Shown here: positions 1-64,000 of the stretch, piece after piece | Layout: every line of letters starts with the position of its first letter | Position numbering within the stretch: the first letter of the stretch is position 1 | Source of the DNA: Candidatus Latescibacterota bacterium | GTDB taxonomy: Bacteria > Latescibacterota > UBA2968 > GCA-2709665 | DNA: 64,000 bases | Direction: 5' to 3' | Assembly (NCBI GenBank): GCA_965219995.1 | Contig: CBDCOX010000002.1 | Span: forward strand, 96,001 to 160,000 | The notes under the pieces: generated by a model | Database searches by the model: none | What the model was told of the DNA's origin: nothing | What the model saw: the letters and a program-made list of their open reading frames with translations, nothing else | Translations under genes and position numbers: made by a program

Positions 1-385
1 CGTATCCCTTCAGGCGTTTCTCCTCCCACAATAGCTTCTTGTTCTTCACATCGAAGCAGCTCACGTCCAGGAAGACCGAAATCTGGAACTGGTCCTCCTG
101 GCTGCGGTAGGTGAACGGATCGTCCCGCACCTCCACGATCGTGCCGCGAAGCACGACGTCCGCGCGGTCCTCGTCCGTCACGCGCAGCGCCGCGTCCTGG
201 ATGAACGCCTGGATCAGGCTGTCCGTGAGGGCCTGCTGGATCTCCGGCTCCAGGCTCTCGTTCTCCATCAGCGGAATGGCCACCGAGCGGAAACCCGATC
301 CGCCGGTCGCGGAGGTCGAATAGTACGCGCATCCGCCCAGCCAGAACAGGACCAGTGCGGCGCAGGGAAGGAGAGAACGCTTCAA
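1..385 (-). CDS. LptE-family (LPS assembly) lipoprotein, 3' end outside window
   Basis: Manual translation from TTG at 385: MKRSLLPCAALVLFWLGGCAYYSTS...SVAIPLMENESLEPEIQQALTDSL...ADVVLRGTI; lipobox LGGC; start overlaps the upstream stop (TTGA). Confidence 0.75.
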   Translation of the reverse strand, partial: MKRSLLPCAALVLFWLGGCAYYSTSATGGSGFRSVAIPLMENESLEPEIQQALTDSLIQAFIQDAALRVTDEDRADVVLRGTIVEVRDDPFTYRSQEDQFQISVFLDVSCFDVKNKKLLWEEKRLKGY

Positions 386-843
386 TCCGATTCCTCCTTC
401 GCGTCCGACGTGTCCTCCGCCGGCGCGCCGCCTGACGCCGCTTCCTCCGGCGCCTCGGCTTCAGCGCTTTCGACGGCTTCTTCCCCGCCTTCCGCGGCAG
501 TCGCTTCGACGTCCGCCGCGGGCGCCTCGGCATCATCCTCGGAAGCATCTGCCTCGTCCGGCCCCTTGTTCGCCTCGTCGACGTAATTCATCCGCAACTC
601 GTACAGCGCGTGCTCCAGAAACTTCTGTTCGTTGTCGCTGAGATTGCCCTTCGTCTTCGCCTGAAGCATGCCCAGTATGTCAATGGTGTTCTTCGCCTGC
701 GCGAGGTCCCGTTCCACCTTATTGGTCGCCGGGTTCATCACCTTGCCCAGATGCTGCCAGGCCGCCCCCTGAAACATCAGCACGACCTGCGTAAACAGAA
801 ACTCGTTCATCTGTTCCTGGGTGATGGATTCACTTTCAGCCAT
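382..843 (-). CDS. DUF1844-family protein with acidic C-terminal tail
   Basis: AWQHLGKVMNP...DLAQAKNTIDILGMLQAKTKGNL...LYELRMNYV; AGGAGG RBS upstream. Confidence 0.85.
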   Translation of the reverse strand: MAESESITQEQMNEFLFTQVVLMFQGAAWQHLGKVMNPATNKVERDLAQAKNTIDILGMLQAKTKGNLSDNEQKFLEHALYELRMNYVDEANKGPDEADASEDDAEAPAADVEATAAEGGEEAVESAEAEAPEEAASGGAPAEDTSDAKEESD

Positions 844-1002
844 CTGTATAACCTCCTTGAAATGATTGACTTAAGCACTACGTGGAAATGTGCTCTTATG
901 GTCCTGAATCGTTATGTGGGTAGACGCAAGACGTGAGACGGGAGATGATATCAGCGCCCTAAAGGCGGGGAGAGGGTAGAGGTGAGACGGTAGAGAATGT
1001 GA

Positions 1003-1290
1003 TTGCCTGGTGCGGTTTCACTTCTTGCCGGAGGCATTAAGTACGAACAAATCGGGCAAGGATGTCATCTACCGTCTTGCGTCTAACGTCTCACCGATTC
1101 TATTGCCCTGTGTGGTTTCACTTCTTGCCGGAGGCATAAAGGAAGAGCCAATCGGGCAAGGATGTCATCTACCCTCTACCGTCTCCCGTCTCACGGGTTT
1201 TCTTGCCCCGTCCGGTTTCAACTTACGCCGGAGGCAATTAGTACGAACCAATCGGGCAAGGATGTCATCTACCGTCTACTCACGGGTTTT
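1003..1290. repeat. Tandem array of 3 hairpin units with exact 100-bp period (repeat family A)
   Basis: GCCGGAGGC at 1027, 1127, 1227; each unit TTGCC...GGGCAA followed by GGATGTCATCTACC and heptamers; TTCTTCC runs at ~1300-1330. Confidence 0.9.
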
Positions 1291-1337
1291 AGTTTTTCCT
1301 TCTTCCTTCTTCCTTCTTCGTTCTTCCTTTTACTTTC

Positions 1338-1970
1338 TCACGTCCCACCGCCAATCGCTTCCTCTAATTTCGCCAGCGCCGTCCCGGCGTCCGCCCATCC
1401 GCGGACGATGTCTGTCTGCGTGCCGTCCCGTTTCACGACCACGCTGGGAAACTCCCGCACGCCCATCGACCGCCGCAAGTTGAAGCCCGCCTGCAATTCC
1501 GCCTCGATCTCCGGCGACCGGATGTCCCGGTCGAACCGTTGCGCGTCCAGCGGCGGTGAAAGCGATCCGGCAACCGCGGTCAGCGTATCGATATCCGAGG
1601 GGTTCCGCGCCTCCCGGTAATACGCACGCTGGATGGCGTCGAACATTTCCGGCACGGCGTCGTCCCGCTGCGCCCCTGCCGCCAGCACCGCGCGGCAGGC
1701 GGGGTAGGTCGACCGGCGAGGTTTGCATTTGCGCCAGAAGTCCCAGTTGAATTCCGCCCCCGTCGTCTTTGTGACCTCACGCCAGTTCATCTGCACGTAC
1801 GCGCGGGTCTCTTCCGGCATCGGATCGTCGGAATCCCTGGCCAGCCCGCCCATCACGTAACCCACCGGGATGGAATCCGGAAGCGCCGCCACGATTTCCC
1901 GAAGCACCGGCCGGAACCCCCAGCACCACGAACACATGGGGTCGGCCACGTAATAGAGTCGGTGATCCAC
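1338..1970 (-). CDS. DsbA-family (thioredoxin-fold) protein
   Basis: YYVADPMCSWCWGF (CxxC), STYPACRAV, GVREFPS. Confidence 0.9.
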   Translation of the reverse strand: MDHRLYYVADPMCSWCWGFRPVLREIVAALPDSIPVGYVMGGLARDSDDPMPEETRAYVQMNWREVTKTTGAEFNWDFWRKCKPRRSTYPACRAVLAAGAQRDDAVPEMFDAIQRAYYREARNPSDIDTLTAVAGSLSPPLDAQRFDRDIRSPEIEAELQAGFNLRRSMGVREFPSVVVKRDGTQTDIVRGWADAGTALAKLEEAIGGGT

Positions 1971-2085
1971 GATTCGTCCCTTCGAAGGATGCGTACGAAA
2001 AAACAGACGTCAGACTGGATCGAATAACTTCGAACGGCTCGGCTCGCGAAGCCGGATTTCACAAGCGCCGCACGGGTACAATATT

Positions 2086-2340
2086 AACCTCAATTCGAAA
2101 AAAGAAAACCGAAAAATCGGCCACAAAAAGCACAAAAGGCACAGAAAGCATCGGTGCAATGCGGCGTGTGTCGTAACGCGGGGAACCGCCGGTTATTTCC
2201 TCACCGGGCCGAAAAGGTCGTCCGGAAGCACATTTTTTCCGTTCACGTCCAGTGACCCGCAGGTTCCTGGAAATCAGATGTTAAATCGCCTTTATCAACT
2301 TGCATATATTCGAACCAACGTTCCCGAAAAATGTTGAATC
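2086..2340. repeat. 255-bp dispersed element, copy 1 (MITE-like or ncRNA; family B)
   Basis: Colinear, about 90% identical by manual alignment to 56197..56451; contains CCACAAAAAGCACAAAAGGCACA. Confidence 0.9.
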
Positions 2341-2561
2341 AAGGGTAAAGACGGGAGTCCAAAAAGGCAAGCCCGTCGACCCCGTCTGAATCTGTACAAT
2401 AGCGTTTCACCGCACTTCTCCTGCGGCCCGACAGAATCCGCTTGCGCGTGCGCGACAGTTGTGCGTACTTTCGACAACACTGTTCCTGCGAGATCCGTCC
2501 CGTGCACTCGAGCTGCATCGGGACCGATTTATCGGAAAATCATCAGAAAAGGAGGTCGCCC

Positions 2562-3026
2562 GTGAACGTGGAAGTCACTATTAACGGCGAGCGCCACAGC
2601 CACGACGTGGAGCCCAGGCTGCTGCTTGTGCATTATCTGCGCGACGTCGTCGGCCTTACCGGCACCCACGTCGGCTGCGAAACCAGCCTCTGCGGCGCCT
2701 GCACGGTGATGCTCGACGGGCAGGCCGTGAAATCCTGTACCCTGCTCGCGGTGCAGGCGAACGGCGCCGAGATTACGACCATCGAGGGCCTGGCCGAGAA
2801 CGGCGAACTTCATCCCGTACAGGAGGGCTTCTGGGAATGTCACGGCCTTCAGTGCGGTTTCTGCACGCCCGGGATGATCATCGCCGCCCACCAGCTGTTG
2901 CAGCGCAACTCGCGGCCCACCGAGGCGCAGATCCGTCGCGGCATCGAAGGCAACCTGTGCCGCTGCACCGGGTACCAACACATCGTGGACGCCGTCCAGT
3001 ACGCGGCCCGAAAGATGAGATCCTGA
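2562..3026 (+). CDS. coxS: (2Fe-2S) small subunit of a CoxL/xanthine dehydrogenase-family enzyme
   Basis: [29 protein letters not shown]; AGGAGG before GTG 2562. Confidence 0.9.
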
Positions 3027-3039
3027 AAGGAGGTCTTCC

Positions 3040-5370
3040 ATGCCTGTCAGCAAATCCGTAGGCGCCAGAATCAAGCGCAGGGAAGATCCCAGGCTGATCC
3101 AGGGCCTTGCGCAATACGTAGACGACATCCAGTTGCCGGGCACGCTGCACGTCGCCGTGCTCCGCAGCCCGTACGGGCACGCGCACATCCGCGGTATCGA
3201 CGCCTCGGCCGCCTCGGACCATCCGGGCGTGGTGGCCGTGGTTACCGGCGACGATTTGAAGGACAACATCGGCACCATTCCCTGCGCCACCACCGATCCC
3301 GAGGGCTTTCCGGGCATCCAGGTCCCCGATCATCCGGTCCTGGCGCACGGCAAGGTACGGTTCGTCGGGGAGCCGGTCGCGGCCGTGGTCGCCGACAGTT
3401 CATATGCCGCCAGGGACGCGGCTGAACTCATCGAGGTGGACTACGACCCGCTCGACGCCGTCAACTCGTCCGAGGCGGCGCTGGCTGACGGCGCCCCGCT
3501 TCTGCACGAACAATTCGGCAGCAACCAGGCCTTCACATGGGCGATTGCCGGCGGCGACATCGACGACGCCTTCGCCCAGGCCGACCGCGTGGTCAAACAG
3601 CGTTTCAACCACCAGCGGCTGGTGCCCAACCCGCTGGAAACCCGGGGTGTGGTCGCACAGTTTCAGCCAGGTGACGGAAAACTCACGGTCTGGTCATCCA
3701 CGCAGATCCCGCATCTGCTCAGGACTCAGCTCTCGGTCATTCTCAACCGGCCCGAGCAACTCGTGCAGGTCATCGCTCCCGAGGTGGGCGGCGGATTCGG
3801 CTGCAAGCTGAACGTCTACGCCGAGGAAGCCCTGGTGGGGCACCTGGCCATCCAGCTCAAGAGGCCGGTCAAGTGGATCGAAAGCCGGAGGGAGAACTTC
3901 CTGCACACCATCCACGGTCGAGACCAGGTCGGCGACGTGGAGATCCCCGTCAAGAACGACGGAACCATCCTGGGTCTCAAATACACCGTGGAGGCCGACG
4001 TGGGCGCCTACTACCAGTTGCTCACACCGGCGATCCCCACCCTCACGGGGCTGATGCTCTGCGGTTGTTACAGGTTCCAGAACGTCTCGATGGAACTCAC
4101 CGCGGCCTTCACCAACAAGATGGCCACCGACGCGTACCGGGGCGCGGGCAGGCCGGAAGCCACGTACCTCATCGAACGCATGCTGGACTGCGTGGCTCAC
4201 GACCTGGACATGGACCCCCTGGAGGTCCGCCGAAGGAACTTCATCGGCAAGGACGAGTTTCCCTTCGAAACCGGCACCGCAGTCGCCTACGACAGCGGCG
4301 ACTACGAAATCGCGCTCAACAAGGCGCTCAGGAAGATCGACTACGAAGGCTTCCGCAAGGAGCAGGCGGACGCCCGCGAACAGGGCCGGTACCTGGGCAT
4401 CGGCTTCTCCACGTACGTGGAGATCTGCGGCATGGGTCCCTCGGCGGCCATGCCGGCGGGCGGCTGGGAGAGCGGCACGGTAAGGGTGGACCCGACGGGC
4501 AAAGTCACCGTTCTCACCGGGGTCTCGCCCCACGGCCAGGGGCAGGAAACCACGTTTGCCCAGCTCATCGCCGACGGTCTCGGGGTGGATATCGACGACG
4601 TGCGCATCATCCACGGCGATACCGAAGCCGTGCAGTACGGCATCGGCACGTTCGGTTCCCGCGCGACCGCGGTGGGCGGTACGGCCATGGTAATGGCGAT
4701 GGAAAAGATCAAGGAAAAGGCCGTGAACATCGCCGCGCACCTGCTGGAGAGCAACCCGCAGGACATCGTCGTCGAAGACGGCAAGTACGGCGTCAAGGGC
4801 TCGCCCGACCAGGGCGTCACCCTGGCGGAGATCTCCATGGCCGCACACGGGGGCGTGAATCTGCCGCCGGATACCGAGCCGGGTATGGCGGCCACCCATT
4901 TCTTCGAGCCGTCCAACTTCACCTACCCGTTCGGCACGCACATCGCCATCGTGGAAGTGGACGCGGACACCGGAGAGGTGGACATCCTGCGGTATATCGC
5001 CGTTGACGACTGCGGCCAGATCATCAACCCGCTGATCGTCGAGGGTCAGATCCACGGGGGCATCGCCCAGGGTCTGGGCCAGGCGCTATATGAAGAGGCC
5101 ATCTACGACGAGAGCGGGCAGATGCTCACCGGCTCGTTCATGGACTATGCCCTGCCCAAGGCGCACAACTTCCCGCGCTTCGAGCTCGACAACACGGTCA
5201 CGCCCTCGCCGGTGAATCCGATGGGCGTCAAAGGCGTGGGAGAGGCGGGCACCATCGGCTCCACGCCGTCCATCGTCAACGCGGTGGTGGACGCGCTCAA
5301 ACCGTTCGGCGTGCGGCACATCGACATGCCGCTGCGTCCCGAAAAACTCTGGAAGCTCATGCAGGGGTAG
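3040..5370 (+). CDS. coxL: Molybdopterin-binding large subunit, form II CoxL-like
   Basis: GGGFGCK, AYRGAGRPEA (form II, not AYxCSFR), HGQGQET, GTFGSR, KGVGEAG. Confidence 0.88.
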   Translation: MPVSKSVGARIKRREDPRLIQGLAQYVDDIQLPGTLHVAVLRSPYGHAHIRGIDASAASDHPGVVAVVTGDDLKDNIGTIPCATTDPEGFPGIQVPDHPVLAHGKVRFVGEPVAAVVADSSYAARDAAELIEVDYDPLDAVNSSEAALADGAPLLHEQFGSNQAFTWAIAGGDIDDAFAQADRVVKQRFNHQRLVPNPLETRGVVAQFQPGDGKLTVWSSTQIPHLLRTQLSVILNRPEQLVQVIAPEVGGGFGCKLNVYAEEALVGHLAIQLKRPVKWIESRRENFLHTIHGRDQVGDVEIPVKNDGTILGLKYTVEADVGAYYQLLTPAIPTLTGLMLCGCYRFQNVSMELTAAFTNKMATDAYRGAGRPEATYLIERMLDCVAHDLDMDPLEVRRRNFIGKDEFPFETGTAVAYDSGDYEIALNKALRKIDYEGFRKEQADAREQGRYLGIGFSTYVEICGMGPSAAMPAGGWESGTVRVDPTGKVTVLTGVSPHGQGQETTFAQLIADGLGVDIDDVRIIHGDTEAVQYGIGTFGSRATAVGGTAMVMAMEKIKEKAVNIAAHLLESNPQDIVVEDGKYGVKGSPDQGVTLAEISMAAHGGVNLPPDTEPGMAATHFFEPSNFTYPFGTHIAIVEVDADTGEVDILRYIAVDDCGQIINPLIVEGQIHGGIAQGLGQALYEEAIYDESGQMLTGSFMDYALPKAHNFPRFELDNTVTPSPVNPMGVKGVGEAGTIGSTPSIVNAVVDALKPFGVRHIDMPLRPEKLWKLMQG

Positions 5371-5470
5371 GTCGTCTGCCCGTTCCGTCAGGGCGCGCGG
5401 AAAACCGGCCGACTGTCGGTTGAACGCGCCCGCGCGGATGTTCAAATCTTCGATACCTGGAGAGAAGCCA

Positions 5471-6337
5471 ATGATTCCCAGCCCATTCGACTATCACGCG
5501 CCGAAGACCCTGAGAAAGGCGCTCAGTCTGCTTCAGGAACACGGCGGCGACGCGAAGATCCTGGCAGGCGGCCACAGCCTGATCCCGCTGATGAAGCTGC
5601 GGTTCGCCTCGCCGGCAACCCTCATCGACCTGGGCGGCATTTCGGGTCTGCGGAAGGTCGTCGCGGGAAACGAAACCATCTCGATCGGCGCCCTTGCGAC
5701 GCACCACGCGGTGGAGAGCCACCGGCTGCTGAAATCCAGATGCGGCCTGCTCCCTGAAACCGCGTCGGCGATCGGCGACGTCCAGGTGCGCAATCGCGGC
5801 ACGGTGGGCGGAAGCCTGGTTCACGCGGATCCCGCAGCGGACTGGCCAGCCGCGATGCTGGCGTTGAACGCCGAACTCGACGTCTCCGGCCCCGGCGGCG
5901 ACCGGAGCGTTGCCATCGGCGATTTCTTCGAAGACCTGCTCACCACCGCCATCGGCGACGACGAAATCCTCACCCGAATCCGCATCGCCACGCCGCCGGC
6001 CGGCTCCGGAGGCGCGTACGTCAAGATGCATCAGTCCGCCTCGGGATTCGCCATCTGCGGCGTTGCCGCGCAGGTCACACGGAGCAACGGCGCCTGCACG
6101 TCGGTCGCCATCGGCGTCACGGGCGTTTCGGCGGTGGCCTACAGGGCTTCTGCCGCGGAAGCCGCGCTGCAGGGCGGACCGCTCGATGCCGAGACCATCG
6201 CCGCGGCGGCCGACAAGGCCGCCGACGGCGTCGATGACTTTCAGGAAGACCACCATGCCTCGGGCGAGTACCGGGCGCACCTGGCCAGGGTCTTCACGCG
6301 CCAGGCGCTTACCCGGGCCGCCGAGCGGGCTGCCTGA
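5471..6337 (+). CDS. coxM: FAD-binding medium subunit, CoxM-like
   Basis: MIPSPFDYHAP, AGGHSLIPLMKLR, QVRNRGTVGGSLVHADP. Confidence 0.9.
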   Translation: MIPSPFDYHAPKTLRKALSLLQEHGGDAKILAGGHSLIPLMKLRFASPATLIDLGGISGLRKVVAGNETISIGALATHHAVESHRLLKSRCGLLPETASAIGDVQVRNRGTVGGSLVHADPAADWPAAMLALNAELDVSGPGGDRSVAIGDFFEDLLTTAIGDDEILTRIRIATPPAGSGGAYVKMHQSASGFAICGVAAQVTRSNGACTSVAIGVTGVSAVAYRASAAEAALQGGPLDAETIAAAADKAADGVDDFQEDHHASGEYRAHLARVFTRQALTRAAERAA

Positions 6338-6437
6338 AAGCGTCAGATCAACCGAACAGATCATCGCGTGCGTCCGGTAGTGTCTCCGGGCGCACGCGAG
6401 CGCGTACCCACCCGCCGTAACTCCTGAGGAGGCGCAT

Positions 6438-6947
6438 TTGAAACTGCAGGGCACGCATACGATCAACGCGCCGCGCGAGCGTGTCTTCGACCTGCTCACC
6501 GACCCCGAGGCCCTCGCCAGGTGCATTCCCGGGGCCCGCAATCTGGCGCTTGTAGGGGAGAACACGTACGAACTGGAAATCAACGCCGGCGTGGGGCCCA
6601 TCAGAGGCAGTTACAGCGGCACGGTCCGCCTGGAAGACCTGGACCCGCCCCAACACTATCGCATGGTCGTGGATGCAAAGGGCAAGACCGGGTTCGTCAA
6701 GGGCGAGGGAAGCATCGACCTCGCCGACGAGGACGACGGTACGCAGGTATCCTACAGCGGCAACGTGCAGCTTGGCGGCCCCGTGGCGGCGGTGGGACAG
6801 CGGTTGCATCTGAGTGTCTCGAAGATGATGACGCGACAGCTCTTCGGCGCGATCGAGGCCGAGGCCAACGCTGCGCCCGGAGAATCCGTCAAGCATGGCA
6901 TCCTGCGGGACTATCTGCGCGGGAAGAAGCCCGGCGACGGGCAATAG
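6438..6947 (+). CDS. coxG: CoxG (SRPBCC) accessory protein
   Basis: LTDPEALARCIPG, GVGPIRGSYSG, VQLGGPVAAVGQRL. Confidence 0.85.
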   Translation: MKLQGTHTINAPRERVFDLLTDPEALARCIPGARNLALVGENTYELEINAGVGPIRGSYSGTVRLEDLDPPQHYRMVVDAKGKTGFVKGEGSIDLADEDDGTQVSYSGNVQLGGPVAAVGQRLHLSVSKMMTRQLFGAIEAEANAAPGESVKHGILRDYLRGKKPGDGQ

Positions 6948-6993
6948 CGTTGCGAGCCCGGACCGGAGTGTCGAAGAAACGGCTGAGTTCCCC

Positions 6994-7359
6994 ATGCCCC
7001 ATATCAACTGGAACGACGTCCCCGTCAACGATCTCGCCCCCGGTGTGCGTATCCGCGCGCCCTACGGCGAGAATCTCATGATCTCCCTGCTGGAAATGGA
7101 CGAAGGCGCGGTGGTGCCGCTGCACCATCATCCGCACGAGCAGGGCGGAATCATGCTCGAAGGACGGGTCGAGCTGACGATCGGCGACGTCACCCGTACG
7201 GTAGAAAAGGACGACGCCTATCTCATCCCGCCCAATGTGCCGCATCGAGCGGTGGCCGTGGACGGCCCGGCGGTTGTGCTGGACATCTTCAGCCCGGTCA
7301 GGGAAGACTACGTGGAACTGGGCAACCGCTACATTCCTCCGGATGACAGGCCGGGATAG
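6994..7359 (+). CDS. Cupin-domain protein
   Basis: VPLHHHPHEQGG...IPPNVPH...DIFSPVREDY. Confidence 0.88.
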   Translation: MPHINWNDVPVNDLAPGVRIRAPYGENLMISLLEMDEGAVVPLHHHPHEQGGIMLEGRVELTIGDVTRTVEKDDAYLIPPNVPHRAVAVDGPAVVLDIFSPVREDYVELGNRYIPPDDRPG

Positions 7360-7364
7360 CCAGT

Positions 7365-7525
7365 CCGTGAGACGGGAGACGTTAGACGTGAGATGATGTA
7401 AGTGCCTGTTCGGTATCATCTCTTGCCGGAGGCATAAAGGTATAACCAATCGGGCAAGGACGTCTTCTCCCGTCTCCCGTCTCCCGTCTCACCGCTTTCA
7501 GTTCTTCCTTCTTCCTTCTTCCTTC
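7365..7525. repeat. Single copy of repeat family A hairpin with flanking heptamer runs
   Basis: TGCCTGTTCGGTATCATCTCTTGCCGGAGGCATAAAGG...AATCGGGCAAGGA; GTGAGAC heptamers before, CGTCTCC and TTCTTCC heptamers after. Confidence 0.85.
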
Positions 7526-7553
7526 TACCCTCTCCCCGCTTTCGGGTTTTTCC

Positions 7554-10500
7554 CTACCGTGACTTCGCAGGGTCCGTAGACTTGAGTAGATTCCCTGCAA
7601 ACCCCCTCAGAAAATGCCTCAGGTCATCCAGATAGGTATAGAACAGCGGCACCACGAAGAGCGTCAGGACCGTGGACGACAAGAGGCCGCCGATCATCGT
7701 GATGCCCAGCGGGGCGTAGGGCGTGCCGAGCATGGTCGCGGATCCCGCGGCCATCGGGAACAGTCCGAAGACCGTTGTAAAGGTGGTCATCAGAATCGGC
7801 CGGAACCGGTTGTATCCGGCCTCCTCGATCGCCTCTGAGCGGCTCATACCGCTCCCCCTCAACCGATTGATCATATCCACCAGCACGATCGCGTTGTTCA
7901 CGACCACGCCGATGAGCAGAATGATACCCATCTGGGCCATCTTCCCCATGACGGTGTTCGTCAGGAACAGACTCCAGTACACGCCCAGAAACGCGAAGGG
8001 GATCGACAACAGGACCGCGAACGGAAGCACGAAGGACTCGAACAGCACGCCCATCAGCAGGAAGACGCAGGTAATCGCCATCACGATTGCGAACGACATC
8101 GTATCGTCGGACTCCTGGAATCTGGAATAGGTCTCTCCCTTGTTCCAGGAATACCCCCGCGGCATGGCGAATCCCACCATCGCGCGGTCGATCTGTTCCC
8201 ACAACCCTTTCAGGTCTTCCTGCGTTGTAAATGCCCGCACCCGCATCCGCATTTTTCCGTCCTCGCGCCGAATATTGCCGCTGCCTTCCGTAATGTTGAA
8301 CGAGGCGAATGCCGAGAGGGGAATCTGGGTACCGGTATTCGAGCGAAACGGGAATTTCTTGAGTTGTGCCAGCGTCTGGCGATCGTCTTCGTCCATGAAC
8401 AGCCGGACTGAAATCATCCGGTCGTCGTCGTGATACGGCGCCAGGTTGACCCCGCGCAACTGGTAGGAAATGCTGCGGCCCACGGCCCGGGCGGAAATCC
8501 CGTACGCGTGCGCCTGTTCCTTGTTGACGAGCACCTGCACTTCCTTTTCCGCGTATTCCAGGTCGCTGTCCACGCTGACGACGTCCGGAATCGCCTCCAC
8601 CCGCTGTCGCACGGCCTCCGACAGCCGCCCCAGCAGATCGATGTCGTCTCCGTAGAGATAAACCGAGACTCCCGGCTCACTGCGCCACCGCGTCTGAACC
8701 ATCACCCGCACACCGACGAATTTCGGTATGTGTTTCTTGACGTCCTCGATTACCTCCGCCCGGGTCATCTGCCCCTTGACGGGAAGACCGGCTTTCTTTC
8801 GAACGCTCTTGTAAAACTGGTACCACCAGTCCCTGTTCGGCTCTTCTTTCAGATACACCCGGATAAAACCCCGGATAAGACTGCTCTGTCGCCAGTAACC
8901 CAGCCGCACCGTTTCTATCCGGTAGGCGTCCCGTTTGCTGTCCAGGAAATCCTCGATCTGGGTTGCGACACGTTCCATCTCCGCACGTTTGAAAAAGGGC
9001 GGGGCATTGAATCGAATGAAAAATTCGTTGTTTACCCGGGCGCGACCGGTGGTCTTCTTGACGTTCGAAACCGGATAGAAAACCGAAACAAACAGGATGA
9101 TGAAGATCAGGGAAGCATCACGCCGGTGATTCAGAATCCACCGAAGGCCTCCTTGGTATTTCCGCCGCATCCACCGGACCGACCCCGGATCCTTCCTTGC
9201 GGCGTGCCTGCCGAGAAGCTTCGCCGCAAGGGGGATGAAGATCAGCGCCACGAAGAGAGACCCCAACAGCGACACGACCACCGGAATACCGACCCTGGTG
9301 AGTTCGAACGTCAGCCCCATGTCTCCCGTCATAAACATCAACGGCAGGAAGACCACCACCGTGGTCAGCGTCGCCATCGATATGGCCATGCCCACCTCGC
9401 TGGCGCCGGTAACGGACGCCTTGTGCGCATCCATTCCCTTCGCCCGCATCCGATAGATGTTCTCCACGATCACGATCGCGTTATCCACCACCATTCCCAT
9501 CCCCACCATCAGGCCCATCATGGTCAGCAGATTCAACGACCAGTCCAGAAAATAGAGCACGGAAATCGTCATCATGATGCACAGTGGAATCGACAGGGTA
9601 ATCAGGGCCGTCATCCGCACGGCGCGGAGGAAATACAGCAGGATCAGGGAGGCGAACAGGGCGCCCCAGATCGCGGTCGTTCGAATATTGTCTATCGAAT
9701 CCCGCACCGCCCGGCCCTGATCCCACAAAACGTTGAACTGTGCTCCGGTCTCCTGGGCGATCCGATCCAGTTCCTCCTTCACCCGGACCGATACGTCCAC
9801 GACGTTGGCGCTCGATTCCTTGTACACGTCGAGCCCGACGGCTTCCTTGCCATTGATTCGCCAGGATCCCAGGCGCGGCGGTATTCCGAACAGCACGCCT
9901 CCCACGTCGGATACGGTGACGGGATCCAGGCCGTTCGACCGCCTGATGGGTATCCGGCGGATCTCGTCCATGTCCCGATACCGCGCCAGGGAGCGGATGA
10001 AGTATTTCTTGCCGCCCTCCTGCAGGTGACCGCCGGCCAGCGCGAAGTTCTCCCCCTGCAGCGCCTGTACCACGTCGGCGGGTCGGACGCCCAGCGAACG
10101 CATGCGCTCCTGCAGCACAACGACCGTGATCTCCTTCCTGAATCTCCCCCAGAAAGAGATCTTCGCCACCCCGTCGATCCGCTCCAGACGCCGTTGAACC
10201 CTGTCTTCAATGAAGGACTGGATATCCTCAAGTCCCTCGGGCGGGGCCACCCCCATCCATATAATTTCCTGGTCGGTCTCCTCGTTATACTTCCACACAC
10301 CCGTTCTCTCGCGCTTCTCGGGGGGCAATTCCAGTTTCAGCCGGTCAAACCGGTCCATGACCTGGTTGTAGGCCAGGGACATGTCGGTCTCCGGACGAAA
10401 CCTCAGACCGGCATTCGCCCAGTCCTTGCCGGCCCACGTTCGCATTGACTCGAGGTTTTTCACCGTTCCGAGATAGGTCTCGAACAGCCTGCAAATTTCC

Positions 10501-10700
10501 TGGTCGTTCTCCTTGGGCGACGTATCCCGGCTGTCCACCCACACCCACAACCGTTTCCACTCCCACCCGGACGGAAAGGCCTGAAGGCGTATCTTCGCAT
10601 AAGACACGCAACCGATCACCAGCAGCGCCACGAGGCACATGGCCACCGTGACCGGCCGCGAAATGGAAATCCGCGGCAAGAGCGCTTGTCGGTCTTTCAC
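7554..10700 (-). CDS. RND efflux transporter permease (AcrB/MdtB-like)
   Basis: 1048 aa; SISRPVTV, GMVVDNAIVIVENI, GVVVNNAIVLVD, RFRPILMT. Confidence 0.92.
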   Translation of the reverse strand: MKDRQALLPRISISRPVTVAMCLVALLVIGCVSYAKIRLQAFPSGWEWKRLWVWVDSRDTSPKENDQEICRLFETYLGTVKNLESMRTWAGKDWANAGLRFRPETDMSLAYNQVMDRFDRLKLELPPEKRERTGVWKYNEETDQEIIWMGVAPPEGLEDIQSFIEDRVQRRLERIDGVAKISFWGRFRKEITVVVLQERMRSLGVRPADVVQALQGENFALAGGHLQEGGKKYFIRSLARYRDMDEIRRIPIRRSNGLDPVTVSDVGGVLFGIPPRLGSWRINGKEAVGLDVYKESSANVVDVSVRVKEELDRIAQETGAQFNVLWDQGRAVRDSIDNIRTTAIWGALFASLILLYFLRAVRMTALITLSIPLCIMMTISVLYFLDWSLNLLTMMGLMVGMGMVVDNAIVIVENIYRMRAKGMDAHKASVTGASEVGMAISMATLTTVVVFLPLMFMTGDMGLTFELTRVGIPVVVSLLGSLFVALIFIPLAAKLLGRHAARKDPGSVRWMRRKYQGGLRWILNHRRDASLIFIILFVSVFYPVSNVKKTTGRARVNNEFFIRFNAPPFFKRAEMERVATQIEDFLDSKRDAYRIETVRLGYWRQSSLIRGFIRVYLKEEPNRDWWYQFYKSVRKKAGLPVKGQMTRAEVIEDVKKHIPKFVGVRVMVQTRWRSEPGVSVYLYGDDIDLLGRLSEAVRQRVEAIPDVVSVDSDLEYAEKEVQVLVNKEQAHAYGISARAVGRSISYQLRGVNLAPYHDDDRMISVRLFMDEDDRQTLAQLKKFPFRSNTGTQIPLSAFASFNITEGSGNIRREDGKMRMRVRAFTTQEDLKGLWEQIDRAMVGFAMPRGYSWNKGETYSRFQESDDTMSFAIVMAITCVFLLMGVLFESFVLPFAVLLSIPFAFLGVYWSLFLTNTVMGKMAQMGIILLIGVVVNNAIVLVDMINRLRGSGMSRSEAIEEAGYNRFRPILMTTFTTVFGLFPMAAGSATMLGTPYAPLGITMIGGLLSSTVLTLFVVPLFYTYLDDLRHFLRGFAGNLLKSTDPAKSR

Positions 10701-10879
10701 GTGAAACTCCTGAATAACCTGGAGTCGAACAACCGGTTCATCGAAAACGGTACAGATAAAAGATACACATCCGGTGTATCGGAAAGCAAATATTCAATTC
10801 GCGAGAACGCGGGCATGTCCGCCAACGTCAAGCATGAAGACACTCACACGGAGGCACAAAGGGAAAAACAGCAATTCGC

Positions 10880-11262
10880 ATTCAGCGATCAGCCGTCAGC
10901 TCGAAGCAAATTCGAGAATCTAATTCAAATTCCCCTTTTCCCCAAATTCCCTGCCTCCGGCGGGTTCCTTTTGAAGCGACCAAAAGGAACCAAAAGTCGC
11001 CGCTGGGCGCGGGGCCTGCCACAGGCATAGCGCGAATACCCTCACAGGATGCACGTAGCCCTCTGCCCTGACACCCTCGGAGGAACATCGATCCGCGTAG
11101 CTGGACGGATCAGCGCGCTCTGCTCCGGGTGCCCTCCGATCCGGAGATGCCTTTGTAGATCGAATGGCACCTTTTTGATGAGGACAGCGGTTAGCGATCA
11201 GCCGTCAGTTTGATGCAAGAGACCAAAGTCAACTTTAACTTCCACATCTCCCCAAATTCCCT
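10880..11262. repeat. Degenerate direct repeat pair enclosing a hairpin-rich segment
   Basis: AGCGATCAGCCGTCAG...TCCCCAAATTCCCT at ~10884-10953 and ~11193-11262; GGTTCCTTTTG-N-CAAAAGGAACC inverted repeat at ~10963-10991. Confidence 0.6.
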
Positions 11263-11269
11263 AACGGCG

Positions 11270-11595
11270 GGGAGACGTAGACGGGAGATGATGTGAATGC
11301 CTGTTCGGTATCATCTCTTGCCGTAGGCATAGTGGAAGAACCAATCGAGCAAAGATGTCATCTACCGTCTCCCGTCTTGCGTCTCACCGGTCTTCTTGCC
11401 CCGTGCAGTTTCATTTCTTGCCATCGGCATAAAGGAAGAACCATTCGAGCAAGGATGTCATCTACCGTCTCCCGTCTTGCGTCTCACCGGTTTTCTTGCC
11501 CCGTGCAGTTTCATTTCTCGCCGGAGGCTTAAAGGTAGAACCAATGGGGCAAGGATGTCATCTACCGTCTCCCGTCTCACGTCTCACGTCTCCCC
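11270..11595. repeat. Tandem array of 3 hairpin units with exact 100-bp period (repeat family A)
   Basis: GCC-NNN-GGC at 11320, 11420, 11520; each followed by GCAA(G/A)GATGTCATCTACCGTCTCCCGTCT. Confidence 0.9.
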
Positions 11596-11614
11596 GCTCT
11601 TCGATTGTTTCCCC

Positions 11615-11643
11615 TTGACAGATGATGGTCAAAATCCTATGTT
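11615..11643 (+). promoter_or_regulatory. Sigma70 promoter of the T-box/pheST operon
   Basis: TTGACA (11615-20), 17-nt spacer, TATGTT (11638-43), immediately before the T-box leader. Confidence 0.8.
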
Positions 11644-11650
11644 CTCACCC

Positions 11651-11965
11651 AAAGCGATGACGGAGGAAAGTAAGCCGTCCCCAACCGGAAAGGGAGGGGG
11701 CGCCCCGGACTGAAAGCGCCCTCGCGGCATGAACGGCCGAAGTTCCCTCTCGAGCTGCAACGCTGAATGCGATTGCCGGCCGCAGTGCAGTATGGAAAAA
11801 AGGAAACCGGCAACCGTTACTAGGCGGCGCCGGTGTCTCCCGCCGACAACAGGGAGGGGCGGTAACGGCCGCCTGTCAAGCGGCGCCTGAAGGGCGCAAA
11901 TAGGGTGGTACCGCGGAAGACGTCACGTCCTTTCGTCCCTATGGGGATGAAAGGTCTTTTTTTTT
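11651..11965 (+). promoter_or_regulatory. Transcriptional T-box riboswitch, Phe specifier (UUC)
   Basis: GA motif GCGATGA...AAGTAAG, AGGGA box, GACTGAAAG loop, specifier GAAG-TTC (11743-45), T-box AAATAGGGTGGTACCGCG (11898-915), terminator CCTTTCGTCCC/GGGATGAAAGG + T run. Confidence 0.92.
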
Positions 11966-12030
11966 CGGCCCGGACGTCCGGCCGCGCCGTCTTCCGCCAA
12001 TCCGGAGCACCCACTCCAGGGAGCATTATC

Positions 12031-13617
12031 GTGGATCAATCGACCGACCTGTCGTCCCTTCACGCCCTCGAGATCAAGACGCTGCGCGCGTTCGAAACCT
12101 GCGAGGAACACGAGCTGACCGACGCCGCCCTGCCCGAAGCCGCGGGCATCGGTCCCGGACAGGTCCGGCGCGCCGTCGAATGGCTGCGTTCCAAGGGTCT
12201 CCTGGACGTCGCCGGTGAAGCAACGGTCTCGACCGTCAGCCTCACGGAATCGGGGGTCGCCCTGGCCGGCATCGGTGCGACGCCGGAGGCCGCGCTTTTG
12301 CTGCGCGCCCGGGAAGAGCCCGCACCCACGTTGAAGCACCTGCAGGCGGATACCCGCTTCGACCGCGGAGAATGGGGCAGCGCATACGGCGGGCTGAAGG
12401 CCGAAGGCACAATCAGGCAGGACGGCGGCGCCATCCGCATCGCCGATCCCGACAGAGCCGCCTTCTATACCGAAAGGCTCGTGCCGGGGCTGTTCGGGCG
12501 CTTTCGGGAGGCCGGCGACGATGCCGCGCTGAATCTCGACGACTTTACCGAAGAGATTCAGTCCTATATCCGGGAACGAACGAGCAAACGCGGCAAGGGC
12601 AAGGCCGCCATCCGAGTGGACGAACGCCTGGAACGCACGTACAGGCTTACGCCGGCCGGTAGGGGTACGCTGGAGCGCATTCTGGAATCCGGGCTGACGG
12701 GCGACGAGGTCTCCCGCCTCACGCCGGAGATGTTGCAGTCGGGCGACTGGAGAGACGTCTCGTTCCGGCGGTACGACATCAGCATCAAGCCCCCGCGTAT
12801 TCTCATCGGCCGCCTGCACCCGTACCGCGCCTATCTCGACGGTGTCCGGCGCAAACTGCTGTCTCTCGGGTTCGAGGAAATGAAGGGCCCGCTGGTGGAA
12901 ACCGAATTCTGGAATATGGATGCCCTGTTCATGCCGCAGTTTCACGCGGCACGAAATATCCATGACGCCTATTACGTCAAGGAACCCATCCGTTCGAAAG
13001 CGCCCGAAGAACCCTTCTTCTCCAATGTGGCCGCCGCCCACGCCGACGGCGGCGACACCGGCTCCCGCGGCTGGCGGTACGAATTCAGTCCGGCCCGCGC
13101 GCGCCGTCTCATCCTGCGCAGCCAGGGTACCGCGCTGTCGGGCCGTACGCTTGCTTCCGGACCGAACGTCCCGGGGAAGTATTTCGCGGTTGCGCGATGC
13201 TTCCGGTACGACGACGTCGACGCCACCCACGCTGCCGATTTCTTCCAGGTGGAGGGTATCGTCCTGGGCGAGGGCATCAATTTCCGGAGTCTGCTGGGCC
13301 TGCTGAAGCTGTTTGCGCTGGAGATCGCGCAGTCGGACGAATGCCGGTTTTTGCCGGACTATTTCCCGTTCACCGAGCCCTCGGTCGAGCTCCAGGCCAG
13401 GCACCCGTCTCTGGGCTGGATCGAATTCGGCGGCGCCGGCCTGTTCCGGCCCGAACTCACGCGCCCGCTGGGCGTCGAGGTCCCGGTCATCGCATGGGGT
13501 CTGGGCATCGACCGGATGGCGATGGTAGCCCTGGATATAGACGACATCCGCGACCTGTTCAGCACGGACCTGGATCGGATCCGGAACGAAAGAGAAAACA
13601 GGCCAACGGCGACCTGA
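12031..13617 (+). CDS. pheS: Phenylalanine-tRNA ligase alpha subunit, archaeal/spirochaete type
   Basis: ~528 aa with long N-terminal extension; FWNMDALFMPQFHAAR, DATHAADFFQVEG, YFPFTEPSVE, AWGLGIDR. Confidence 0.93.
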   Translation: MDQSTDLSSLHALEIKTLRAFETCEEHELTDAALPEAAGIGPGQVRRAVEWLRSKGLLDVAGEATVSTVSLTESGVALAGIGATPEAALLLRAREEPAPTLKHLQADTRFDRGEWGSAYGGLKAEGTIRQDGGAIRIADPDRAAFYTERLVPGLFGRFREAGDDAALNLDDFTEEIQSYIRERTSKRGKGKAAIRVDERLERTYRLTPAGRGTLERILESGLTGDEVSRLTPEMLQSGDWRDVSFRRYDISIKPPRILIGRLHPYRAYLDGVRRKLLSLGFEEMKGPLVETEFWNMDALFMPQFHAARNIHDAYYVKEPIRSKAPEEPFFSNVAAAHADGGDTGSRGWRYEFSPARARRLILRSQGTALSGRTLASGPNVPGKYFAVARCFRYDDVDATHAADFFQVEGIVLGEGINFRSLLGLLKLFALEIAQSDECRFLPDYFPFTEPSVELQARHPSLGWIEFGGAGLFRPELTRPLGVEVPVIAWGLGIDRMAMVALDIDDIRDLFSTDLDRIRNERENRPTAT

Positions 13618-13672
13618 AGCGCCGGGAGCCGGAATTCGCGCGCATCCCGCGCGTATGCATCGAGGAGCACGC

Positions 13673-15358
13673 ATGCCCACCATCACCGTGATCAGGAAAG
13701 ACCTCGAACGGCTCGCGGGTCAGACCTACGACCTGCCCGAGCTCGAACGGGCCCTCGAGGCTGTCAAAGCCGAGGTCAAGGTCGAAGACGACGCCCTGTT
13801 GAAAATCCAGTTGAAGGATACCAATCGGCCGGATCTCTGGTCGTCGGAGGGCGTCGCCCGGTTGCTCAAGGGGCATCGCGAGGGCGTGCACGAACCCTAT
13901 CCGTTTTTCGAGGACCCGCCAGGGGAACTCGAACTGCGCGTCGACCCCGCGCTGGAAAGCCTCCGTCCCTACATCGCCGCCTTCGCCTGCGAAGGGATCT
14001 CGGTGGACGAAGCGGCCCTCGAGCAGCTCATCGAGGCTCAGGAAAAACTGGCGGAAGGCTACGGTCGCGGTCGAAGCGCCGTTGCCATCGGCATCTACGA
14101 CGCTACCGACGTCGCCTTTCCCGTCCGCTACGCCGCGGCCGATCCGGATGCGACCCGCTTTATCCCGCTGGGAATGGAGACCGGGCTGACGCTTCGGGAT
14201 ATCCTGAGCGAACACCCCACGGGCCGGACGTACGCGCACCTGCTGGAAGGCTTCAGCGCCTTTCCCCTCATCACCGACAGCCGGGGTGAGGTCCTCTCCA
14301 TGCCTCCCGTGATCAACAGCCGGAACCCGGGCGCGGTGGAGGTCGGCGATTCGTTTCTCTTCTGCGAGGCCACCGGAACCGAACTCGACGCCGTGCTGCT
14401 CTCCGTTGCCATCATGGCCGCCAACATGGCCGACCGGGGAGGCCGCATTCTGCCCGTAAACACCATCTATCCTTACAATACACCGCGCGGGCGCGAGATC
14501 CGGTGCCCTCTGGATATGACCGAAACCGTCGAAGTCGACCTGGACGACCTCCGGCGCGTGATCGGCGGCGCCATCGACAACGGAAGCATCGAACGCGCCC
14601 TGGCCGCCATGGGGTACCGGGACGTCGCGTTGGACCCGAATCGCGTCCGGGCCAGGCCGGCGCCATACCGGGACGATATCCTCCATCCCGTGGACCTCAT
14701 CGAAGACGTTATCGTGGCCGTGGGCTTCGACAACTTCGAACCCGAATTGCCGCACGATTTCACCGTCGGCAAGTCCGCGCCCGAGGAGGACCTTGCCGAC
14801 CGCATCCGCGGCCTGATGGTTGGATGCGGGTTCCAGGAAGTCTTTCTGCCGATTCTCTCGTCGCGCGCCGACCTGACGGAGGGCGTGCGCGACACCGGCG
14901 CGGGGATTGTCGAGATCTCCAACCCCATGTCCGAGAACTACAGCGCGGTTCGTAACGCCCTGTTGCCCGGGCTTCTGCGCGTGGAAGCCGCGAGCCGGAA
15001 AGCCCCGTATCCCCATCATATCTTCGAAGTGGGCGAGGTCTGCGTCATCGCGCGGGACGACCTCTACGGCACCCGTACCGAAATCTGCCTGGCTGCGCTG
15101 GAGGCCCACGCCGATGCCAATCTCTCGGGGATCCAGAGCCATCTCGAAGCCATCGCCTACTACCTCGGATTCGACTATCGTCTCACGCCGTCCGAGCACC
15201 CCACGTTTCTGCCCGGGCGGGCGGGCGAAATCCGGTTGGACGGGAATCGCTTCGGCATCATCGGCGAGATCCATCCCGAGGTCCTGGAGAACCGGGGCAT
15301 ATCCGTGCCCGTAAGCGCGTTCGAGGTCAACATCGATATCGCCGGAACGCAATCGTAA
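13673..15358 (+). CDS. pheT: Phenylalanine-tRNA ligase beta subunit, short archaeal/spirochaete type
   Basis: 561 aa; MPTITV, DTNRPDLWSSEG, MPPVINS, RDDILHPVDLIED; lacks the bacterial B2 and B8 domains. Confidence 0.93.
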   Translation: MPTITVIRKDLERLAGQTYDLPELERALEAVKAEVKVEDDALLKIQLKDTNRPDLWSSEGVARLLKGHREGVHEPYPFFEDPPGELELRVDPALESLRPYIAAFACEGISVDEAALEQLIEAQEKLAEGYGRGRSAVAIGIYDATDVAFPVRYAAADPDATRFIPLGMETGLTLRDILSEHPTGRTYAHLLEGFSAFPLITDSRGEVLSMPPVINSRNPGAVEVGDSFLFCEATGTELDAVLLSVAIMAANMADRGGRILPVNTIYPYNTPRGREIRCPLDMTETVEVDLDDLRRVIGGAIDNGSIERALAAMGYRDVALDPNRVRARPAPYRDDILHPVDLIEDVIVAVGFDNFEPELPHDFTVGKSAPEEDLADRIRGLMVGCGFQEVFLPILSSRADLTEGVRDTGAGIVEISNPMSENYSAVRNALLPGLLRVEAASRKAPYPHHIFEVGEVCVIARDDLYGTRTEICLAALEAHADANLSGIQSHLEAIAYYLGFDYRLTPSEHPTFLPGRAGEIRLDGNRFGIIGEIHPEVLENRGISVPVSAFEVNIDIAGTQS

Positions 15359-15401
15359 ACGCCGAACGAGGCCGCGGAATCCTGCCGCCGACGCGGATAA
15401 C

Positions 15402-16760
15402 TCAACCGTTACTCCCCAGGATTTCGTAGACTCTCGGCGGATGACGGTGGTCCCGGACCTCGCGGAACAGCGCTTCGGCTTCTTGCATCATCCCGGCGCG
15501 GCCGTAATAATAAATCAGGTTGCCGGCTTCGTTGGGTCTGCGTGCAAGCGCCCATACCTTTTCCTGTTTGCCCACGGCCCGCTTCCAATCTCCCAGGTGA
15601 AATGCCAGGTACGTACCCATCTGCCTGAGTGCGATGTACGCCCAGACGGTCTTTTTGTCCAGTCTGTACACCCGCTCATATAGCGGATAGGCCTCGGCCC
15701 ATCGTTTCTGCCGCGCAAGCGACAGTGCCAGGTAGTTGAGACACTCCTGGTTGTCCGGGGCGTGTCCGGCCGCTCGCCGCGCAACCGCCTCCATTGCTTC
15801 GAAGTCCCGCTTCCACAGGAACATCTGCGCTTTCGCGGTAAGCGCAACGATGTCATCCGGCGCATGCGAGAGCCGGGCATCGCACAGCACGATGCAGTTG
15901 TCAACCGCACGTGCCTGCGCTTCTGCGTCGTGCCGCCGCGCGGCAGCGAGCGCCATCGCAACCTCGATCGAATCCGGCCGCGCCTTTGCGGCTCTTTGCA
16001 GCGTTGCCGCTTCTTCCTCGGTTGGTCCATCGAACGGGTCGCCGGTACGGCCCAGTTCCATCATCGCCGCGGGATGGTCGGGGCATACTTCCAGCGCTTC
16101 CCTGAACCGGGCCCGAGCCGCATCGGTCCTCAGGTACAAACGATCCGTCCGTCCCTGCTCCAGGAGACGGGCGATGGTCTGCGCGACGAACCCGTCGGGC
16201 AGGTCGTTCCTGCTCCTTTCGTCCCGTGCCATGCGGAAGACCTCCTTTTGAAGCTGCCTGCGCGCCCGATAGAGGCGCTGTTTTACAGCCCCCTGGGTCG
16301 ATCCCACCCGAAGGGCCACGTCCCGGATGGTATATCCCTCGAGATAGTGCATCGTGAACGCCCGTACACTGGCGCCCGGAAGGCGCGCGAGCAGTTCCTG
16401 TATTGCCTCGTTGCGAAGAACCGGTGCGTCATGATGTGGTTTCGGTTCCGTCGCCGTGCCGGCCGATTCGTTCATGGCCACCCGCCGTCGAGCCTGCCTC
16501 AGCCTGTTCAGGCAGAGGTTCCGAAGGATCCGGCCGACCCATGGTAGAAAACGGGAGGGATCCTCCAGCGCATCCAGCCGCACAAATGCTTTCAGGAATG
16601 CCTCCTGAAGCGCATCCCGTGCGTCTTCGTCGGCGCGCAGGTAACCCAGCGCCTGGCGGAAGAGGCGACTTCCGTGGCGCTTCACCAGGGTCTCGAAAGC
16701 GGCGAGATCGCCCGAGCGCGCTGCGGCGACCAACCGGGCGTCTGTTGACGGTTTTTCCAT
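15402..16760 (-). CDS. ECF sigma factor with C-terminal TPR-like extension
   Basis: GDLAAFETLV, DALQEAFLKAF, WVGRILRNLC, GAVKQRLYRARRQL, then helical TPR-like repeats; alternative start 16829. Confidence 0.85.
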   Translation of the reverse strand: MEKPSTDARLVAAARSGDLAAFETLVKRHGSRLFRQALGYLRADEDARDALQEAFLKAFVRLDALEDPSRFLPWVGRILRNLCLNRLRQARRRVAMNESAGTATEPKPHHDAPVLRNEAIQELLARLPGASVRAFTMHYLEGYTIRDVALRVGSTQGAVKQRLYRARRQLQKEVFRMARDERSRNDLPDGFVAQTIARLLEQGRTDRLYLRTDAARARFREALEVCPDHPAAMMELGRTGDPFDGPTEEEAATLQRAAKARPDSIEVAMALAAARRHDAEAQARAVDNCIVLCDARLSHAPDDIVALTAKAQMFLWKRDFEAMEAVARRAAGHAPDNQECLNYLALSLARQKRWAEAYPLYERVYRLDKKTVWAYIALRQMGTYLAFHLGDWKRAVGKQEKVWALARRPNEAGNLIYYYGRAGMMQEAEALFREVRDHRHPPRVYEILGSNG

Positions 16761-16870
16761 GGGTCTGCCAGAAAGACACCGCACCGTGGAGGCAGGTAAC
16801 ACCCCGGACTCATGAGGCGTATCTTCCACGCAAAGTTGAAAGCCGATTATTCCTGTATCCCAACACTACA

Positions 16871-16909
16871 AAAACGGGTTACGTCATATCGACGTAACCC
16901 GTTGTTTTT
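16871..16909 (-). terminator. Intrinsic terminator downstream of tRNA-Leu
   Basis: ACGGGTTACGTC/GACGTAACCCGT hairpin with A/T runs on both sides. Confidence 0.75.
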
Positions 16910-16997
16910 TGGTGCCGAAGGGGGGATTCGAACCCCCACGAGCACAAGGCTCACTGCGCCCTGAACGCAGCGCGTCTACCAGTTCCACCACTTCGGC
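16910..16997 (-). tRNA. tRNA-Leu(CAG)
   Basis: GCCGAAGTGGTGGAACTGGTAGAC...CTGCG TT CAG GG CGCAG, long variable arm, GGTTCGAATCC, encoded CCA. Confidence 0.97.
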
Positions 16998-17042
16998 ACA
17001 TGAGCCATTGGCCTGGGGCCGGGACCCGCAGACCGGAAAGGA

Positions 17043-17071
17043 AATATATAAAACCGCCTTGACCTTGTCAA
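17043..17071 (-). promoter_or_regulatory. Sigma70 promoter for tRNA-Leu
   Basis: TTGACA-17-TATATT on the minus strand. Confidence 0.7.
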
Positions 17072-17502
17072 GATTCCTCGGCCACGAACAGGTTCCGGAA
17101 ACCCTCGGGCATCCGCTTCGGTTTCCGGGTGGCGTAATCGAGGAAGGCGATCCCGGTTTTCGCCCTGGCGACTTCGATGCCGGTGTCCCGGTCGGTTATG
17201 CGGTAACAGATGTCGCATCCGATGCGGGTCATGCCGTCCACGGCGACCTGAAAGGTCAGGGTCTGGCCGTAGAACGCTTCGGACTTGTACTGGATGACGG
17301 CGTCGACCATGATGATGCCCACCCCGTCCACGTCCAGTTCGGTGAATCCGTGGCTTTCGAGAAAACGCACCCTGGCCTCGTGGACGAGCGACAGGACGGC
17401 ATTGTTGTCCATGTGCCCGCCGTAGTTGATGTCGGAAACGCGAAGCCGGACGTCGGTGGCGTAGTCGAAGGTCCCGGGGAGTTCAAGTTTGACGCGAGAC
17501 AT
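17068..17502 (-). CDS. Acyl-CoA thioesterase (hot-dog fold, 4HBT-like)
   Basis: LRVSDINYGGHMDN...HEARVRFL. Confidence 0.88.
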   Translation of the reverse strand: MSRVKLELPGTFDYATDVRLRVSDINYGGHMDNNAVLSLVHEARVRFLESHGFTELDVDGVGIIMVDAVIQYKSEAFYGQTLTFQVAVDGMTRIGCDICYRITDRDTGIEVARAKTGIAFLDYATRKPKRMPEGFRNLFVAEES

Positions 17503-17566
17503 GGTTACGGCCTCGTATTTTTTTCCATGCGATACCCGTTCGATGCCGGAACGGCGCATCCACACG

Positions 17567-20500
17567 TCACGGAAGCGTCAGCCGCCACACGTCGTTCACG
17601 ACAGGCCATGTATTGCCCGCGACCACCCAGAGGCTGTTCTTGAACACGTAGCAGGTGGACTCGTGGCGGGGCGAAAAACGGGTATCGGGTTTGAATTCGT
17701 GCCACTCCCGGCCGTCTTCGGTGTACCAGACGTCGCCCAGGTTTACCGAATTGGCGTTGTCGTACCCGCCGATGATCCAGAGTCTGCCCGCGTAGACCTT
17801 CGGAATGAACCACATCCGCGGCGACCAGGGGGCGTGTTCGAGTACGCGCGTCCAGTGGACGCCGTCCTCCGAACACCAAACATCGTTCAGGGTCGTGTAA
17901 TGCGGGTAGCCCTTTTCGGGCGGGTCGTTGCGCCCGTCGATCCTGCCTCCCATCACCCACAGCCTGTTGTCGTACGCGGCCACGGCGGAGGCGGACCGGT
18001 CGCCGTAGGGGGCGTTGGACGCGACCCGGATCCAGTCAACGCCGTCGCCGGTGCGCCAGACGTCGGTACCGCTGCCAAGCTGCCACATCCTGTCCCGGTA
18101 AATCACGAGTTCGCCGTAACCCCTCGGCCCGAAGGGGGTTTCTTCCAGCACCCGGGTCCAGTCGACGCCGTCCGGCGAAGACCAGACGCTTCCCTTGACG
18201 GCCCACATCTTGTCCTTGTAGGCCACCATTTCGCTGTAGCCGTCGTACGGCGTGGCTTCGCTTACCAGGTGCCAGCTGATGCCGTCGGACGAATTCCAGA
18301 GGTCCCGGGTGAGGATTCCGGAATGGTAGTAGGCGTTGCTGATCCAGAGTTTGTCCTGAAACACCACGTCTTCGGACGTATCGCGCGGCGTGAACGGCGC
18401 ATTGCGGACCAGGTTGATCCAGTCGCCGGTCCGGGTGGCGCTGACGTCGGAGGCGTTGATGCGCAGGCTGGTCACGGTGGGGATTTCGATTGTCGCCGGG
18501 CCCGTCCACGACCGCCCCGGAAAGAACAGGAGGCGGCCGCCCTTCGCGGTGATTTCGTACCCGGGGTCATCCTCCAGCTCCAGCAGAGCGCCGCCGGCTT
18601 CCGGGTGTTGGAGGGTTTTGATCTTGTGACCGTAGGTGAATCCGTCGCCGTCCTTGACAATGGCGGTAAGGCCCGCGAGGTCCACGCCGGTGGGAAGATC
18701 GGTGTCTATGACGAGTCCGTCCACGTCGTCGCCGTCAGCCTTTCGTAGCGCCTTGAGGACGCTACCGGTACGTGTGCCCCGGCCGCCGAGCTTTCGGATT
18801 CCCTTCTGGAGAAGCGTGCCCCCGATGAGGATCAACTCTTCGACTTCGCCGTTCCGTTCACGGACAAAGCCGACGCGGCCGCGGAAGCGGAGGTCGCCGC
18901 ACTCGAGCGTGCGGTTCTCGTCCGACGCGGAAAGGATATAGTCGGTGATGCCGCCGGCTTCGACTCTCAGGACGATGTCATCGTCGGTGCCGCCCTGCGC
19001 ATCGAGGCGGTCCACGCCGGTGACGGCGGGCCGGTCTCCGCGGGGTTCCAGGACGGTACTGAAGAGCGTGGAGAGGTTCTCGCCTTCCCGGCGATGGAGG
19101 AGCATGGGCATGGTGATGGCGTCCAGAAGGGTGTCGTCCTCGTCCGCATTCCGGATGGAGGGCGCCCGGGCCGTGAAGAGGTCTCCGCCCGGGCCGGTCA
19201 GGCTGTAAACGCGGACCGAACCCTCGGGTGACGCCTGGCTGGTGAACGTCGCACGCCACGGCCGGGAGACTTCGGCGCGCCGTACGTCGCGGATGAACGC
19301 GTATCCCAGGTTGTGTCCCCCGGCGTCGCCCTTGACGCTCTCTCCGGTGGGCAGGGTGGCGGTCACGCCCGCCGGGAGCAGCGTTTCGGCGTGGGGCTCG
19401 GCGGGAAGGTCGGTCTCGACCGCGCCGTCGTGGTCCGCGTCGCCTGCCAGGATGTACTCGTGACGACGGCCGCCCGCGACCCTGAACAGGTCGACGACGT
19501 ACGTCTGTTCCGATGAAAGACCGATCTGTAACAGCATCCGCCGATAGGTGGACGTGACGCCCGGATAGGCGCGGTCGCCCGAGGCTTCGATCGCCTGGAA
19601 CGTATCGCTGTTCGGTACGAAAAGCAGGAGGTTGCCGTCCGAGGGCGCATTTTCGGAGCCGAACGCCTGGTCCTTGCCGTCCACGGCAACCGTGTTATGC
19701 GACAGCGTGCTGATCGTCCAGCACCGGTGGCGCGTGTGGGTATACCCGATGTCGCTCAGGCGCTCCTGGCCGCGCGCGTAGAGGGTAATGCTCAGGAGAT
19801 CCGCGTGCTGGTGGCCGTATCCGCCGGAGAAGTGGAGGTACGTCTGCGTGCGGTCGTCTCCGCTGCCCGTACTCAGACGGGCGTGGCCCATGCCCGGCAG
19901 GAGCATCGGGCCCGTCGATTCGGGGGCATCTCGCCGTCCTTTTGCCCAGGTGTCGTGGGTGGGGACCACGCGGCCGTTGGGATAACAGAGAAGCTCTGGG
20001 ATGCCCGCGGCCTTTGTCAGGATGGGGAAACGGGCGTTCAGGTCCAGATTGTCGTAGCGTTCCCCGTCGTCGGGATGCACGTATCCGTCCGGGTCGCTGT
20101 AGCCGTCCAGTCTCTCCATCACCTGACGCAGCCCGCCGATGGTCTGGTTGTGGTACGAGATCGCTCCTTCGCGCCATACCCCGTCCACGAGGAAGTTGAC
20201 GGCGATGAGCCGCGAGATACGGTCGACCACGTCGTGAATGTAGTCGGGTTCCTTCAGGACCCGTCCCGCCGCGACCATGCCGCGCAGAAGCGTGGGATCC
20301 ATGTTGCCGAGCGCCGGCGGGAATCCCCGAACGAAGGCTACGCTCGCGTGGAGGAACTCGTCCTCGATGCGACGAATCATGGTTTCGTCCAGTTCCCCGC
20401 TGTCCCGGATCAGGTCGTAGGCGTAGATCAGGTTCTCCGGTATGTCCATGTAGGCCCACCAGTCCCACTTGGAGGCCCGGTAATCCTGGACCGGATAGGG

Positions 20501-21112
20501 AAAGCCCTGGCTGCCCGGGAAAATGATCTTCTGCCGGAAGGGCAGGTCGTGGTGAACGCAGTACCCGGGATAGACCTCGGCGAACCGGTTCAGAATGAGG
20601 GCCGCACGCCGGGCGAGGGAACGGTCTCCCGTCGCAAAGTAGAGCGTCGCCAGGTCATGGGCGGCGTTGGCGAACCAGGCCCGCGCCCGGTACCACCCCT
20701 TTGCCTGGAAGAAGTGCCTGTACCCGGAGTCGTCCTCCCAGTACGGATACTCCTGTGTCTCGCCAACGGGATTGACGACGCTCAGAATTCCGGTATCCGG
20801 AAATCTCTCGTTGGGATACTTCAGGCCGCAGTATTTGCAGAAGACGCGGTCCGGGTCTTCGAAGGTCCAGTCGATCTGTCCCTCCTGCGCGCCGCCGTCG
20901 CAGTTGGGACAGTCCACGAAGTAGATGCCCGCGCGGTGGGGAATGCGGCGCAGAAGCTCGCGTTCCGACAGCGAGATGACGGGTTCGAGGTTCCGGCGCA
21001 GGCGCTCCACGTCGGAATCGTCCAGGTCGGGCGGAAAGACTGGGTCCGCGCCGGCGGGGTCGGGCCGGAGCGCGAGAAGGATCAGGACGAGCACGAGGGC
21101 GAACATCAGCAT
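17567..21112 (-). CDS. Secreted heparinase II/III-family protein fused to C-terminal Kelch-like repeats
   Basis: Signal peptide; CPNC/CKYC; DGVWREGAISYH; GHQHADLLS, SDIGY, TLSHNTVAVDG; C-terminal repeats LWVMGG...NDVWCSEDGVHW. Confidence 0.8.
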   Translation of the reverse strand: MLMFALVLVLILLALRPDPAGADPVFPPDLDDSDVERLRRNLEPVISLSERELLRRIPHRAGIYFVDCPNCDGGAQEGQIDWTFEDPDRVFCKYCGLKYPNERFPDTGILSVVNPVGETQEYPYWEDDSGYRHFFQAKGWYRARAWFANAAHDLATLYFATGDRSLARRAALILNRFAEVYPGYCVHHDLPFRQKIIFPGSQGFPYPVQDYRASKWDWWAYMDIPENLIYAYDLIRDSGELDETMIRRIEDEFLHASVAFVRGFPPALGNMDPTLLRGMVAAGRVLKEPDYIHDVVDRISRLIAVNFLVDGVWREGAISYHNQTIGGLRQVMERLDGYSDPDGYVHPDDGERYDNLDLNARFPILTKAAGIPELLCYPNGRVVPTHDTWAKGRRDAPESTGPMLLPGMGHARLSTGSGDDRTQTYLHFSGGYGHQHADLLSITLYARGQERLSDIGYTHTRHRCWTISTLSHNTVAVDGKDQAFGSENAPSDGNLLLFVPNSDTFQAIEASGDRAYPGVTSTYRRMLLQIGLSSEQTYVVDLFRVAGGRRHEYILAGDADHDGAVETDLPAEPHAETLLPAGVTATLPTGESVKGDAGGHNLGYAFIRDVRRAEVSRPWRATFTSQASPEGSVRVYSLTGPGGDLFTARAPSIRNADEDDTLLDAITMPMLLHRREGENLSTLFSTVLEPRGDRPAVTGVDRLDAQGGTDDDIVLRVEAGGITDYILSASDENRTLECGDLRFRGRVGFVRERNGEVEELILIGGTLLQKGIRKLGGRGTRTGSVLKALRKADGDDVDGLVIDTDLPTGVDLAGLTAIVKDGDGFTYGHKIKTLQHPEAGGALLELEDDPGYEITAKGGRLLFFPGRSWTGPATIEIPTVTSLRINASDVSATRTGDWINLVRNAPFTPRDTSEDVVFQDKLWISNAYYHSGILTRDLWNSSDGISWHLVSEATPYDGYSEMVAYKDKMWAVKGSVWSSPDGVDWTRVLEETPFGPRGYGELVIYRDRMWQLGSGTDVWRTGDGVDWIRVASNAPYGDRSASAVAAYDNRLWVMGGRIDGRNDPPEKGYPHYTTLNDVWCSEDGVHWTRVLEHAPWSPRMWFIPKVYAGRLWIIGGYDNANSVNLGDVWYTEDGREWHEFKPDTRFSPRHESTCYVFKNSLWVVAGNTWPVVNDVWRLTLP

Positions 21113-21248
21113 GACGGGATATCCTCTCGATTCTGAACGATTCGCAATGGCTGCAACGCCCATGTCGGTAACGAACGGCTGGCGGCGGCTCGAACGTTCG
21201 ATGACGGCCGGGTCCGAAACGTCGCACCGTCCGGGTTCGGGGCGTGCG

Positions 21249-22814
21249 TCATGGTCGGCTCGCCGGCGATGCGTTGCGGCGCAGCACCCTGCCCGGCAGC
21301 GCGCCGGTTGGGGCGCCCCCTTCCACGGCCGGCGTTCCGTTGACCAGCACGTACGGGATCCCCACGGGACCTCCGGTGGGGTTCTCGAACGTGGCGGTCG
21401 AGTTGACGGTCTCCGGATCGAAGATCACGATGTCGGCGGCGTTGCCTTCGGCGATTTCGCCGCGGTCGGCGAGGCCGAATCGCCGGGCGGGGAAGCCGCT
21501 CATCTTGTGGATGGCTTCCGCGAGAGAGATCAGGTTCTTCTCGCGGACGATTTCACCGGGTACGCGTGCGAAACACCCGAATCCCCTGGGGTGGGGGTGG
21601 CGCACGTTGTAGATGCCGTCGCTCGCGACCATCATCCGAGGGTGCGTTGCGGTATTCCTGACCGTGGTTTCGTTGGTCTCGGGGGTGTCCTGCCACGGAA
21701 AAATGTACGTGGACAGGCCGTCCTCCTCCAGGATGAGATCGTAGGCGAAGTCCTCCGGAGCGACGCCCGCCCCCGCGGCCAGGTCCGACAGGGTGGCGCC
21801 GACGTAGCGTCCTGATCGGGTGTGTCCGACCACCTGGTTGCAGGCGCCCAGCCAGCCGCGGAGATGGGGAAGGACCCGTTCCTTCACACCGGGGTTCGCC
21901 AGGTGATCCAGGACGTCTCCCGGAGCACCGATCTGGTCCTCAACGGGGAGCATGATGGTCATGTGGGACATGCCGGCAGGGTAGAGATAGGACTCGAAGG
22001 TGAGGTCGATATCCTCCCTGTCGGCAATTTCCAGTAGCTCGGCGCCCTCCCGGTCGGCCCGCTCATGGGAATGGTGTACGGGAATGCCGGACTGACGGAA
22101 GATTTCGAAGGTCTCCTTCCAGGCATCCGCCCGTCCGAGAATGTGGTTGCGGATGTGCGCCGCGTAAATGCCGCCGTAGGAAGCGGCCACTTTGCACAGT
22201 TCCACCAGTTCGCGCAGGTCGGAATTTGCGCTCGGCTGGTAGTCCAGCCCCAGGCAGAGGCAGCCCGCGCCCGCTTCCATCCATTGCCGCACCAGGTCGG
22301 CCATGGCGGCGATCTGCGTATCGGTGGCGGGACCGGGCGACCATCCGCAGACATTAAGGCGCACGGCGCAGTGGGGCACCTGCGGGTAGACGTTGCAGGG
22401 ACTGTTCCCGGGAAACAGTTTCAGGTAGTCTTCAATGGATTCCCAGGTGAGGTCCAGATCCGCCGATCCGGCGGCGAACCGGGTGTACTCCCACATCTGT
22501 CCTCGCAGGTCCGGAGACAACGGCGCCCATCCGAAGCCGTCGGGCGCGAGGAGCTGCGTGGTAACGCCCTGGACGACACCCGCAAAGCGGTGGATTCCGG
22601 TCAGCAGGGCGGGCTCGCAATGCACGTGCACGTCGATGAATCCGGGACAGACCACGTGGCCGCGGGCATCGATCTCCCGTTTCGCCTCAACATTCGAGAG
22701 GCTGTCCACGGCGGCGATCCGGTCGCCCTGTACGGCGATATCCGCCGGGAACGGGTCTCTACGGCCTGTCCCGTCGACCACGAGGCCGTTGCGGATGAGG
22801 GTGTCGAACGTCAT
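21249..22814 (-). CDS. N-acyl-D-amino-acid deacylase (D-aminoacylase) family
   Basis: NGLVVDGTG, PGFIDVHVH, HPHPRGFGCF, ADIVIFDP. Confidence 0.88.
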   Translation of the reverse strand: MTFDTLIRNGLVVDGTGRRDPFPADIAVQGDRIAAVDSLSNVEAKREIDARGHVVCPGFIDVHVHCEPALLTGIHRFAGVVQGVTTQLLAPDGFGWAPLSPDLRGQMWEYTRFAAGSADLDLTWESIEDYLKLFPGNSPCNVYPQVPHCAVRLNVCGWSPGPATDTQIAAMADLVRQWMEAGAGCLCLGLDYQPSANSDLRELVELCKVAASYGGIYAAHIRNHILGRADAWKETFEIFRQSGIPVHHSHERADREGAELLEIADREDIDLTFESYLYPAGMSHMTIMLPVEDQIGAPGDVLDHLANPGVKERVLPHLRGWLGACNQVVGHTRSGRYVGATLSDLAAGAGVAPEDFAYDLILEEDGLSTYIFPWQDTPETNETTVRNTATHPRMMVASDGIYNVRHPHPRGFGCFARVPGEIVREKNLISLAEAIHKMSGFPARRFGLADRGEIAEGNAADIVIFDPETVNSTATFENPTGGPVGIPYVLVNGTPAVEGGAPTGALPGRVLRRNASPASRP

Positions 22815-22914
22815 GGGATACACCTTCGGAGAAGCGCGTTGGCGGGCCGGTTGAGATTGCGAACCGAAGATAAACAGGATTTCTCTTCGGCGCACCGGAA
22901 TTCAAAACAGCTTC

Positions 22915-24882
22915 CTACCAGTCGTTGAGCTTGTGGCCGTCTCCGTTGAACCAGAAAACGTCCGCGACGACCCCCAGACCCACGCCGACGAGATATCCCA
23001 TGAACATGCCCAGAAAGAGGGGTGTCAGGCGTCTGTAGCTGTTGAGGCCGCCGAATCTCATGATAAGGGCTTTGGTGAACCACGCGATAAAAATGGAGGT
23101 GACGCTGCTTCTGAGTACATTGGAGGCGGAAATGGTGAATCCGATGGGATGAATGGGGAATCCCGGAAAGCGGTATCGCAGGAAGACGAGGAGGCCGGTG
23201 AACGCGGCGCCGATGCCGAAGAACCCGACGCGGTCCCAGCTTGTGCCGGCCGTCCCCTGCTGGATGCGGGCGGCCGTATATCGCCAGATGCCAACGGCGC
23301 CGTCGCCGGAGCCGTTGAAGCTGACCACGCCGAAGTTATAGCTGCCCACGCCGTAGTAGCCGTGGTAGAGAATGAAGGCGATCACGGAAAGGGCGCCGCC
23401 AAGGGCGCCCAGGAGAACGCCGGGCGCCAGCAGCCGTCGGCGTTCGGGCCGCATGGCCACGCCCAGCCTGGGGACGTGGGCCAGAGCGGTGATCGCCCAG
23501 GTCTTGGCGTCGCAGAAAAAGGTGTAGGTCAGGCCCAGGGCAACCGCGCTGTGCGGACCCATTCCGGAAATGCCGAAAAGGTGCCACGTAAACGCCTGCG
23601 CCGTAATGGGGCCGCGCAGATACACGAGGCCGCTTTCCACGATAATGCGCGCCAGACCCAGGTAGAGCGCGAGGGTGGCGAACCAGAAAGCGATCAGGGG
23701 GCCGGCGGCCATCCCGGCGCGGAAAAGCCACACGAGCAGGTACGCGCATCCGGCCAGGAGCAGAACTACCGCCGTGCGGTAGGAGATGAGTTCGTTTGAG
23801 TCGTCGACGTCGTCGACTGCGCCCGTACCTCTGGTGCTCGCCGCGCGCGCAAAGGCCTTCCTGAATACCGCGGCCAGGTGGCTCCGGGCAACCCAGAGCC
23901 CCCAGCCCGCAAAAACCGTGAGACCGCCGAAGCTCTGCCAGCCGATGGCGGGATCGAAGGAGCACCACATATCAGAACCGCCGATACTGAAGCCCAGGCG
24001 GTTGAAGACGCCCACCTGCAGGATGGCCAGAAGGTGGAAGAGCCAGATGCTGAACAGGACGCTGGATTCGGTGAAGTACGCGAACGCGATCGTCATCGGA
24101 TGGATGGAAAATGCAAAGTAGGGGAAACCCTCGCCGATCCGGATCACCTTGCGGCTGAGGACCGTCATGGGTACGTCCAGTACGGGTATGGCCCTGACGA
24201 ACCACGTCGCGATATTCCAGCAGAAGATGGCGACGACCAGCCAGAAACCGAACCGGAACAGGCGTGACCGGACCAGGGTGGCCAGACTGCGCCCGGAACC
24301 GGAGTCGCCGGTGAGCTCGAGCACGGCGGTGGCGATCGGGAACGTGAGGCGTTCGTTGTCCATCCACTGTTTGCGGAGGATGACGACCAGGCAGAAGCTG
24401 ACGGTAAGCACCGAACCGAGGAATCCGCCCCACCAGAAAACCGGCGCCGCCCAGGCGCTCCAGGGGAATTCCTGGCCCTTGAACAGACTCTCGTAAAAGC
24501 CCGTTGCGGCCGTTGGATCCGCGACGATGGTCCAGGAGGGGACCCTGGAGAGCAGGTGTTCGGCCCATTGATTCTCGGGTGTCGCAAAATAGGTGGGCGC
24601 CGTAACCACGCCCAGCAGGTATCCCGAAAGCCACTCCCCCTGCATGGTCGCCGCGACCATTCCAATACAGCAGATGGACACCAATTCCGAGGCCGACAGG
24701 CCGCGACCTCGACGATAGAGGGGCAGATTGAGTGCGAGCAGGCAAATGAAGGGAATCAGCAGGGCTACCGACAGGTGCGCATAGTCGGCGCGCGAGGAAT
24801 GCGCGATGAGGCTGGAGTAGGTGGGCCAGAGGTTGACCCAGACGGCCATGGACAGGCCGACGAGGAGCGCGCGCAGCGTCAT
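22915..24882 (-). CDS. DUF6785/DUF6784-type multi-pass membrane protein (putative transporter)
   Basis: MTLRALLVG, YFATPENQW, LRKQWMDNERLTFPI, FPIHPIGF, RFGG...PLFLG. Confidence 0.75.
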   Translation of the reverse strand: MTLRALLVGLSMAVWVNLWPTYSSLIAHSSRADYAHLSVALLIPFICLLALNLPLYRRGRGLSASELVSICCIGMVAATMQGEWLSGYLLGVVTAPTYFATPENQWAEHLLSRVPSWTIVADPTAATGFYESLFKGQEFPWSAWAAPVFWWGGFLGSVLTVSFCLVVILRKQWMDNERLTFPIATAVLELTGDSGSGRSLATLVRSRLFRFGFWLVVAIFCWNIATWFVRAIPVLDVPMTVLSRKVIRIGEGFPYFAFSIHPMTIAFAYFTESSVLFSIWLFHLLAILQVGVFNRLGFSIGGSDMWCSFDPAIGWQSFGGLTVFAGWGLWVARSHLAAVFRKAFARAASTRGTGAVDDVDDSNELISYRTAVVLLLAGCAYLLVWLFRAGMAAGPLIAFWFATLALYLGLARIIVESGLVYLRGPITAQAFTWHLFGISGMGPHSAVALGLTYTFFCDAKTWAITALAHVPRLGVAMRPERRRLLAPGVLLGALGGALSVIAFILYHGYYGVGSYNFGVVSFNGSGDGAVGIWRYTAARIQQGTAGTSWDRVGFFGIGAAFTGLLVFLRYRFPGFPIHPIGFTISASNVLRSSVTSIFIAWFTKALIMRFGGLNSYRRLTPLFLGMFMGYLVGVGLGVVADVFWFNGDGHKLNDW

Positions 24883-24972
24883 GATGTCCGCCGTCGGATG
24901 TCGGTACGCGGTGGGGCCGAACCTGATGGTGCGGTCGGCGCGGCTTCAAATCCTGTCGATACGGAGTTGGGT

Positions 24973-26025
24973 CTACAGACTTCCGGACACCGCAATCTTG
25001 ATGGCGTCCTTCCCGTCCAGGCGATAGCTGCCGGCCAGTGCGTTGAAGCCTTCGGGCACGCGGTCCAGCGGGATGGTGTGGCTGACCATATCCGTAAAGG
25101 GGAACTCGTTCCTCTCCAGGATGGGAAGCCCGCGCACGAAGTGTTCCGGGTAACTCGCCCAGACCGCTTCGAAACGCAGGTTCTTGCGCATGAACATCCG
25201 ATTGGGATTGCATTCGAAGGAACCGACGTCGACGAAATGGCCCATTTCGACGTAGGTGCCGTCCTGCCGGAGATAATCCAGACCCTCAGGGATGGCTTGC
25301 AGAAAGCCCGTGCACTCGAAGACGACGTCGGCGCCGGCCCCCTTCGGCGTGGCGTCCCGAACCAATCGCTTGCGTTCTTCCGGGTCCGGGACGTCGGCGA
25401 TGTCGACCGTGACGTCCGCGCCGATTTCCCGTGCGAGCGCCAGGCGTCCCGGGGGGCCGCCGACCATGATCAGCCGGCCGGCGCCGCTGACCTTCGCGCA
25501 GATGAGGGTGACAAGGCCGATGGCGCCGGAACCCTGAACGACGACGGTGTCTCCGAATTGGATCCGTGCCCGCATAACGCCGTGTACGCCGATCGTGAAG
25601 GGCTCGAGCAGAACGGCGACCTCGGCCGGCAGATCGGTCTTGAAGAAAACGGTCTCCGGATTCCAGAGATAGATGTATTCGGCAAAGCCGCCGCGCAGAT
25701 AGGGCTGCTCTCCGGCAGGGATAAATCCGTAAGCGCCTTGAGACGTGCCCGGCACCAGCGCGATTCGGTCGCCCGGTCTGACGGGGCGTCCCAGGTGGTC
25801 GTGGGTCACGCCGTCGCCAAGCGTGTCGACGATCCCCACGTTCTCGTGCCCCAGAATAATCTCGTCGTCCAATCTCTGGTATTCCCAGTTGTGCAGGTCG
25901 GTGCCGCAGATGCCGGCGAGTTCCTGTCTCAACAGGACCGTTCCGGGCGCCGGTTCCGGTACGGGGTACTCCCGGACTTCAAATCGTTCGCCGACCACGA
26001 CCGAGGCGCGTCCGGTTCGGGACAT
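24973..26025 (-). CDS. Zinc-binding (MDR) dehydrogenase
   Basis: GICGTDLH, LGHENVG, GSGAIG. Confidence 0.9.
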   Translation of the reverse strand: MSRTGRASVVVGERFEVREYPVPEPAPGTVLLRQELAGICGTDLHNWEYQRLDDEIILGHENVGIVDTLGDGVTHDHLGRPVRPGDRIALVPGTSQGAYGFIPAGEQPYLRGGFAEYIYLWNPETVFFKTDLPAEVAVLLEPFTIGVHGVMRARIQFGDTVVVQGSGAIGLVTLICAKVSGAGRLIMVGGPPGRLALAREIGADVTVDIADVPDPEERKRLVRDATPKGAGADVVFECTGFLQAIPEGLDYLRQDGTYVEMGHFVDVGSFECNPNRMFMRKNLRFEAVWASYPEHFVRGLPILERNEFPFTDMVSHTIPLDRVPEGFNALAGSYRLDGKDAIKIAVSGSL

Positions 26026-26057
26026 ATGACACCTCCTCCGGATTTCAGTTGAACGTG

Positions 26058-26858
26058 TCAGGACTGCGCGTAGAAACGGATGTTCGGGACGTTGTCAATA
26101 CTGCCCATTTCGTAGGCGTATCTGCAAAAGAGATCCAGACCCTCCTGTTCGGCCCGGCCGAAGTCATAATGGATCCTGTTGCCCAGGTAGTCCTCGTAGA
26201 ACCTGGCCGAACCGGGACGTGGCGACACATGGTTCGCTGCGATACGGGGAATTTCCCGCACACCCAGCGCTTTGGCCCGGATCAGTTGCCGGGTCTGATC
26301 CGGACGCAGTGCGCCCGACCGTCCCGTCCAGCAGGCGTAGACAAACGGAAGCCCCGTAAGCCGGGTCCAGGCTTCACCGAGATCCAGCACGCGGTAAGGC
26401 GTGGTATCGAGAGCCAGCGCCGCGTCTCCGATGATGACGGCGGCATCGGCATGATCGAGCATGCGCACTGCGTCGGGGGGATGGTGGAAGGCCCTGGGTT
26501 CGCATCGGAATTGTCTTTTCAGAACAATACGGCTGAGGACGGTGGATGTCCGGGAATTGACGTCGAGCGCCAGCGTTCGGATGTCGGCAGGGTCTCTCCG
26601 GTGCAGAAGCAGTACGCTTCGCACACGGCCCCGGGAAGAGATACTCACTTCGGGGACGACGCTGTATGGGTCCGGGCCGCGTGCGATTTCGATGGAGGGG
26701 ATAAGCGCGACGTCGGTTTCGCGGCCGTGAAGACGTTCCGCACAGCGGGATGGCACGTCGTAAACGAAATCGAAGCGGTGTTCGATGCGGCCGGATTCCA
26801 GGGCGTGCACCAGCGGATGGGTGTTCAGAAAAGAGACGACACCGAGGCGGGTTGTCAT
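26058..26858 (-). CDS. mqnA: Chorismate dehydratase MqnA (futalosine pathway)
   Basis: LGVVSFLNTHPL, SRTSTVL, IGDAAL, DLGEAWTRLTGLPFVYACW; adjacent to mqnC and mqnE. Confidence 0.9.
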   Translation of the reverse strand: MTTRLGVVSFLNTHPLVHALESGRIEHRFDFVYDVPSRCAERLHGRETDVALIPSIEIARGPDPYSVVPEVSISSRGRVRSVLLLHRRDPADIRTLALDVNSRTSTVLSRIVLKRQFRCEPRAFHHPPDAVRMLDHADAAVIIGDAALALDTTPYRVLDLGEAWTRLTGLPFVYACWTGRSGALRPDQTRQLIRAKALGVREIPRIAANHVSPRPGSARFYEDYLGNRIHYDFGRAEQEGLDLFCRYAYEMGSIDNVPNIRFYAQS

Positions 26859-26869
26859 TCGCGCAGCTT

Positions 26870-27985
26870 TCAGTTCACCATTTCGTACCGGGTGTTTCGT
26901 CTCGCCGGCCGGTAGCCGGCGTCCCGGATGAGGCGCAGCATGGTGCCAGGACTCATGTCGTCGGTGTGGCTTGTACCCGCGGCGGAGACGACGTTCTCCT
27001 CCATCATGGTGCTCCCGAAGTCGTTGACGCCGTATTTCAGCCCGACCTGGGCGATCTTGGGGCCCTGCGTCACCCACGAGGCCTGGAAACTCGGGATGTT
27101 GTCCAGGAACAGCCGGGAGACCGCAATCGTGCGGAGGTAGTCGTAGCCGGTGGCCTTCTTCCCGTTCCAGCGGACTTTGTCCGCGGCCAGATCGGTGTCG
27201 TCCGGCTGAAAGTTCCACGCAATGAAAGCGGTCATGCCGCCCGTGTCGTCCTGGAGGTCCCGGATGTGTTTCAGATGTTCGAGGCGCTGCTCGACGGATT
27301 CGACGTGGCCGTACATCATTGTGGCGGTGGTGTGCATGCCCAGTTCGTGCGCCGCGCGGTGTACCTCCAGCCATTCGTGCGCGCGGTCCTTGCGGAAGCC
27401 GATGACGTCGCGGACCTCGTCCGAGAGAATTTCGGCGCCGGCGCCGGGGATGGAATCCAGGCCGGCGTCCCGCAGGCGGCGAATACAGTCGGAGATGGAC
27501 ATCCGCGAGATGTGCGCCACGTAGATGATCTCCGTGGCGGACAGGCAGTGCTGGTGGACGGACGGATATCGTTCCCGGATGCCGGAGAAGAGATCTTCAT
27601 AGTAGTCGATGCGCAGTTTGGGATTCAGGCCGCCCTGCATGAGGATTTCGTTCGATTTGGGGGCCTGCCCGCCCGCGGCCACAAGTTCGTCGATTTTCCG
27701 GAAGATCTGTTCCCGAGGCAGGACGTAACCCTCGGCGGACCCCGGCGGGCGGTAGAACGCGCAGAAGTCGCAGCGCACCCAGCAGACGTTGGTGTAGTTG
27801 ATGTTCCGGCCGACGTTGTAGGTCACCACGTCTTCCGGCCACCTGCGCCTGCGTACCGTATCCGCAAGCATGCCCAGTTCCGTGACGTTGGGATGCGCCA
27901 TCAGCCGCCGGGCGTCTTCCAACGTGATGCGCTCTTCTGTGTGGATCTTCTCAGCAACATCATCGATCATCGATCGGTTCTCCAT
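26870..27985 (-). CDS. mqnC: Cyclic dehypoxanthinyl futalosine synthase MqnC (radical SAM)
   Basis: RNINYTNVCWVRCDFCAFYR, LMQGGLNP, QASWVTQG, GVNDFGSTMMEENVVSAAG. Confidence 0.92.
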   Translation of the reverse strand: MENRSMIDDVAEKIHTEERITLEDARRLMAHPNVTELGMLADTVRRRRWPEDVVTYNVGRNINYTNVCWVRCDFCAFYRPPGSAEGYVLPREQIFRKIDELVAAGGQAPKSNEILMQGGLNPKLRIDYYEDLFSGIRERYPSVHQHCLSATEIIYVAHISRMSISDCIRRLRDAGLDSIPGAGAEILSDEVRDVIGFRKDRAHEWLEVHRAAHELGMHTTATMMYGHVESVEQRLEHLKHIRDLQDDTGGMTAFIAWNFQPDDTDLAADKVRWNGKKATGYDYLRTIAVSRLFLDNIPSFQASWVTQGPKIAQVGLKYGVNDFGSTMMEENVVSAAGTSHTDDMSPGTMLRLIRDAGYRPARRNTRYEMVN

Positions 27986-28069
27986 GCCGGTTGTCCCATT
28001 ACCCCCCTGTTCGCGATGGCGATTCTCCCGAGCGGTCGCAGCGGCGAACCGACGGCCGTCGACGTGCTT

Positions 28070-29221
28070 TCAAGGCAACACGGGCAATTCGCCAGCGACG
28101 GCAACGGGTTCCTCGTCTTCGGGGATCTCACCCGGCGATTCGAGTTCGTTGTAGAGATTGTCGCGTTCGGCGGGCTTCCGCCCGGCCTCGACGATGCGTT
28201 CCACCAGTTGTTTCCGGGTGAGCGCCTGCCGGGTCTCTTCGTACGCGCGCCTCGTGATTTCGTACTCCTGGATGGTGCCGTCGATGTCGTCCGCACCGTA
28301 CCAGAGTGCGACCTGGGAGATCTCGATGGTGTTCATGATCCAGAACGTCTTGATGTGCGGAAAATTGTCCAGCATGAGTCGCGCGACGGCGATTTCACGC
28401 AGGTCGGCCTCGCCCGTGGGGGCGGGCAGGTCTTCCAGTTCGGTGCGTTCAGGGTGGAAGGAAAGCGGAATGTAGGCCAGAAAACCGCCGGTCTCGTCCT
28501 GGAGTTCCCGAAGGCTGACCAGGTGCTGAACCCTTTCGTCCGGATTCTCGATGTGGCCGTAGAGCATGGTGGCGTTGGTGGGCAGGCCCACTTCGTGAGC
28601 GGTGCGGGCAACCCGCATCCATTCGTCGGAGTCGGCCTTGGTCCAGAACATCTCCGCCTGCACCCGATCGCTGAAGACTTCGGCGCCCCCGCCGGGGATC
28701 GAAGACACGCCCACCGCCTTGAGGTCCAGCATGACGTCGCGGAGCGGTTTCTTCGCGGCTCTGGCGATCTGTACCCATTCGATCGCCGTAAATGCCTTTA
28801 CGGCGACGTCCGGGCGGACTTCCTTCACGGCGTGTACGATGTCGATATAGTAGGAATAGGGAAGTTTGGGATTAATCCCCGCCACCATGTGGATTTCGGA
28901 GATGGGAATGTGCAAATACTGTCTGACCCGTTCCTGGACGTCTTCAGGCGACAGGACGTATCCCCGGCTGTCTTTCGGCGGTACGTAGAAGGAACAGAAT
29001 CTGCAGAGCTTGTTGCAGATGTTGGTGTAGTTGATGTGCTGGTTGCGCACGTACCAGGCCACGTTGCCGCAAAGACGCTCGCGTACGAAATTGGCCATGT
29101 ACCCCACCGCGTTGAGATCCGACGTATCGTATAGCCGCATGCCGTCCCCGGCGGAGAGGCGTTCGCCCGCGATGACTTTTTCGTACACGTCGATGAGTTC
29201 GTCAGGAATCTTCGGTTTCAT
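28070..29221 (-). CDS. mqnE: Aminofutalosine synthase MqnE (radical SAM)
   Basis: HINYTNICNKLCRFC, TNATMLYGHIE, DNFPHIKTFWIM, GADDIDGT. Confidence 0.92.
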   Translation of the reverse strand: MKPKIPDELIDVYEKVIAGERLSAGDGMRLYDTSDLNAVGYMANFVRERLCGNVAWYVRNQHINYTNICNKLCRFCSFYVPPKDSRGYVLSPEDVQERVRQYLHIPISEIHMVAGINPKLPYSYYIDIVHAVKEVRPDVAVKAFTAIEWVQIARAAKKPLRDVMLDLKAVGVSSIPGGGAEVFSDRVQAEMFWTKADSDEWMRVARTAHEVGLPTNATMLYGHIENPDERVQHLVSLRELQDETGGFLAYIPLSFHPERTELEDLPAPTGEADLREIAVARLMLDNFPHIKTFWIMNTIEISQVALWYGADDIDGTIQEYEITRRAYEETRQALTRKQLVERIVEAGRKPAERDNLYNELESPGEIPEDEEPVAVAGELPVLP

Positions 29222-29287
29222 CTTGAGATCCTCAACGTCGCGTCAATCGGCGGCAACCCGATAAGGATTGACGCCACCGGCTGTGGT

Positions 29288-30988
29288 TCAATTCTGACTC
29301 AGCATTTCCCGGGCGTGTTCCATGGTAAGGGCCGAAATCTTCTCCCCGCCCAGAAGCTTCGCAAGTTCCCGCGCGCGGTCTTCGTGGTCCAGGCGGATTA
29401 CCCGGGTGACGGTGCGTCCGTTCGATTCGGCCTTGTGCACTGCCAGATGGGTATCCGCCATTCTGGCAATTTGAGGCAGATGGGTGATGCAGATGGTCTG
29501 GCGCGCGCCCGACAGGCTCTTGAGCTTCCTGCCCACCACGTCCGCGATACGGCCGGAAATGCCGATATCGATTTCGTCGAAGATGAGGACCTGTACCGGA
29601 TCGGACCGGGAGAGCACGGATTTGAGGGCGAGCATGATCCGGGACACCTCTCCGCCGGAAGCCACTCTGACCAGCGGTCTGAGGGCTTCGCCGGGGTTCG
29701 TGGAAATGTGGAATTCCACGCGCTCGATGCCCTTCGGGCCCACGCGAAACCGCCTGTCTTCCAGGGCTACCCAACCGTCGGGCGACTCGTCCCTGATCAG
29801 CTCAACGCGGAATTCGGCCCGCGGAATCCCCAGGTCGCCGAGCGCATCCATCGTTGCGCGCGCGAGGTCTCGCGCGGCGGCTTCGCGCGCTCCGGAAAGC
29901 CGGGCGCACAGCTTTGCCAGGCCGGCACGGGCGGAGTCGATTTCTCCTTCCACCTCGGCCAGTGAACGGTCCAGACGCTCCGATTGCGCCAGTTCCTTCT
30001 CCGCGTCCTCACGATACTCGAGCACCGTTTCCAGGCTGCCGCCGTATTTCTTCTTCAGGTGCGCCAGGTCTTCCAGGCGACCGGTGACTTCCGCCAGGCG
30101 TTCCGGGTTGTGCTCGACGCTTCGTGCATAGTCCGAAAAGAAACGGGCCATTTCTTCGATGGCATAGCGCTGGGCGGTCACTTCATCGGCTTGAAGGCGG
30201 AGTGATTCGTCCATCTGCACGGCGTCTTTCAGGAGCTGTTCTGCCGCGCCCAGGCGATCCACGATGGAGTCGTCGCCCTGATAGAGCAGCGCTTCCAGGC
30301 TGACGGCGGTTTCGATCAGTCGTTCGGCGTGGGTGAGCAGCGATCGTTCCTGAAAAAGCCGCTCGTCTTCGTCCGGCTCCGGGTCTGCCGCGGCGATTTC
30401 CTCAACCTGAAATTCGAGAAGTTCCCGGCGGTCGCGCATGCGCCGGGCTTCGGCGTCGGCGTTTTCCCGCCTTGCGAGCAGATCCGCCAGACGACCGTGG
30501 GCGATACCGACCGATTCCCGGAGTTCGCCGAGGCTGCCGAACCCGTCCAGAAAGTCGATATGACGATCCGCATAGAGCAGCGACTGGTGATCGTGTTGTC
30601 CGTGAAGGTCGACCAGGGCCCGGGCCAGGTCGAGCAGTCCCCGGACGGGAACGGTCAGACCGTTGACGAAACAGCGGCTGCGACCGTTCGCGGCGACCTC
30701 CCGGCGGATGATGAGTTCACCGTGCTCGGCCTCGATGCCCATGGCGTCCAGAAGCGGCAGACAGCCGTGATCGGGCTGCAGCTGAAAAACGGCCTCGACA
30801 AGACACCGTTTCTCGCTCGTCCGGATCACGTCCGCGCTCGCCCGCGTTCCGAGAACCAGACCCAGGGCGCCGATGAGGATGGATTTGCCCGCGCCGGTTT
30901 CACCCGTAATGATGTTCAGCCCGGGTCCGAATTCAATCTCAACTCTGTCGATCAACGCGTAGTTGACGACCAGCAGGCGGCAGAGCAC
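29288..30988 (-). CDS. recN: DNA repair protein RecN
   Basis: TGETGAGKS, HGQHDHQSL, VASGGEVSR, IFDEIDIGISG, ITHLPQIA. Confidence 0.96.
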   Translation of the reverse strand: MLCRLLVVNYALIDRVEIEFGPGLNIITGETGAGKSILIGALGLVLGTRASADVIRTSEKRCLVEAVFQLQPDHGCLPLLDAMGIEAEHGELIIRREVAANGRSRCFVNGLTVPVRGLLDLARALVDLHGQHDHQSLLYADRHIDFLDGFGSLGELRESVGIAHGRLADLLARRENADAEARRMRDRRELLEFQVEEIAAADPEPDEDERLFQERSLLTHAERLIETAVSLEALLYQGDDSIVDRLGAAEQLLKDAVQMDESLRLQADEVTAQRYAIEEMARFFSDYARSVEHNPERLAEVTGRLEDLAHLKKKYGGSLETVLEYREDAEKELAQSERLDRSLAEVEGEIDSARAGLAKLCARLSGAREAAARDLARATMDALGDLGIPRAEFRVELIRDESPDGWVALEDRRFRVGPKGIERVEFHISTNPGEALRPLVRVASGGEVSRIMLALKSVLSRSDPVQVLIFDEIDIGISGRIADVVGRKLKSLSGARQTICITHLPQIARMADTHLAVHKAESNGRTVTRVIRLDHEDRARELAKLLGGEKISALTMEHAREMLSQN

Positions 30989-30990
30989 GT

Positions 30991-31857
30991 TCAGGACTCC
31001 CGAGTATCACGCCGGTCCAGACTCCAGTCCAGTTTTCGACTGAGCATCTGATAGAAGGACAACCCCTGGAGGTTGATCAGACGGGTCGTATGGGCGGCCT
31101 GTCGGATGTGTACGCGTTCTTCAGGCTGTATAGGTGAGACGATCTTGCCGTCGGCGGTTACCATGATATCGGTGTGTTCGGCGATCACCTGGACGGTGAT
31201 CGACTGACTGTCCGGTACGACGGCGGGACGCAACGATAGCGAGTGCGCGCAGATTGGCGTGACGATGAACGCCCGCAAATCGGGATGGACGATGGGCCCT
31301 CCCGCAGAAAGGCTGTAACTGGTTGATCCCGTTGGGGTTGAAACGATAATGCCATTCCCGAAAAAGGAGCTGAACGGCGTTTCGGAAATCCAGGACTTCA
31401 CCTGGACCAGGCGGGCGAGCACGGCTTTTTCGAATGTGAACTCGTTGAGCGCGAAGAAGGTCCTGTCGCCGATTTCCGCTTCGAGGACCATGCGTTCCTC
31501 GAGCTGGTATTCACCCCGCCTCAGTCTGCCCAGACTCTCCCGCAACTCTTCTGGCGCGGCACCGGCCAGAAACCCCAGCCGCCCGAGGTTGACGCCCAGA
31601 ATGGGCTTCTGCGAAGCGCCGACCAGGTTGGCCGCACGCAGAATGGTACCGTCCCCGCCCAGGGCGACAACGATATCCGAACAACCGGCCAGGTGGGCGC
31701 CGGGCCGGTAAGAGACTCCGCTGGAGACGCAGACTTCCCTTAACGGTTCCTCCAGAATGAGCTCGATGTCCTGGTCCTGCGCGAGCCGCACAAAATTCTG
31801 GATGATGGGACCGATGCCGTCCCGTTCGGAATATGCAAGAATGCCGATGCGCTTCAT
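30991..31857 (-). CDS. nadK: NAD(+) kinase
   Basis: LGGDGTIL, GVNLGRLGFL, STPTGSTSYSLSAGGP. Confidence 0.93.
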   Translation of the reverse strand: MKRIGILAYSERDGIGPIIQNFVRLAQDQDIELILEEPLREVCVSSGVSYRPGAHLAGCSDIVVALGGDGTILRAANLVGASQKPILGVNLGRLGFLAGAAPEELRESLGRLRRGEYQLEERMVLEAEIGDRTFFALNEFTFEKAVLARLVQVKSWISETPFSSFFGNGIIVSTPTGSTSYSLSAGGPIVHPDLRAFIVTPICAHSLSLRPAVVPDSQSITVQVIAEHTDIMVTADGKIVSPIQPEERVHIRQAAHTTRLINLQGLSFYQMLSRKLDWSLDRRDTRES

Positions 31858-31935
31858 TGGGACCGGTCTTCGTGGATAATTCGCTCTGGCTGTATCATTC
31901 AATGTAGCCTGAATTCCCGGATCTCGCAATCGGTG

Positions 31936-32190
31936 TTACGCACCCTGGTCCGGGGGTTCCCTGTCGGCATCCAGATCGGTCAGCTGAAAGTCGTTCCCGC
32001 TCTCTGCCGCGAGGACTTCGACGCGTTGTCTGGCCTCTTCGAGCCGCGCGCGGCATTGGTTCGACGCCTTCAGTCCCTCTTCGAAGAGTCGAAGCGCTTC
32101 CGCCAGGGGCAGGTTGCCGCCTTCCAGGGTCTCTACAGCGGTCTCGAGTTTTTTCAACGCCTCTTCGAAAGTGGGTTCTTCCTCGGCCAT
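31936..32190 (-). CDS. xseB: Exodeoxyribonuclease VII small subunit
   Basis: TFEEALKKLETAVETLEGGNLPLAEALRLFEEG. Confidence 0.93.
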   Translation of the reverse strand: MAEEEPTFEEALKKLETAVETLEGGNLPLAEALRLFEEGLKASNQCRARLEEARQRVEVLAAESGNDFQLTDLDADREPPDQGA

Positions 32191-32275
32191 CGGATTCCTC
32201 GTGGGTGTGAAGGGCCTGCCATGTCTGAGCCTTCCTCCGAACCGCGCAGCCGTCCGGAGGAAATGCCGGTGACGC

Positions 32276-33487
32276 TCAAGTCACTGTCGGACTTTCTGCC
32301 AGAATACTGTCGACCGTGCAGAAGATTTCGCCGCTGGACAGGCGAACGCGGACCTGTTCGTCTTTCGCAAGCGAATCGGCCCGGGTGACCAGCGCGTTGT
32401 CGTCGGCCCGATGCGTGAGGCTGTACCCCCGGCTAAGGACGGAGAGCGGGCTGAGCGCACCGAGTTCGACGGTGCGGCGCCGATACGAGTCCAGGCGCCG
32501 ATCGAAACTGCGCCTGAGGCCGTTCTGAAGGCCCCTCTGAAGGTCGTCGACGGCCTGGATGTTCTGGAGGATGGTGTCTTCGACCTTACGCAATCCGTAC
32601 CGGCCCATGTAGCCGCTGAGCAGGTCCTGGTTCTCTTTCAGATAGCGGTTCAGTGCGACGCAGGAACGCCTCGCAAGGTTTTGAATCCGGGCACGCAACT
32701 CCTCGGCGTCGCGAACGGCCAGTTCGGCCGCCGCCGACGGCGTGGGAGCCCTGCAATCGGCGGCAAGGTCGGCCAGGGTGACGTCAACTTCGTGTCCCAC
32801 GGCGGAGATTACGGGAATGCCGGAGCCGCAGATGGCGCGAACGACGACCTCGGTGTTGAACGCCGCCAGGTCTTCCACGGAACCACCGCCGCGACCCACG
32901 ATCAGCACGTCGGCCTTGCCGTGCGCATTCAGCTCTTCGATGGCAAGCGCGATGTCTTCCGGTGCGCCGGCGCCTTGAACCAGCGTCGGCCGGAGTATGA
33001 TGTTGACACCGGGAAATCGCCTTTCCAACACATTCAGAATGTCCCGAATCGCCGCTCCCGTGCGGGACGTGGCCACACCGATCGACAGCGGGAAGGCCGG
33101 AAGCGCGCGTTTCCGCGCCTGATCGAACAGCCCTTCCTCCTGAAGCCTGCGCTTGAGCGCTTCCAGTGCGATCTGTTGCTGGCCGCTGCCGGCGGGGAAG
33201 AGCTGCGAGACGATCAGCTGGTACTCGCCGTTGCGTTCATAGACCGTAATCCGCCCTCTGGCGAGCACCTTGACGCCGGTTTCGGGCTGAAATGCCGGCG
33301 TCGCAGACCGCCACATCACGCACCGGAGCTGGCAGGTCCGGTCGATGAGGGTAAAGTAACGATGGCCCGAAGCCGCCTGGTTGTATTGGGATATTTCACC
33401 CACAATCCACAGGACGGGGAATTCCGCTTCGAGGTTTTTTCGGATTGCCTGCGTTATTTCTGTAACGGTATAGGGCCGTTCCGCCAC
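32276..33487 (-). CDS. xseA: Exodeoxyribonuclease VII large subunit
   Basis: GEISQ...SGHRYFTL, TGAAIRD, GRGGGSVEDL, SAVGHEVD, APTPSAAAE. Confidence 0.95.
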   Translation of the reverse strand: MAERPYTVTEITQAIRKNLEAEFPVLWIVGEISQYNQAASGHRYFTLIDRTCQLRCVMWRSATPAFQPETGVKVLARGRITVYERNGEYQLIVSQLFPAGSGQQQIALEALKRRLQEEGLFDQARKRALPAFPLSIGVATSRTGAAIRDILNVLERRFPGVNIILRPTLVQGAGAPEDIALAIEELNAHGKADVLIVGRGGGSVEDLAAFNTEVVVRAICGSGIPVISAVGHEVDVTLADLAADCRAPTPSAAAELAVRDAEELRARIQNLARRSCVALNRYLKENQDLLSGYMGRYGLRKVEDTILQNIQAVDDLQRGLQNGLRRSFDRRLDSYRRRTVELGALSPLSVLSRGYSLTHRADDNALVTRADSLAKDEQVRVRLSSGEIFCTVDSILAESPTVT

Positions 33488-33489
33488 GG

Positions 33490-34278
33490 TCAGGACTCCT
33501 GCCAGTCGATCCGCAGTCGTTCGATGCGGGTGGCTCTGCCGGATTCGTCTTCGACTTCCACGATAACGCCGCAAAGCTTGATATCGTTTACCGCCGGCTC
33601 AAACCGTACAGGCGTCCGATCCAGAAACCGATGGATCACGGCCTCCTTCCGCGCGCCGATCACGGAGTCGTGGGGGCCGGTCATGCCGGCATCCGACACG
33701 TAAGCCGTTCCTCCCGGCAGAATGCGCTCGTCGGCGGTCTGTACGTGGGTGTGGGTGCCAAGAACGGCGCTGGCGCGGCCGTCCATAAACCATCCGTACG
33801 CGATTTTTTCGGAACTCGCCTCCGCGTGAAAATCGATGAAAATCACGTGAGTCTGCCGGCGAAGGCGGTCCACGATATCCCTGCCGACGCGAAAGGGGCA
33901 GTCCAGGTCCAGCATATGCACCCGGCCCTGGATGCAGACCACGCCGACAGAAATCCCGTTCGATGCGGTGAAGATGCCGTAGCCGGTCCCGCCGACGCTC
34001 TCCGGGAAATTCGCCGGCCTCAGAACGCGGTCGGCGCCGAGTATGTACGGGATGGCGTCCTTTCGGTCCCAGACGTGGTTTCCCGTGGTGATCACGTCGG
34101 CGCCGTACGCGAAGAGTTTTTTTGCGATGTTTTCCGTAAGGCCGAAGCCGCCGGCGGCGTTCTCTCCGTTGGCGATACAGAAATCGATCTGATGGCTTTC
34201 CCTGAGCCGGGGAATCAGATCGGCGGCCGCTTTTCTGCCCGGCTTGCCGTAGATATCGCCGACAAACAGAATATTCAA
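33490..34278 (-). CDS. ymdB: TIGR00282-family metallophosphoesterase (YmdB)
   Basis: GDIYGKPG, NGENAAGG, DFHAEASSEK, GTHTHVQTAD; follows rny. Confidence 0.92.
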   Translation of the reverse strand: MNILFVGDIYGKPGRKAAADLIPRLRESHQIDFCIANGENAAGGFGLTENIAKKLFAYGADVITTGNHVWDRKDAIPYILGADRVLRPANFPESVGGTGYGIFTASNGISVGVVCIQGRVHMLDLDCPFRVGRDIVDRLRRQTHVIFIDFHAEASSEKIAYGWFMDGRASAVLGTHTHVQTADERILPGGTAYVSDAGMTGPHDSVIGARKEAVIHRFLDRTPVRFEPAVNDIKLCGVIVEVEDESGRATRIERLRIDWQES

Positions 34279-34426
34279 GTGGACACCTGTAAATTACGGT
34301 CAAGGATTGGCGTCGCGTTCCACGCCGCGCGCGGGCGAATCAACCGTGTACGGAAGAACAACAGGTAACGGACAGCGGAGCATCGGGATTCGGTCGCAGG
34401 GGGAAGCAGCGACTGCGCCGGAGACA

Positions 34427-36013
34427 TCAGCGCGCGAAGTCCACTGAACGCGTTTCTCTGATGACGGTTACCTTGACCGGCCCGGGGCAGGTGGCGTCTT
34501 CCGTGAGCCGGGAAACGATCTGCGTGGCCAGGCGTTCCGTGTCGGCGTCGCTCATCATATCGGAGTCCGCCACGACACGGACCTCCTGCCCGGCCTTGAT
34601 GGCGAAGACCGATTCGACGCCCTGTACCATCTTGGCGATGGACTCCAGTCGTTCCAGACGTCGGACGTAATTCTCGATCTGTTCGCGCTGCGCGCCCGGC
34701 CGCGACCTTGAAATCGAGTCGGCCGCGTCGACCAGTACGGCAACCGGCGAAATCGGGTCCGAATCTCCATGATGCGCCTCGATTGCGTTTATCACAACGG
34801 CGTCTTCACCGTATTTGCGCGCCAGATCGGCTCCATTCTCTCCGTACGTGCCCTCGGCTTCATGCGCCAGCCCTTTGCCGATGTCGTGAAGCAATCCCGC
34901 GCGTTTGGCCAGTTGGGCGTCGAGCCCGAGCGAAGTGGCCATCATCCCTGAAAGAAAGGCCACCTCTTTGCTGTGATTCAGTACGTTCTGACCGTAGCTC
35001 GTGCGGTATTTGAGTCGGCCCAGGCAAGCGATGAGTCGATCGTGCAGGCCAGGCACGCCCGCGTCGAATGCCGCCTGGACGCCGGCATCGTGCATGACCT
35101 CCTGAATCGACTCCCTCGACTTCTGCACGATTTCTTCGATCCGACCCGGGTGGATGCGCCCGTCCAGAATCAGCTGTTCCATGGCAATCTGCGCGATCGC
35201 GCGGCGGATGGGGTCGAACCCCGACAGGATAACCGCTTCGGGCGTGTCGTCGATTGTGACATCCACGCCCGTGGCCATTTCAAAGGCCCGGATATTTCGG
35301 CCCTCACGCCCGATAATCCGCCCTTTCATCTCATCGGAAGGCAGGCGTACGACCGCAACGGTGGACTCGATGGTATGGTCAGCCGCCAACCGTTGAATCG
35401 CTCCGGCGATGATTTCCCGGGCTTCATCGTTTGCCCGGACGAGTGCGTCGTCACGAATTTCCTTCAGCCGCCATTCCGCATCGCGTTCCGCCTCCGATTC
35501 CATGTTGGCCATCAGTACCCGCTTTGCCTCTTCCTTCGTAAGACCCGCGATCTGTTCCAGGCGCCTGTTCTGTCTCAGACGACCCTGTTCAAGTTCCCGT
35601 GCCCGGTCCGCGAGCTGCTCCTCCAGCAACCCGAGCTGCTCATTTTTCTCCGTAGCCAGTTTTTCCTTGTCGTTCAACAGGTCCGCACGCTTGTCGAGCT
35701 GCCGTCTGAGGCTGCTCAGTTTCGACTCCTCCCTGTTGGACCGATCGCGTTTTTCTTCCAGTTCCTGATCGAACCGGAGCCGCTCCTGCTGGATCCTGTC
35801 TTTGGCCTCCAGGACCGCCGTCCGCTTCATTGCGTCCGCTTCGGTCCGGGCATCTTCCAGAATTTTCTCCGCGGAGAGTTCGGCGCGATGAATCTTGCGC
35901 TTCGCGATCTTGCCGCTGATCAGCCATCCCAGAATGAATCCCAGTATAAGCAGCCCGGCCGACAGCGTGATGATTGTCACGACTTCCATGGTCGTGTCTA
36001 TCGGCAGGTTCAT
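34427..36013 (-). CDS. rny: Ribonuclease Y
   Basis: N-terminal TM + coiled coil, MKGRIIGREGRNIR (KH), RTSYGQNVL, LLHDIGK (HD); GGAGG before ATG 36013. Confidence 0.95.
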   Translation of the reverse strand: MNLPIDTTMEVVTIITLSAGLLILGFILGWLISGKIAKRKIHRAELSAEKILEDARTEADAMKRTAVLEAKDRIQQERLRFDQELEEKRDRSNREESKLSSLRRQLDKRADLLNDKEKLATEKNEQLGLLEEQLADRARELEQGRLRQNRRLEQIAGLTKEEAKRVLMANMESEAERDAEWRLKEIRDDALVRANDEAREIIAGAIQRLAADHTIESTVAVVRLPSDEMKGRIIGREGRNIRAFEMATGVDVTIDDTPEAVILSGFDPIRRAIAQIAMEQLILDGRIHPGRIEEIVQKSRESIQEVMHDAGVQAAFDAGVPGLHDRLIACLGRLKYRTSYGQNVLNHSKEVAFLSGMMATSLGLDAQLAKRAGLLHDIGKGLAHEAEGTYGENGADLARKYGEDAVVINAIEAHHGDSDPISPVAVLVDAADSISRSRPGAQREQIENYVRRLERLESIAKMVQGVESVFAIKAGQEVRVVADSDMMSDADTERLATQIVSRLTEDATCPGPVKVTVIRETRSVDFAR

Positions 36014-36076
36014 TTCGGCCTCCACGTCAATTGGGACCACGCGTCAATGCGTAAATAAAAAAAACCCGGCATAAAT

Positions 36077-36236
36077 AAAAAAAACCCGCTTGCGCTCATC
36101 CGGTTCCGCATATCCCGTCCGGGTAACGGTGATCGCTCCGGATGGTTACAGATGAACGCAGCAGGCAGCACCGGAATCGTCGATCCGGCAGGGGTGCGCG
36201 GAATTGCCCGCACGCCCTTAATGTTCGAGGTCGTCT
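36077..36236 (-). ncRNA. Candidate 6S-like structured RNA between zapA and rny
   Basis: Position typical of ssrS; CCTGCTGCGTTCATC pairs with GATGAGCGCAAGCGGG, then T run; rod shorter than canonical 6S. Confidence 0.5.
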
Positions 36237-36521
36237 CTACGCAATCCGGTTTGTTAAAGAGGCAAGATTTCGGGTTTTTTCCGTCAGGGTATGACCCAAC
36301 TTCCGACTGGCTTCTTCCTCTTTGAGCAGTTCGTGCGCGAGATTGACGGCGGCTACGACTGCAATCTTGGCAACCGAACGAAGTGAAATGGTATTCGCGA
36401 CGTCACGCATTTTCAGGTCGACGTACCGTGCCACGGCCCGGGCATGGTCCGGGTCGCCTTCCGAGTGGATGTTGTATTCGGTGCCGAAGATCTGGACGCA
36501 TATTACCGGTTGTTCAGACAT
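36237..36521 (-). CDS. zapA: Cell division protein ZapA
   Basis: VQIFGTEYNI...VARYVDLKM...KIAVVAAVNLAHEL. Confidence 0.9.
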   Translation of the reverse strand: MSEQPVICVQIFGTEYNIHSEGDPDHARAVARYVDLKMRDVANTISLRSVAKIAVVAAVNLAHELLKEEEASRKLGHTLTEKTRNLASLTNRIA

Positions 36522-36588
36522 GAAACCTCGGGACATCCGGACGCGGGGTGAAGCTCTGCGGCGCGGCGTGGATGTCGGCGGCGCTGTT

Positions 36589-37242
36589 TTACGCTGTGTT
36601 CACTGAATCCAGACGCGAGATCATGGTTTCGATTTTGCGTTGGATCTCCTCCTTGTTCTCAATCAGTGACGCATTGTTATCGTAAATGGACCGGAGGCGT
36701 TCCCTTTCCGCCTGCAATCCGGAGATCGCCTGGTCCTTTTCTTCCAGCTGTCGCTGAAGTTCCCGGTTTCTCTCATTGAGTTCGGCGTTCTGCTGTCGCA
36801 ATTGCCGGATGATCCCGACAGCACGGTCGATTTCACTTAACAGGTGATCCAGCTGCCCGGTCACCCGGTTCTCCGACTCCAACCGGTCTGCTTCAAGGTC
36901 GGCGGCGTCTGCTTGCCCGTCAGTCCGTTCCTCCGTTTCAACCCGCGGTTCTTCAGCTTCCTCCGAATCCGCGGGTTCGTCCGAAGGGTCAACGGATTCG
37001 ATGGGTTGGTCCTGTCGATCGCGGAGATCGAGCTGCCCGTCTTCCGGGTTTTCGAGTTCCGTCCGTTCGTCTGCTTCGAGGACGGCCTCGAAGGCGTCTT
37101 CGTCCCGATCTCGGAGATGGAGCTGTCCGTGTTCCTGTTCGTCTGTTGCGGTCGTTCCGTCCGTCGGACCGTCGGTTTCGAAAGGTTCGTCGTCCCCGAT
37201 TCCCGACTCCGGCTGTTCGTTCACCCGATCCTGCGCTTCCAT
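36589..37242 (-). CDS. ZapB-like coiled-coil protein with acidic, probably disordered N-terminus
   Basis: C-terminal coiled coil ending KEEIQRKIETMISRL; directly upstream of zapA. Confidence 0.65.
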   Translation of the reverse strand: MEAQDRVNEQPESGIGDDEPFETDGPTDGTTATDEQEHGQLHLRDRDEDAFEAVLEADERTELENPEDGQLDLRDRQDQPIESVDPSDEPADSEEAEEPRVETEERTDGQADAADLEADRLESENRVTGQLDHLLSEIDRAVGIIRQLRQQNAELNERNRELQRQLEEKDQAISGLQAERERLRSIYDNNASLIENKEEIQRKIETMISRLDSVNTA

Positions 37243-37331
37243 GGTCTCACCCTTTCGTGGATGACGTCGTTTTCGGTCCGTTTGTACAGTCAGAGAGCAC
37301 AAATCCGCGTGTGTGTCTCCCTGCTTTGAGA

Positions 37332-37360
37332 AATGTAAACCCTCCATGGCCTGAAGTCAA
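37332..37360 (-). promoter_or_regulatory. Sigma70 promoter for the zapB-like/zapA/rny segment
   Basis: TTGACT-17-TACATT on the minus strand, in the gap where pheST usually lie. Confidence 0.6.
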
Positions 37361-37443
37361 GGGCGGGATACCGTTTGTACGGGGAGCGAAAACGGAATCG
37401 GGGTGGATTCCAGGGGACGCCTTTTCGATGGATTCTGCAGGTT

Positions 37444-37797
37444 CTACAGGGCTCGTCGAGCCTGTTCCGCCAGCGCCGTGAACGCTGCTGCATCCGTGAT
37501 GGCGAGGTTGGCAAGGACTTTTCTGTCAACCGCAATGTCGGCTTTTTTAAGGCCGTTGATCAGGCTGCTGTACGAGAGTCCGTTCAGCCGGGCGGCGGCA
37601 TTGATTCGAACGATCCACAGAGAGCGGAAATTCCTCTTTTTCTGGCGACGGTCCCTGTATGCATAGGAAAGCGCTCGATGAACGGCGTCGTCTGCGGTGC
37701 GGTAAAGCTTGCTTCGTCCTCCGCGGTAGCCTCGCGCGGCTTTGAGGACCTTTTTTCGCCTGCGCCGGGATGCGACGCTATTCGTTGTTCTGGCCAT
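37444..37797 (-). CDS. rplT: 50S ribosomal protein L20
   Basis: [33 protein letters not shown]. Confidence 0.97.
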
Positions 37798-37924
37798 ATC
37801 GATGGTCTCCTGGTCGTGCCTGGCAGTGCCGGGAGCACTCTCCGGCTCCTTTCCGCCATGGTCTCAATTCAAAATCCGCACCGAGGCGGAAAGAGCACTT
37901 GCGTTTTCGCAGCGCAGCTGCCCG

Positions 37925-38119
37925 TCAGTTGGGTAGCAGGCGTTGAACCCGGTCCTGGTCGGATTTGTGTACCACGGTGGACTTCCGCAGGTGCATCTTG
38001 CGTTTGCTGCTTTTGCTCGTCAGGTTATGCGTGACCGTTGACTTTCTGCGGCCGATCGTACCGGATTTCCGGCGCTTGAAACGTTTCGCGGCTCCCCGGT
38101 GGGTTTTCATTTTGGGCAC
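37925..38119 (-). CDS. rpmI: 50S ribosomal protein L35
   Basis: [14 protein letters not shown]. Confidence 0.95.
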
Positions 38120-38260
38120 GTTCAACTCCTTGGCAAAGTTCATTAGTATGCCGCACGCGCGGGTGCGGCAGCGGAGGGCCGGTCCGGACGGACCGGAGAC
38201 ATCCGGGTCTTTCCCGACGTTGTGTTCCGATGCCTCGCGTGCCGGCGCCTACGGCGGATG

Positions 38261-38797
38261 TTATTTCGGAGCGATAATGATGACGATGTTGCGACCCTCG
38301 TCCTTGATAGGCACTTCGGTCGCACCGATCTCCCGAAGGTCCTCTTCGGCGCGTTCCAGAAGCTCTCTGCCCTGCATTCGGTACATATTCTGCCGGCCGC
38401 GGAACTCTACCGTGATTCTGACTTTGTGCCGGTGTTTCAGGAAGTTCTCCGCGTGGCGAATCTTGAATTCGTAATCGTGGTCGCTGATCCGGGGGCCCAG
38501 GCGTATCTCTTTCAGTTGCGACCCGCTCCTCTTTCCCTTTTTCTGTTTCTTGCTCTGCTCGTATCGGTACTTGCCGTAATTCATGATCCGGCAGACCGGC
38601 GGTCGGGCGTTGGGAGCGACTTCGACCAGGTCGAGTTCGGCTTCCTGCGCCATTTCCATCGCTTTCCGGGTTTCAACGATGCCGACCTGTTCACCCTCGT
38701 TATCGACAAGCCGGACCTGAGGTATGCGGATCTGCTCGTTGACGCGGGGCGCCCTTTCCTGCTTTCGATCTCTGAAAACTCTTCGACCTCTGTTGAT
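38261..38797 (-). CDS. infC: Translation initiation factor IF-3 (probable ATC start)
   Basis: RVNEQIRIPQVRLV, LDLVEVAPNARPPVCRIMNYGK; GGAGGTG 6 nt before ATC at 38797. Confidence 0.93.
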   Translation of the reverse strand: MNRGRRVFRDRKQERAPRVNEQIRIPQVRLVDNEGEQVGIVETRKAMEMAQEAELDLVEVAPNARPPVCRIMNYGKYRYEQSKKQKKGKRSGSQLKEIRLGPRISDHDYEFKIRHAENFLKHRHKVRITVEFRGRQNMYRMQGRELLERAEEDLREIGATEVPIKDEGRNIVIIIAPK

Positions 38798-38855
38798 ACC
38801 GATCACCTCCGAAATTGGTCCGTGCCGTCTCGGGCCAAATTGGAAAAATAGGGAC

Positions 38856-40793
38856 TCAGGTGGCGCGCTTCGTCTCGACTTCCTGCTGCATCCTGGCAAT
38901 CAGATCGAGCGTGGACATTCTTCCGAGGTCGCCGGCGCCATGTCTGCGGACCGAAATGGTTTGCGCGGCGACTTCCTGTTTTCCCACAATGATCATGTAC
39001 GGAATTTTCTGGACTTCGGCCTCGCGGATTTTGAATCCGAGCTTTGCGTCCTGCGGGTCCACTTCGGCGCGGAGACCCGCGCTGGTGAGGCGGCTGGCGA
39101 CCTCTACGGCGTATTCGACAAAGGGATCGGATACGGGAAGTACGACGGCCTGCACAGGCGCAAGCCAGAGCGGGAAGTTTCCCGCGTAATGTTCGATCAG
39201 CAGGCCGAAGAACCGTTCCATGGCGCCCAGAAGGGCGCGATGGACCATATACGGGCGGTGAAATTTCCCGTCGGATCCGACAAAGCTGAGGTCGAAGCGT
39301 TCCGGAAGGTTAAAGTCGAACTGAATGGTGGTGCATTGCCACTCCCTGTTCAGAGCGTCGTTGATGGTCACGTCGATCTTGGGGCCGTAGAACGCGCCGG
39401 CGCCTTCGTCGATCCGATAGGGCAACTTCTGGGTGTCGACGGCCCGCTTGAGCGCGTCGGTGGCTCTTTCCCAGTCGGCGGGATCTCCAACCGCTTTATC
39501 GGGCCGCGTGGAGATGTATACGTTGAAGTCCTCAAAGCCGAATGACTTGAGGATGAACATCGTGAAGTCGATCACCCGTGCGACTTCCTCCTCCACCTGG
39601 TCCGGGCGACAGAAGATATGGGCGTCGTCCTGGGTGAATCCGCGCACGCGCAACAGGCCGTGAAGCGTACCGGCCATTTCGTAGCGGTAGACGGTGCCCA
39701 GCTCCGCCCATCGAAAGGGAAGCTCCCTATAGCTGCGCCGCCGCGATTTGTAGATGAGGCTGTGGAAGGGGCAATTCATCGGTTTGGCGAAATAGGCCTG
39801 ACCGTCGATATCCATCGGGGGGTACATGTTCTCGTGGAAGAAATCCAGGTGGCCGCTGGTTTCCCAGAGCCGCGAGCGGCCGATGTGGGGCGAACCGACC
39901 AGGTCGTACCCGCCGCCGTAGTGCGCTTCGCGCCAGAAATCTTCGATCTGGTTCCTGATTCGCGCGCCCTTTGGATGCCAGAGCACCAGGCCGGGTCCGG
40001 CGGTATCGTTTATCGAAAAGAGATCGAGGCGCCCGCCGATGGTGCGGTGGTCGCGGTTCCTGGCTTCTTCCAGGTACTCCAGATAAGCGTCGAGGTCTTT
40101 CCGGCCCGGAAACGAGATGCCGTAGATGCGCTGGAGCATCACGTTGTTCTCGTCTCCCCGCCAGTATGCGCCCGAGGAACTCAGCAGTTTGACCGACTTG
40201 ATGCGGCCGGTGTCGGGGACATGCGGCCCGCGGCAGAGGTCCAGCCATCTGTCTGCATTCTTATAGATGCTGATGGTTTCGCCGGGTTCGATTTCCTCCA
40301 GGATTTCCAGTTTATAGGTTTCGCCGCGCGCACTGAACAGGTCGATCGCGGCCTCCCGGGTGATCTCCTGGCGCTCGAAGGGCTGGGCTTCCGCAATGAG
40401 TTCGCGCATGCGGACTTCAATCCGATGCAATTCGTCCGGCGTGAATGGCTTTTCGCGGTCGAAGTCGTAATAGAAGCCGTTTTCGATGGGCGGGCCCAGT
40501 GTGACTTTCACGTCCGGAAAAAGGTCCTGAACCGCCTGCGCCATGATATGGGCCGTGCTGTGCCAGTACACTTCCTTGCCGGCGTCGCTGGAGAAGGTGA
40601 GGATCTCCAGGTCGGCGTTGCCATCCAGTGACGACGTGAGATCCACGGCCCGGCCGTTGACCTTGCCGGCCAGCGCCGCGCGCGCAAGACCCGATCCGAT
40701 GGATTCGGCCACCTGCAGGATGGTGACGCCGGCGCGAAAGTCTTTTCGCGAGCCGTCGGGCAGTGTGACCGTGATTTTTTCGTTTTCAGCCAT
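38856..40793 (-). CDS. thrS: Threonine-tRNA ligase
   Basis: TLPDGS, HSTAHIMAQAV, DLCRGPHV, KPMNCPFH, RVRGFTQDDAH, AFYGPKID. Confidence 0.97.
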   Translation of the reverse strand: MAENEKITVTLPDGSRKDFRAGVTILQVAESIGSGLARAALAGKVNGRAVDLTSSLDGNADLEILTFSSDAGKEVYWHSTAHIMAQAVQDLFPDVKVTLGPPIENGFYYDFDREKPFTPDELHRIEVRMRELIAEAQPFERQEITREAAIDLFSARGETYKLEILEEIEPGETISIYKNADRWLDLCRGPHVPDTGRIKSVKLLSSSGAYWRGDENNVMLQRIYGISFPGRKDLDAYLEYLEEARNRDHRTIGGRLDLFSINDTAGPGLVLWHPKGARIRNQIEDFWREAHYGGGYDLVGSPHIGRSRLWETSGHLDFFHENMYPPMDIDGQAYFAKPMNCPFHSLIYKSRRRSYRELPFRWAELGTVYRYEMAGTLHGLLRVRGFTQDDAHIFCRPDQVEEEVARVIDFTMFILKSFGFEDFNVYISTRPDKAVGDPADWERATDALKRAVDTQKLPYRIDEGAGAFYGPKIDVTINDALNREWQCTTIQFDFNLPERFDLSFVGSDGKFHRPYMVHRALLGAMERFFGLLIEHYAGNFPLWLAPVQAVVLPVSDPFVEYAVEVASRLTSAGLRAEVDPQDAKLGFKIREAEVQKIPYMIIVGKQEVAAQTISVRRHGAGDLGRMSTLDLIARMQQEVETKRAT

Positions 40794-40950
40794 GGTTTCC
40801 GATGAATTACCGGCCCATATCCGGTTTCTGAAACAGCTCGAATCGCGACCCGCCGAAACTGGCCTGGTCAGATAATGGCCTGAGTCTCTGCGATAGTACG
40901 ATGGAAACGCTCTTCCGCGTTCGAATATACGGTTGTGTGGCATCCGGTAT

Positions 40951-41103
40951 AAAAAAAACGCGCGACCTTCCCGCTTGCGCGTCGAAATCAGCAAAGCACC
41001 TTGTGACAACCGGCCCTTTCCGTTGATACTCCTCCGCAAGAAGGTTCGCAGGTACGCAATTATATTATCAGCCAAATTTAAATTATCGCGGACGGGATGT
41101 CAA
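40951..41103 (-). promoter_or_regulatory. Promoter and structured leader upstream of thrS
   Basis: TTGACA(41103-41098)-17-TAAATT; GCGAACCTTCTTGC pairs with GCGGGAAGGTCGC, then T8. Confidence 0.5.
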
Positions 41104-41242
41104 GCGAAAACTCCCGAAATCATCGCATCGCAAAAGGGGGTTCCGGCACATGAACGCGACCTTGATGCACGACGTTTCATATTCCCGATGTGGTCCCCAA
41201 TCAGGTCCGCGCACGTCCGGCGTCGGGGCTGCGGGCGGCACA

Positions 41243-41923
41243 CTAGGGCAGGTGGAGCATCTTGTGGATCCGGCACGAGAGCCGCCACGAGGGGTGACGG
41301 GTCAGGATATCCAGGGCTTTGCGTATGTACTCGGGTTTGCTCGACTCGGGCTGGAGGTAGACGAATTCGGCGCGGGCTTCCTCCACGACGTCTTCGTGGA
41401 AGGATTTGCCGACCACGTATTTCAGCTCGGTGATACGGCTGAGGCCGCCGGCAATGGTCCTTTTCTTGGGGGAGACCGTCCAGTGCTCGATCAGGTCGTA
41501 GAGTTCCGGGTCCGGATCGACCGCGCCGTTGGTTTCGATGTGGATGTGGTAGTTGGCGGCCCGGAGTTGCCGGCAAAGCGGGCCGATGTTCTGGCCGAGG
41601 GGTTCTCCGCCGGTCAGGCAGACCCAGGAGGCGGTGTGGCGGCCGACTTCGGCCAGGATGTCGCCAATATCGAGCTCCGTGTATGAATCGAATTCGGTGT
41701 CGCAGAAGAAGCAGCGCAGGTTGCATCTGGCGAGGCGTACGAACGTGGTGGGCTGGCCGACGCGCAGACCCTCGCCTTCGATAGAGTAGAAGATCTCGTT
41801 TATCTGCAGCGTCCGGCCGTCTTCGCGCCAGAGCGGCATCCGGTCGGCCGGGGCGGAAGGAATTCCTTCCAGCATGTCGGGGTCTCTAGGGGACAGGTCG
41901 GGCTCCGGTTGGGCGGGTGTGAC
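41243..41923 (-). CDS. queE: 7-carboxy-7-deazaguanine synthase QueE (radical SAM); start uncertain
   Basis: EIFYSIEGEG, FVRLARCNLRCFFCDT, LTGGEP, IETNG, TVSPK. Confidence 0.88.
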   Translation of the reverse strand, partial: VTPAQPEPDLSPRDPDMLEGIPSAPADRMPLWREDGRTLQINEIFYSIEGEGLRVGQPTTFVRLARCNLRCFFCDTEFDSYTELDIGDILAEVGRHTASWVCLTGGEPLGQNIGPLCRQLRAANYHIHIETNGAVDPDPELYDLIEHWTVSPKKRTIAGGLSRITELKYVVGKSFHEDVVEEARAEFVYLQPESSKPEYIRKALDILTRHPSWRLSCRIHKMLHLP

Positions 41924-42148
41924 GGGATTCCGGCGAACGCAGATGAAATAATGGAAAACAGGGACATGAGACAAGGAAAATCCTTGACATCGTCCACCGC
42001 CCCTTCAATATTGTCGACCGCTCGGGGCATCCATCGTGGTACGCTCCGGTTTTTTGTTGTGAAATCGCCGGGTGTTCGCGCTGCCGCGAGCGGTTCGATG
42101 AAATTATCATGCAGGCTGCGGTCCACCGCGTTACTGGAGGGTCAACGT

Positions 42149-42829
42149 GTGGCAGACAGGACCTATGATGCCATCATTTTCGACGTGGACGGTGTGATCG
42201 TCGATTCCGAGTCGGTATACTGCGATACGTTCAATACCACGCTGGGAGATTTCGGTGCCGGGATAAGCCGAAGCGACTATACGGTCTGCGTGGGCCACCC
42301 CGTGGAAGAGAACAGCGCGTACGCCGTGGAACGATACGGGTTGGACGTGGCGCCCGCCGTATTCCGGGATATCTGGATGGGTCGATTCGAGGAAGCGATC
42401 TCAAGCCCCGGCCGGGTGCTGCCGATGCCTGGATTCCAGGAACTGCTGGCGCACGTCCGTGCCGGAGGATATCCGCTCGGGGTGGCGTCGTCCACGCAGC
42501 GTGAGCGGATGATGAAAACGCTGCGCAGCGGCCTGCTGTCCGGAATGGATGGCGTCCGTGACCCCGCCGAGGTGTTCGACGTTGTGCTGTCCGGGACCGA
42601 CGTGGATCGGTTGAAACCGGCTCCGGACATCTATCTGAAGGCGGCCCGGAAACTGAACGTCGCACCGGGTCGGTGTGCGGTCATCGAAGACAGCGAGGCG
42701 GGGGTGCGGGCCGGCAAGGCCGCGGGAATGACCGTGTTTGCGGTGCCGAATTTCTTCACCGCCCGTCAACACCACGGCGCCGCCGATTTCGTTCTGGGCG
42801 GACTGGCCGATCTGTTGGGGTATCTTTGA
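42149..42829 (+). CDS. HAD-family phosphatase
   Basis: FDVDGVIVDSE, KPAPDIY, IEDSEAG. Confidence 0.9.
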   Translation: MADRTYDAIIFDVDGVIVDSESVYCDTFNTTLGDFGAGISRSDYTVCVGHPVEENSAYAVERYGLDVAPAVFRDIWMGRFEEAISSPGRVLPMPGFQELLAHVRAGGYPLGVASSTQRERMMKTLRSGLLSGMDGVRDPAEVFDVVLSGTDVDRLKPAPDIYLKAARKLNVAPGRCAVIEDSEAGVRAGKAAGMTVFAVPNFFTARQHHGAADFVLGGLADLLGYL

Positions 42830-42876
42830 ATCCGGAAGCGAACCCGCGGCGGGATCGGCTGTTTGCGGTCCGGACG

Positions 42877-43599
42877 TCAGGCGTGGGTCTCGGCGTCGTC
42901 TTCCGGGGCGTATCCGAGCTCCTCGCGGGCGTTTCGGAGGTCCCAGTAGGCGCGGGTATTGTTCGATATGCCATAGTAAATGCCGAAGTGAACGTCCGTT
43001 TCGATGCTGCACCGCACGAGTTGAACGGTGTCGCGGTGGCTGAGCCAGGACGCGAGAATCCGGTCGCTCGTTCGATTGATGACCGAATCGGCGGGTTGAA
43101 ACGATCCGATGCGCAGACAGATCACCGAGAGTCCGAAGGCGTCCGCGTAGTACCGACCGAGATCTTCGCCGTAGGCCTTGCTCGCGCCGTAGAAACTGTC
43201 GGGCCGCGCGTTCACCTCGGTCGTGGTACCGATGCCGTTCTTTTCGTAGAATCCGGTAACGTGGTTGCTGCTGGCGAACACGAGGCGGCCGACGCCGGTC
43301 CGGCGGGCCGCCTCGTACACGGTGTAGGCGCCCCGGATGTTGGCTTCGAGGATGTCTTCGAAGGAAGCGTTTCCGTTCGGATTTCCGGCCATGTGGACCA
43401 CGGCGTCCACGCCGTCCACCGCCCGGACCACCTTGTCCAGGTCCGTGATGCCTGAGATATGCACCACTTCGCCGGGTCGGGCCGGCATGACCGTGTTGTG
43501 ATACAGCAGGCTGAGGCGGTAGTCGTCTTTCAATCCCTCTCGCAGAACGCGTCCGATTCTGCCCGCGGCGCCTGTGATGAGGATTTTCTTTTTCTGCAC
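42877..43599 (-). CDS. NAD(P)-dependent oxidoreductase (SDR, uronate dehydrogenase-like)
   Basis: TGAAGRIG, FASSNH, YGASK, LRIGSF, WLSHRD. Confidence 0.85.
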   Translation of the reverse strand: MQKKKILITGAAGRIGRVLREGLKDDYRLSLLYHNTVMPARPGEVVHISGITDLDKVVRAVDGVDAVVHMAGNPNGNASFEDILEANIRGAYTVYEAARRTGVGRLVFASSNHVTGFYEKNGIGTTTEVNARPDSFYGASKAYGEDLGRYYADAFGLSVICLRIGSFQPADSVINRTSDRILASWLSHRDTVQLVRCSIETDVHFGIYYGISNNTRAYWDLRNAREELGYAPEDDAETHA

Positions 43600-43642
43600 G
43601 CGAAGCCCTTCTTCCGTGATGTGGACGGTGTTCCCGTTTTAC

Positions 43643-44479
43643 TTACAGAGGCTTCACGCCGGCCCAATCGGGAAGGAGCCTGGCCGCATTGTTCCAGAGG
43701 ATGTCTCTCTTCGTCGCTTCAGAAAGACCGGCGCCGAGGGTCTTTCCCAGGCACTGCCCGAACAGGCGGACCGGCAGGTCGGACGCGAAAACGACGCGCC
43801 GGCCTCCCAGGGCATCCACGGCGGTTTCGACGATGCCGGCTTCGGGGTCGCCGCCGCCGGTGTCCACCACCAGGTTCGGGCAGTCCACGACGTGTTCGAT
43901 GCCCCTGAGCCCGCATCCGTTGAGGTGGGCCATGATGATTTTTGCTGCGGGGTGTTTACGCGCGAGATCGGCCACGTCCTGCGGAAAGGATTCGCCGGGC
44001 AGGTTGCCGGTGGTCTTGTCCCACGCGTGCTGCAGCACGGGGACGCCGAGTTCGGCGGCGCGTCGCATAACAGGGTCCAGGCCGGCGTCGGTAGCCCGGC
44101 GGGCCACCCAGAGCTTGACCCCGCACATGCGTTCTTCCAGGATGCAGCGGTCCATTTCGTGGACGGACTCCTCGGGAAAGGCGGGATTGACGTAGCAGAA
44201 TGGCAGGAAAGCCTCCGGCGCCAGATCGCGCATCCGCAGGTTGTAGTCGTTGCCGTCCCTGCAGTGTTGCATGGCAGGTTCGTACAGGGGGCGGCCGGCG
44301 CCGGATGCGGGATGCAGCAGAAAGATGCACATCTTCACGATCCCGGCCCGCCCGGCGGCGTCCAGGATCTTCGCGGCGTCGGCCTGGACGGAGGGCGCGC
44401 GCGGGCCGAGCGGGTGGACGTGCACGTCAAGCACGGCGCAGGGCGGTTTCAGTGCGTCTCTCAACGTTGTGAGGTCCAC
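43643..44479 (-). CDS. Amidohydrolase-2 family protein
   Basis: DVHVH, PVLQHAW, IIMAH, VFASD. Confidence 0.85.
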   Translation of the reverse strand: MDLTTLRDALKPPCAVLDVHVHPLGPRAPSVQADAAKILDAAGRAGIVKMCIFLLHPASGAGRPLYEPAMQHCRDGNDYNLRMRDLAPEAFLPFCYVNPAFPEESVHEMDRCILEERMCGVKLWVARRATDAGLDPVMRRAAELGVPVLQHAWDKTTGNLPGESFPQDVADLARKHPAAKIIMAHLNGCGLRGIEHVVDCPNLVVDTGGGDPEAGIVETAVDALGGRRVVFASDLPVRLFGQCLGKTLGAGLSEATKRDILWNNAARLLPDWAGVKPL

Positions 44480-44491
44480 CCGGAACTCCTG

Positions 44492-45244
44492 TTACCAATC
44501 GATGATCCGCTCGGCATTCCCGCCCAGGATGGCCGATGCGTCGCCGTCCGGCAGGTCGGTGACCACGCGCGACAGGGCCGAGTAGGGGATGAAGAGCGGC
44601 GCGTGAGAGCCGAACAGCAGCTTGTCCCGCAGGCCGTCTTCGACCAGCACCTTTACAGCGTCCATGCCATCCGACTGGGAAACGTCCGCGTACAGGTTGG
44701 GCAGGTCCTGGAGTCTGTCCGTGAGCGCCCTGATCTCGCCCGTTCGCGGACCGCCGATGATCACGAGGAGATCGGCGTGGCGTTCCGCGGCGTCCGCGAC
44801 TTCGGCGGCGGGGACGTCGGGTACCTGCGCGAGAGGATGTTGCCGGCGCGGATCTTCGAGCCGGGTCTGGACGATGACTCCCAGCCCGGCGCCGGCGAGG
44901 GACGCGAACAGGTCGGACGCGACGTTCAGGTCGTACCTGGAATAGGCGGGCAGAAGTTTGACCAGCCGGACCCGCGGCTGCGCTTTCGCCCGCTCGAGTT
45001 CGTCGCGCCACGTGGCGATCGTCGGGTCCAGGACGGGAACGGGCCAGACGTCGTCGGTTTCGCCCGAGGCGGTGTAGAGGTCGTCGTTGAAACGATGGGG
45101 GTTGCGGCACCAGGCGGCATCGAGCGGCGAAACACAGATGCGGTCCACGCCGTATTCTTTAAGCGATGCGCGCACCCGGCTCAGGGCGCCATCGACGGGA
45201 TGGCTGGGCCAGTTTCCGGTGTAGGCATTGATGTCGATAATCAT
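44492..45244 (-). CDS. Amidohydrolase-fold protein lacking the HxH metal motif
   Basis: MIIDINAYTGNWP, LLFGSHAPLF. Confidence 0.8.
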   Translation of the reverse strand: MIIDINAYTGNWPSHPVDGALSRVRASLKEYGVDRICVSPLDAAWCRNPHRFNDDLYTASGETDDVWPVPVLDPTIATWRDELERAKAQPRVRLVKLLPAYSRYDLNVASDLFASLAGAGLGVIVQTRLEDPRRQHPLAQVPDVPAAEVADAAERHADLLVIIGGPRTGEIRALTDRLQDLPNLYADVSQSDGMDAVKVLVEDGLRDKLLFGSHAPLFIPYSALSRVVTDLPDGDASAILGGNAERIIDW

Positions 45245-45320
45245 GCAGGTCCTCTCCTGCGCAGATTCCACATCCCGATCATGCCGTTCGGACCAGCCGA
45301 AACGGCCCCCTGGCCGTCGG

Positions 45321-46154
45321 TCAGATGGCTTCGACGCCGGCCCACGCCGGCAGAAGACGGGCGGTGTTGTTCCACAGGATCTCTTTCTTGACGGCGTCCG
45401 GGAGATCGGTTCCCAGCGTCTTGCCCAGCTGCACGCCGAAATGGCGGATCGGTGCGTCTGAGCCGTAGACGATGCGTTCGGTCCCGATGGTCGACGCGGC
45501 CGCCTCGACGATTCCGCTGTCCGGGTCTCCTCCGGACGTGTCTACGTGAATGTTCGGACAGTCTGCGACGTCTTCCATGCCGGCCAGCCCGCAGCCGTTC
45601 ATGTGAGCCATGATGATGTCGGCCTCCGGATGGCGACGCGCCAGGTGCGCCACGTCGGCCGGAAAGGATTCACCCACAAGATTGCCGTCCGTCTTGATCC
45701 ATGCGTGTTGCAGCACGGGAACGCCGAATTGTACGGCCCGTTCCAGGATGGGGTCCAGTCCCGGATCCGTCGCGCGGCGGGCAACCCACAACTTGATTCC
45801 ACACATACGCTCGCGTTCGACGCAGCGGTCGATCTCCGCGACGGATTCGACAGGGTACATCGGATTGACGTAGCAGAAGGGGATGAAGATATCCGGTGCG
45901 ACGTCCCGCATCGCAAGAGCATAGTCGTTCGCCTGCCTGAACGCTTCAACCGACGGCTCTCTCGGGCAGGCGGTGTGCAGGGAAAAGAGGCACATTTTTT
46001 CCACTCCCGATCGCCTGGCGGATTCAATGATGAGGCGCGCGTCTTCCCTGACGTCGGCGATCCTGTAGAGTCCGAAGCAGTCCAGCGGATGAACGTGGAC
46101 GTCCAGGGCCGGGAAGAGCGGCTGCAGGCGGTCCTTCATTTCGGAAGACGTCAT
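45321..46154 (-). CDS. Amidohydrolase-2 family protein (paralog of 43643..44479)
   Basis: DVHVH, PVLQHAW, IIMAH, VYGSD; shares KLWVARRATD and GESFP.DVA with the paralog. Confidence 0.85.
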   Translation of the reverse strand: MTSSEMKDRLQPLFPALDVHVHPLDCFGLYRIADVREDARLIIESARRSGVEKMCLFSLHTACPREPSVEAFRQANDYALAMRDVAPDIFIPFCYVNPMYPVESVAEIDRCVERERMCGIKLWVARRATDPGLDPILERAVQFGVPVLQHAWIKTDGNLVGESFPADVAHLARRHPEADIIMAHMNGCGLAGMEDVADCPNIHVDTSGGDPDSGIVEAAASTIGTERIVYGSDAPIRHFGVQLGKTLGTDLPDAVKKEILWNNTARLLPAWAGVEAI

Positions 46155-46297
46155 TGCTTTCTCCGGGATGGAGCGCAACATTTGTGCCGGACACGATCCG
46201 GCGGGCGCTTTTTTCGATAAATCCCTTGCCCCCGCAATTCGTCCCATATATAATTAACTTGTGCGCAAATGTCAGCAGATTTCGGCACGGGAGGAAG

Positions 46298-47050
46298 ATG
46301 AAAGCGATTATCATGGCGGCGGGTTACGCCACACGCCTGCACCCGCTCACCCTGAATTTTCCGAAAGGACTCCTCAAGGTGGGCGCGCGCGCGATTGTGG
46401 ACTATCTGATGGAGCAGATCGAGTCCTTGCCGGGGCTCGACGGGGTCTATCTGATCACCAACCGCCGGTTCGCCGGCCATTTCGAGCGATGGGCCGCGGG
46501 GTGGAACGGCCGCCTGGACGTCGACGTGATCGACGACGGGACCACGTCCAACGAGAACCGGCTGGGGGCGGTGGGGGACATCCGGTTCGCCATTCGCGCG
46601 CGGGCGGTATCGGACGATGTTCTGGTATGCGGATCGGACAATCTGCTTCAATTTCGCCTGCAGGACCTGGTGGCCGACTTCCGCGCGAATCCGGCGGCGC
46701 ACATCTGCGTGGGTCACGTGGAAGATCCGGAGGACCGCAGGCGCCGCGGAATCGCGGTGCTGGATGCAGACAACCGGGTGGTGAAGTTTGCCGAAAAACC
46801 CGATCATCCGGAGTCGTCCTGGGGCTCGGCGGCCATCTATGTATATCCCGCGTCCACGCTGAAGCGGTTCGACGAATATATCGAGAGCGGCCGGACGCCG
46901 GACGCGCCGGGTCACTTTGTGGAGTGGCTCTGCCAGGTGGAACCCGTCTATGCGCACAGGATTCGCGGCACGGCGATCGATATAGGAAATCCGGACACCC
47001 TCGCGTGGGCGAGGCGCGAGTACGGGAGTGCGGGGTCACCAATAGAGTGA
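46298..47050 (+). CDS. Sugar-phosphate nucleotidyltransferase
   Basis: MKAIIMAAGYATRLHPLT...PKGLL, FAEKP, DIG. Confidence 0.9.
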   Translation: MKAIIMAAGYATRLHPLTLNFPKGLLKVGARAIVDYLMEQIESLPGLDGVYLITNRRFAGHFERWAAGWNGRLDVDVIDDGTTSNENRLGAVGDIRFAIRARAVSDDVLVCGSDNLLQFRLQDLVADFRANPAAHICVGHVEDPEDRRRRGIAVLDADNRVVKFAEKPDHPESSWGSAAIYVYPASTLKRFDEYIESGRTPDAPGHFVEWLCQVEPVYAHRIRGTAIDIGNPDTLAWARREYGSAGSPIE

Positions 47051-47064
47051 CTCGTGCAATAACC

Positions 47065-48552
47065 ATGTTTCGACAGGGTCGGCGGATGCGATTCATTCGT
47101 TCGAAGGTTGAGAAGGTGTTCAGGGGCTCACTCGTCCTGCTTCTGATGCCGGTTGCGGCGTATGCCCACAGCCTCGGGGCGGATTTCGACGGGGACGGCG
47201 AAGTCGGCTTTTCGGATTTCCTGCTGTTCGCCGAATCGTTCGGTTCCACGAACGTCCGCTTCGATCTGAATGACGACGGAGATGTGGATTTTAATGATTT
47301 TCTGCTGTTTGCGGCGGACTACGGCAAGGTGACGCACGAAGAGGGGGGTACGGACGTCGGCGGCGTCCGCTCCACGTTCGAGGCGGTACAGGACCACGTA
47401 TTCAATGAAAGCTGCATCAGCAGTTCCTGCCACAGTTCGGCGTGGGCGGCCGCCGGACTTTCGCTCGAACCCGACGTGGCATATGAGCAGTTGGTGGGGC
47501 GGGTGCCGCAGAACGCGAAGGCGCGGGAAGAAGGGATGCTGCTGGTCACGGCGGGGGATCCCGGAAAGAGCTTTCTGATCACGAAGCTGACCGGGTCCGG
47601 GGTGGGGTACGGCGATCGGATGCCCAGGTCGTATTCCAGTCTGAGCGGTGTCGCGATCGACGCGATCCGCGCGTGGGTCGCGGCCGGTGCGCCCCGGGAC
47701 AGCGTGGTGGCGGACGCGCCCGACCTGGACAGGGTCCTGCACAGGACGGAGTTCTACTTCCAGCCGCCCGCGCCGCCCCGTCGGGGAATTCAGCTCCACC
47801 TGAAACCCTTCGCGATCGCACCGCGTTCGGAGCGTGAGATATTCTCAACGACCCGGCTCGGGGTCGTGGAAGACCTGATGGTGAACAGGATCGAGGTGGC
47901 GCAGCCGGAGGGCAGCCATCACTTCATTCTCTACCAGGCGACCGACGAAAACCCGCCCCCGCCTGGCATTCGCGACCTGGATCCGATTGAAGCTCTCGGG
48001 ATCTTCCGGAAACGGTTTGTCGTGGGCAGCCAGTCTCCGAAGGCGGAATTCGATTTCCCCGAGGGCATTGCAATTCCGATGCCTGCCGACGCGGTCTACG
48101 AGCTGAACTCTCATTTCGTGAACACTTCGGGGGAGAACACGATCATCGGCGAGGTCTACGTCAATCTGCACGCCATGCCCGCCGACAGCGTCAGGGAGGT
48201 GGCAAAGCCCATCTTCGTGAGCAATTACGGCATATCCATTCCGCCGGGTCGAACGGAGACCACCTCGCGTAACTGGACGCTGGAGCGCGACGTCAACGTG
48301 ATCATGCTGTCCTCGCACATGCATCGCCATGGCCGCCGTTTCGATATCTTCCTGGGTGAGGAACGTATCTACCGAAGCGAGGAATGGGACGAGCCGGTGA
48401 CACTCGTATTCAATCCCGCGCTCGAGGTCAAGGCGGGAGAGCGGGTGAGGTTCGAGTGCACGCACGAAAACGACGACAAGGACTTCACCATCCGCTTCGG
48501 ATTCACCGCCGAGAACGACGAAATGTGCATTATGCTGGGATATTACTATTGA
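47065..48552 (+). CDS. Secreted protein: dockerin/EF-hand-like + c-type cytochrome-like + copper type II monooxygenase-like domains
   Basis: Signal peptide; ADFDGDGEVGFSDFLLFA x2; SCISSSCH...RMP...IRAWVAAGA; SHHFILY, SSHMHRHG, DEMC; start 47065 or 47086. Confidence 0.75.
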   Translation: MFRQGRRMRFIRSKVEKVFRGSLVLLLMPVAAYAHSLGADFDGDGEVGFSDFLLFAESFGSTNVRFDLNDDGDVDFNDFLLFAADYGKVTHEEGGTDVGGVRSTFEAVQDHVFNESCISSSCHSSAWAAAGLSLEPDVAYEQLVGRVPQNAKAREEGMLLVTAGDPGKSFLITKLTGSGVGYGDRMPRSYSSLSGVAIDAIRAWVAAGAPRDSVVADAPDLDRVLHRTEFYFQPPAPPRRGIQLHLKPFAIAPRSEREIFSTTRLGVVEDLMVNRIEVAQPEGSHHFILYQATDENPPPPGIRDLDPIEALGIFRKRFVVGSQSPKAEFDFPEGIAIPMPADAVYELNSHFVNTSGENTIIGEVYVNLHAMPADSVREVAKPIFVSNYGISIPPGRTETTSRNWTLERDVNVIMLSSHMHRHGRRFDIFLGEERIYRSEEWDEPVTLVFNPALEVKAGERVRFECTHENDDKDFTIRFGFTAENDEMCIMLGYYY

Positions 48553-48617
48553 GCGGGCCGGGAACGGCCTGCCAGGGAAGGATGAATGACGGAGGAAGAC
48601 CAAGGCGGGCCGGGTCC

Positions 48618-49388
48618 CTACGCGACGTTTCGCATGACTTCGTCGAACAGAGTCCCGTTGGTGGAAATGGCTTCGCCGCCCGCGATGGTCGCGTTTCCAC
48701 TCCAGTCGGTAAAGGTGCCGCCCGCTTCTTCCAGAATGGGCTGAAGTGCGGCGCAGTCCCACACGGCCATAATGGGGTCCAGCATGATCTCGGCGCGGCC
48801 GGTGGCGACCAGGATGTGTCCGTAGCAGTCCCCCCACCCCCTGCAATAGGCGACTCTTCCCGCGAGGTTTCGGTACTCGCCATCCCTGCCGAATTCTGCG
48901 AACGACTCAAAGTCGGTGGCGCACAGGAGAGCGTCTTCCAGGCGTGAGACCGTGGAGACGCTCGCCGGGCGGCCGTTCCAGGTGCAGCCCGAGCCCCTGG
49001 CCGCGCAAACCATCTCGTTCATGGCGGGAAGGTGGACCACGCCGACGGACGGGACGCCATCGATTTCCACGCAGATCATCACGCCGTAGAACGGAACGCC
49101 GTGAACGAACGACTTCGTACCGTCAATCGGGTCGATGATCCAGCGGCGGCCGGTGCGGCCGGCGTGATCTCCAAACTCTTCGCCGACGATGGCGTCGTCC
49201 GGAAAACGGTCCTGTATCAGCCCCGCGATCCTTCGTTCCGCGGCACGGTCGGCTTCAGTTACGGGGCTGTCGTCGGATTTCGTGTCGACCTGGACGCCGG
49301 TCTGAAAGTATCGCAGGGTAATGCGTCCGGCCTGCCAGGCCGCGTGGGTGCTGAAGGCCAGGAGATCCTGAAGAGACGGCTCTGCCAT
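48618..49388 (-). CDS. hisN: Histidinol-phosphatase (inositol monophosphatase family)
   Basis: SPVTEADR, GEEFG, WIIDPIDGTKSFVHGVP, RGWGDCYG, WDCAAL. Confidence 0.8.
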   Translation of the reverse strand: MAEPSLQDLLAFSTHAAWQAGRITLRYFQTGVQVDTKSDDSPVTEADRAAERRIAGLIQDRFPDDAIVGEEFGDHAGRTGRRWIIDPIDGTKSFVHGVPFYGVMICVEIDGVPSVGVVHLPAMNEMVCAARGSGCTWNGRPASVSTVSRLEDALLCATDFESFAEFGRDGEYRNLAGRVAYCRGWGDCYGHILVATGRAEIMLDPIMAVWDCAALQPILEEAGGTFTDWSGNATIAGGEAISTNGTLFDEVMRNVA

Positions 49389-49486
49389 GGGCGTCTCCTT
49401 CCATTCCGGGTGAAACGGATTGTCTCTGTCGGGACGGTTGCCGCCGCCCGACGGTATGGAGGCGGAGTTGCTCCGTACGTGGCTGG

Positions 49487-49515
49487 AATGTATGCTGGCT
49501 GCGGAAGGAAGTCAA
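49487..49515 (-). promoter_or_regulatory. Sigma70 promoter for hisN
   Basis: TTGACT-17-TACATT on the minus strand. Confidence 0.6.
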
Positions 49516-49544
49516 GTCTTCGGCGGCAGTGAGAAGAGTTCCGC

Positions 49545-49718
49545 TTGCATTTTCCGAACGGAATGTCTATATTTGTTCTTGGAGGCTGGATCTTCAGGAT
49601 TCAACCTTTAAAAGTGCCTTGAATCTACGGAAGGGTGACCCAACCGGAAGTTATTCCACAGGTTTCTGTGGAACTTCGTCAATAATTTTCGGCGCCTGGT
49701 AGGTTAGGCGCTTTTTTT
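49545..49718 (+). ncRNA. Candidate ~140-nt small RNA or leader with its own promoter and terminator
   Basis: TTGCAT-17-TATATT (49545-73); hairpins GATTCAA/TTGAATC and TTCCACAG/CTGTGGAA; terminator GCGCCT...AGGCGC + T7. Confidence 0.6.
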
Positions 49719-49826
49719 ATCCCCATGCGGGGTCTTGCCGGGCCGGGGCGCCGAAGGGTCCTGGCGCACGGAGACCCGGCGGACCCGCGACGGGTCCGCC
49801 CATCGCGAACCGGAAGGGACGAACAA

Positions 49827-50600
49827 ATGCTGAACGTCGAGATTGTGGAACCCGAGGAAGTACGGAAGGCGGCCCGGATCTTTCACCGGGACGGATTTGT
49901 CGTGATGCGAAACGCACTGACGGCCGAACAGCTGGCTTACGCGAGGTCGGGGGCGGAACGCGTTGTCGCGGAACAGACCGCGGTCATTCCGCTCGAGGAC
50001 GCGAACCGCGGGTACGCGCGTTACTCTTTCGGACCCCAACTCCACCACCCGGAATGGGCCCAACTGATTGATTTACAAACGGTTTTTCCGGTTCTGGAAG
50101 CGATATGGGGAAGCAGTGACTTTCACTGCTGGGGCGGTGGAGGAGATTATTCGCTGCCCGGCGCGAAAATCCAGAAACTGCACGCGGATATCACCGACAT
50201 GCTCCACGACCCCCAGGGACGGGTAAACGTGATGGACCTGCCCACGCCGGTTATCGTGGTGAATTTCCCCATGGTGGATTTCAGGGAGATCAATGGCGCG
50301 ACGCGCTATGTCCCCGCCACCCACCGCAACCGGGACCCGGCGCCAGGGCTTGAGGAGGAGCCGGATTGGATGAAGCGATCGATTGTATGCGGACCCGCCG
50401 GAGGGGCGGTGATTCGTGATATCCGGTGCTGGCACGGCGGAACGGCCAACAGGTCGGACGAGGCGCGCGCGATGACCAGTGTGGGCTATGCGGCGCCGTG
50501 GTTTCTGTGGCTCAGAAGGGAGATGCCCCTGCCCCGGTGCGTGTACGACTCCCTCTCGGAACGGGCGAAGGAACTGACGCGATTCATCGTGGAAATCTGA
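49827..50600 (+). CDS. Phytanoyl-CoA dioxygenase-family (2OG-Fe(II)) protein
   Basis: FHRDGFVV, QKLHAD, NGATRYVP, WHGGTANRS..R. Confidence 0.88.
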   Translation: MLNVEIVEPEEVRKAARIFHRDGFVVMRNALTAEQLAYARSGAERVVAEQTAVIPLEDANRGYARYSFGPQLHHPEWAQLIDLQTVFPVLEAIWGSSDFHCWGGGGDYSLPGAKIQKLHADITDMLHDPQGRVNVMDLPTPVIVVNFPMVDFREINGATRYVPATHRNRDPAPGLEEEPDWMKRSIVCGPAGGAVIRDIRCWHGGTANRSDEARAMTSVGYAAPWFLWLRREMPLPRCVYDSLSERAKELTRFIVEI

Positions 50601-50709
50601 TCGGGAGGATTTGGGGACCCGGCCCTGATGAGACGGATCGCAGTACACCGGAACATTGGCCTTCGGATTTCTTCGGTGCCTGTTCCCGTCGAACGAAAGC
50701 CAGTCGCAA

Positions 50710-50741
50710 AAGCGGGGCGCAACTTTGGTTGCGCCCCGCTT
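50710..50741. terminator. Bidirectional terminator between convergent genes
   Basis: AAGCGGGGCGCAAC-TTTG-GTTGCGCCCCGCTT perfect hairpin. Confidence 0.75.
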
Positions 50742-50749
50742 GTCTTTCG

Positions 50750-51769
50750 TCATGCGACGTATCCGATTTCTTGCAGTGAGACCTGTTTGCCGGTGTTGTG
50801 CGCTCTGCCGGCCGCCTCGGAAACGGCGACGCTTTCCAGGATTTCAGGGTAGGCAACCGGGGACCGGCGGGTTTCAACCATTTTTCGGATCAGCTTGATG
50901 TTTTCGCACGCGCCGTAGGGAAAGACGTAGTCGCCGAGAGGCGCTGAATGGATGTCGCCCATATTGCCGAATGCGCTGGCGTAGAAGGCGCAGTGACAGG
51001 TATCTCCCGTGTCGCAGGAAAGCATCGCCCCGCATCGGGGAAAGCGGGTTTCGCCGGGGTAGATGAGGTGCATGAAGCCGCCCGTGTTTTCTCCCATGGA
51101 TTCCACGGCGCGTACCCCTGGCCCGAACAGGTTCTGAGCCAGGCAGATGGCGTGGATCTGACCGGCCAGCGAGGGGCCGCCCCCACGGATGGAAACGAAT
51201 TCCAGATTGCCCACTTCCGGCAGACGGGCGGCGAATTGCCTGGCCTGCGGGAGGGTGTTCAGGATCGAACGTGAAAGCATCGGGGCATTGTGCCTGCGCG
51301 CCAGGTCGACAATGGCGTTGGCGTTTTCAAGATTGTTCGCGAGCGGTTTGTCGATAAAGGTGGGTACGCCTTTTTCGAGGCCGGGCCGTGCAAGTTCGAG
51401 ATGGTCGGCGCCGTCGTAGTTGCAGTCCGCGACCAGAACAAGGTCCACGTCGTCCGAAACTTCGTGAACTTCGTCGCATACCCGCGGCCGCGAGGTGAAG
51501 ACTTCCGCGAAGACCTCTCCCACGCCGGGGTGTTCGTCCCAGACGCGGACGATTTCGAAATCGTGCAGGCGCGGAACGGTCATGCGCGCGGGATCGCTGT
51601 AGAACGTATAGAAGTAGAAGTGGGCTCCGCCGGTCATCCAGCTGTAGGGCGCCCCGGCGCTGTCTTCCATGGGTTTCTGCAGGCGCAGGGGATCGTGTTC
51701 GGCCATCAGCGCGCTGTAATACATCCCATGCATGTCGCAGCGGATCAGACCGACTCGGATTTTCTCCAT
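50750..51769 (-). CDS. Gfo/Idh/MocA-family oxidoreductase
   Basis: KIRVGLI, HLELARPGLEKGVPTFIDKPLA. Confidence 0.8.
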   Translation of the reverse strand: MEKIRVGLIRCDMHGMYYSALMAEHDPLRLQKPMEDSAGAPYSWMTGGAHFYFYTFYSDPARMTVPRLHDFEIVRVWDEHPGVGEVFAEVFTSRPRVCDEVHEVSDDVDLVLVADCNYDGADHLELARPGLEKGVPTFIDKPLANNLENANAIVDLARRHNAPMLSRSILNTLPQARQFAARLPEVGNLEFVSIRGGGPSLAGQIHAICLAQNLFGPGVRAVESMGENTGGFMHLIYPGETRFPRCGAMLSCDTGDTCHCAFYASAFGNMGDIHSAPLGDYVFPYGACENIKLIRKMVETRRSPVAYPEILESVAVSEAAGRAHNTGKQVSLQEIGYVA

Positions 51770-51886
51770 GACTGTTCTCCTCGAAACGACACGTCGAACG
51801 CGCACGACAAAGGACAAATGACGCCACCGACACCCGGGAGCGCGTAAAGTATGAAAGAAAAATCGGGAAGACAAGGATTTTTCTTC

Positions 51887-51915
51887 TTGATTACTGAACA
51901 AATGTTCAGTATATT
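51887..51915 (+). promoter_or_regulatory. Sigma70 promoter with a palindromic operator (LexA/Cheo-box-like) in its spacer
   Basis: TTGATT-17-TATATT; TACTGAACA-AA-TGTTCAGTA (51892-911) contains GAAC-N4-GTTC. Confidence 0.65.
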
Positions 51916-52001
51916 TTCGGGTACTGAAGGACAATACGCTCTCCACGCCAAACGGTCCCTTTACAACAGGTCGGGTACCTTCAGTTCACGGAGGTCGGCT
52001 C

Positions 52002-52859
52002 ATGTCTGCTGTTCGAACACACGTCGCTCGTCTTGCGTCGGATGAAAAATCGCTGGAAGTTTACTACAGGGAGGTGGATCGCCACCCGCGAATCGATTCG
52101 GCCGCGGAGCGGGAGCTTGCGGCAAGGATCGAGGCGGGAGATGACGCGGCGCTCGAGGCGCTTGTCAATGCCAACCTCCGCTTTGTCATTCATATCGCCA
52201 GGGGGTACCGGAATCAGGGTCTGTCGATGGGCGATCTCATCAACGAGGGCAATTTCGGACTGCTGCGGGCCGCGCGAAAATTCGACCGCCGCAAGGATTG
52301 CAGGTTCATCACCTATGCCGTCTGGTGGATCCGGCAGCACATTCTCAAGGCCCTGGACGTCCAGACTCGCCCTGTCCGCCTTCCTGCCAGCGTGCTGAAC
52401 GATTTCGGCCGCTTCAGCAAGACCGAGGCGCGCCTCGTGCAGCGCCTGGAGCGGGTCCCCGCGCCGGAAGAGGTCGCTGCCCGGTCCGGTCTGTCGGCCG
52501 GGAGGTTGAAACGCTGTCTGGATGCAGGCACAAATGCCATATCAATGGACTCGACCTGCGCCGGCGACGGCCTGAGCCTTGCGGAGACGCTGCCGGACAC
52601 GTGCGCCTCAATGGCCGACGAAGCTTTCGATGAGCAGCGCAGGGTCCGTGCCCTGATGGAAACGCTGAATGGACTGTCTGAACGGCACCGTAAAATCCTG
52701 ACGCTCTATTTCGGGATGCTCGGAGAGGAACCTGCTACGTACCAGGAGATCGGCCGCCGGATGGGCATCAGCCGCGAACGGGTGAGGCAGTTGAAAGAGG
52801 ATGCATTCGGAAAATTGCGGCACCCGTCGATTCGGACGCGCCTGGAGGCGTATCTGTAG
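52002..52859 (+). CDS. RpoD/SigA-family sigma factor lacking region 1.1 (probably a secondary sigma)
   Basis: LVNANLRFV, DLINEGNFGL, RFITYAVWWIRQ, ISRERVRQL. Confidence 0.92.
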   Translation: MSAVRTHVARLASDEKSLEVYYREVDRHPRIDSAAERELAARIEAGDDAALEALVNANLRFVIHIARGYRNQGLSMGDLINEGNFGLLRAARKFDRRKDCRFITYAVWWIRQHILKALDVQTRPVRLPASVLNDFGRFSKTEARLVQRLERVPAPEEVAARSGLSAGRLKRCLDAGTNAISMDSTCAGDGLSLAETLPDTCASMADEAFDEQRRVRALMETLNGLSERHRKILTLYFGMLGEEPATYQEIGRRMGISRERVRQLKEDAFGKLRHPSIRTRLEAYL

Positions 52860-52912
52860 TGTGAACGGGTGCGTTTTCCCGTTGCTCTGACTGCGGAGTC
52901 GGTGTGTCTGTG

Positions 52913-52945
52913 AACGGGCCGCGGCAATGCCGCGACCCGTTTTTT
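52913..52945 (+). terminator. Intrinsic terminator after the sigma gene
   Basis: AACGGGCCGCGGC-AAT-GCCGCGACCCGTT followed by T run. Confidence 0.7.
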
Positions 52946-53089
52946 CCGTCGGATCATTGCACTGAGACACCTGCTTCACCCTGTCCCCGCCATAAGCTTC
53001 AGGACGTTTGCGCTTGACGGAACCCATGAAATGCTCCAACTTATAGTCGTGTAACGCTCACTCCGTTTTCCACGTATCCCCGAGGCCGT

Positions 53090-53881
53090 TTGCCTGTGCC
53101 GGTCGTTATTTCAGCCGTTCTGGGCGCCCTGGTTTTGATATGGGGCGCGGTTTTCGCGCTTATCCGCTGGGTGAAACCGCTGTCGCAAAAGCACCTGCTG
53201 GGTTTTGGCGGGTACGTGAGCGTCGTGTCGGGGCTGACGGTTTTCCTCGTGATCCAAACGGCGCTCCAGCAGCAGGACGTGGCGATGAAGGACACCCGCG
53301 AACGCTTGGACAGGACGGTGGAGACCTTCCGCGAGAAGCTTGACGAGCAGGGCGCGAAACTCATGGACCGGACCATGGAAAAGGCGGACCTCACCAAGTC
53401 GGAGTGGGAAGTGCGCGCGGACCTGCAGGAGGAGCGGTCGCGCCACGCGCGCACGAACTCGGACCTGCGGGATACCCGGGCTCGGCTTCAACGCACGGAG
53501 GCGGCGTTAACAGACGAAGCGAACGCCCGGAACGCGTACTCGGACAGCCTGAATACCGAACGCGCGCAGAGGCGGAATACGGAGGCGCTCCTGTCCAGGG
53601 AGGGTGCGCGCCTCAAGGCAACGCTCGGAGAGCTCGCTCGTGTACGCGAAAGCCTTGCGGCCGCCGAGGCGCGCGCCCACCGGCAGGAAAACGAACTGGC
53701 CATGGTGCGTAATTCCCTGCAGCGCGCCGAGCAGAGGGTCAAGGACGCGCTGAGGAACGCGTCCACGGCACAGAACGACCTCATCGAAACCATGATCAGG
53801 CAGGTCAAGGCGGCTGAGACCCTGCAGGCTGCCGTCGACTCCATCTACGGAAAGGTGATGAAACGTCCCCGCAATCCGTAA
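53090..53881 (+). CDS. Hypothetical membrane protein: 2 TM + long coiled coil
   Basis: Two hydrophobic N-terminal segments, then ~200 aa of heptad-rich helix. Confidence 0.75.
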   Translation: MPVPVVISAVLGALVLIWGAVFALIRWVKPLSQKHLLGFGGYVSVVSGLTVFLVIQTALQQQDVAMKDTRERLDRTVETFREKLDEQGAKLMDRTMEKADLTKSEWEVRADLQEERSRHARTNSDLRDTRARLQRTEAALTDEANARNAYSDSLNTERAQRRNTEALLSREGARLKATLGELARVRESLAAAEARAHRQENELAMVRNSLQRAEQRVKDALRNASTAQNDLIETMIRQVKAAETLQAAVDSIYGKVMKRPRNP

Positions 53882-53966
53882 GCTCTTACGCGCGGGACAG
53901 AACACGGATTTCGATACACACCACCGCGGTTCACCCGGCGTGAATCCGCCCAATTCGGAGGCAGAC

Positions 53967-54833
53967 GTGAACAAAGGACCCGATCCATCCGGCGACAGGA
54001 AGCGTATCGTTATCGCCGTCGGCTTTCTGGCGGCATTGCTGGTTGTTCTCTTGTTGACGGTCTGGAAGCCCGATACGGTTCCGGAAGTCGACCCCCAGGT
54101 TGTGCAACTGGAGAGCGATATTGCGCTGTATACCGGCCAGATCGATTCGCTGAACGCACTCGTGGATGAAATGGATTCGCGTATCGATGCGATGCGCGCC
54201 CACGTGGACAGCGCAAAGGTGTCCAACAGGAAACTCCTGACGTCGCTTCACAGGGTCACAAGTGAAATGAAGGAGTACCAGGCGCTCTACCGCAGACAGA
54301 AGGAGATGAACGAAAAGCTGGTTGCCGAGCTCAAACAGATGAGGGGGGAGAAAGACGCGGCAACGGCGGCAGTCCGGGAGTTGAAGATCGAGGTTGACAC
54401 GCTGAACAAATTGCTGCACGACAAGACGACCCGCCTGATCAGGCTGGAGTCCAGCCTCAGGGAGGCCGTTGAGCAGGCGCAGACCATGCAGGAGACCGCC
54501 ACGTCCGTGCTGGTCTACGCCGGCACGGAAGACGCGCTGAAAGAGGCAGGATATCTGAAGACGTCGCGTGGGTTTACCATCAGGAAGAATTACAGACTCG
54601 TCGGCTTTCCCGACGTGACCGACGAACAGAGCCTGGATACGGTCAAGAGGGTGTCCATCGGCGCGACAATCGCGGTTCCGGGCGAACTCGCGGCGCTGTG
54701 CGACCGGCACGGCAAGCTGAGCAAACGAAAGGAATACCGGGCCAGCAAGGGGCCCGAGGGGCAGACGATGGTCACGTTCTGGGACTCAACGTTGATTGGG
54801 CAGCGCGTGCTGGCAGTGATCAAGAAAGAATAG
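53967..54833 (+). CDS. TM-anchored coiled-coil protein with C-terminal globular domain (resembles Bacteroidota Cbp1-like family)
   Basis: Single TM, coiled coil, VYAGTEDALKEAGYL motif; GGAGG before GTG 53967. Confidence 0.65.
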   Translation: MNKGPDPSGDRKRIVIAVGFLAALLVVLLLTVWKPDTVPEVDPQVVQLESDIALYTGQIDSLNALVDEMDSRIDAMRAHVDSAKVSNRKLLTSLHRVTSEMKEYQALYRRQKEMNEKLVAELKQMRGEKDAATAAVRELKIEVDTLNKLLHDKTTRLIRLESSLREAVEQAQTMQETATSVLVYAGTEDALKEAGYLKTSRGFTIRKNYRLVGFPDVTDEQSLDTVKRVSIGATIAVPGELAALCDRHGKLSKRKEYRASKGPEGQTMVTFWDSTLIGQRVLAVIKKE

Positions 54834-54859
54834 GCCGCGGATTCCAGGGACGCGAAAAC

Positions 54860-54889
54860 CGGCCGTCGTGTTCGACGGTCGTTTTTTTT
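54860..54889 (+). terminator. Intrinsic terminator
   Basis: CGGCCGTCG-TGTT-CGACGGTCG + T8. Confidence 0.7.
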
Positions 54890-54953
54890 ACGTGTGCCAG
54901 GCCGGAACAGGCGAGTACCTGGCGCACCTGGCAATGGAGCGAGCGGCGGAGGA

Positions 54954-55376
54954 CTACCACATGTGGACAAACACCGCGGGTCGGACCTTTTCTCCGGTGG
55001 GTGCCGTGGAGAGCAGCGAGTCGGCGTAGGCCGCGTGTCTGACCATGTAGTCCCGGCTGCCGCCGCGCAGGAAGAGGTGGAGATTGCGGTCGGGCTGGGC
55101 GATGAGCCCTGCGGTGAGGCGCTCGAACTCACCGGGTCGAAGCAGCCGTTCGACGGATTTTCCGTCGCTGGAAAGACCGGCGCCCCTTGCCGTGTAGATG
55201 AGCACCAGGTCCTCGGACCTGGGGTCGTGGTGGTGGACCCGCCAGACAGGCTGCGCGACGTTCAGGATCATAATGCCGAGGGTGAGCATAAGCATCATGA
55301 TTCCAAGGAACAGCTCCTTGCTGACGTCGTGTTCCTCCGCCTGCGTCGCGGCGCGCTGTAAGAATCGGCCTCTCAA
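54954..55376 (-). CDS. Small single-TM protein, ExbD/TolR-like partner
   Basis: Overlaps the upstream MotA/ExbB stop; one TM preceded by an acidic residue (SKELFLGIMMLMLTLGIMIL). Confidence 0.6.
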   Translation of the reverse strand: MRGRFLQRAATQAEEHDVSKELFLGIMMLMLTLGIMILNVAQPVWRVHHHDPRSEDLVLIYTARGAGLSSDGKSVERLLRPGEFERLTAGLIAQPDRNLHLFLRGGSRDYMVRHAAYADSLLSTAPTGEKVRPAVFVHMW

Positions 55377-56170
55377 CGGATATTGTCCTCCTGGTCGTCT
55401 CTCAGCGCCAGCCAGGCCCGTTCAATAGCGCCGATGCGCCCCAACAGAATGTCGATGCATTTTCTCAACGGCAGATAGGCCAGCAGGGCAATCAGGGTGG
55501 TCTTGAAGGCCAGGGTCAGCCCGTCGGCCATATCGCGGAGCACTTTGAACGTCTCGGTGGCTTCGTCCAGGCGACTGAGTTCCTGCGCCATGAGCAGGAT
55601 TCCGCACACCGTTCCGAGATATCCGTAAAAGGGGATGCGGCTCAGTGCGCGATGTCCGAGGAGCAGCCGTTCGCCGATAACGCCGATGAGGTCGGTTACC
55701 AGCTCGTCGTCCCGGGCTTTCAGATCCGTATATGCGTGCGTTTCTTCCCTGAGGTCTTTCAGGCCAGCCCGTCGTCGTGAAAGCAGGGTGGGTGGCCGCG
55801 GGGCGGACGGCGCGCCGCGTAGCGCCTCCTCTTCAACGCGAATCCGCAACCATATATGGACAATGACGGAAAGGTGCGCCGTCGAGGCGGCAAGAATGAG
55901 CGCGTATGCCGAGCGGCCGACCCATTCGATCCAGCTCTCCGGCAACGCGACATACATGTAGTAATAGATGCCCAGTGCGGCGATGCCGAACCCCGCAAGG
56001 CCCCCCAGCACTCCGCTGGTCAGTCTGGCGTTGTATGCCGGAAGTCCATACCGCAGTTCTTCGCGGCAGATGGAAACCATCTCCTGGATCAGCGTGAGCG
56101 CGCCTGCCATGGCGCATACGGAGACGAAGACCACCGTGATCAGGATCTCAAACCAGGCTAAACTTTCCAC
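55373..56170 (-). CDS. MotA/TolQ/ExbB proton-channel family protein
   Basis: IPFYGYLGTVCGI and GLTLAFKTTLIALL; extra N-terminal TMs. Confidence 0.8.
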   Translation of the reverse strand: MESLAWFEILITVVFVSVCAMAGALTLIQEMVSICREELRYGLPAYNARLTSGVLGGLAGFGIAALGIYYYMYVALPESWIEWVGRSAYALILAASTAHLSVIVHIWLRIRVEEEALRGAPSAPRPPTLLSRRRAGLKDLREETHAYTDLKARDDELVTDLIGVIGERLLLGHRALSRIPFYGYLGTVCGILLMAQELSRLDEATETFKVLRDMADGLTLAFKTTLIALLAYLPLRKCIDILLGRIGAIERAWLALRDDQEDNIR

Positions 56171-56196
56171 GACCCGTACTCTCCCTGTAGAAAATC

Positions 56197-56451
56197 AACC
56201 TCAATTCGAAAAAAGAAGACCGAAAAAATGGCCACAAAAAGCACAAAAGGCACAAAAAGCATCCGTGCAAAGCGGCGTGTGTCGTAACGCGGTGACCCTG
56301 CAGTTATATCCTCACCGGGCCGAAAAGGTCGTCCGGAAGCACATTTTTTCCGTTCACGTCCAGTGGCCTGAAGGATTCTGGAAATCCGATGTTAAATCGC
56401 CTTTATCAACTTGCGTATATTCGAATTAACGTCCCCCAAAAATGATAAATC
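56197..56451. repeat. 255-bp dispersed element, copy 2 (family B)
   Basis: About 90% identical, same orientation, to 2086..2340. Confidence 0.9.
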
Positions 56452-56455
56452 CTGG

Positions 56456-57688
56456 TCAAATTCGGTATGCATCCGTACCTTTCGAAACGACGTACCAGAT
56501 ATATGCGGCCATGATGATGGTCGGAAATAACAACCCTGCCCGCGACCCTCGCCCGCCACCGCTGCCGCCGGACGCTGCTGTGGCGCGACTTGCATCCCCG
56601 GCCTTCCTTCCGGTAACCGATTGATCGCCCGGAGACCGTTCCTCGGGCGGGCGATACGCGTCCTTGCGATCGCCCGTTTCCGTTGCTCGCGCCGCCGAAC
56701 CAGCCGCCTCAATCGCGGCGTCCTCACCCTTCAGGGTGCGTTTTCGGGGGTAAAGGAGGCGCTTTTCCGACTGGGCCAGCTTCTCCGCCCACGATTCGAC
56801 TTCCTTCGCGAAAGTCAGCGACGTCTCTTCCTTGAGCGGTCCGGCCTTGCCCAGCGTGAAGCTGACTTCAGGATTCCGATGCCCGGTATAGGCAGTTTGA
56901 AGGACCGGATCTACGGACTTCTGGAGCTGGCGTTTGAGTCCTGCGCGCGTTTTCTGCAGGGATAACAGGCGCTGTAGAAATCCGTGGTAGTCCATTCGCT
57001 TCCGATGCGTCTTTGGCGCTCGCGCCCGGGACGACTTCGCCAGGGCCTGTTCAATTTCGCGCCGGCCGAAGCGCTTCGCGAATTCCGCGTGGCCGAAGAT
57101 CCTCGAATGCCAGATCACCCAAGCATCCGGGATGTCGGGAACCGGATGCGCATACGTGATTTCGAGTGCCGGGCCGTTTTCGGTCTGCCAGGTCTCGTCT
57201 GAGACCAGAATCGGATGTAGTGCGCCCCTTGCATCCTTCAGATAGAGGCCGAAGAGGAATCCGCTTTCCACCTGGTCGGTGTCCCAGCAACGGGCGCGGA
57301 TACCGTTTCTGGCTCTCAGATAGACGTGGGGGATTTCGATTTCCACGGGTGTGAGGCGGGTTTCGCCGACGAGGAAGTCGTTGAACCACACGCGGGCCTC
57401 GTCGTCGGCCCAAAAGATGCAGACGACGGATGTACCCTTCGGAAGACGAATGACGTCGGCGGCCCCGGGCAATCGCTTGATGTCGATGGCTTCGGGGTCT
57501 GCCGCACTCATCACGCGAACGAGGCTGTCGATTTGCGCGGAGACCGCATTGAACTCTTGGCGAATGGCAAGCGGGTTGCGGCGGGTTGCGACGGTCGGGT
57601 CGGTCACACTGCCGGACACGTTGGGAGGCGCCAGCGACAGACCGGCCAACACGAGCGCGGCCAGCCATCGGTCTCGCGACAGGGTCAT
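56456..57688 (-). CDS. Exported protein with beta-sandwich-like domain and C-terminal TM anchor
   Basis: Signal peptide; FWADDEARVWFN...VSDETW; Gly/Ser linker then LLFPTIIMAAYIWYVV. Confidence 0.7.
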   Translation of the reverse strand: MTLSRDRWLAALVLAGLSLAPPNVSGSVTDPTVATRRNPLAIRQEFNAVSAQIDSLVRVMSAADPEAIDIKRLPGAADVIRLPKGTSVVCIFWADDEARVWFNDFLVGETRLTPVEIEIPHVYLRARNGIRARCWDTDQVESGFLFGLYLKDARGALHPILVSDETWQTENGPALEITYAHPVPDIPDAWVIWHSRIFGHAEFAKRFGRREIEQALAKSSRARAPKTHRKRMDYHGFLQRLLSLQKTRAGLKRQLQKSVDPVLQTAYTGHRNPEVSFTLGKAGPLKEETSLTFAKEVESWAEKLAQSEKRLLYPRKRTLKGEDAAIEAAGSAARATETGDRKDAYRPPEERSPGDQSVTGRKAGDASRATAASGGSGGGRGSRAGLLFPTIIMAAYIWYVVSKGTDAYRI

Positions 57689-57710
57689 CAGGAAGTTCTC
57701 CTGGGAATCT

Positions 57711-58841
57711 CTAAAAATCCGCGAAGGACCCGTCTTCTTCAGATCGCCACATACCGCGGAAGCGAAAGCGCTCGTCCCGCATGGCCTCGAGGGCGTCGTC
57801 GTCGATTTCGAATCCAAGGCCGGGCCCGGTAGGCAACTCGACAAAGCCGTCCCTGAAAGCAAGCGGCGGCAGCAGAAGCCCGTCGCCGCGAGCGGTGCCG
57901 CCCTCGCAGATCAGGAAATTCGGGACCGTGGCCATGGTGTGGATGGACGCCACGACGCCTATTGGACCGGCGGCGTTGTGCGGCGCGATAGCAATGTCCC
58001 GGATTTCGGCCAGGGTGGCGATTTTCTTCATCTCCGAGATGCCTCCCACGTGCCGGATGTCCGGTTGCAGAACGGCGCAGGCCTGCTTTTCCACAACATC
58101 CCAGAAACTCCAGCGCGTAAGGTGGCGTTCGCCGGTTGCGATGGGTGTGGCGGTCGAACGGGAGAGGGTCAGCAGGGCGTCGTTGTTTTCGGGGTGGCAG
58201 GGCTCTTCCGCGAAGAGCAGATGATAGGGTTCGAGCGCTTTGACGGTGATTACGGCCATTTGCGGGCTGAGGCGGCGGTGCAGATCGACAGCGATGTCCA
58301 CGTCGTCGCCCACGGCCTCGCGGACGGCGGCGACACGGGCGACCATTTCGTCGACCGCCCGCACCGTATCCACAAACCGAACGGGCCTGACTGCGCCGCC
58401 CATCTTGATGGCGGTAAACCCGTCCGCGACCCGGGCGCGGGCCTGTTCCGCGCAGGCTTCGGGCGTATCGCCGCCCGCGTGAGCGTAAACGCGCACCCGG
58501 TCCCGGACCGAGCCGCCAAGGAGCCGCCAGACGGGTACGTCCAGGACTTTGCCCATGATGTCCCACATGGCCATGTCCGCGCCGCTGAGCGCGCCCAGGA
58601 TGATGGGCATGCTCCGGCTGTACGTGGAGCGAAAAAAGGTCTGCCAGTGGTCTTCGATCTGGAGGGGGTCCTTGCCGATGAGGTATTCGGACAGGTCGTC
58701 CATGGCGCGCGCGACGATTCGCCAGTGCGTATAGTCAAGCGGTTCGCCGTAGCCGACGACGCCCTCGTCGGTGTGCATTTTCAGCACGAGGAACCGCTGT
58801 GCGACGGGGATGGTCTCAAGGCGCGTGATCTTCATGGGCAT
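57711..58841 (-). CDS. Galactonate dehydratase-like enolase-superfamily enzyme
   Basis: MKITRLET, LWD-like MWDIMGK, GFTAIKM, DLHRR, EEP, IATGER, QPD, APHN. Confidence 0.85.
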   Translation of the reverse strand: MPMKITRLETIPVAQRFLVLKMHTDEGVVGYGEPLDYTHWRIVARAMDDLSEYLIGKDPLQIEDHWQTFFRSTYSRSMPIILGALSGADMAMWDIMGKVLDVPVWRLLGGSVRDRVRVYAHAGGDTPEACAEQARARVADGFTAIKMGGAVRPVRFVDTVRAVDEMVARVAAVREAVGDDVDIAVDLHRRLSPQMAVITVKALEPYHLLFAEEPCHPENNDALLTLSRSTATPIATGERHLTRWSFWDVVEKQACAVLQPDIRHVGGISEMKKIATLAEIRDIAIAPHNAAGPIGVVASIHTMATVPNFLICEGGTARGDGLLLPPLAFRDGFVELPTGPGLGFEIDDDALEAMRDERFRFRGMWRSEEDGSFADF

Positions 58842-58907
58842 TGACCCCTGCTGAAAATACAGCGTCTGTGCGATCGGGACTGTCGGGCGCGCGGGAACCC
58901 CGGGGAC

Positions 58908-59777
58908 TCAACGCTCGGTTTCTTCGCCTTCGTAGTGACTCCGGTTCGCGGCGGCGATTACGGGTGCGATTTTGTCTGCGAACCGGATCTGGCTGTTGTC
59001 TTCGGGCTCGTAGCCGATAACCTTCCGGGCGTTGGCGATGCTCCAGAAGTTGTGGCTGTTTCCACTGATGCCGTAGAAGATCTGAAACGGGATGCCGTTC
59101 TCGTCTTCGATGTTCTCCGTCTCGATGCTCTTGATCAGGAGCTGGGTCTGGTCCCGCGCGCTCAGGTAGGCCCCGAGGCTGCGGTGCATGCCCTTCGGGT
59201 TTTCCGGACTGAGTCTGTCCGCCACGTTCTCGCGGGGCCCGCCGATGCGAAGCTGTACATTCTGAAGTTTCCGTCCGTTTCCGATCTTTCCCGCGGCAAA
59301 GGCGAAGCCCAGCAGTTCGTACGCGGCCTTGGCCCACCCGTAGAAGTTGTCGGAAAGCGGGAGCATGTCCGGCGTGACGAAGTCCATGCGTCCGGACCAG
59401 ATGAGCGTCTCGTAGAAGTCCGTCGCATGGTTGGAGCTGATGACCACGACGCGTCGAACGTCCTCTTCCAGGCAGGTCTGATACACGTTATGGGCCATGG
59501 CGACGTTGTCGGCTTCCGCCCAGTACTGATCCATCGGATCTGTCGCACGCGTGAATCCGCAATGAATCACGGCGTCGGCGTTGGCGAAATGCTTCCGGTA
59601 CTCGTCCCTGTCTCGCGTGAGGAGGTCGGCGATGGCGATACCTTCGACTTCTTCGCCGCTTCTGTCCGTTTTTCGAACGTCGAGGAGGCCGAGGTCATAG
59701 CGCTCCCTGAGGACGGGCAGGCTTCGCCCCGCGATATATCCGGCCGCACCGGTGACGACAACCCTTCGTTTTGCCAT
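58908..59777 (-). CDS. NAD-dependent epimerase/dehydratase (SDR)
   Basis: TGAAGYIA, SSNHA, YGWAK, LRIGG. Confidence 0.85.
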   Translation of the reverse strand: MAKRRVVVTGAAGYIAGRSLPVLRERYDLGLLDVRKTDRSGEEVEGIAIADLLTRDRDEYRKHFANADAVIHCGFTRATDPMDQYWAEADNVAMAHNVYQTCLEEDVRRVVVISSNHATDFYETLIWSGRMDFVTPDMLPLSDNFYGWAKAAYELLGFAFAAGKIGNGRKLQNVQLRIGGPRENVADRLSPENPKGMHRSLGAYLSARDQTQLLIKSIETENIEDENGIPFQIFYGISGNSHNFWSIANARKVIGYEPEDNSQIRFADKIAPVIAAANRSHYEGEETER

Positions 59778-59788
59778 CTGAATGCTCT

Positions 59789-60550
59789 CTACGGGAGTGG
59801 AAAAGGCATGGGTACGTCGGGGTGGTACGTGAATCGGTTTCTGCCCCTGAGCAGGACAGGCCGCCAGTCCCGGCCGATTGAGTTGACTTCGACCTGCCTG
59901 GCTTCCGGCGGAATGAAACGGACGGTAAGGCCGCAGCGCCGGCGGTTCGAGGTATTCGGCATGCTGGCGTGGAAGAGCTGGCCGTGATGGACGGAAATCT
60001 GGCCTGCCGTGAGCTCCAGGTCGATTGCGTGGCTGGTGTCGACGAGCTCGTCCGGGATTTCCTGGTTGATGCTCAGGAGATTCCCCGCCTGTTTCGACGT
60101 CCCGTGTGTGACGATCCCTTCCTTGTGAGAGCCCGGGATGACGCGCATGCAGCCATTCTCCGCGTCGCTGTCGTCGATGGCGATCCAGGCCGTATGCGCC
60201 AGCGGAGGCTTCAGGCCCCAGTAGGTGACATCCTGGTGCCACGCCACGAAGTGTTTTTGGTCTTTGGCGGGGTATTTGCAGAAAAAGTGCGTGGCCAGCA
60301 GAAGGATATCCTTTCCCATGGCATGTTCCATGACGTCCAGAAGACGCGCGTCGGTGGACAGCCTCCAGATGAATTCCTCGTCGAAGTGCCGGGACTGGAG
60401 GCCCACCTGGCAGACGTCTCTGCCCTCTCTGGCTTCGAGATCGTCGAACTGCGCCCGGAACGCGTCGATCTCGTTTTTGGAGAACACGTCGATCCGGGGC
60501 AGCACGCCATCGGTTTCGTAGGTCTCCCGTATGTACTCGACGACAGGCAC
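59789..60550 (-). CDS. Phytanoyl-CoA dioxygenase-family protein
   Basis: WHQDVTYW, ENGCMRVIPGSH, HASMPNTSNRRR. Confidence 0.9.
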   Translation of the reverse strand: MPVVEYIRETYETDGVLPRIDVFSKNEIDAFRAQFDDLEAREGRDVCQVGLQSRHFDEEFIWRLSTDARLLDVMEHAMGKDILLLATHFFCKYPAKDQKHFVAWHQDVTYWGLKPPLAHTAWIAIDDSDAENGCMRVIPGSHKEGIVTHGTSKQAGNLLSINQEIPDELVDTSHAIDLELTAGQISVHHGQLFHASMPNTSNRRRCGLTVRFIPPEARQVEVNSIGRDWRPVLLRGRNRFTYHPDVPMPFPLP

Positions 60551-60654
60551 TTCCGATCCCCCGTTAATGATCTGCGCAGGTGGCGGATAATCTACGGCGA
60601 TCGGTGCGGCCGTGCAACCCGTTTCTGGTAGAGGCGGCCGAGTCCGCGCGAGGA

Positions 60655-60683
60655 TTGACAGACCTATCGCGGGTGGGTATCAT
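60655..60683 (+). promoter_or_regulatory. Sigma70 promoter
   Basis: TTGACA-17-TATCAT upstream of the 60760 CDS. Confidence 0.7.
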
Positions 60684-60759
60684 GCGAATCCGGGAACGGC
60701 CGGAAACGCCGGGCCCTGGCGCCGCGGCGCAGACCGTTTTGTGTGAATGGAGGGTTGAA

Positions 60760-61872
60760 ATGAGGATTACCCGTGTATCCGCTATGGTATTGCGGCTGCC
60801 CGTTGTTACCGATGCCTGCGACGGAACGCAGGATACCTGTCTGATCAAGGTCGAAACCGACGCCGGAATCACCGGCTGGGGAGAGGTGGACTCATGCCCG
60901 ACGGCCGTCAAGGCAATTGTGGATGCGCCCCTGTCGCATCAGATCTGCAACGGACTGGCCAACGCCCTCTGCAATGAGGACCCGCTGGCGGTGGAAGCGT
61001 GTATGCATCGCATGACGGAAGCGGCGAACTATTACGGCGGAGGGGGCGTGGGGGTACACGCGATGGCGGGCGTCAACCTCGCATTGTGGGATATCGCGGG
61101 CAAGGCCCTCGACACGCCCGTCTACCGGCTGCTCGGCGGTCCCTTCAACAAGCGGTTCAGAGCGTATTGTTCAATCCTGTTCGGAGAAACGCCTGCGCAG
61201 ACCGGAGAGCTGGGGCGGAGGTTCGCGGGGGAGGGCTTCACGGCCGTCAAATTCGGTTGGGGACCGATGGGGAGGGACGAGAAGACGGACGTCGACCTCG
61301 TAAAGGAGGCGCGGCGAGGCGTGGGAGACGGTGTAGACGTGCTGATCGACGCGGGACAGGTCTGGGACTGGAAAACAGCCCTGAAGCGAGCGCGCCAGTT
61401 TGCGGAGTTCCAGCCGTTCTGGCTCGAGGAACCGCTTCAGCCGGGCGATCTGCGAGGTTACGCCAGACTGACGGCGGAGAGTCCGTTGCCCATCGCGGCG
61501 GGGGAAGCGGAAGCGCGGCTCGACGCCTTCGAGCGGCTGGTATCCGACGGCGGACTCGACTGGGTTCAGCCCGATCCTGGAAGGTGCGGCGTTTCTACGA
61601 TGGTTGAGGTGGGCAGGATGGCGCACCGCCGGCATGCCAGAGTGGTGAACCACAGTTTCAAGAGCGGGATTACGATCGCGGCGTCGCTGCATGCGCTCGC
61701 AGCGGTACCTGGCGGTGAGATGTTCGAGTACTGTATGTCGGAGTCACCGCTGCGCCATGATCTGACGCACGAACGGTTCGACGTCGTCGACGGGTTCGTG
61801 ACGGTGCCGGAGGGCCCCGGCCTGGGCGTGACGATCAACGCCGAGACCGTGGCTAAGTACCGCGTGGCGTGA
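60760..61872 (+). CDS. Mandelate racemase/muconate lactonizing enzyme family protein
   Basis: ETDAGITGWGE, ALWDIAGK, GFTAVKFG, LIDAG, WLEEP, AAGE, QPD, PGLG. Confidence 0.9.
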   Translation: MRITRVSAMVLRLPVVTDACDGTQDTCLIKVETDAGITGWGEVDSCPTAVKAIVDAPLSHQICNGLANALCNEDPLAVEACMHRMTEAANYYGGGGVGVHAMAGVNLALWDIAGKALDTPVYRLLGGPFNKRFRAYCSILFGETPAQTGELGRRFAGEGFTAVKFGWGPMGRDEKTDVDLVKEARRGVGDGVDVLIDAGQVWDWKTALKRARQFAEFQPFWLEEPLQPGDLRGYARLTAESPLPIAAGEAEARLDAFERLVSDGGLDWVQPDPGRCGVSTMVEVGRMAHRRHARVVNHSFKSGITIAASLHALAAVPGGEMFEYCMSESPLRHDLTHERFDVVDGFVTVPEGPGLGVTINAETVAKYRVA

Positions 61873-61883
61873 GAGGCATCCGT

Positions 61884-62780
61884 TCATCCGTCCGCCGGGC
61901 CCGGGTTTTCGTCCTGGAGCTCCCTTACGAATGCCGGGCTCAGGGCGCCCTGCGCGACCTCGGCCACGGGTCCCTTCATGGTCAGGCGGAAGTCGGGGTC
62001 GATCGCGACGTCGAGGGCGCCGCCCTGAGCGCAGACGGTTACCGGCGAATTCACCAGCCCCAGACGGACGGCCGCGCATGCGGCCGCGCAGGACGACGAT
62101 CCGGATGCCAGCGTTTCTCCCGCGCCGCGCTCCCAGATGAGAATGAAGATCTCGTTCGGGCCCGTGGGTACGGCCAATTGCACGTTGATTCGGTTTGGGA
62201 AGAGATCGTGATTCTCCAGGGCCGGTCCGAGTTCGAGCAGGTCGTCACGGGTCCACGTCTCGCTTGCGGGTCTGAAGATGACGCAGTGGGGGTTGCCCAC
62301 GCTGACGCCGGTGAATCTCAGATCGCGCCCCGCCGCTGCGATGGGACGTTGGATCAGCTCGTCCGCGTCCAGAGTGCAGGGCAGCGCATCGGGATTGAAA
62401 CTTGCCCGGCCCATTTCCACGGTTGCGAGGCTCGCGTCCCCGTGACGGTCCGGGTGGACCTCAATCTCCACGAGACCGCCCAGGGTATCAACCGTGAAGA
62501 TGATTTGCCGTGTTCTGTGCGTGGCATGCAGGAAGCGCGCGAAAATGCGCAGGCCGTTGCCCGATTTTTCGGCTTCGCTACCATCGGGATTGAAAATGCG
62601 AAGTCCGAAGTCCGCGCCGTTTCCGCGTTCCACGGTAAGGATGCCGTCCCCGCCGATGCCCAGGTTTCGGTTGCAGATCAGGCGGATATTCTTCGGGGTG
62701 AGCCTGAAGTCCAGGTCGGCCGGATCCATGACGATATAGTCGTTGCCGAGACCGTGGCCCTTATAGAATCCGTTCTTCAC
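61884..62780 (-). CDS. dapF: Diaminopimelate epimerase (both catalytic Cys positions are Ser)
   Basis: KGHGLGNDY, GIGGDG, NPDGSEAEKSGNG, VGNPHCV, WERGAGETLASGS. Confidence 0.85.
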   Translation of the reverse strand: MKNGFYKGHGLGNDYIVMDPADLDFRLTPKNIRLICNRNLGIGGDGILTVERGNGADFGLRIFNPDGSEAEKSGNGLRIFARFLHATHRTRQIIFTVDTLGGLVEIEVHPDRHGDASLATVEMGRASFNPDALPCTLDADELIQRPIAAAGRDLRFTGVSVGNPHCVIFRPASETWTRDDLLELGPALENHDLFPNRINVQLAVPTGPNEIFILIWERGAGETLASGSSSCAAACAAVRLGLVNSPVTVCAQGGALDVAIDPDFRLTMKGPVAEVAQGALSPAFVRELQDENPGPADG

Positions 62781-62860
62781 GGTACCCCCTGTAAACGTGA
62801 CGGCGGGGCCGGGCTGCGGGGCAGAAGACCGGCGATTCCGCAAACCGGCGCAGGCTGTTT

Positions 62861-63829
62861 TCACTTCCAGACGAGTACGACGCCCATCGTCTCCCCCAGA
62901 CGGGTATACAGCAAGTCGAACGCCTCCGCCGCCTCCTGGAAGGGAAAGCGGTGGGTGATCATGGCTTCGGCGTTGATCTTCTTCTCGCCAAGAAGCTTAA
63001 GGGCGCGGTCGGAGCCCTGCGATCGTTTGCCGCCGTCCGAATAACCGCCCACGATTCGACGTCCCTGGATCTTCCCCGAGTCGAGCGGCAATGGCTGGTC
63101 CTCGTACAAGCCGATCACCTGGATGAGGCCCTTTCGTTTCACCATATCCTGTGCCTGCGCGAAGGCGCCCGCGCCAGCGCGCCCGCCGACCGCTTCCACG
63201 ACGATATCCGCGCCCGCGCCGTCTGTCAGCCCTTTAACCGCCTTGACGGGGTCTTCGCTCGACGCGTCCACCACGTGGTCCGCCCCGAGACGTCCCGCCA
63301 GATCGCACCGGAGGGGCAGCGCGTCGACCGCGATCACGCGGGGGTTCGCCTCCGCGTTGAGCGCCTGCATACAGATGGAGCCCACGAGCCCCTGGCCCAG
63401 AATGGCCACCGTATCTTCCTCGCGGGCCTCGATTTCCCACATCCAGAGAACGGAACTGGTGCTCAGCGGCCAGAATGTCGCGGCTTCGGACGAAACCGCG
63501 TCCGGGAGATGCACGACCGGATCCTGGTGGCGTGAGCTCACGATTTCGACGGCCACGTATTCCGCGTGCGGCGCAATGGCCGCCACGCGGTCTCCGATAG
63601 AAAAGCCGTCCACCCGCGCGCCGACCGCCACGACGTCTCCCACGAACGAGTATCCCATGCTCTGATGGTCGATGGCTTCGGGTCGGATGTAGCGCCGCCA
63701 GATCTCGGAACCGCGGCTGATCAGACTGCATTCAGCGCGGATCAGCACCTCGGTGGGCGCGATTTCAGGTATCGGAACGTCTTCGATGACGATATTGTAC
63801 TCGCCTTCCGGCTTTGCAACACGTTTCAT
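62861..63829 (-). CDS. MDR-family dehydrogenase lacking canonical catalytic Zn ligands
   Basis: SLISRGSE, GYSFVG, GQGLVG, ITHRFP. Confidence 0.85.
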   Translation of the reverse strand: MKRVAKPEGEYNIVIEDVPIPEIAPTEVLIRAECSLISRGSEIWRRYIRPEAIDHQSMGYSFVGDVVAVGARVDGFSIGDRVAAIAPHAEYVAVEIVSSRHQDPVVHLPDAVSSEAATFWPLSTSSVLWMWEIEAREEDTVAILGQGLVGSICMQALNAEANPRVIAVDALPLRCDLAGRLGADHVVDASSEDPVKAVKGLTDGAGADIVVEAVGGRAGAGAFAQAQDMVKRKGLIQVIGLYEDQPLPLDSGKIQGRRIVGGYSDGGKRSQGSDRALKLLGEKKINAEAMITHRFPFQEAAEAFDLLYTRLGETMGVVLVWK

Positions 63830-63876
63830 AACGGGATTCCCGAATTTGGAAAATTGAAGACTTCAGGCGCGGACGT

Positions 63877-64000
63877 TCAGTTCGCCGGCGTGAGGTCCTG
63901 GATATCGCGTCGATAGACCCATGTGCCCGCGCGGACGTAGTGAACGGCGAACGCCAGGCGGGGTCTGCCCCGGGACCGGTTCGCGTAAGACCCGTGGATG
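63877..64000 (-). CDS. C-terminus of a phytanoyl-CoA dioxygenase-family protein (5' part outside window)
   Basis: Manual translation IHGSYANRSRGRPRLAFAVHYVRAG...*. Confidence 0.7.
   Translation of the reverse strand, partial: IHGSYANRSRGRPRLAFAVHYVRAGTWVYRRDIQDLTPAN

Follow-up and report, generated by a model that had tools for sequence, protein, structure and literature searches.

The 64,000-nucleotide stretch of Latescibacterota DNA analyzed here (the window) carries at positions 11615-15358 a promoter, a T-box leader, pheS, and pheT, in that order (Table 1). The pairing of this T-box with genes for an archaeal-type phenylalanyl-tRNA synthetase (PheRS) is genuine and conserved, beyond chance. 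It is very probably explained by a working class-I (transcription-terminating) tRNA-Phe T-box that controls pheST, an acquired archaeal-type PheRS having replaced the bacterial one; a tRNA response of the leader itself is what we infer from its architecture. The elements named in a preliminary description of this DNA (promoter, UUC specifier, antiterminator, terminator, pheS, and pheT) were all recovered at or near the places it gave.

Table 1. Features of the pheST locus (positions in the window)
Feature	Position	Strand	Details
sigma-70-type promoter (putative function)	11615..11643	+	TTGACA 11615-11620, 17-nt spacer, TATGTT 11638-11643; 10/12 matches
T-box leader RNA, RF00230	11648..11943	+	69.8 bits, E 5.7e-15, model 1-219 of 219
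Stem I	11654..11755	+	basal GA (K-turn-like) motif, AGUA/GAA S-turn in specifier loop, distal stem; covariance-model alignment
Specifier codon UUC (Phe)	11743-11745	+	covariance-model register GAA-G-UUC-C
Lineage-specific module flanked by Stems II and III	11837..11874	+	possible CUCCC/GGGAG hairpin, then covarying GGGGCGG/CCGCCU hairpin
Antiterminator	11902..11940	+	AGGG/CCCU and GCGGA/UUCGU helices flanking 7-nt bulge UGGUACC (11906-11912); -15.1 kcal/mol
Intrinsic terminator	11929..11965	+	11-bp stem 11929-11954, U-run 11957-11965 (nine U); -18.8 kcal/mol
pheS, PheRS alpha, archaeal/eukaryotic type	12031..13617	+	GTG start, 528 aa, GGGAG 12019-12023 (7 nt upstream)
pheT, PheRS beta, archaeal type	13673..15358	+	ATG start, 561 aa, GAGGAG 6 nt upstream

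Both subunits fall in the archaeal/eukaryotic clade, as had been proposed from their motifs and lengths. PheS, which carries FWNMDALF, DATH, and AWGLG, matches NF003210 (PRK04172) over residues 9-521 with 516.6 bits (cut-off, 350), and an N-terminal extension precedes its class II core (PF01409, residues 248-518, 264.8 bits). When PheS was compared with PDB structures, five alpha chains scored 176-212 bits (full-length or core), including the human cytosolic enzyme (3l4g) at 209, and the Escherichia coli and Thermus chains only about 112 bits. PheT reaches 472.4 bits on TIGR00471 (pheT_arch; cut-off, 282.65) versus 116.5 bits on TIGR00472 (pheT_bact; cut-off, 402.65), the latter matching only model positions 405-689. 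A longer pheT reading frame opens at 13655, which is probably not the true start because the TIGR00471 alignment begins at residue 7. A genome-wide search returned one PheS match at an E value of ≤1e-20 and no bacterial-type pheT, pheT_bact matching just this same pheT (110 bits) and, at another place, a fragment of 27.6 bits. On gene content, the archaeal-type pheST is predicted to encode the only PheRS of the cell, in a housekeeping role.

The earlier claim of a complete Phe T-box upstream of pheS is supported by a covariance-model match, the UUC codon, and covarying structure. The match spans the full length of RF00230, though its 69.8 bits lie under the gathering score of 93 bits, and a default gathering-threshold Rfam scan of the window misses the leader; orthologous leaders ahead of the same gene score up to 97-111 bits on this model. 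Two promoter-like sites occur in the scanned 4.5 kb versus 1.0 ± 0.9 in shuffles, so that the promoter alone is weak evidence; its -35 element (CTTGAC) is kept in those orthologous leaders that are long enough to include the region.

Covariation and invariance were assessed in an alignment of 20 leaders. Pairs changed on both sides number 30 of 58, versus 18.7 ± 2.1 in shuffles (0/500 reach 30) and 10-15 when partners are slid out of register; paired cells amount to 88.1% versus 41-49% with slid partners, and RNAalifold reports compensatory changes in 23 of 51 pairs. Stem I displays GAUGA...CGAGC, AAAGUA, and GAA in the covariance-model alignment, and its helices 3-5 bear compensatory changes in 13 of 15 pairs, with 92-95% of cells paired; folded as a single sequence, it does not outperform shuffles (z +0.82). 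The distal motifs AGGGAG and CUGAAA are off consensus, and both the AG bulge (AGGGAG; consensus, AGAGA) and the distal loop (GGACUGAAAG; consensus, GGUGAAA) align to the model. Stem II as drawn from the window is unsupported (helix 6, only 50.7% paired across the alignment), its region consisting of a variable insert followed by a covarying hairpin. This hairpin (helix 8) is 98.6% paired, with compensatory change in five of seven pairs, and the preceding helix 7 is weaker (69.7% paired); the Rfam model handles the whole module as an insertion.

The specifier is invariant in 20/20 aligned leaders while both neighboring bases vary (G to U in locus L005; C to A in L008 and L100), and UUC is found in 38/38 loci examined. 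The base 3' of the codon is C in most leaders, two of the 20 in the alignment having A instead; in T-boxes generally, this base is usually a purine. At the other end of the leader, the T-box core AGGGUGGUACCGCGG occupies 11902-11916, where the bulge is predicted from base complementarity to match the ACCA-3' end of tRNA-Phe. The sole tRNA-Phe of the genome has a GAA anticodon, and its A73 together with the encoded CCA complements the UGGU bulge. Antiterminator columns are nearly invariant, and covariation is therefore uninformative there. The terminator is the more stable of the two structures (z -5.16; 0/200 shuffles as stable); the 3' half of the antiterminator and the 5' half of the terminator share the segment 11929-11940. 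Across the 20 leaders the terminator stem (helix 10) is 100% paired, with G-C/G-U/A-U exchanges. Two runs of a single study yielded metatranscriptome contigs that cover 11665-12063 and 11665-12347 and cross the terminator into pheS. For read-through they are weak evidence, since contigs do not establish one continuous transcript and DNA may be present in RNA libraries.

These elements suggest the following course of regulation. Transcription would start a few bases beyond the -10 box at 11643, and Stem I would place UUC opposite the tRNA-Phe anticodon (GAA). With uncharged tRNA, the free ACCA-3' end may pair with UGGU (11906-11909) and stabilize the antiterminator, so that RNA polymerase would continue into pheS and pheT. 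With charged tRNA, the terminator would form instead and transcription would end 66 nt before pheS. Because such a switch senses only the host tRNA, it is independent of which kind of synthetase it controls.

It is exceedingly improbable that the leader acts instead as a translational T-box hiding the ribosome-binding site, or that a Gram-positive leader was joined to pheS by an assembly or binning artifact. T-boxes of the translational kind do occur in Actinobacteria (PMC7778990); in this leader, a strong stem is followed by nine U residues, GGGAG lies outside the switch, 54 nt past the U-run, and the sequence permits no structure in which an anti-sequestrator would compete with the Shine-Dalgarno element. 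The MAG-like nature of the assembly (estimated at 98.6% complete with 7.6% contamination) might favor an artifact, but the locus sits within a 5.43-Mb contig, the same T-box-pheS arrangement recurs in several genomes of the genus that are single contigs, and a 4,053-base DNA contig from an independent sample spans 11594-15343 in this arrangement. BamA (516 bits) and an AcrB pump within the window agree with the diderm host that had been presumed, and close relatives are labeled Latescibacterota or, for some MAGs, Gemmatimonadota.

A survey of 151 genomes of the phylum, comprising 49 of one order (family f1, 19; family f2, 30) and 102 others, delimits both traits. Archaeal-type PheS is present in 46/49 genomes of this order and nowhere else among the 151, being full-length in 19/19 genomes of f1 (the window's own counted; in three pieces in genome G130) and 27/30 of f2. 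The other 102 genomes yield either bacterial-type matches confined to the catalytic core (36-44% identity) or no match. This confinement of archaeal-type PheS to one order, with only bacterial-type partial matches in other families, supports the horizontal acquisition suggested in the preliminary description. The Phe T-box occurs in 40/49 genomes of the order, nearly always as the sole T-box (the host itself has none besides the pheS leader), and is absent from the other families of the phylum, including those with bacterial-type pheS. T-box matches in the phylum total 41, 17 of which exceed the Rfam cut-off. The leader was retrieved ahead of pheS in all eight related loci of one set (66-106 bits; three above the cut-off), and in a set of 38 loci, merged from two overlapping fetches and including the window itself, pheS lies downstream of the T-box in 37, the remaining locus ending at a contig edge. 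Within the same class, a leuS T-box whose specifier is CUC occurs in one genome of a sister family.

Some of these observations might point to a decaying relic without regulatory function, a reading that we regard as highly improbable. The leader scores below the cut-off in 15/15 genomes of the window's genus (65-84 bits, the window's own genome counted), the distal motifs of Stem I are non-canonical, and no T-box was found within 1 kb upstream of the archaeal-type pheS in six f2 genomes, which indicates that the switch is dispensable. Against decay, the specifier and the T-box core are invariant and the terminator is intact in 20/20 aligned leaders, and the downstream PheS proteins are only 64-88% identical, yet Stem I, Stem III, and the terminator show compensatory changes.

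The view that archaeal-type PheRS in bacteria is known mainly from spirochetes proved outdated. Relatives of this PheS amount to at least 596 stretches in a species-representative genome set, and the best 80 bear mostly Nitrospirota titles, along with Eisenbacteria and others. In a midpoint-rooted FastTree phylogeny with a single named outgroup cluster, PheS of the order is monophyletic (support, 100) and nested in a clade of 25 rows (support, 95), 16 of which are named, without exception as bacteria; the nearby outgroup cluster carries Woesearchaeota/Nanoarchaeota names. Together with the PDB scores, this tree places PheS nearer to archaeal and eukaryotic sequences than to those of bacterial type; its nearest named relatives in the tree are other bacteria. 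An ancestor of the order would seem to have swapped its bacterial PheRS for an archaeal-type enzyme of a kind that may also circulate in Nitrospirota, Eisenbacteria, and other bacteria, and the Phe T-box may have been joined to archaeal-type pheST by the time of that ancestor.

How leader and genes came together can be read in two ways. It is possible, if rather doubtful, that T-box and archaeal-type pheST arrived as a ready-made cassette from an unsampled donor whose PheRS of this kind was already under a Phe T-box, a reading that bears on origin and leaves the mechanism unchanged. Both traits are restricted to this one order, the other families of the phylum showing neither, and since the host is otherwise devoid of T-boxes, no local source of the leader is visible. 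No donor was found, however: a motif screen of archaeal-type pheS loci in other phyla returned a T-box in 0/72 (L010-L081), the covariance model gave no T-box match in the 18 of these to which it was applied, four genomes from other phyla with archaeal-type pheS have no T-box anywhere when searched whole, and Nitrospira moscoviensis has its sole T-box at leuA.

There is about an even chance, in our estimation, that the leader had an origin of its own, either at a bacterial-type pheS of another phylum or in a diderm Leu (CUC) T-box, and was attached to the newly acquired pheST afterwards. Nitrospirota offer such Leu leaders: 30/101 genomes have one T-box each (18/30 above the Rfam cut-off), and among 12 loci fetched, 11 precede leuA and all 12 have CUC. 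A single C-to-U specifier change converts CUC into UUC, Leu leaders share the UGGU bulge with Phe leaders, and the leuS T-box of the same-class genome also has CUC. tRNA-Leu also has A73. Informal inspection, however, revealed no specific likeness between Phe and Leu leaders beyond the family consensus, and the families of the phylum with bacterial-type pheS have no Phe T-box, a distribution that also makes in-place retention of an ancestral leader unlikely.

In Bacillota, Bacillus subtilis pheS has a Phe-specific T-box leader on a bacterial-type pheST. The Latescibacterota unit resembles Bacillota Phe T-boxes in its RF00230 architecture, UUC-type specifier, UGGN bulge, competing antiterminator and terminator, and PheRS operon target. 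It differs from them in that the enzyme is of archaeal/eukaryotic type, that the host, of a diderm candidate phylum, has a single T-box rather than dozens, and that the leader has a short Stem II, a lineage-specific covarying hairpin before Stem III, and usually a C after the codon. The preliminary description had also presented the host as a diderm lineage not known for T-boxes and the locus as a chimeric regulatory unit. The literature searched contained no paper joining "T-box riboswitch" with "Latescibacter", but diderms with a single T-box have already been published; the unit is therefore real and chimeric but less unprecedented than implied.

In Bacillus cereus/thuringiensis, a T-box controls lysK, which encodes a horizontally acquired archaeal-like (Pyrococcus-like) LysRS, and the authors ask how the two conjoined, archaea being devoid of T-boxes (PMC2916919). 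There, the host is a Firmicute rich in T-boxes and the enzyme an additional, accessory LysRS, whereas here the sole PheRS is concerned, in a phylum otherwise almost free of T-boxes. Geobacter sulfurreducens and Pelobacter carbinolicus have a single leuA T-box each (PMC2494555) and, like the Nitrospirota with a leuA leader, are diderms with exactly one canonical T-box per genome. Those leaders have CUC, serve leucine biosynthesis rather than a synthetase, and lie nearer the Rfam consensus than the Latescibacterota leaders. Spirochaeta, Borrelia, and Treponema possess an archaeal-type PheRS that groups with Thermococcales (PMC3191353), and Table 3 of PMC2494555 lists no T-box for six spirochete genomes. 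As in spirochetes, one clade of the phylum has both subunits of archaeal type in place of the bacterial enzyme, which its sister clades retain, and subunit sizes are similar (alpha, 513-528 aa; beta, 514-573 aa). Unlike the spirochete enzyme with its Thermococcales affinity, Latescibacterota PheS has other bacteria as nearest named relatives.

These findings leave the idea of how T-boxes work unchanged, and the arrangement has partial precedents. They extend T-box regulation to an FCB-group candidate phylum with an outer membrane and to a new kind of target gene. They also supply a natural example in which a bacterial switch that senses tRNA drives a sole, essential archaeal-type synthetase, and so illustrate that horizontal transfer can be followed by recombination of a regulatory RNA with a displaced housekeeping gene. 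Since its scores fall under the cut-off throughout the window's genus, the leader would probably be missed there by threshold-based annotation. The six leader-less genomes of the order constitute a natural with/without comparison. A more far-reaching but less likely reading is that T-boxes are portable and enzyme-agnostic, the ancestor of the order having fused a lone Phe T-box, whether cassette-borne or Leu-derived, to a xenologous pheST, where it became the only T-box of the genome. If so, and in view of the lone leuA and leuS T-boxes of Nitrospirota and the sister family, T-box-gene units would spread between diderm phyla, and far more commonly than the Firmicute-centered picture allows.

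The pheST operon of the window (11615-15358) is preceded by a phenylalanine T-box leader (Rfam RF00230). The preliminary description had claimed a complete T-box with promoter, antiterminator and terminator before genes for a PheS of about 528 and a PheT of 561 residues; a full-length covariance-model match bore out the leader, and the gene calls gave both protein lengths. The match is significant, though it lies below the Rfam gathering cut-off of 93 bits, and the leader is therefore absent from a default gathering-score Rfam scan.

Features of the leader, the pheST operon and its surroundings (window coordinates)
Feature	Position	Strand	Details
100-bp repeat, further places	1023-1277; about 7416-7494		
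AcrB-family RND pump	7554-10700	-	operon neighbour
100-bp repeat array	11311-11587		2.8 tandem copies, 89% matches
Sigma-70-like promoter	11615-11643	+	TTGACA, 17-nt spacer, TATGTT
T-box leader	11648-11943	+	296 nt; Rfam model positions 1-219 (whole model), 69.8 bits, E 5.7e-15
Intrinsic terminator	stem 11929-11954, nine U up to 11965	+	from sequence and folding
pheS	12031-13617	+	GTG start, 528 aa
pheT	13673-15358	+	ATG start (most likely), 561 aa, GAGGAG upstream
ECF-type sigma factor fused to TPR repeats	15402-16829	-	475 aa; operon neighbour
tRNA-Leu(CAG)	16910-16997	-	operon neighbour

The covariance-model alignment makes visible a basal GA motif, an AGUA/GAA S-turn, a specifier loop GAA-G-UUC-C and the T-box sequence AAAUAGGGUGGUACCGCGG, while distal motifs of Stem I deviate from the consensus. 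In the same alignment, UUCGUCCCU forms the 3' strand of the antiterminator and equally the 5' strand of the terminator. Folded alone, the antiterminator reaches -15.1 kcal/mol with a 7-nt bulge (UGGUACC), and the terminator reaches -18.8 kcal/mol (z -5.16); the single-sequence thermodynamic fold of Stem I is uninformative (z +0.82). Across an alignment of 20 leaders, the structure scored comprised Stem I, Stem III, the terminator and one extra hairpin; 88.1% of its cells are paired, versus 41-49% with partners slid. Changes on both sides affect 30 of the 58 pairs, versus 18.7 +/- 2.1 in shuffles (0/500 reach 30) and 10-15 with slid partners, and RNAalifold independently reported compensatory changes in 23 of 51 pairs. 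A hand-drawn Stem II (50.7% paired across the alignment) and a CUCCC/GGGAG hairpin (69.7%) were dropped as conserved helices. All 8 related loci from a species-representative genome set have this leader ahead of pheS (66-106 bits, three above the cut-off). Two overlapping fetches, window included, yielded 38 loci, in 37 of which a T-box is followed by pheS; the last is cut by a contig end.

The UUC specifier assigned in the preliminary description holds. UUC occupies the codon columns of the covariance model and is invariant in the 20 leaders, with G or U before it and C or A after it. The loop could also be read in the register GAA-GUU-C, with a GUU (Val) specifier. This register is excluded because UUC is kept while both flanking bases vary: in locus L005 that G is replaced by U, and UUC-A occurs in L008, L099 and L100. 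The window's own genome (GCA_965219995.1) carries 50 tRNA genes, among them one tRNA-Phe (GAA) outside the window (G000:C2:174134-174209) with discriminator A73 and an encoded CCA. Its anticodon is complementary to UUC and its ACCA end to UGGU. These matches lead us to expect the textbook T-box mechanism, in which uncharged tRNA-Phe would hold the antiterminator and RNA polymerase would run into pheST. At position 20 this sole tRNA-Phe carries U, the bacterial state, whereas archaeal and eukaryotic PheRS use G20 as an identity element; the archaeal-type enzyme may thus have adjusted to a tRNA of bacterial style.

In close relatives, the leader, pheS and pheT are all represented in assembled metatranscriptome contigs. 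Two RNA contigs, assembled from separate runs of one study (11665-12063 and 11665-12347), extend over the terminator into pheS and are compatible with read-through transcripts; RNA libraries can hold DNA, and assembled contigs show neither ends nor levels. Their common start at 11665 gives no more than a faint suggestion of a 5' end, and operon stretches without RNA contigs carry no meaning. In another sample, a DNA contig spans 11594-15343. The 100-bp repeat directly upstream of the promoter belongs to a dispersed family, for which BLAST gave 211 hits spread over 136 places in the 5.4-Mb genome, with at most 4 copies per array. Many different contigs from other samples, both RNA and DNA, stop or diverge inside it. 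It may be a REP- or MITE-like element.

Assignment of the enzyme to the archaeal/eukaryotic type, as proposed earlier, was upheld by profile scores and by sequence scores against solved structures. PheS scores 516.6 bits on NF003210 (PRK04172); for PheT, the archaeal model TIGR00471 (pheT_arch) gives 472.4 bits and the bacterial model 116.5 bits, far under its cut-off. By sequence, the best-scoring solved structures for PheS are five alpha chains with 176-212 bits (209 for human cytosolic 3l4g), versus about 112 bits for the E. coli and Thermus chains. No bacterial-type pheT was found in the 98.6%-complete genome, which has a single PheS match; the window's pheST therefore encodes the housekeeping PheRS.

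The nearest PheS genes belong to records whose titles read Gemmatimonadota bacterium (at 85-87% identity) or Candidatus Latescibacterota (at 66-74%). Since the genome encodes BamA (516 bits) and the window an AcrB-type pump, gene content indicates a diderm host. LpxC was not found in a search of this genome with one family (PF03331), which may point to an outer membrane that lacks classical lipid A.

A survey of 151 genomes sampled from the phylum traced the same leader in relatives. In the window's own family (f1), all 19 genomes, the window's among them, have a T-box and full-length archaeal-type PheS, the latter in three pieces in G130; in the second family of the order (f2), 21 of 30 have a T-box and 27 the enzyme. 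Full-length archaeal-type PheS occurs in none of the 64 genomes of the sister family f3 or the 38 genomes of eleven other families, and the only T-box among these precedes a leuS in f3. PheS searches outside the order returned nothing, or 36-44% matches confined to the catalytic core of frames of about 340-390 aa, which are of the bacterial type. Sister families might have kept an ancestral Phe T-box on their bacterial-type pheS; among the 102 genomes outside the order no such T-box was found, the sole match being the one before leuS. Because their distribution is limited to f1 and f2, the Phe T-box and archaeal-type PheS both appear to date to the stem of one order. In six f2 genomes (G007, G013, G018, G028, G052 and G118; loci L112-L117), archaeal-type pheS has no T-box inside 1 kb upstream, and the upstream regions are short or unrelated, with differing contexts. 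Judged from these loci, the six are natural losses of the switch, the leader having later been lost at least twice, in two genera.

The f3 leuS T-box (L082, G055:C1:305565-305808) scores 124.5 bits with a CUC specifier, in a genome with bacterial-type PheS that belongs to the same class as the window's. All T-box genomes have exactly one such match except G133, a metagenome-assembled genome of family f1. Its second T-box (L130, G133:C166:605-935; specifier UGG, bulge UGGC) precedes trpE on a contig of 2,015 bases. With 8% contamination in this genome, and with T-boxes before trpE already described in Chloroflexi (PMC2494555), this Trp-specific T-box could be a binning contaminant.

The origin of the enzyme was addressed with a FastTree built from 142 PheS rows, namely that of the window, those of 18 named loci, and 123 of 150 representatives at 50% identity (470-560 aa; 27 were left out for length). 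In this midpoint-rooted tree with local support values, most rows of which carry no taxon names, Latescibacterota PheS forms one clade (support 100) nested among Nitrospirota, Eisenbacteria and others in a larger clade of 25 rows (support 95). Close by, an outgroup cluster, P0131, bears Woesearchaeota and Nanoarchaeota names from homology search and is the only outgroup cluster named. The archaeal origin of this PheS type, as proposed earlier, is supported by its placement; because the clade is nested among bacteria, with archaeal names in the outgroup, the immediate source was probably another bacterium, in a tree whose deep clades are mostly unnamed.

Archaeal-type pheS was also followed at 72 loci from other groups (L010-L081), titled mostly Nitrospirota, plus Eisenbacteria and one record each of Planctomycetes, Deltaproteobacteria and Gemmatimonadota. 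A T-box on these genes was sought and not found, with a core motif (at most one mismatch) at all 72 loci and the covariance model at 18; the other 54 were judged by motif alone. Nine loci had a core-like motif on the plus strand upstream of pheS, and these and nine further loci gave no covariance-model match. In a Nitrospirae MAG contig (L078, 633-843, minus strand), a stretch upstream of the pheS locus resembles a group I intron, scoring 46.9 bits on RF00028, just short of the cut-off of 50. Whole-genome searches of five genomes with archaeal-type pheS found no T-box in four and one in Nitrospira moscoviensis (L118; NZ_CP011801, G151:C1:804346-804581), before leuA with a CUC (Leu) specifier. 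Exactly one T-box was present in each of 30 of 101 Nitrospirota genomes (18 above the Rfam cut-off). All 12 such loci fetched (L118 and L119-L129) have CUC, and 11 have leuA downstream, one being too short to tell. This single leuA T-box is the arrangement published for Geobacter; no publication on Nitrospira T-boxes was found among the matches listed, in a search that did not extend to survey supplementary tables.

In surveys, T-boxes are mainly from Firmicutes, also from Actinobacteria, Chloroflexi, Deinococcus-Thermus and, before leuA, two delta-proteobacteria, with none in six spirochaete genomes (PMC3766115, PMC2494555). Spirochaetes are the textbook bacterial owners of archaeal PheRS (PMC3191353). 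A precedent is described in PMC2916919, where a Bacillus cereus T-box precedes a Pyrococcus-like class I LysRS; its authors regarded archaea as being without T-boxes and asked how both became joined. In agreement with the claim that this lineage is not known for T-boxes, no publication joining the T-box riboswitch and Latescibacter was found, survey supplementary tables, which may list cases, being outside the search. A canonical mechanism thus occurs here in a host lineage new to it and acts on a new class of target gene, an arrangement conserved across an order.
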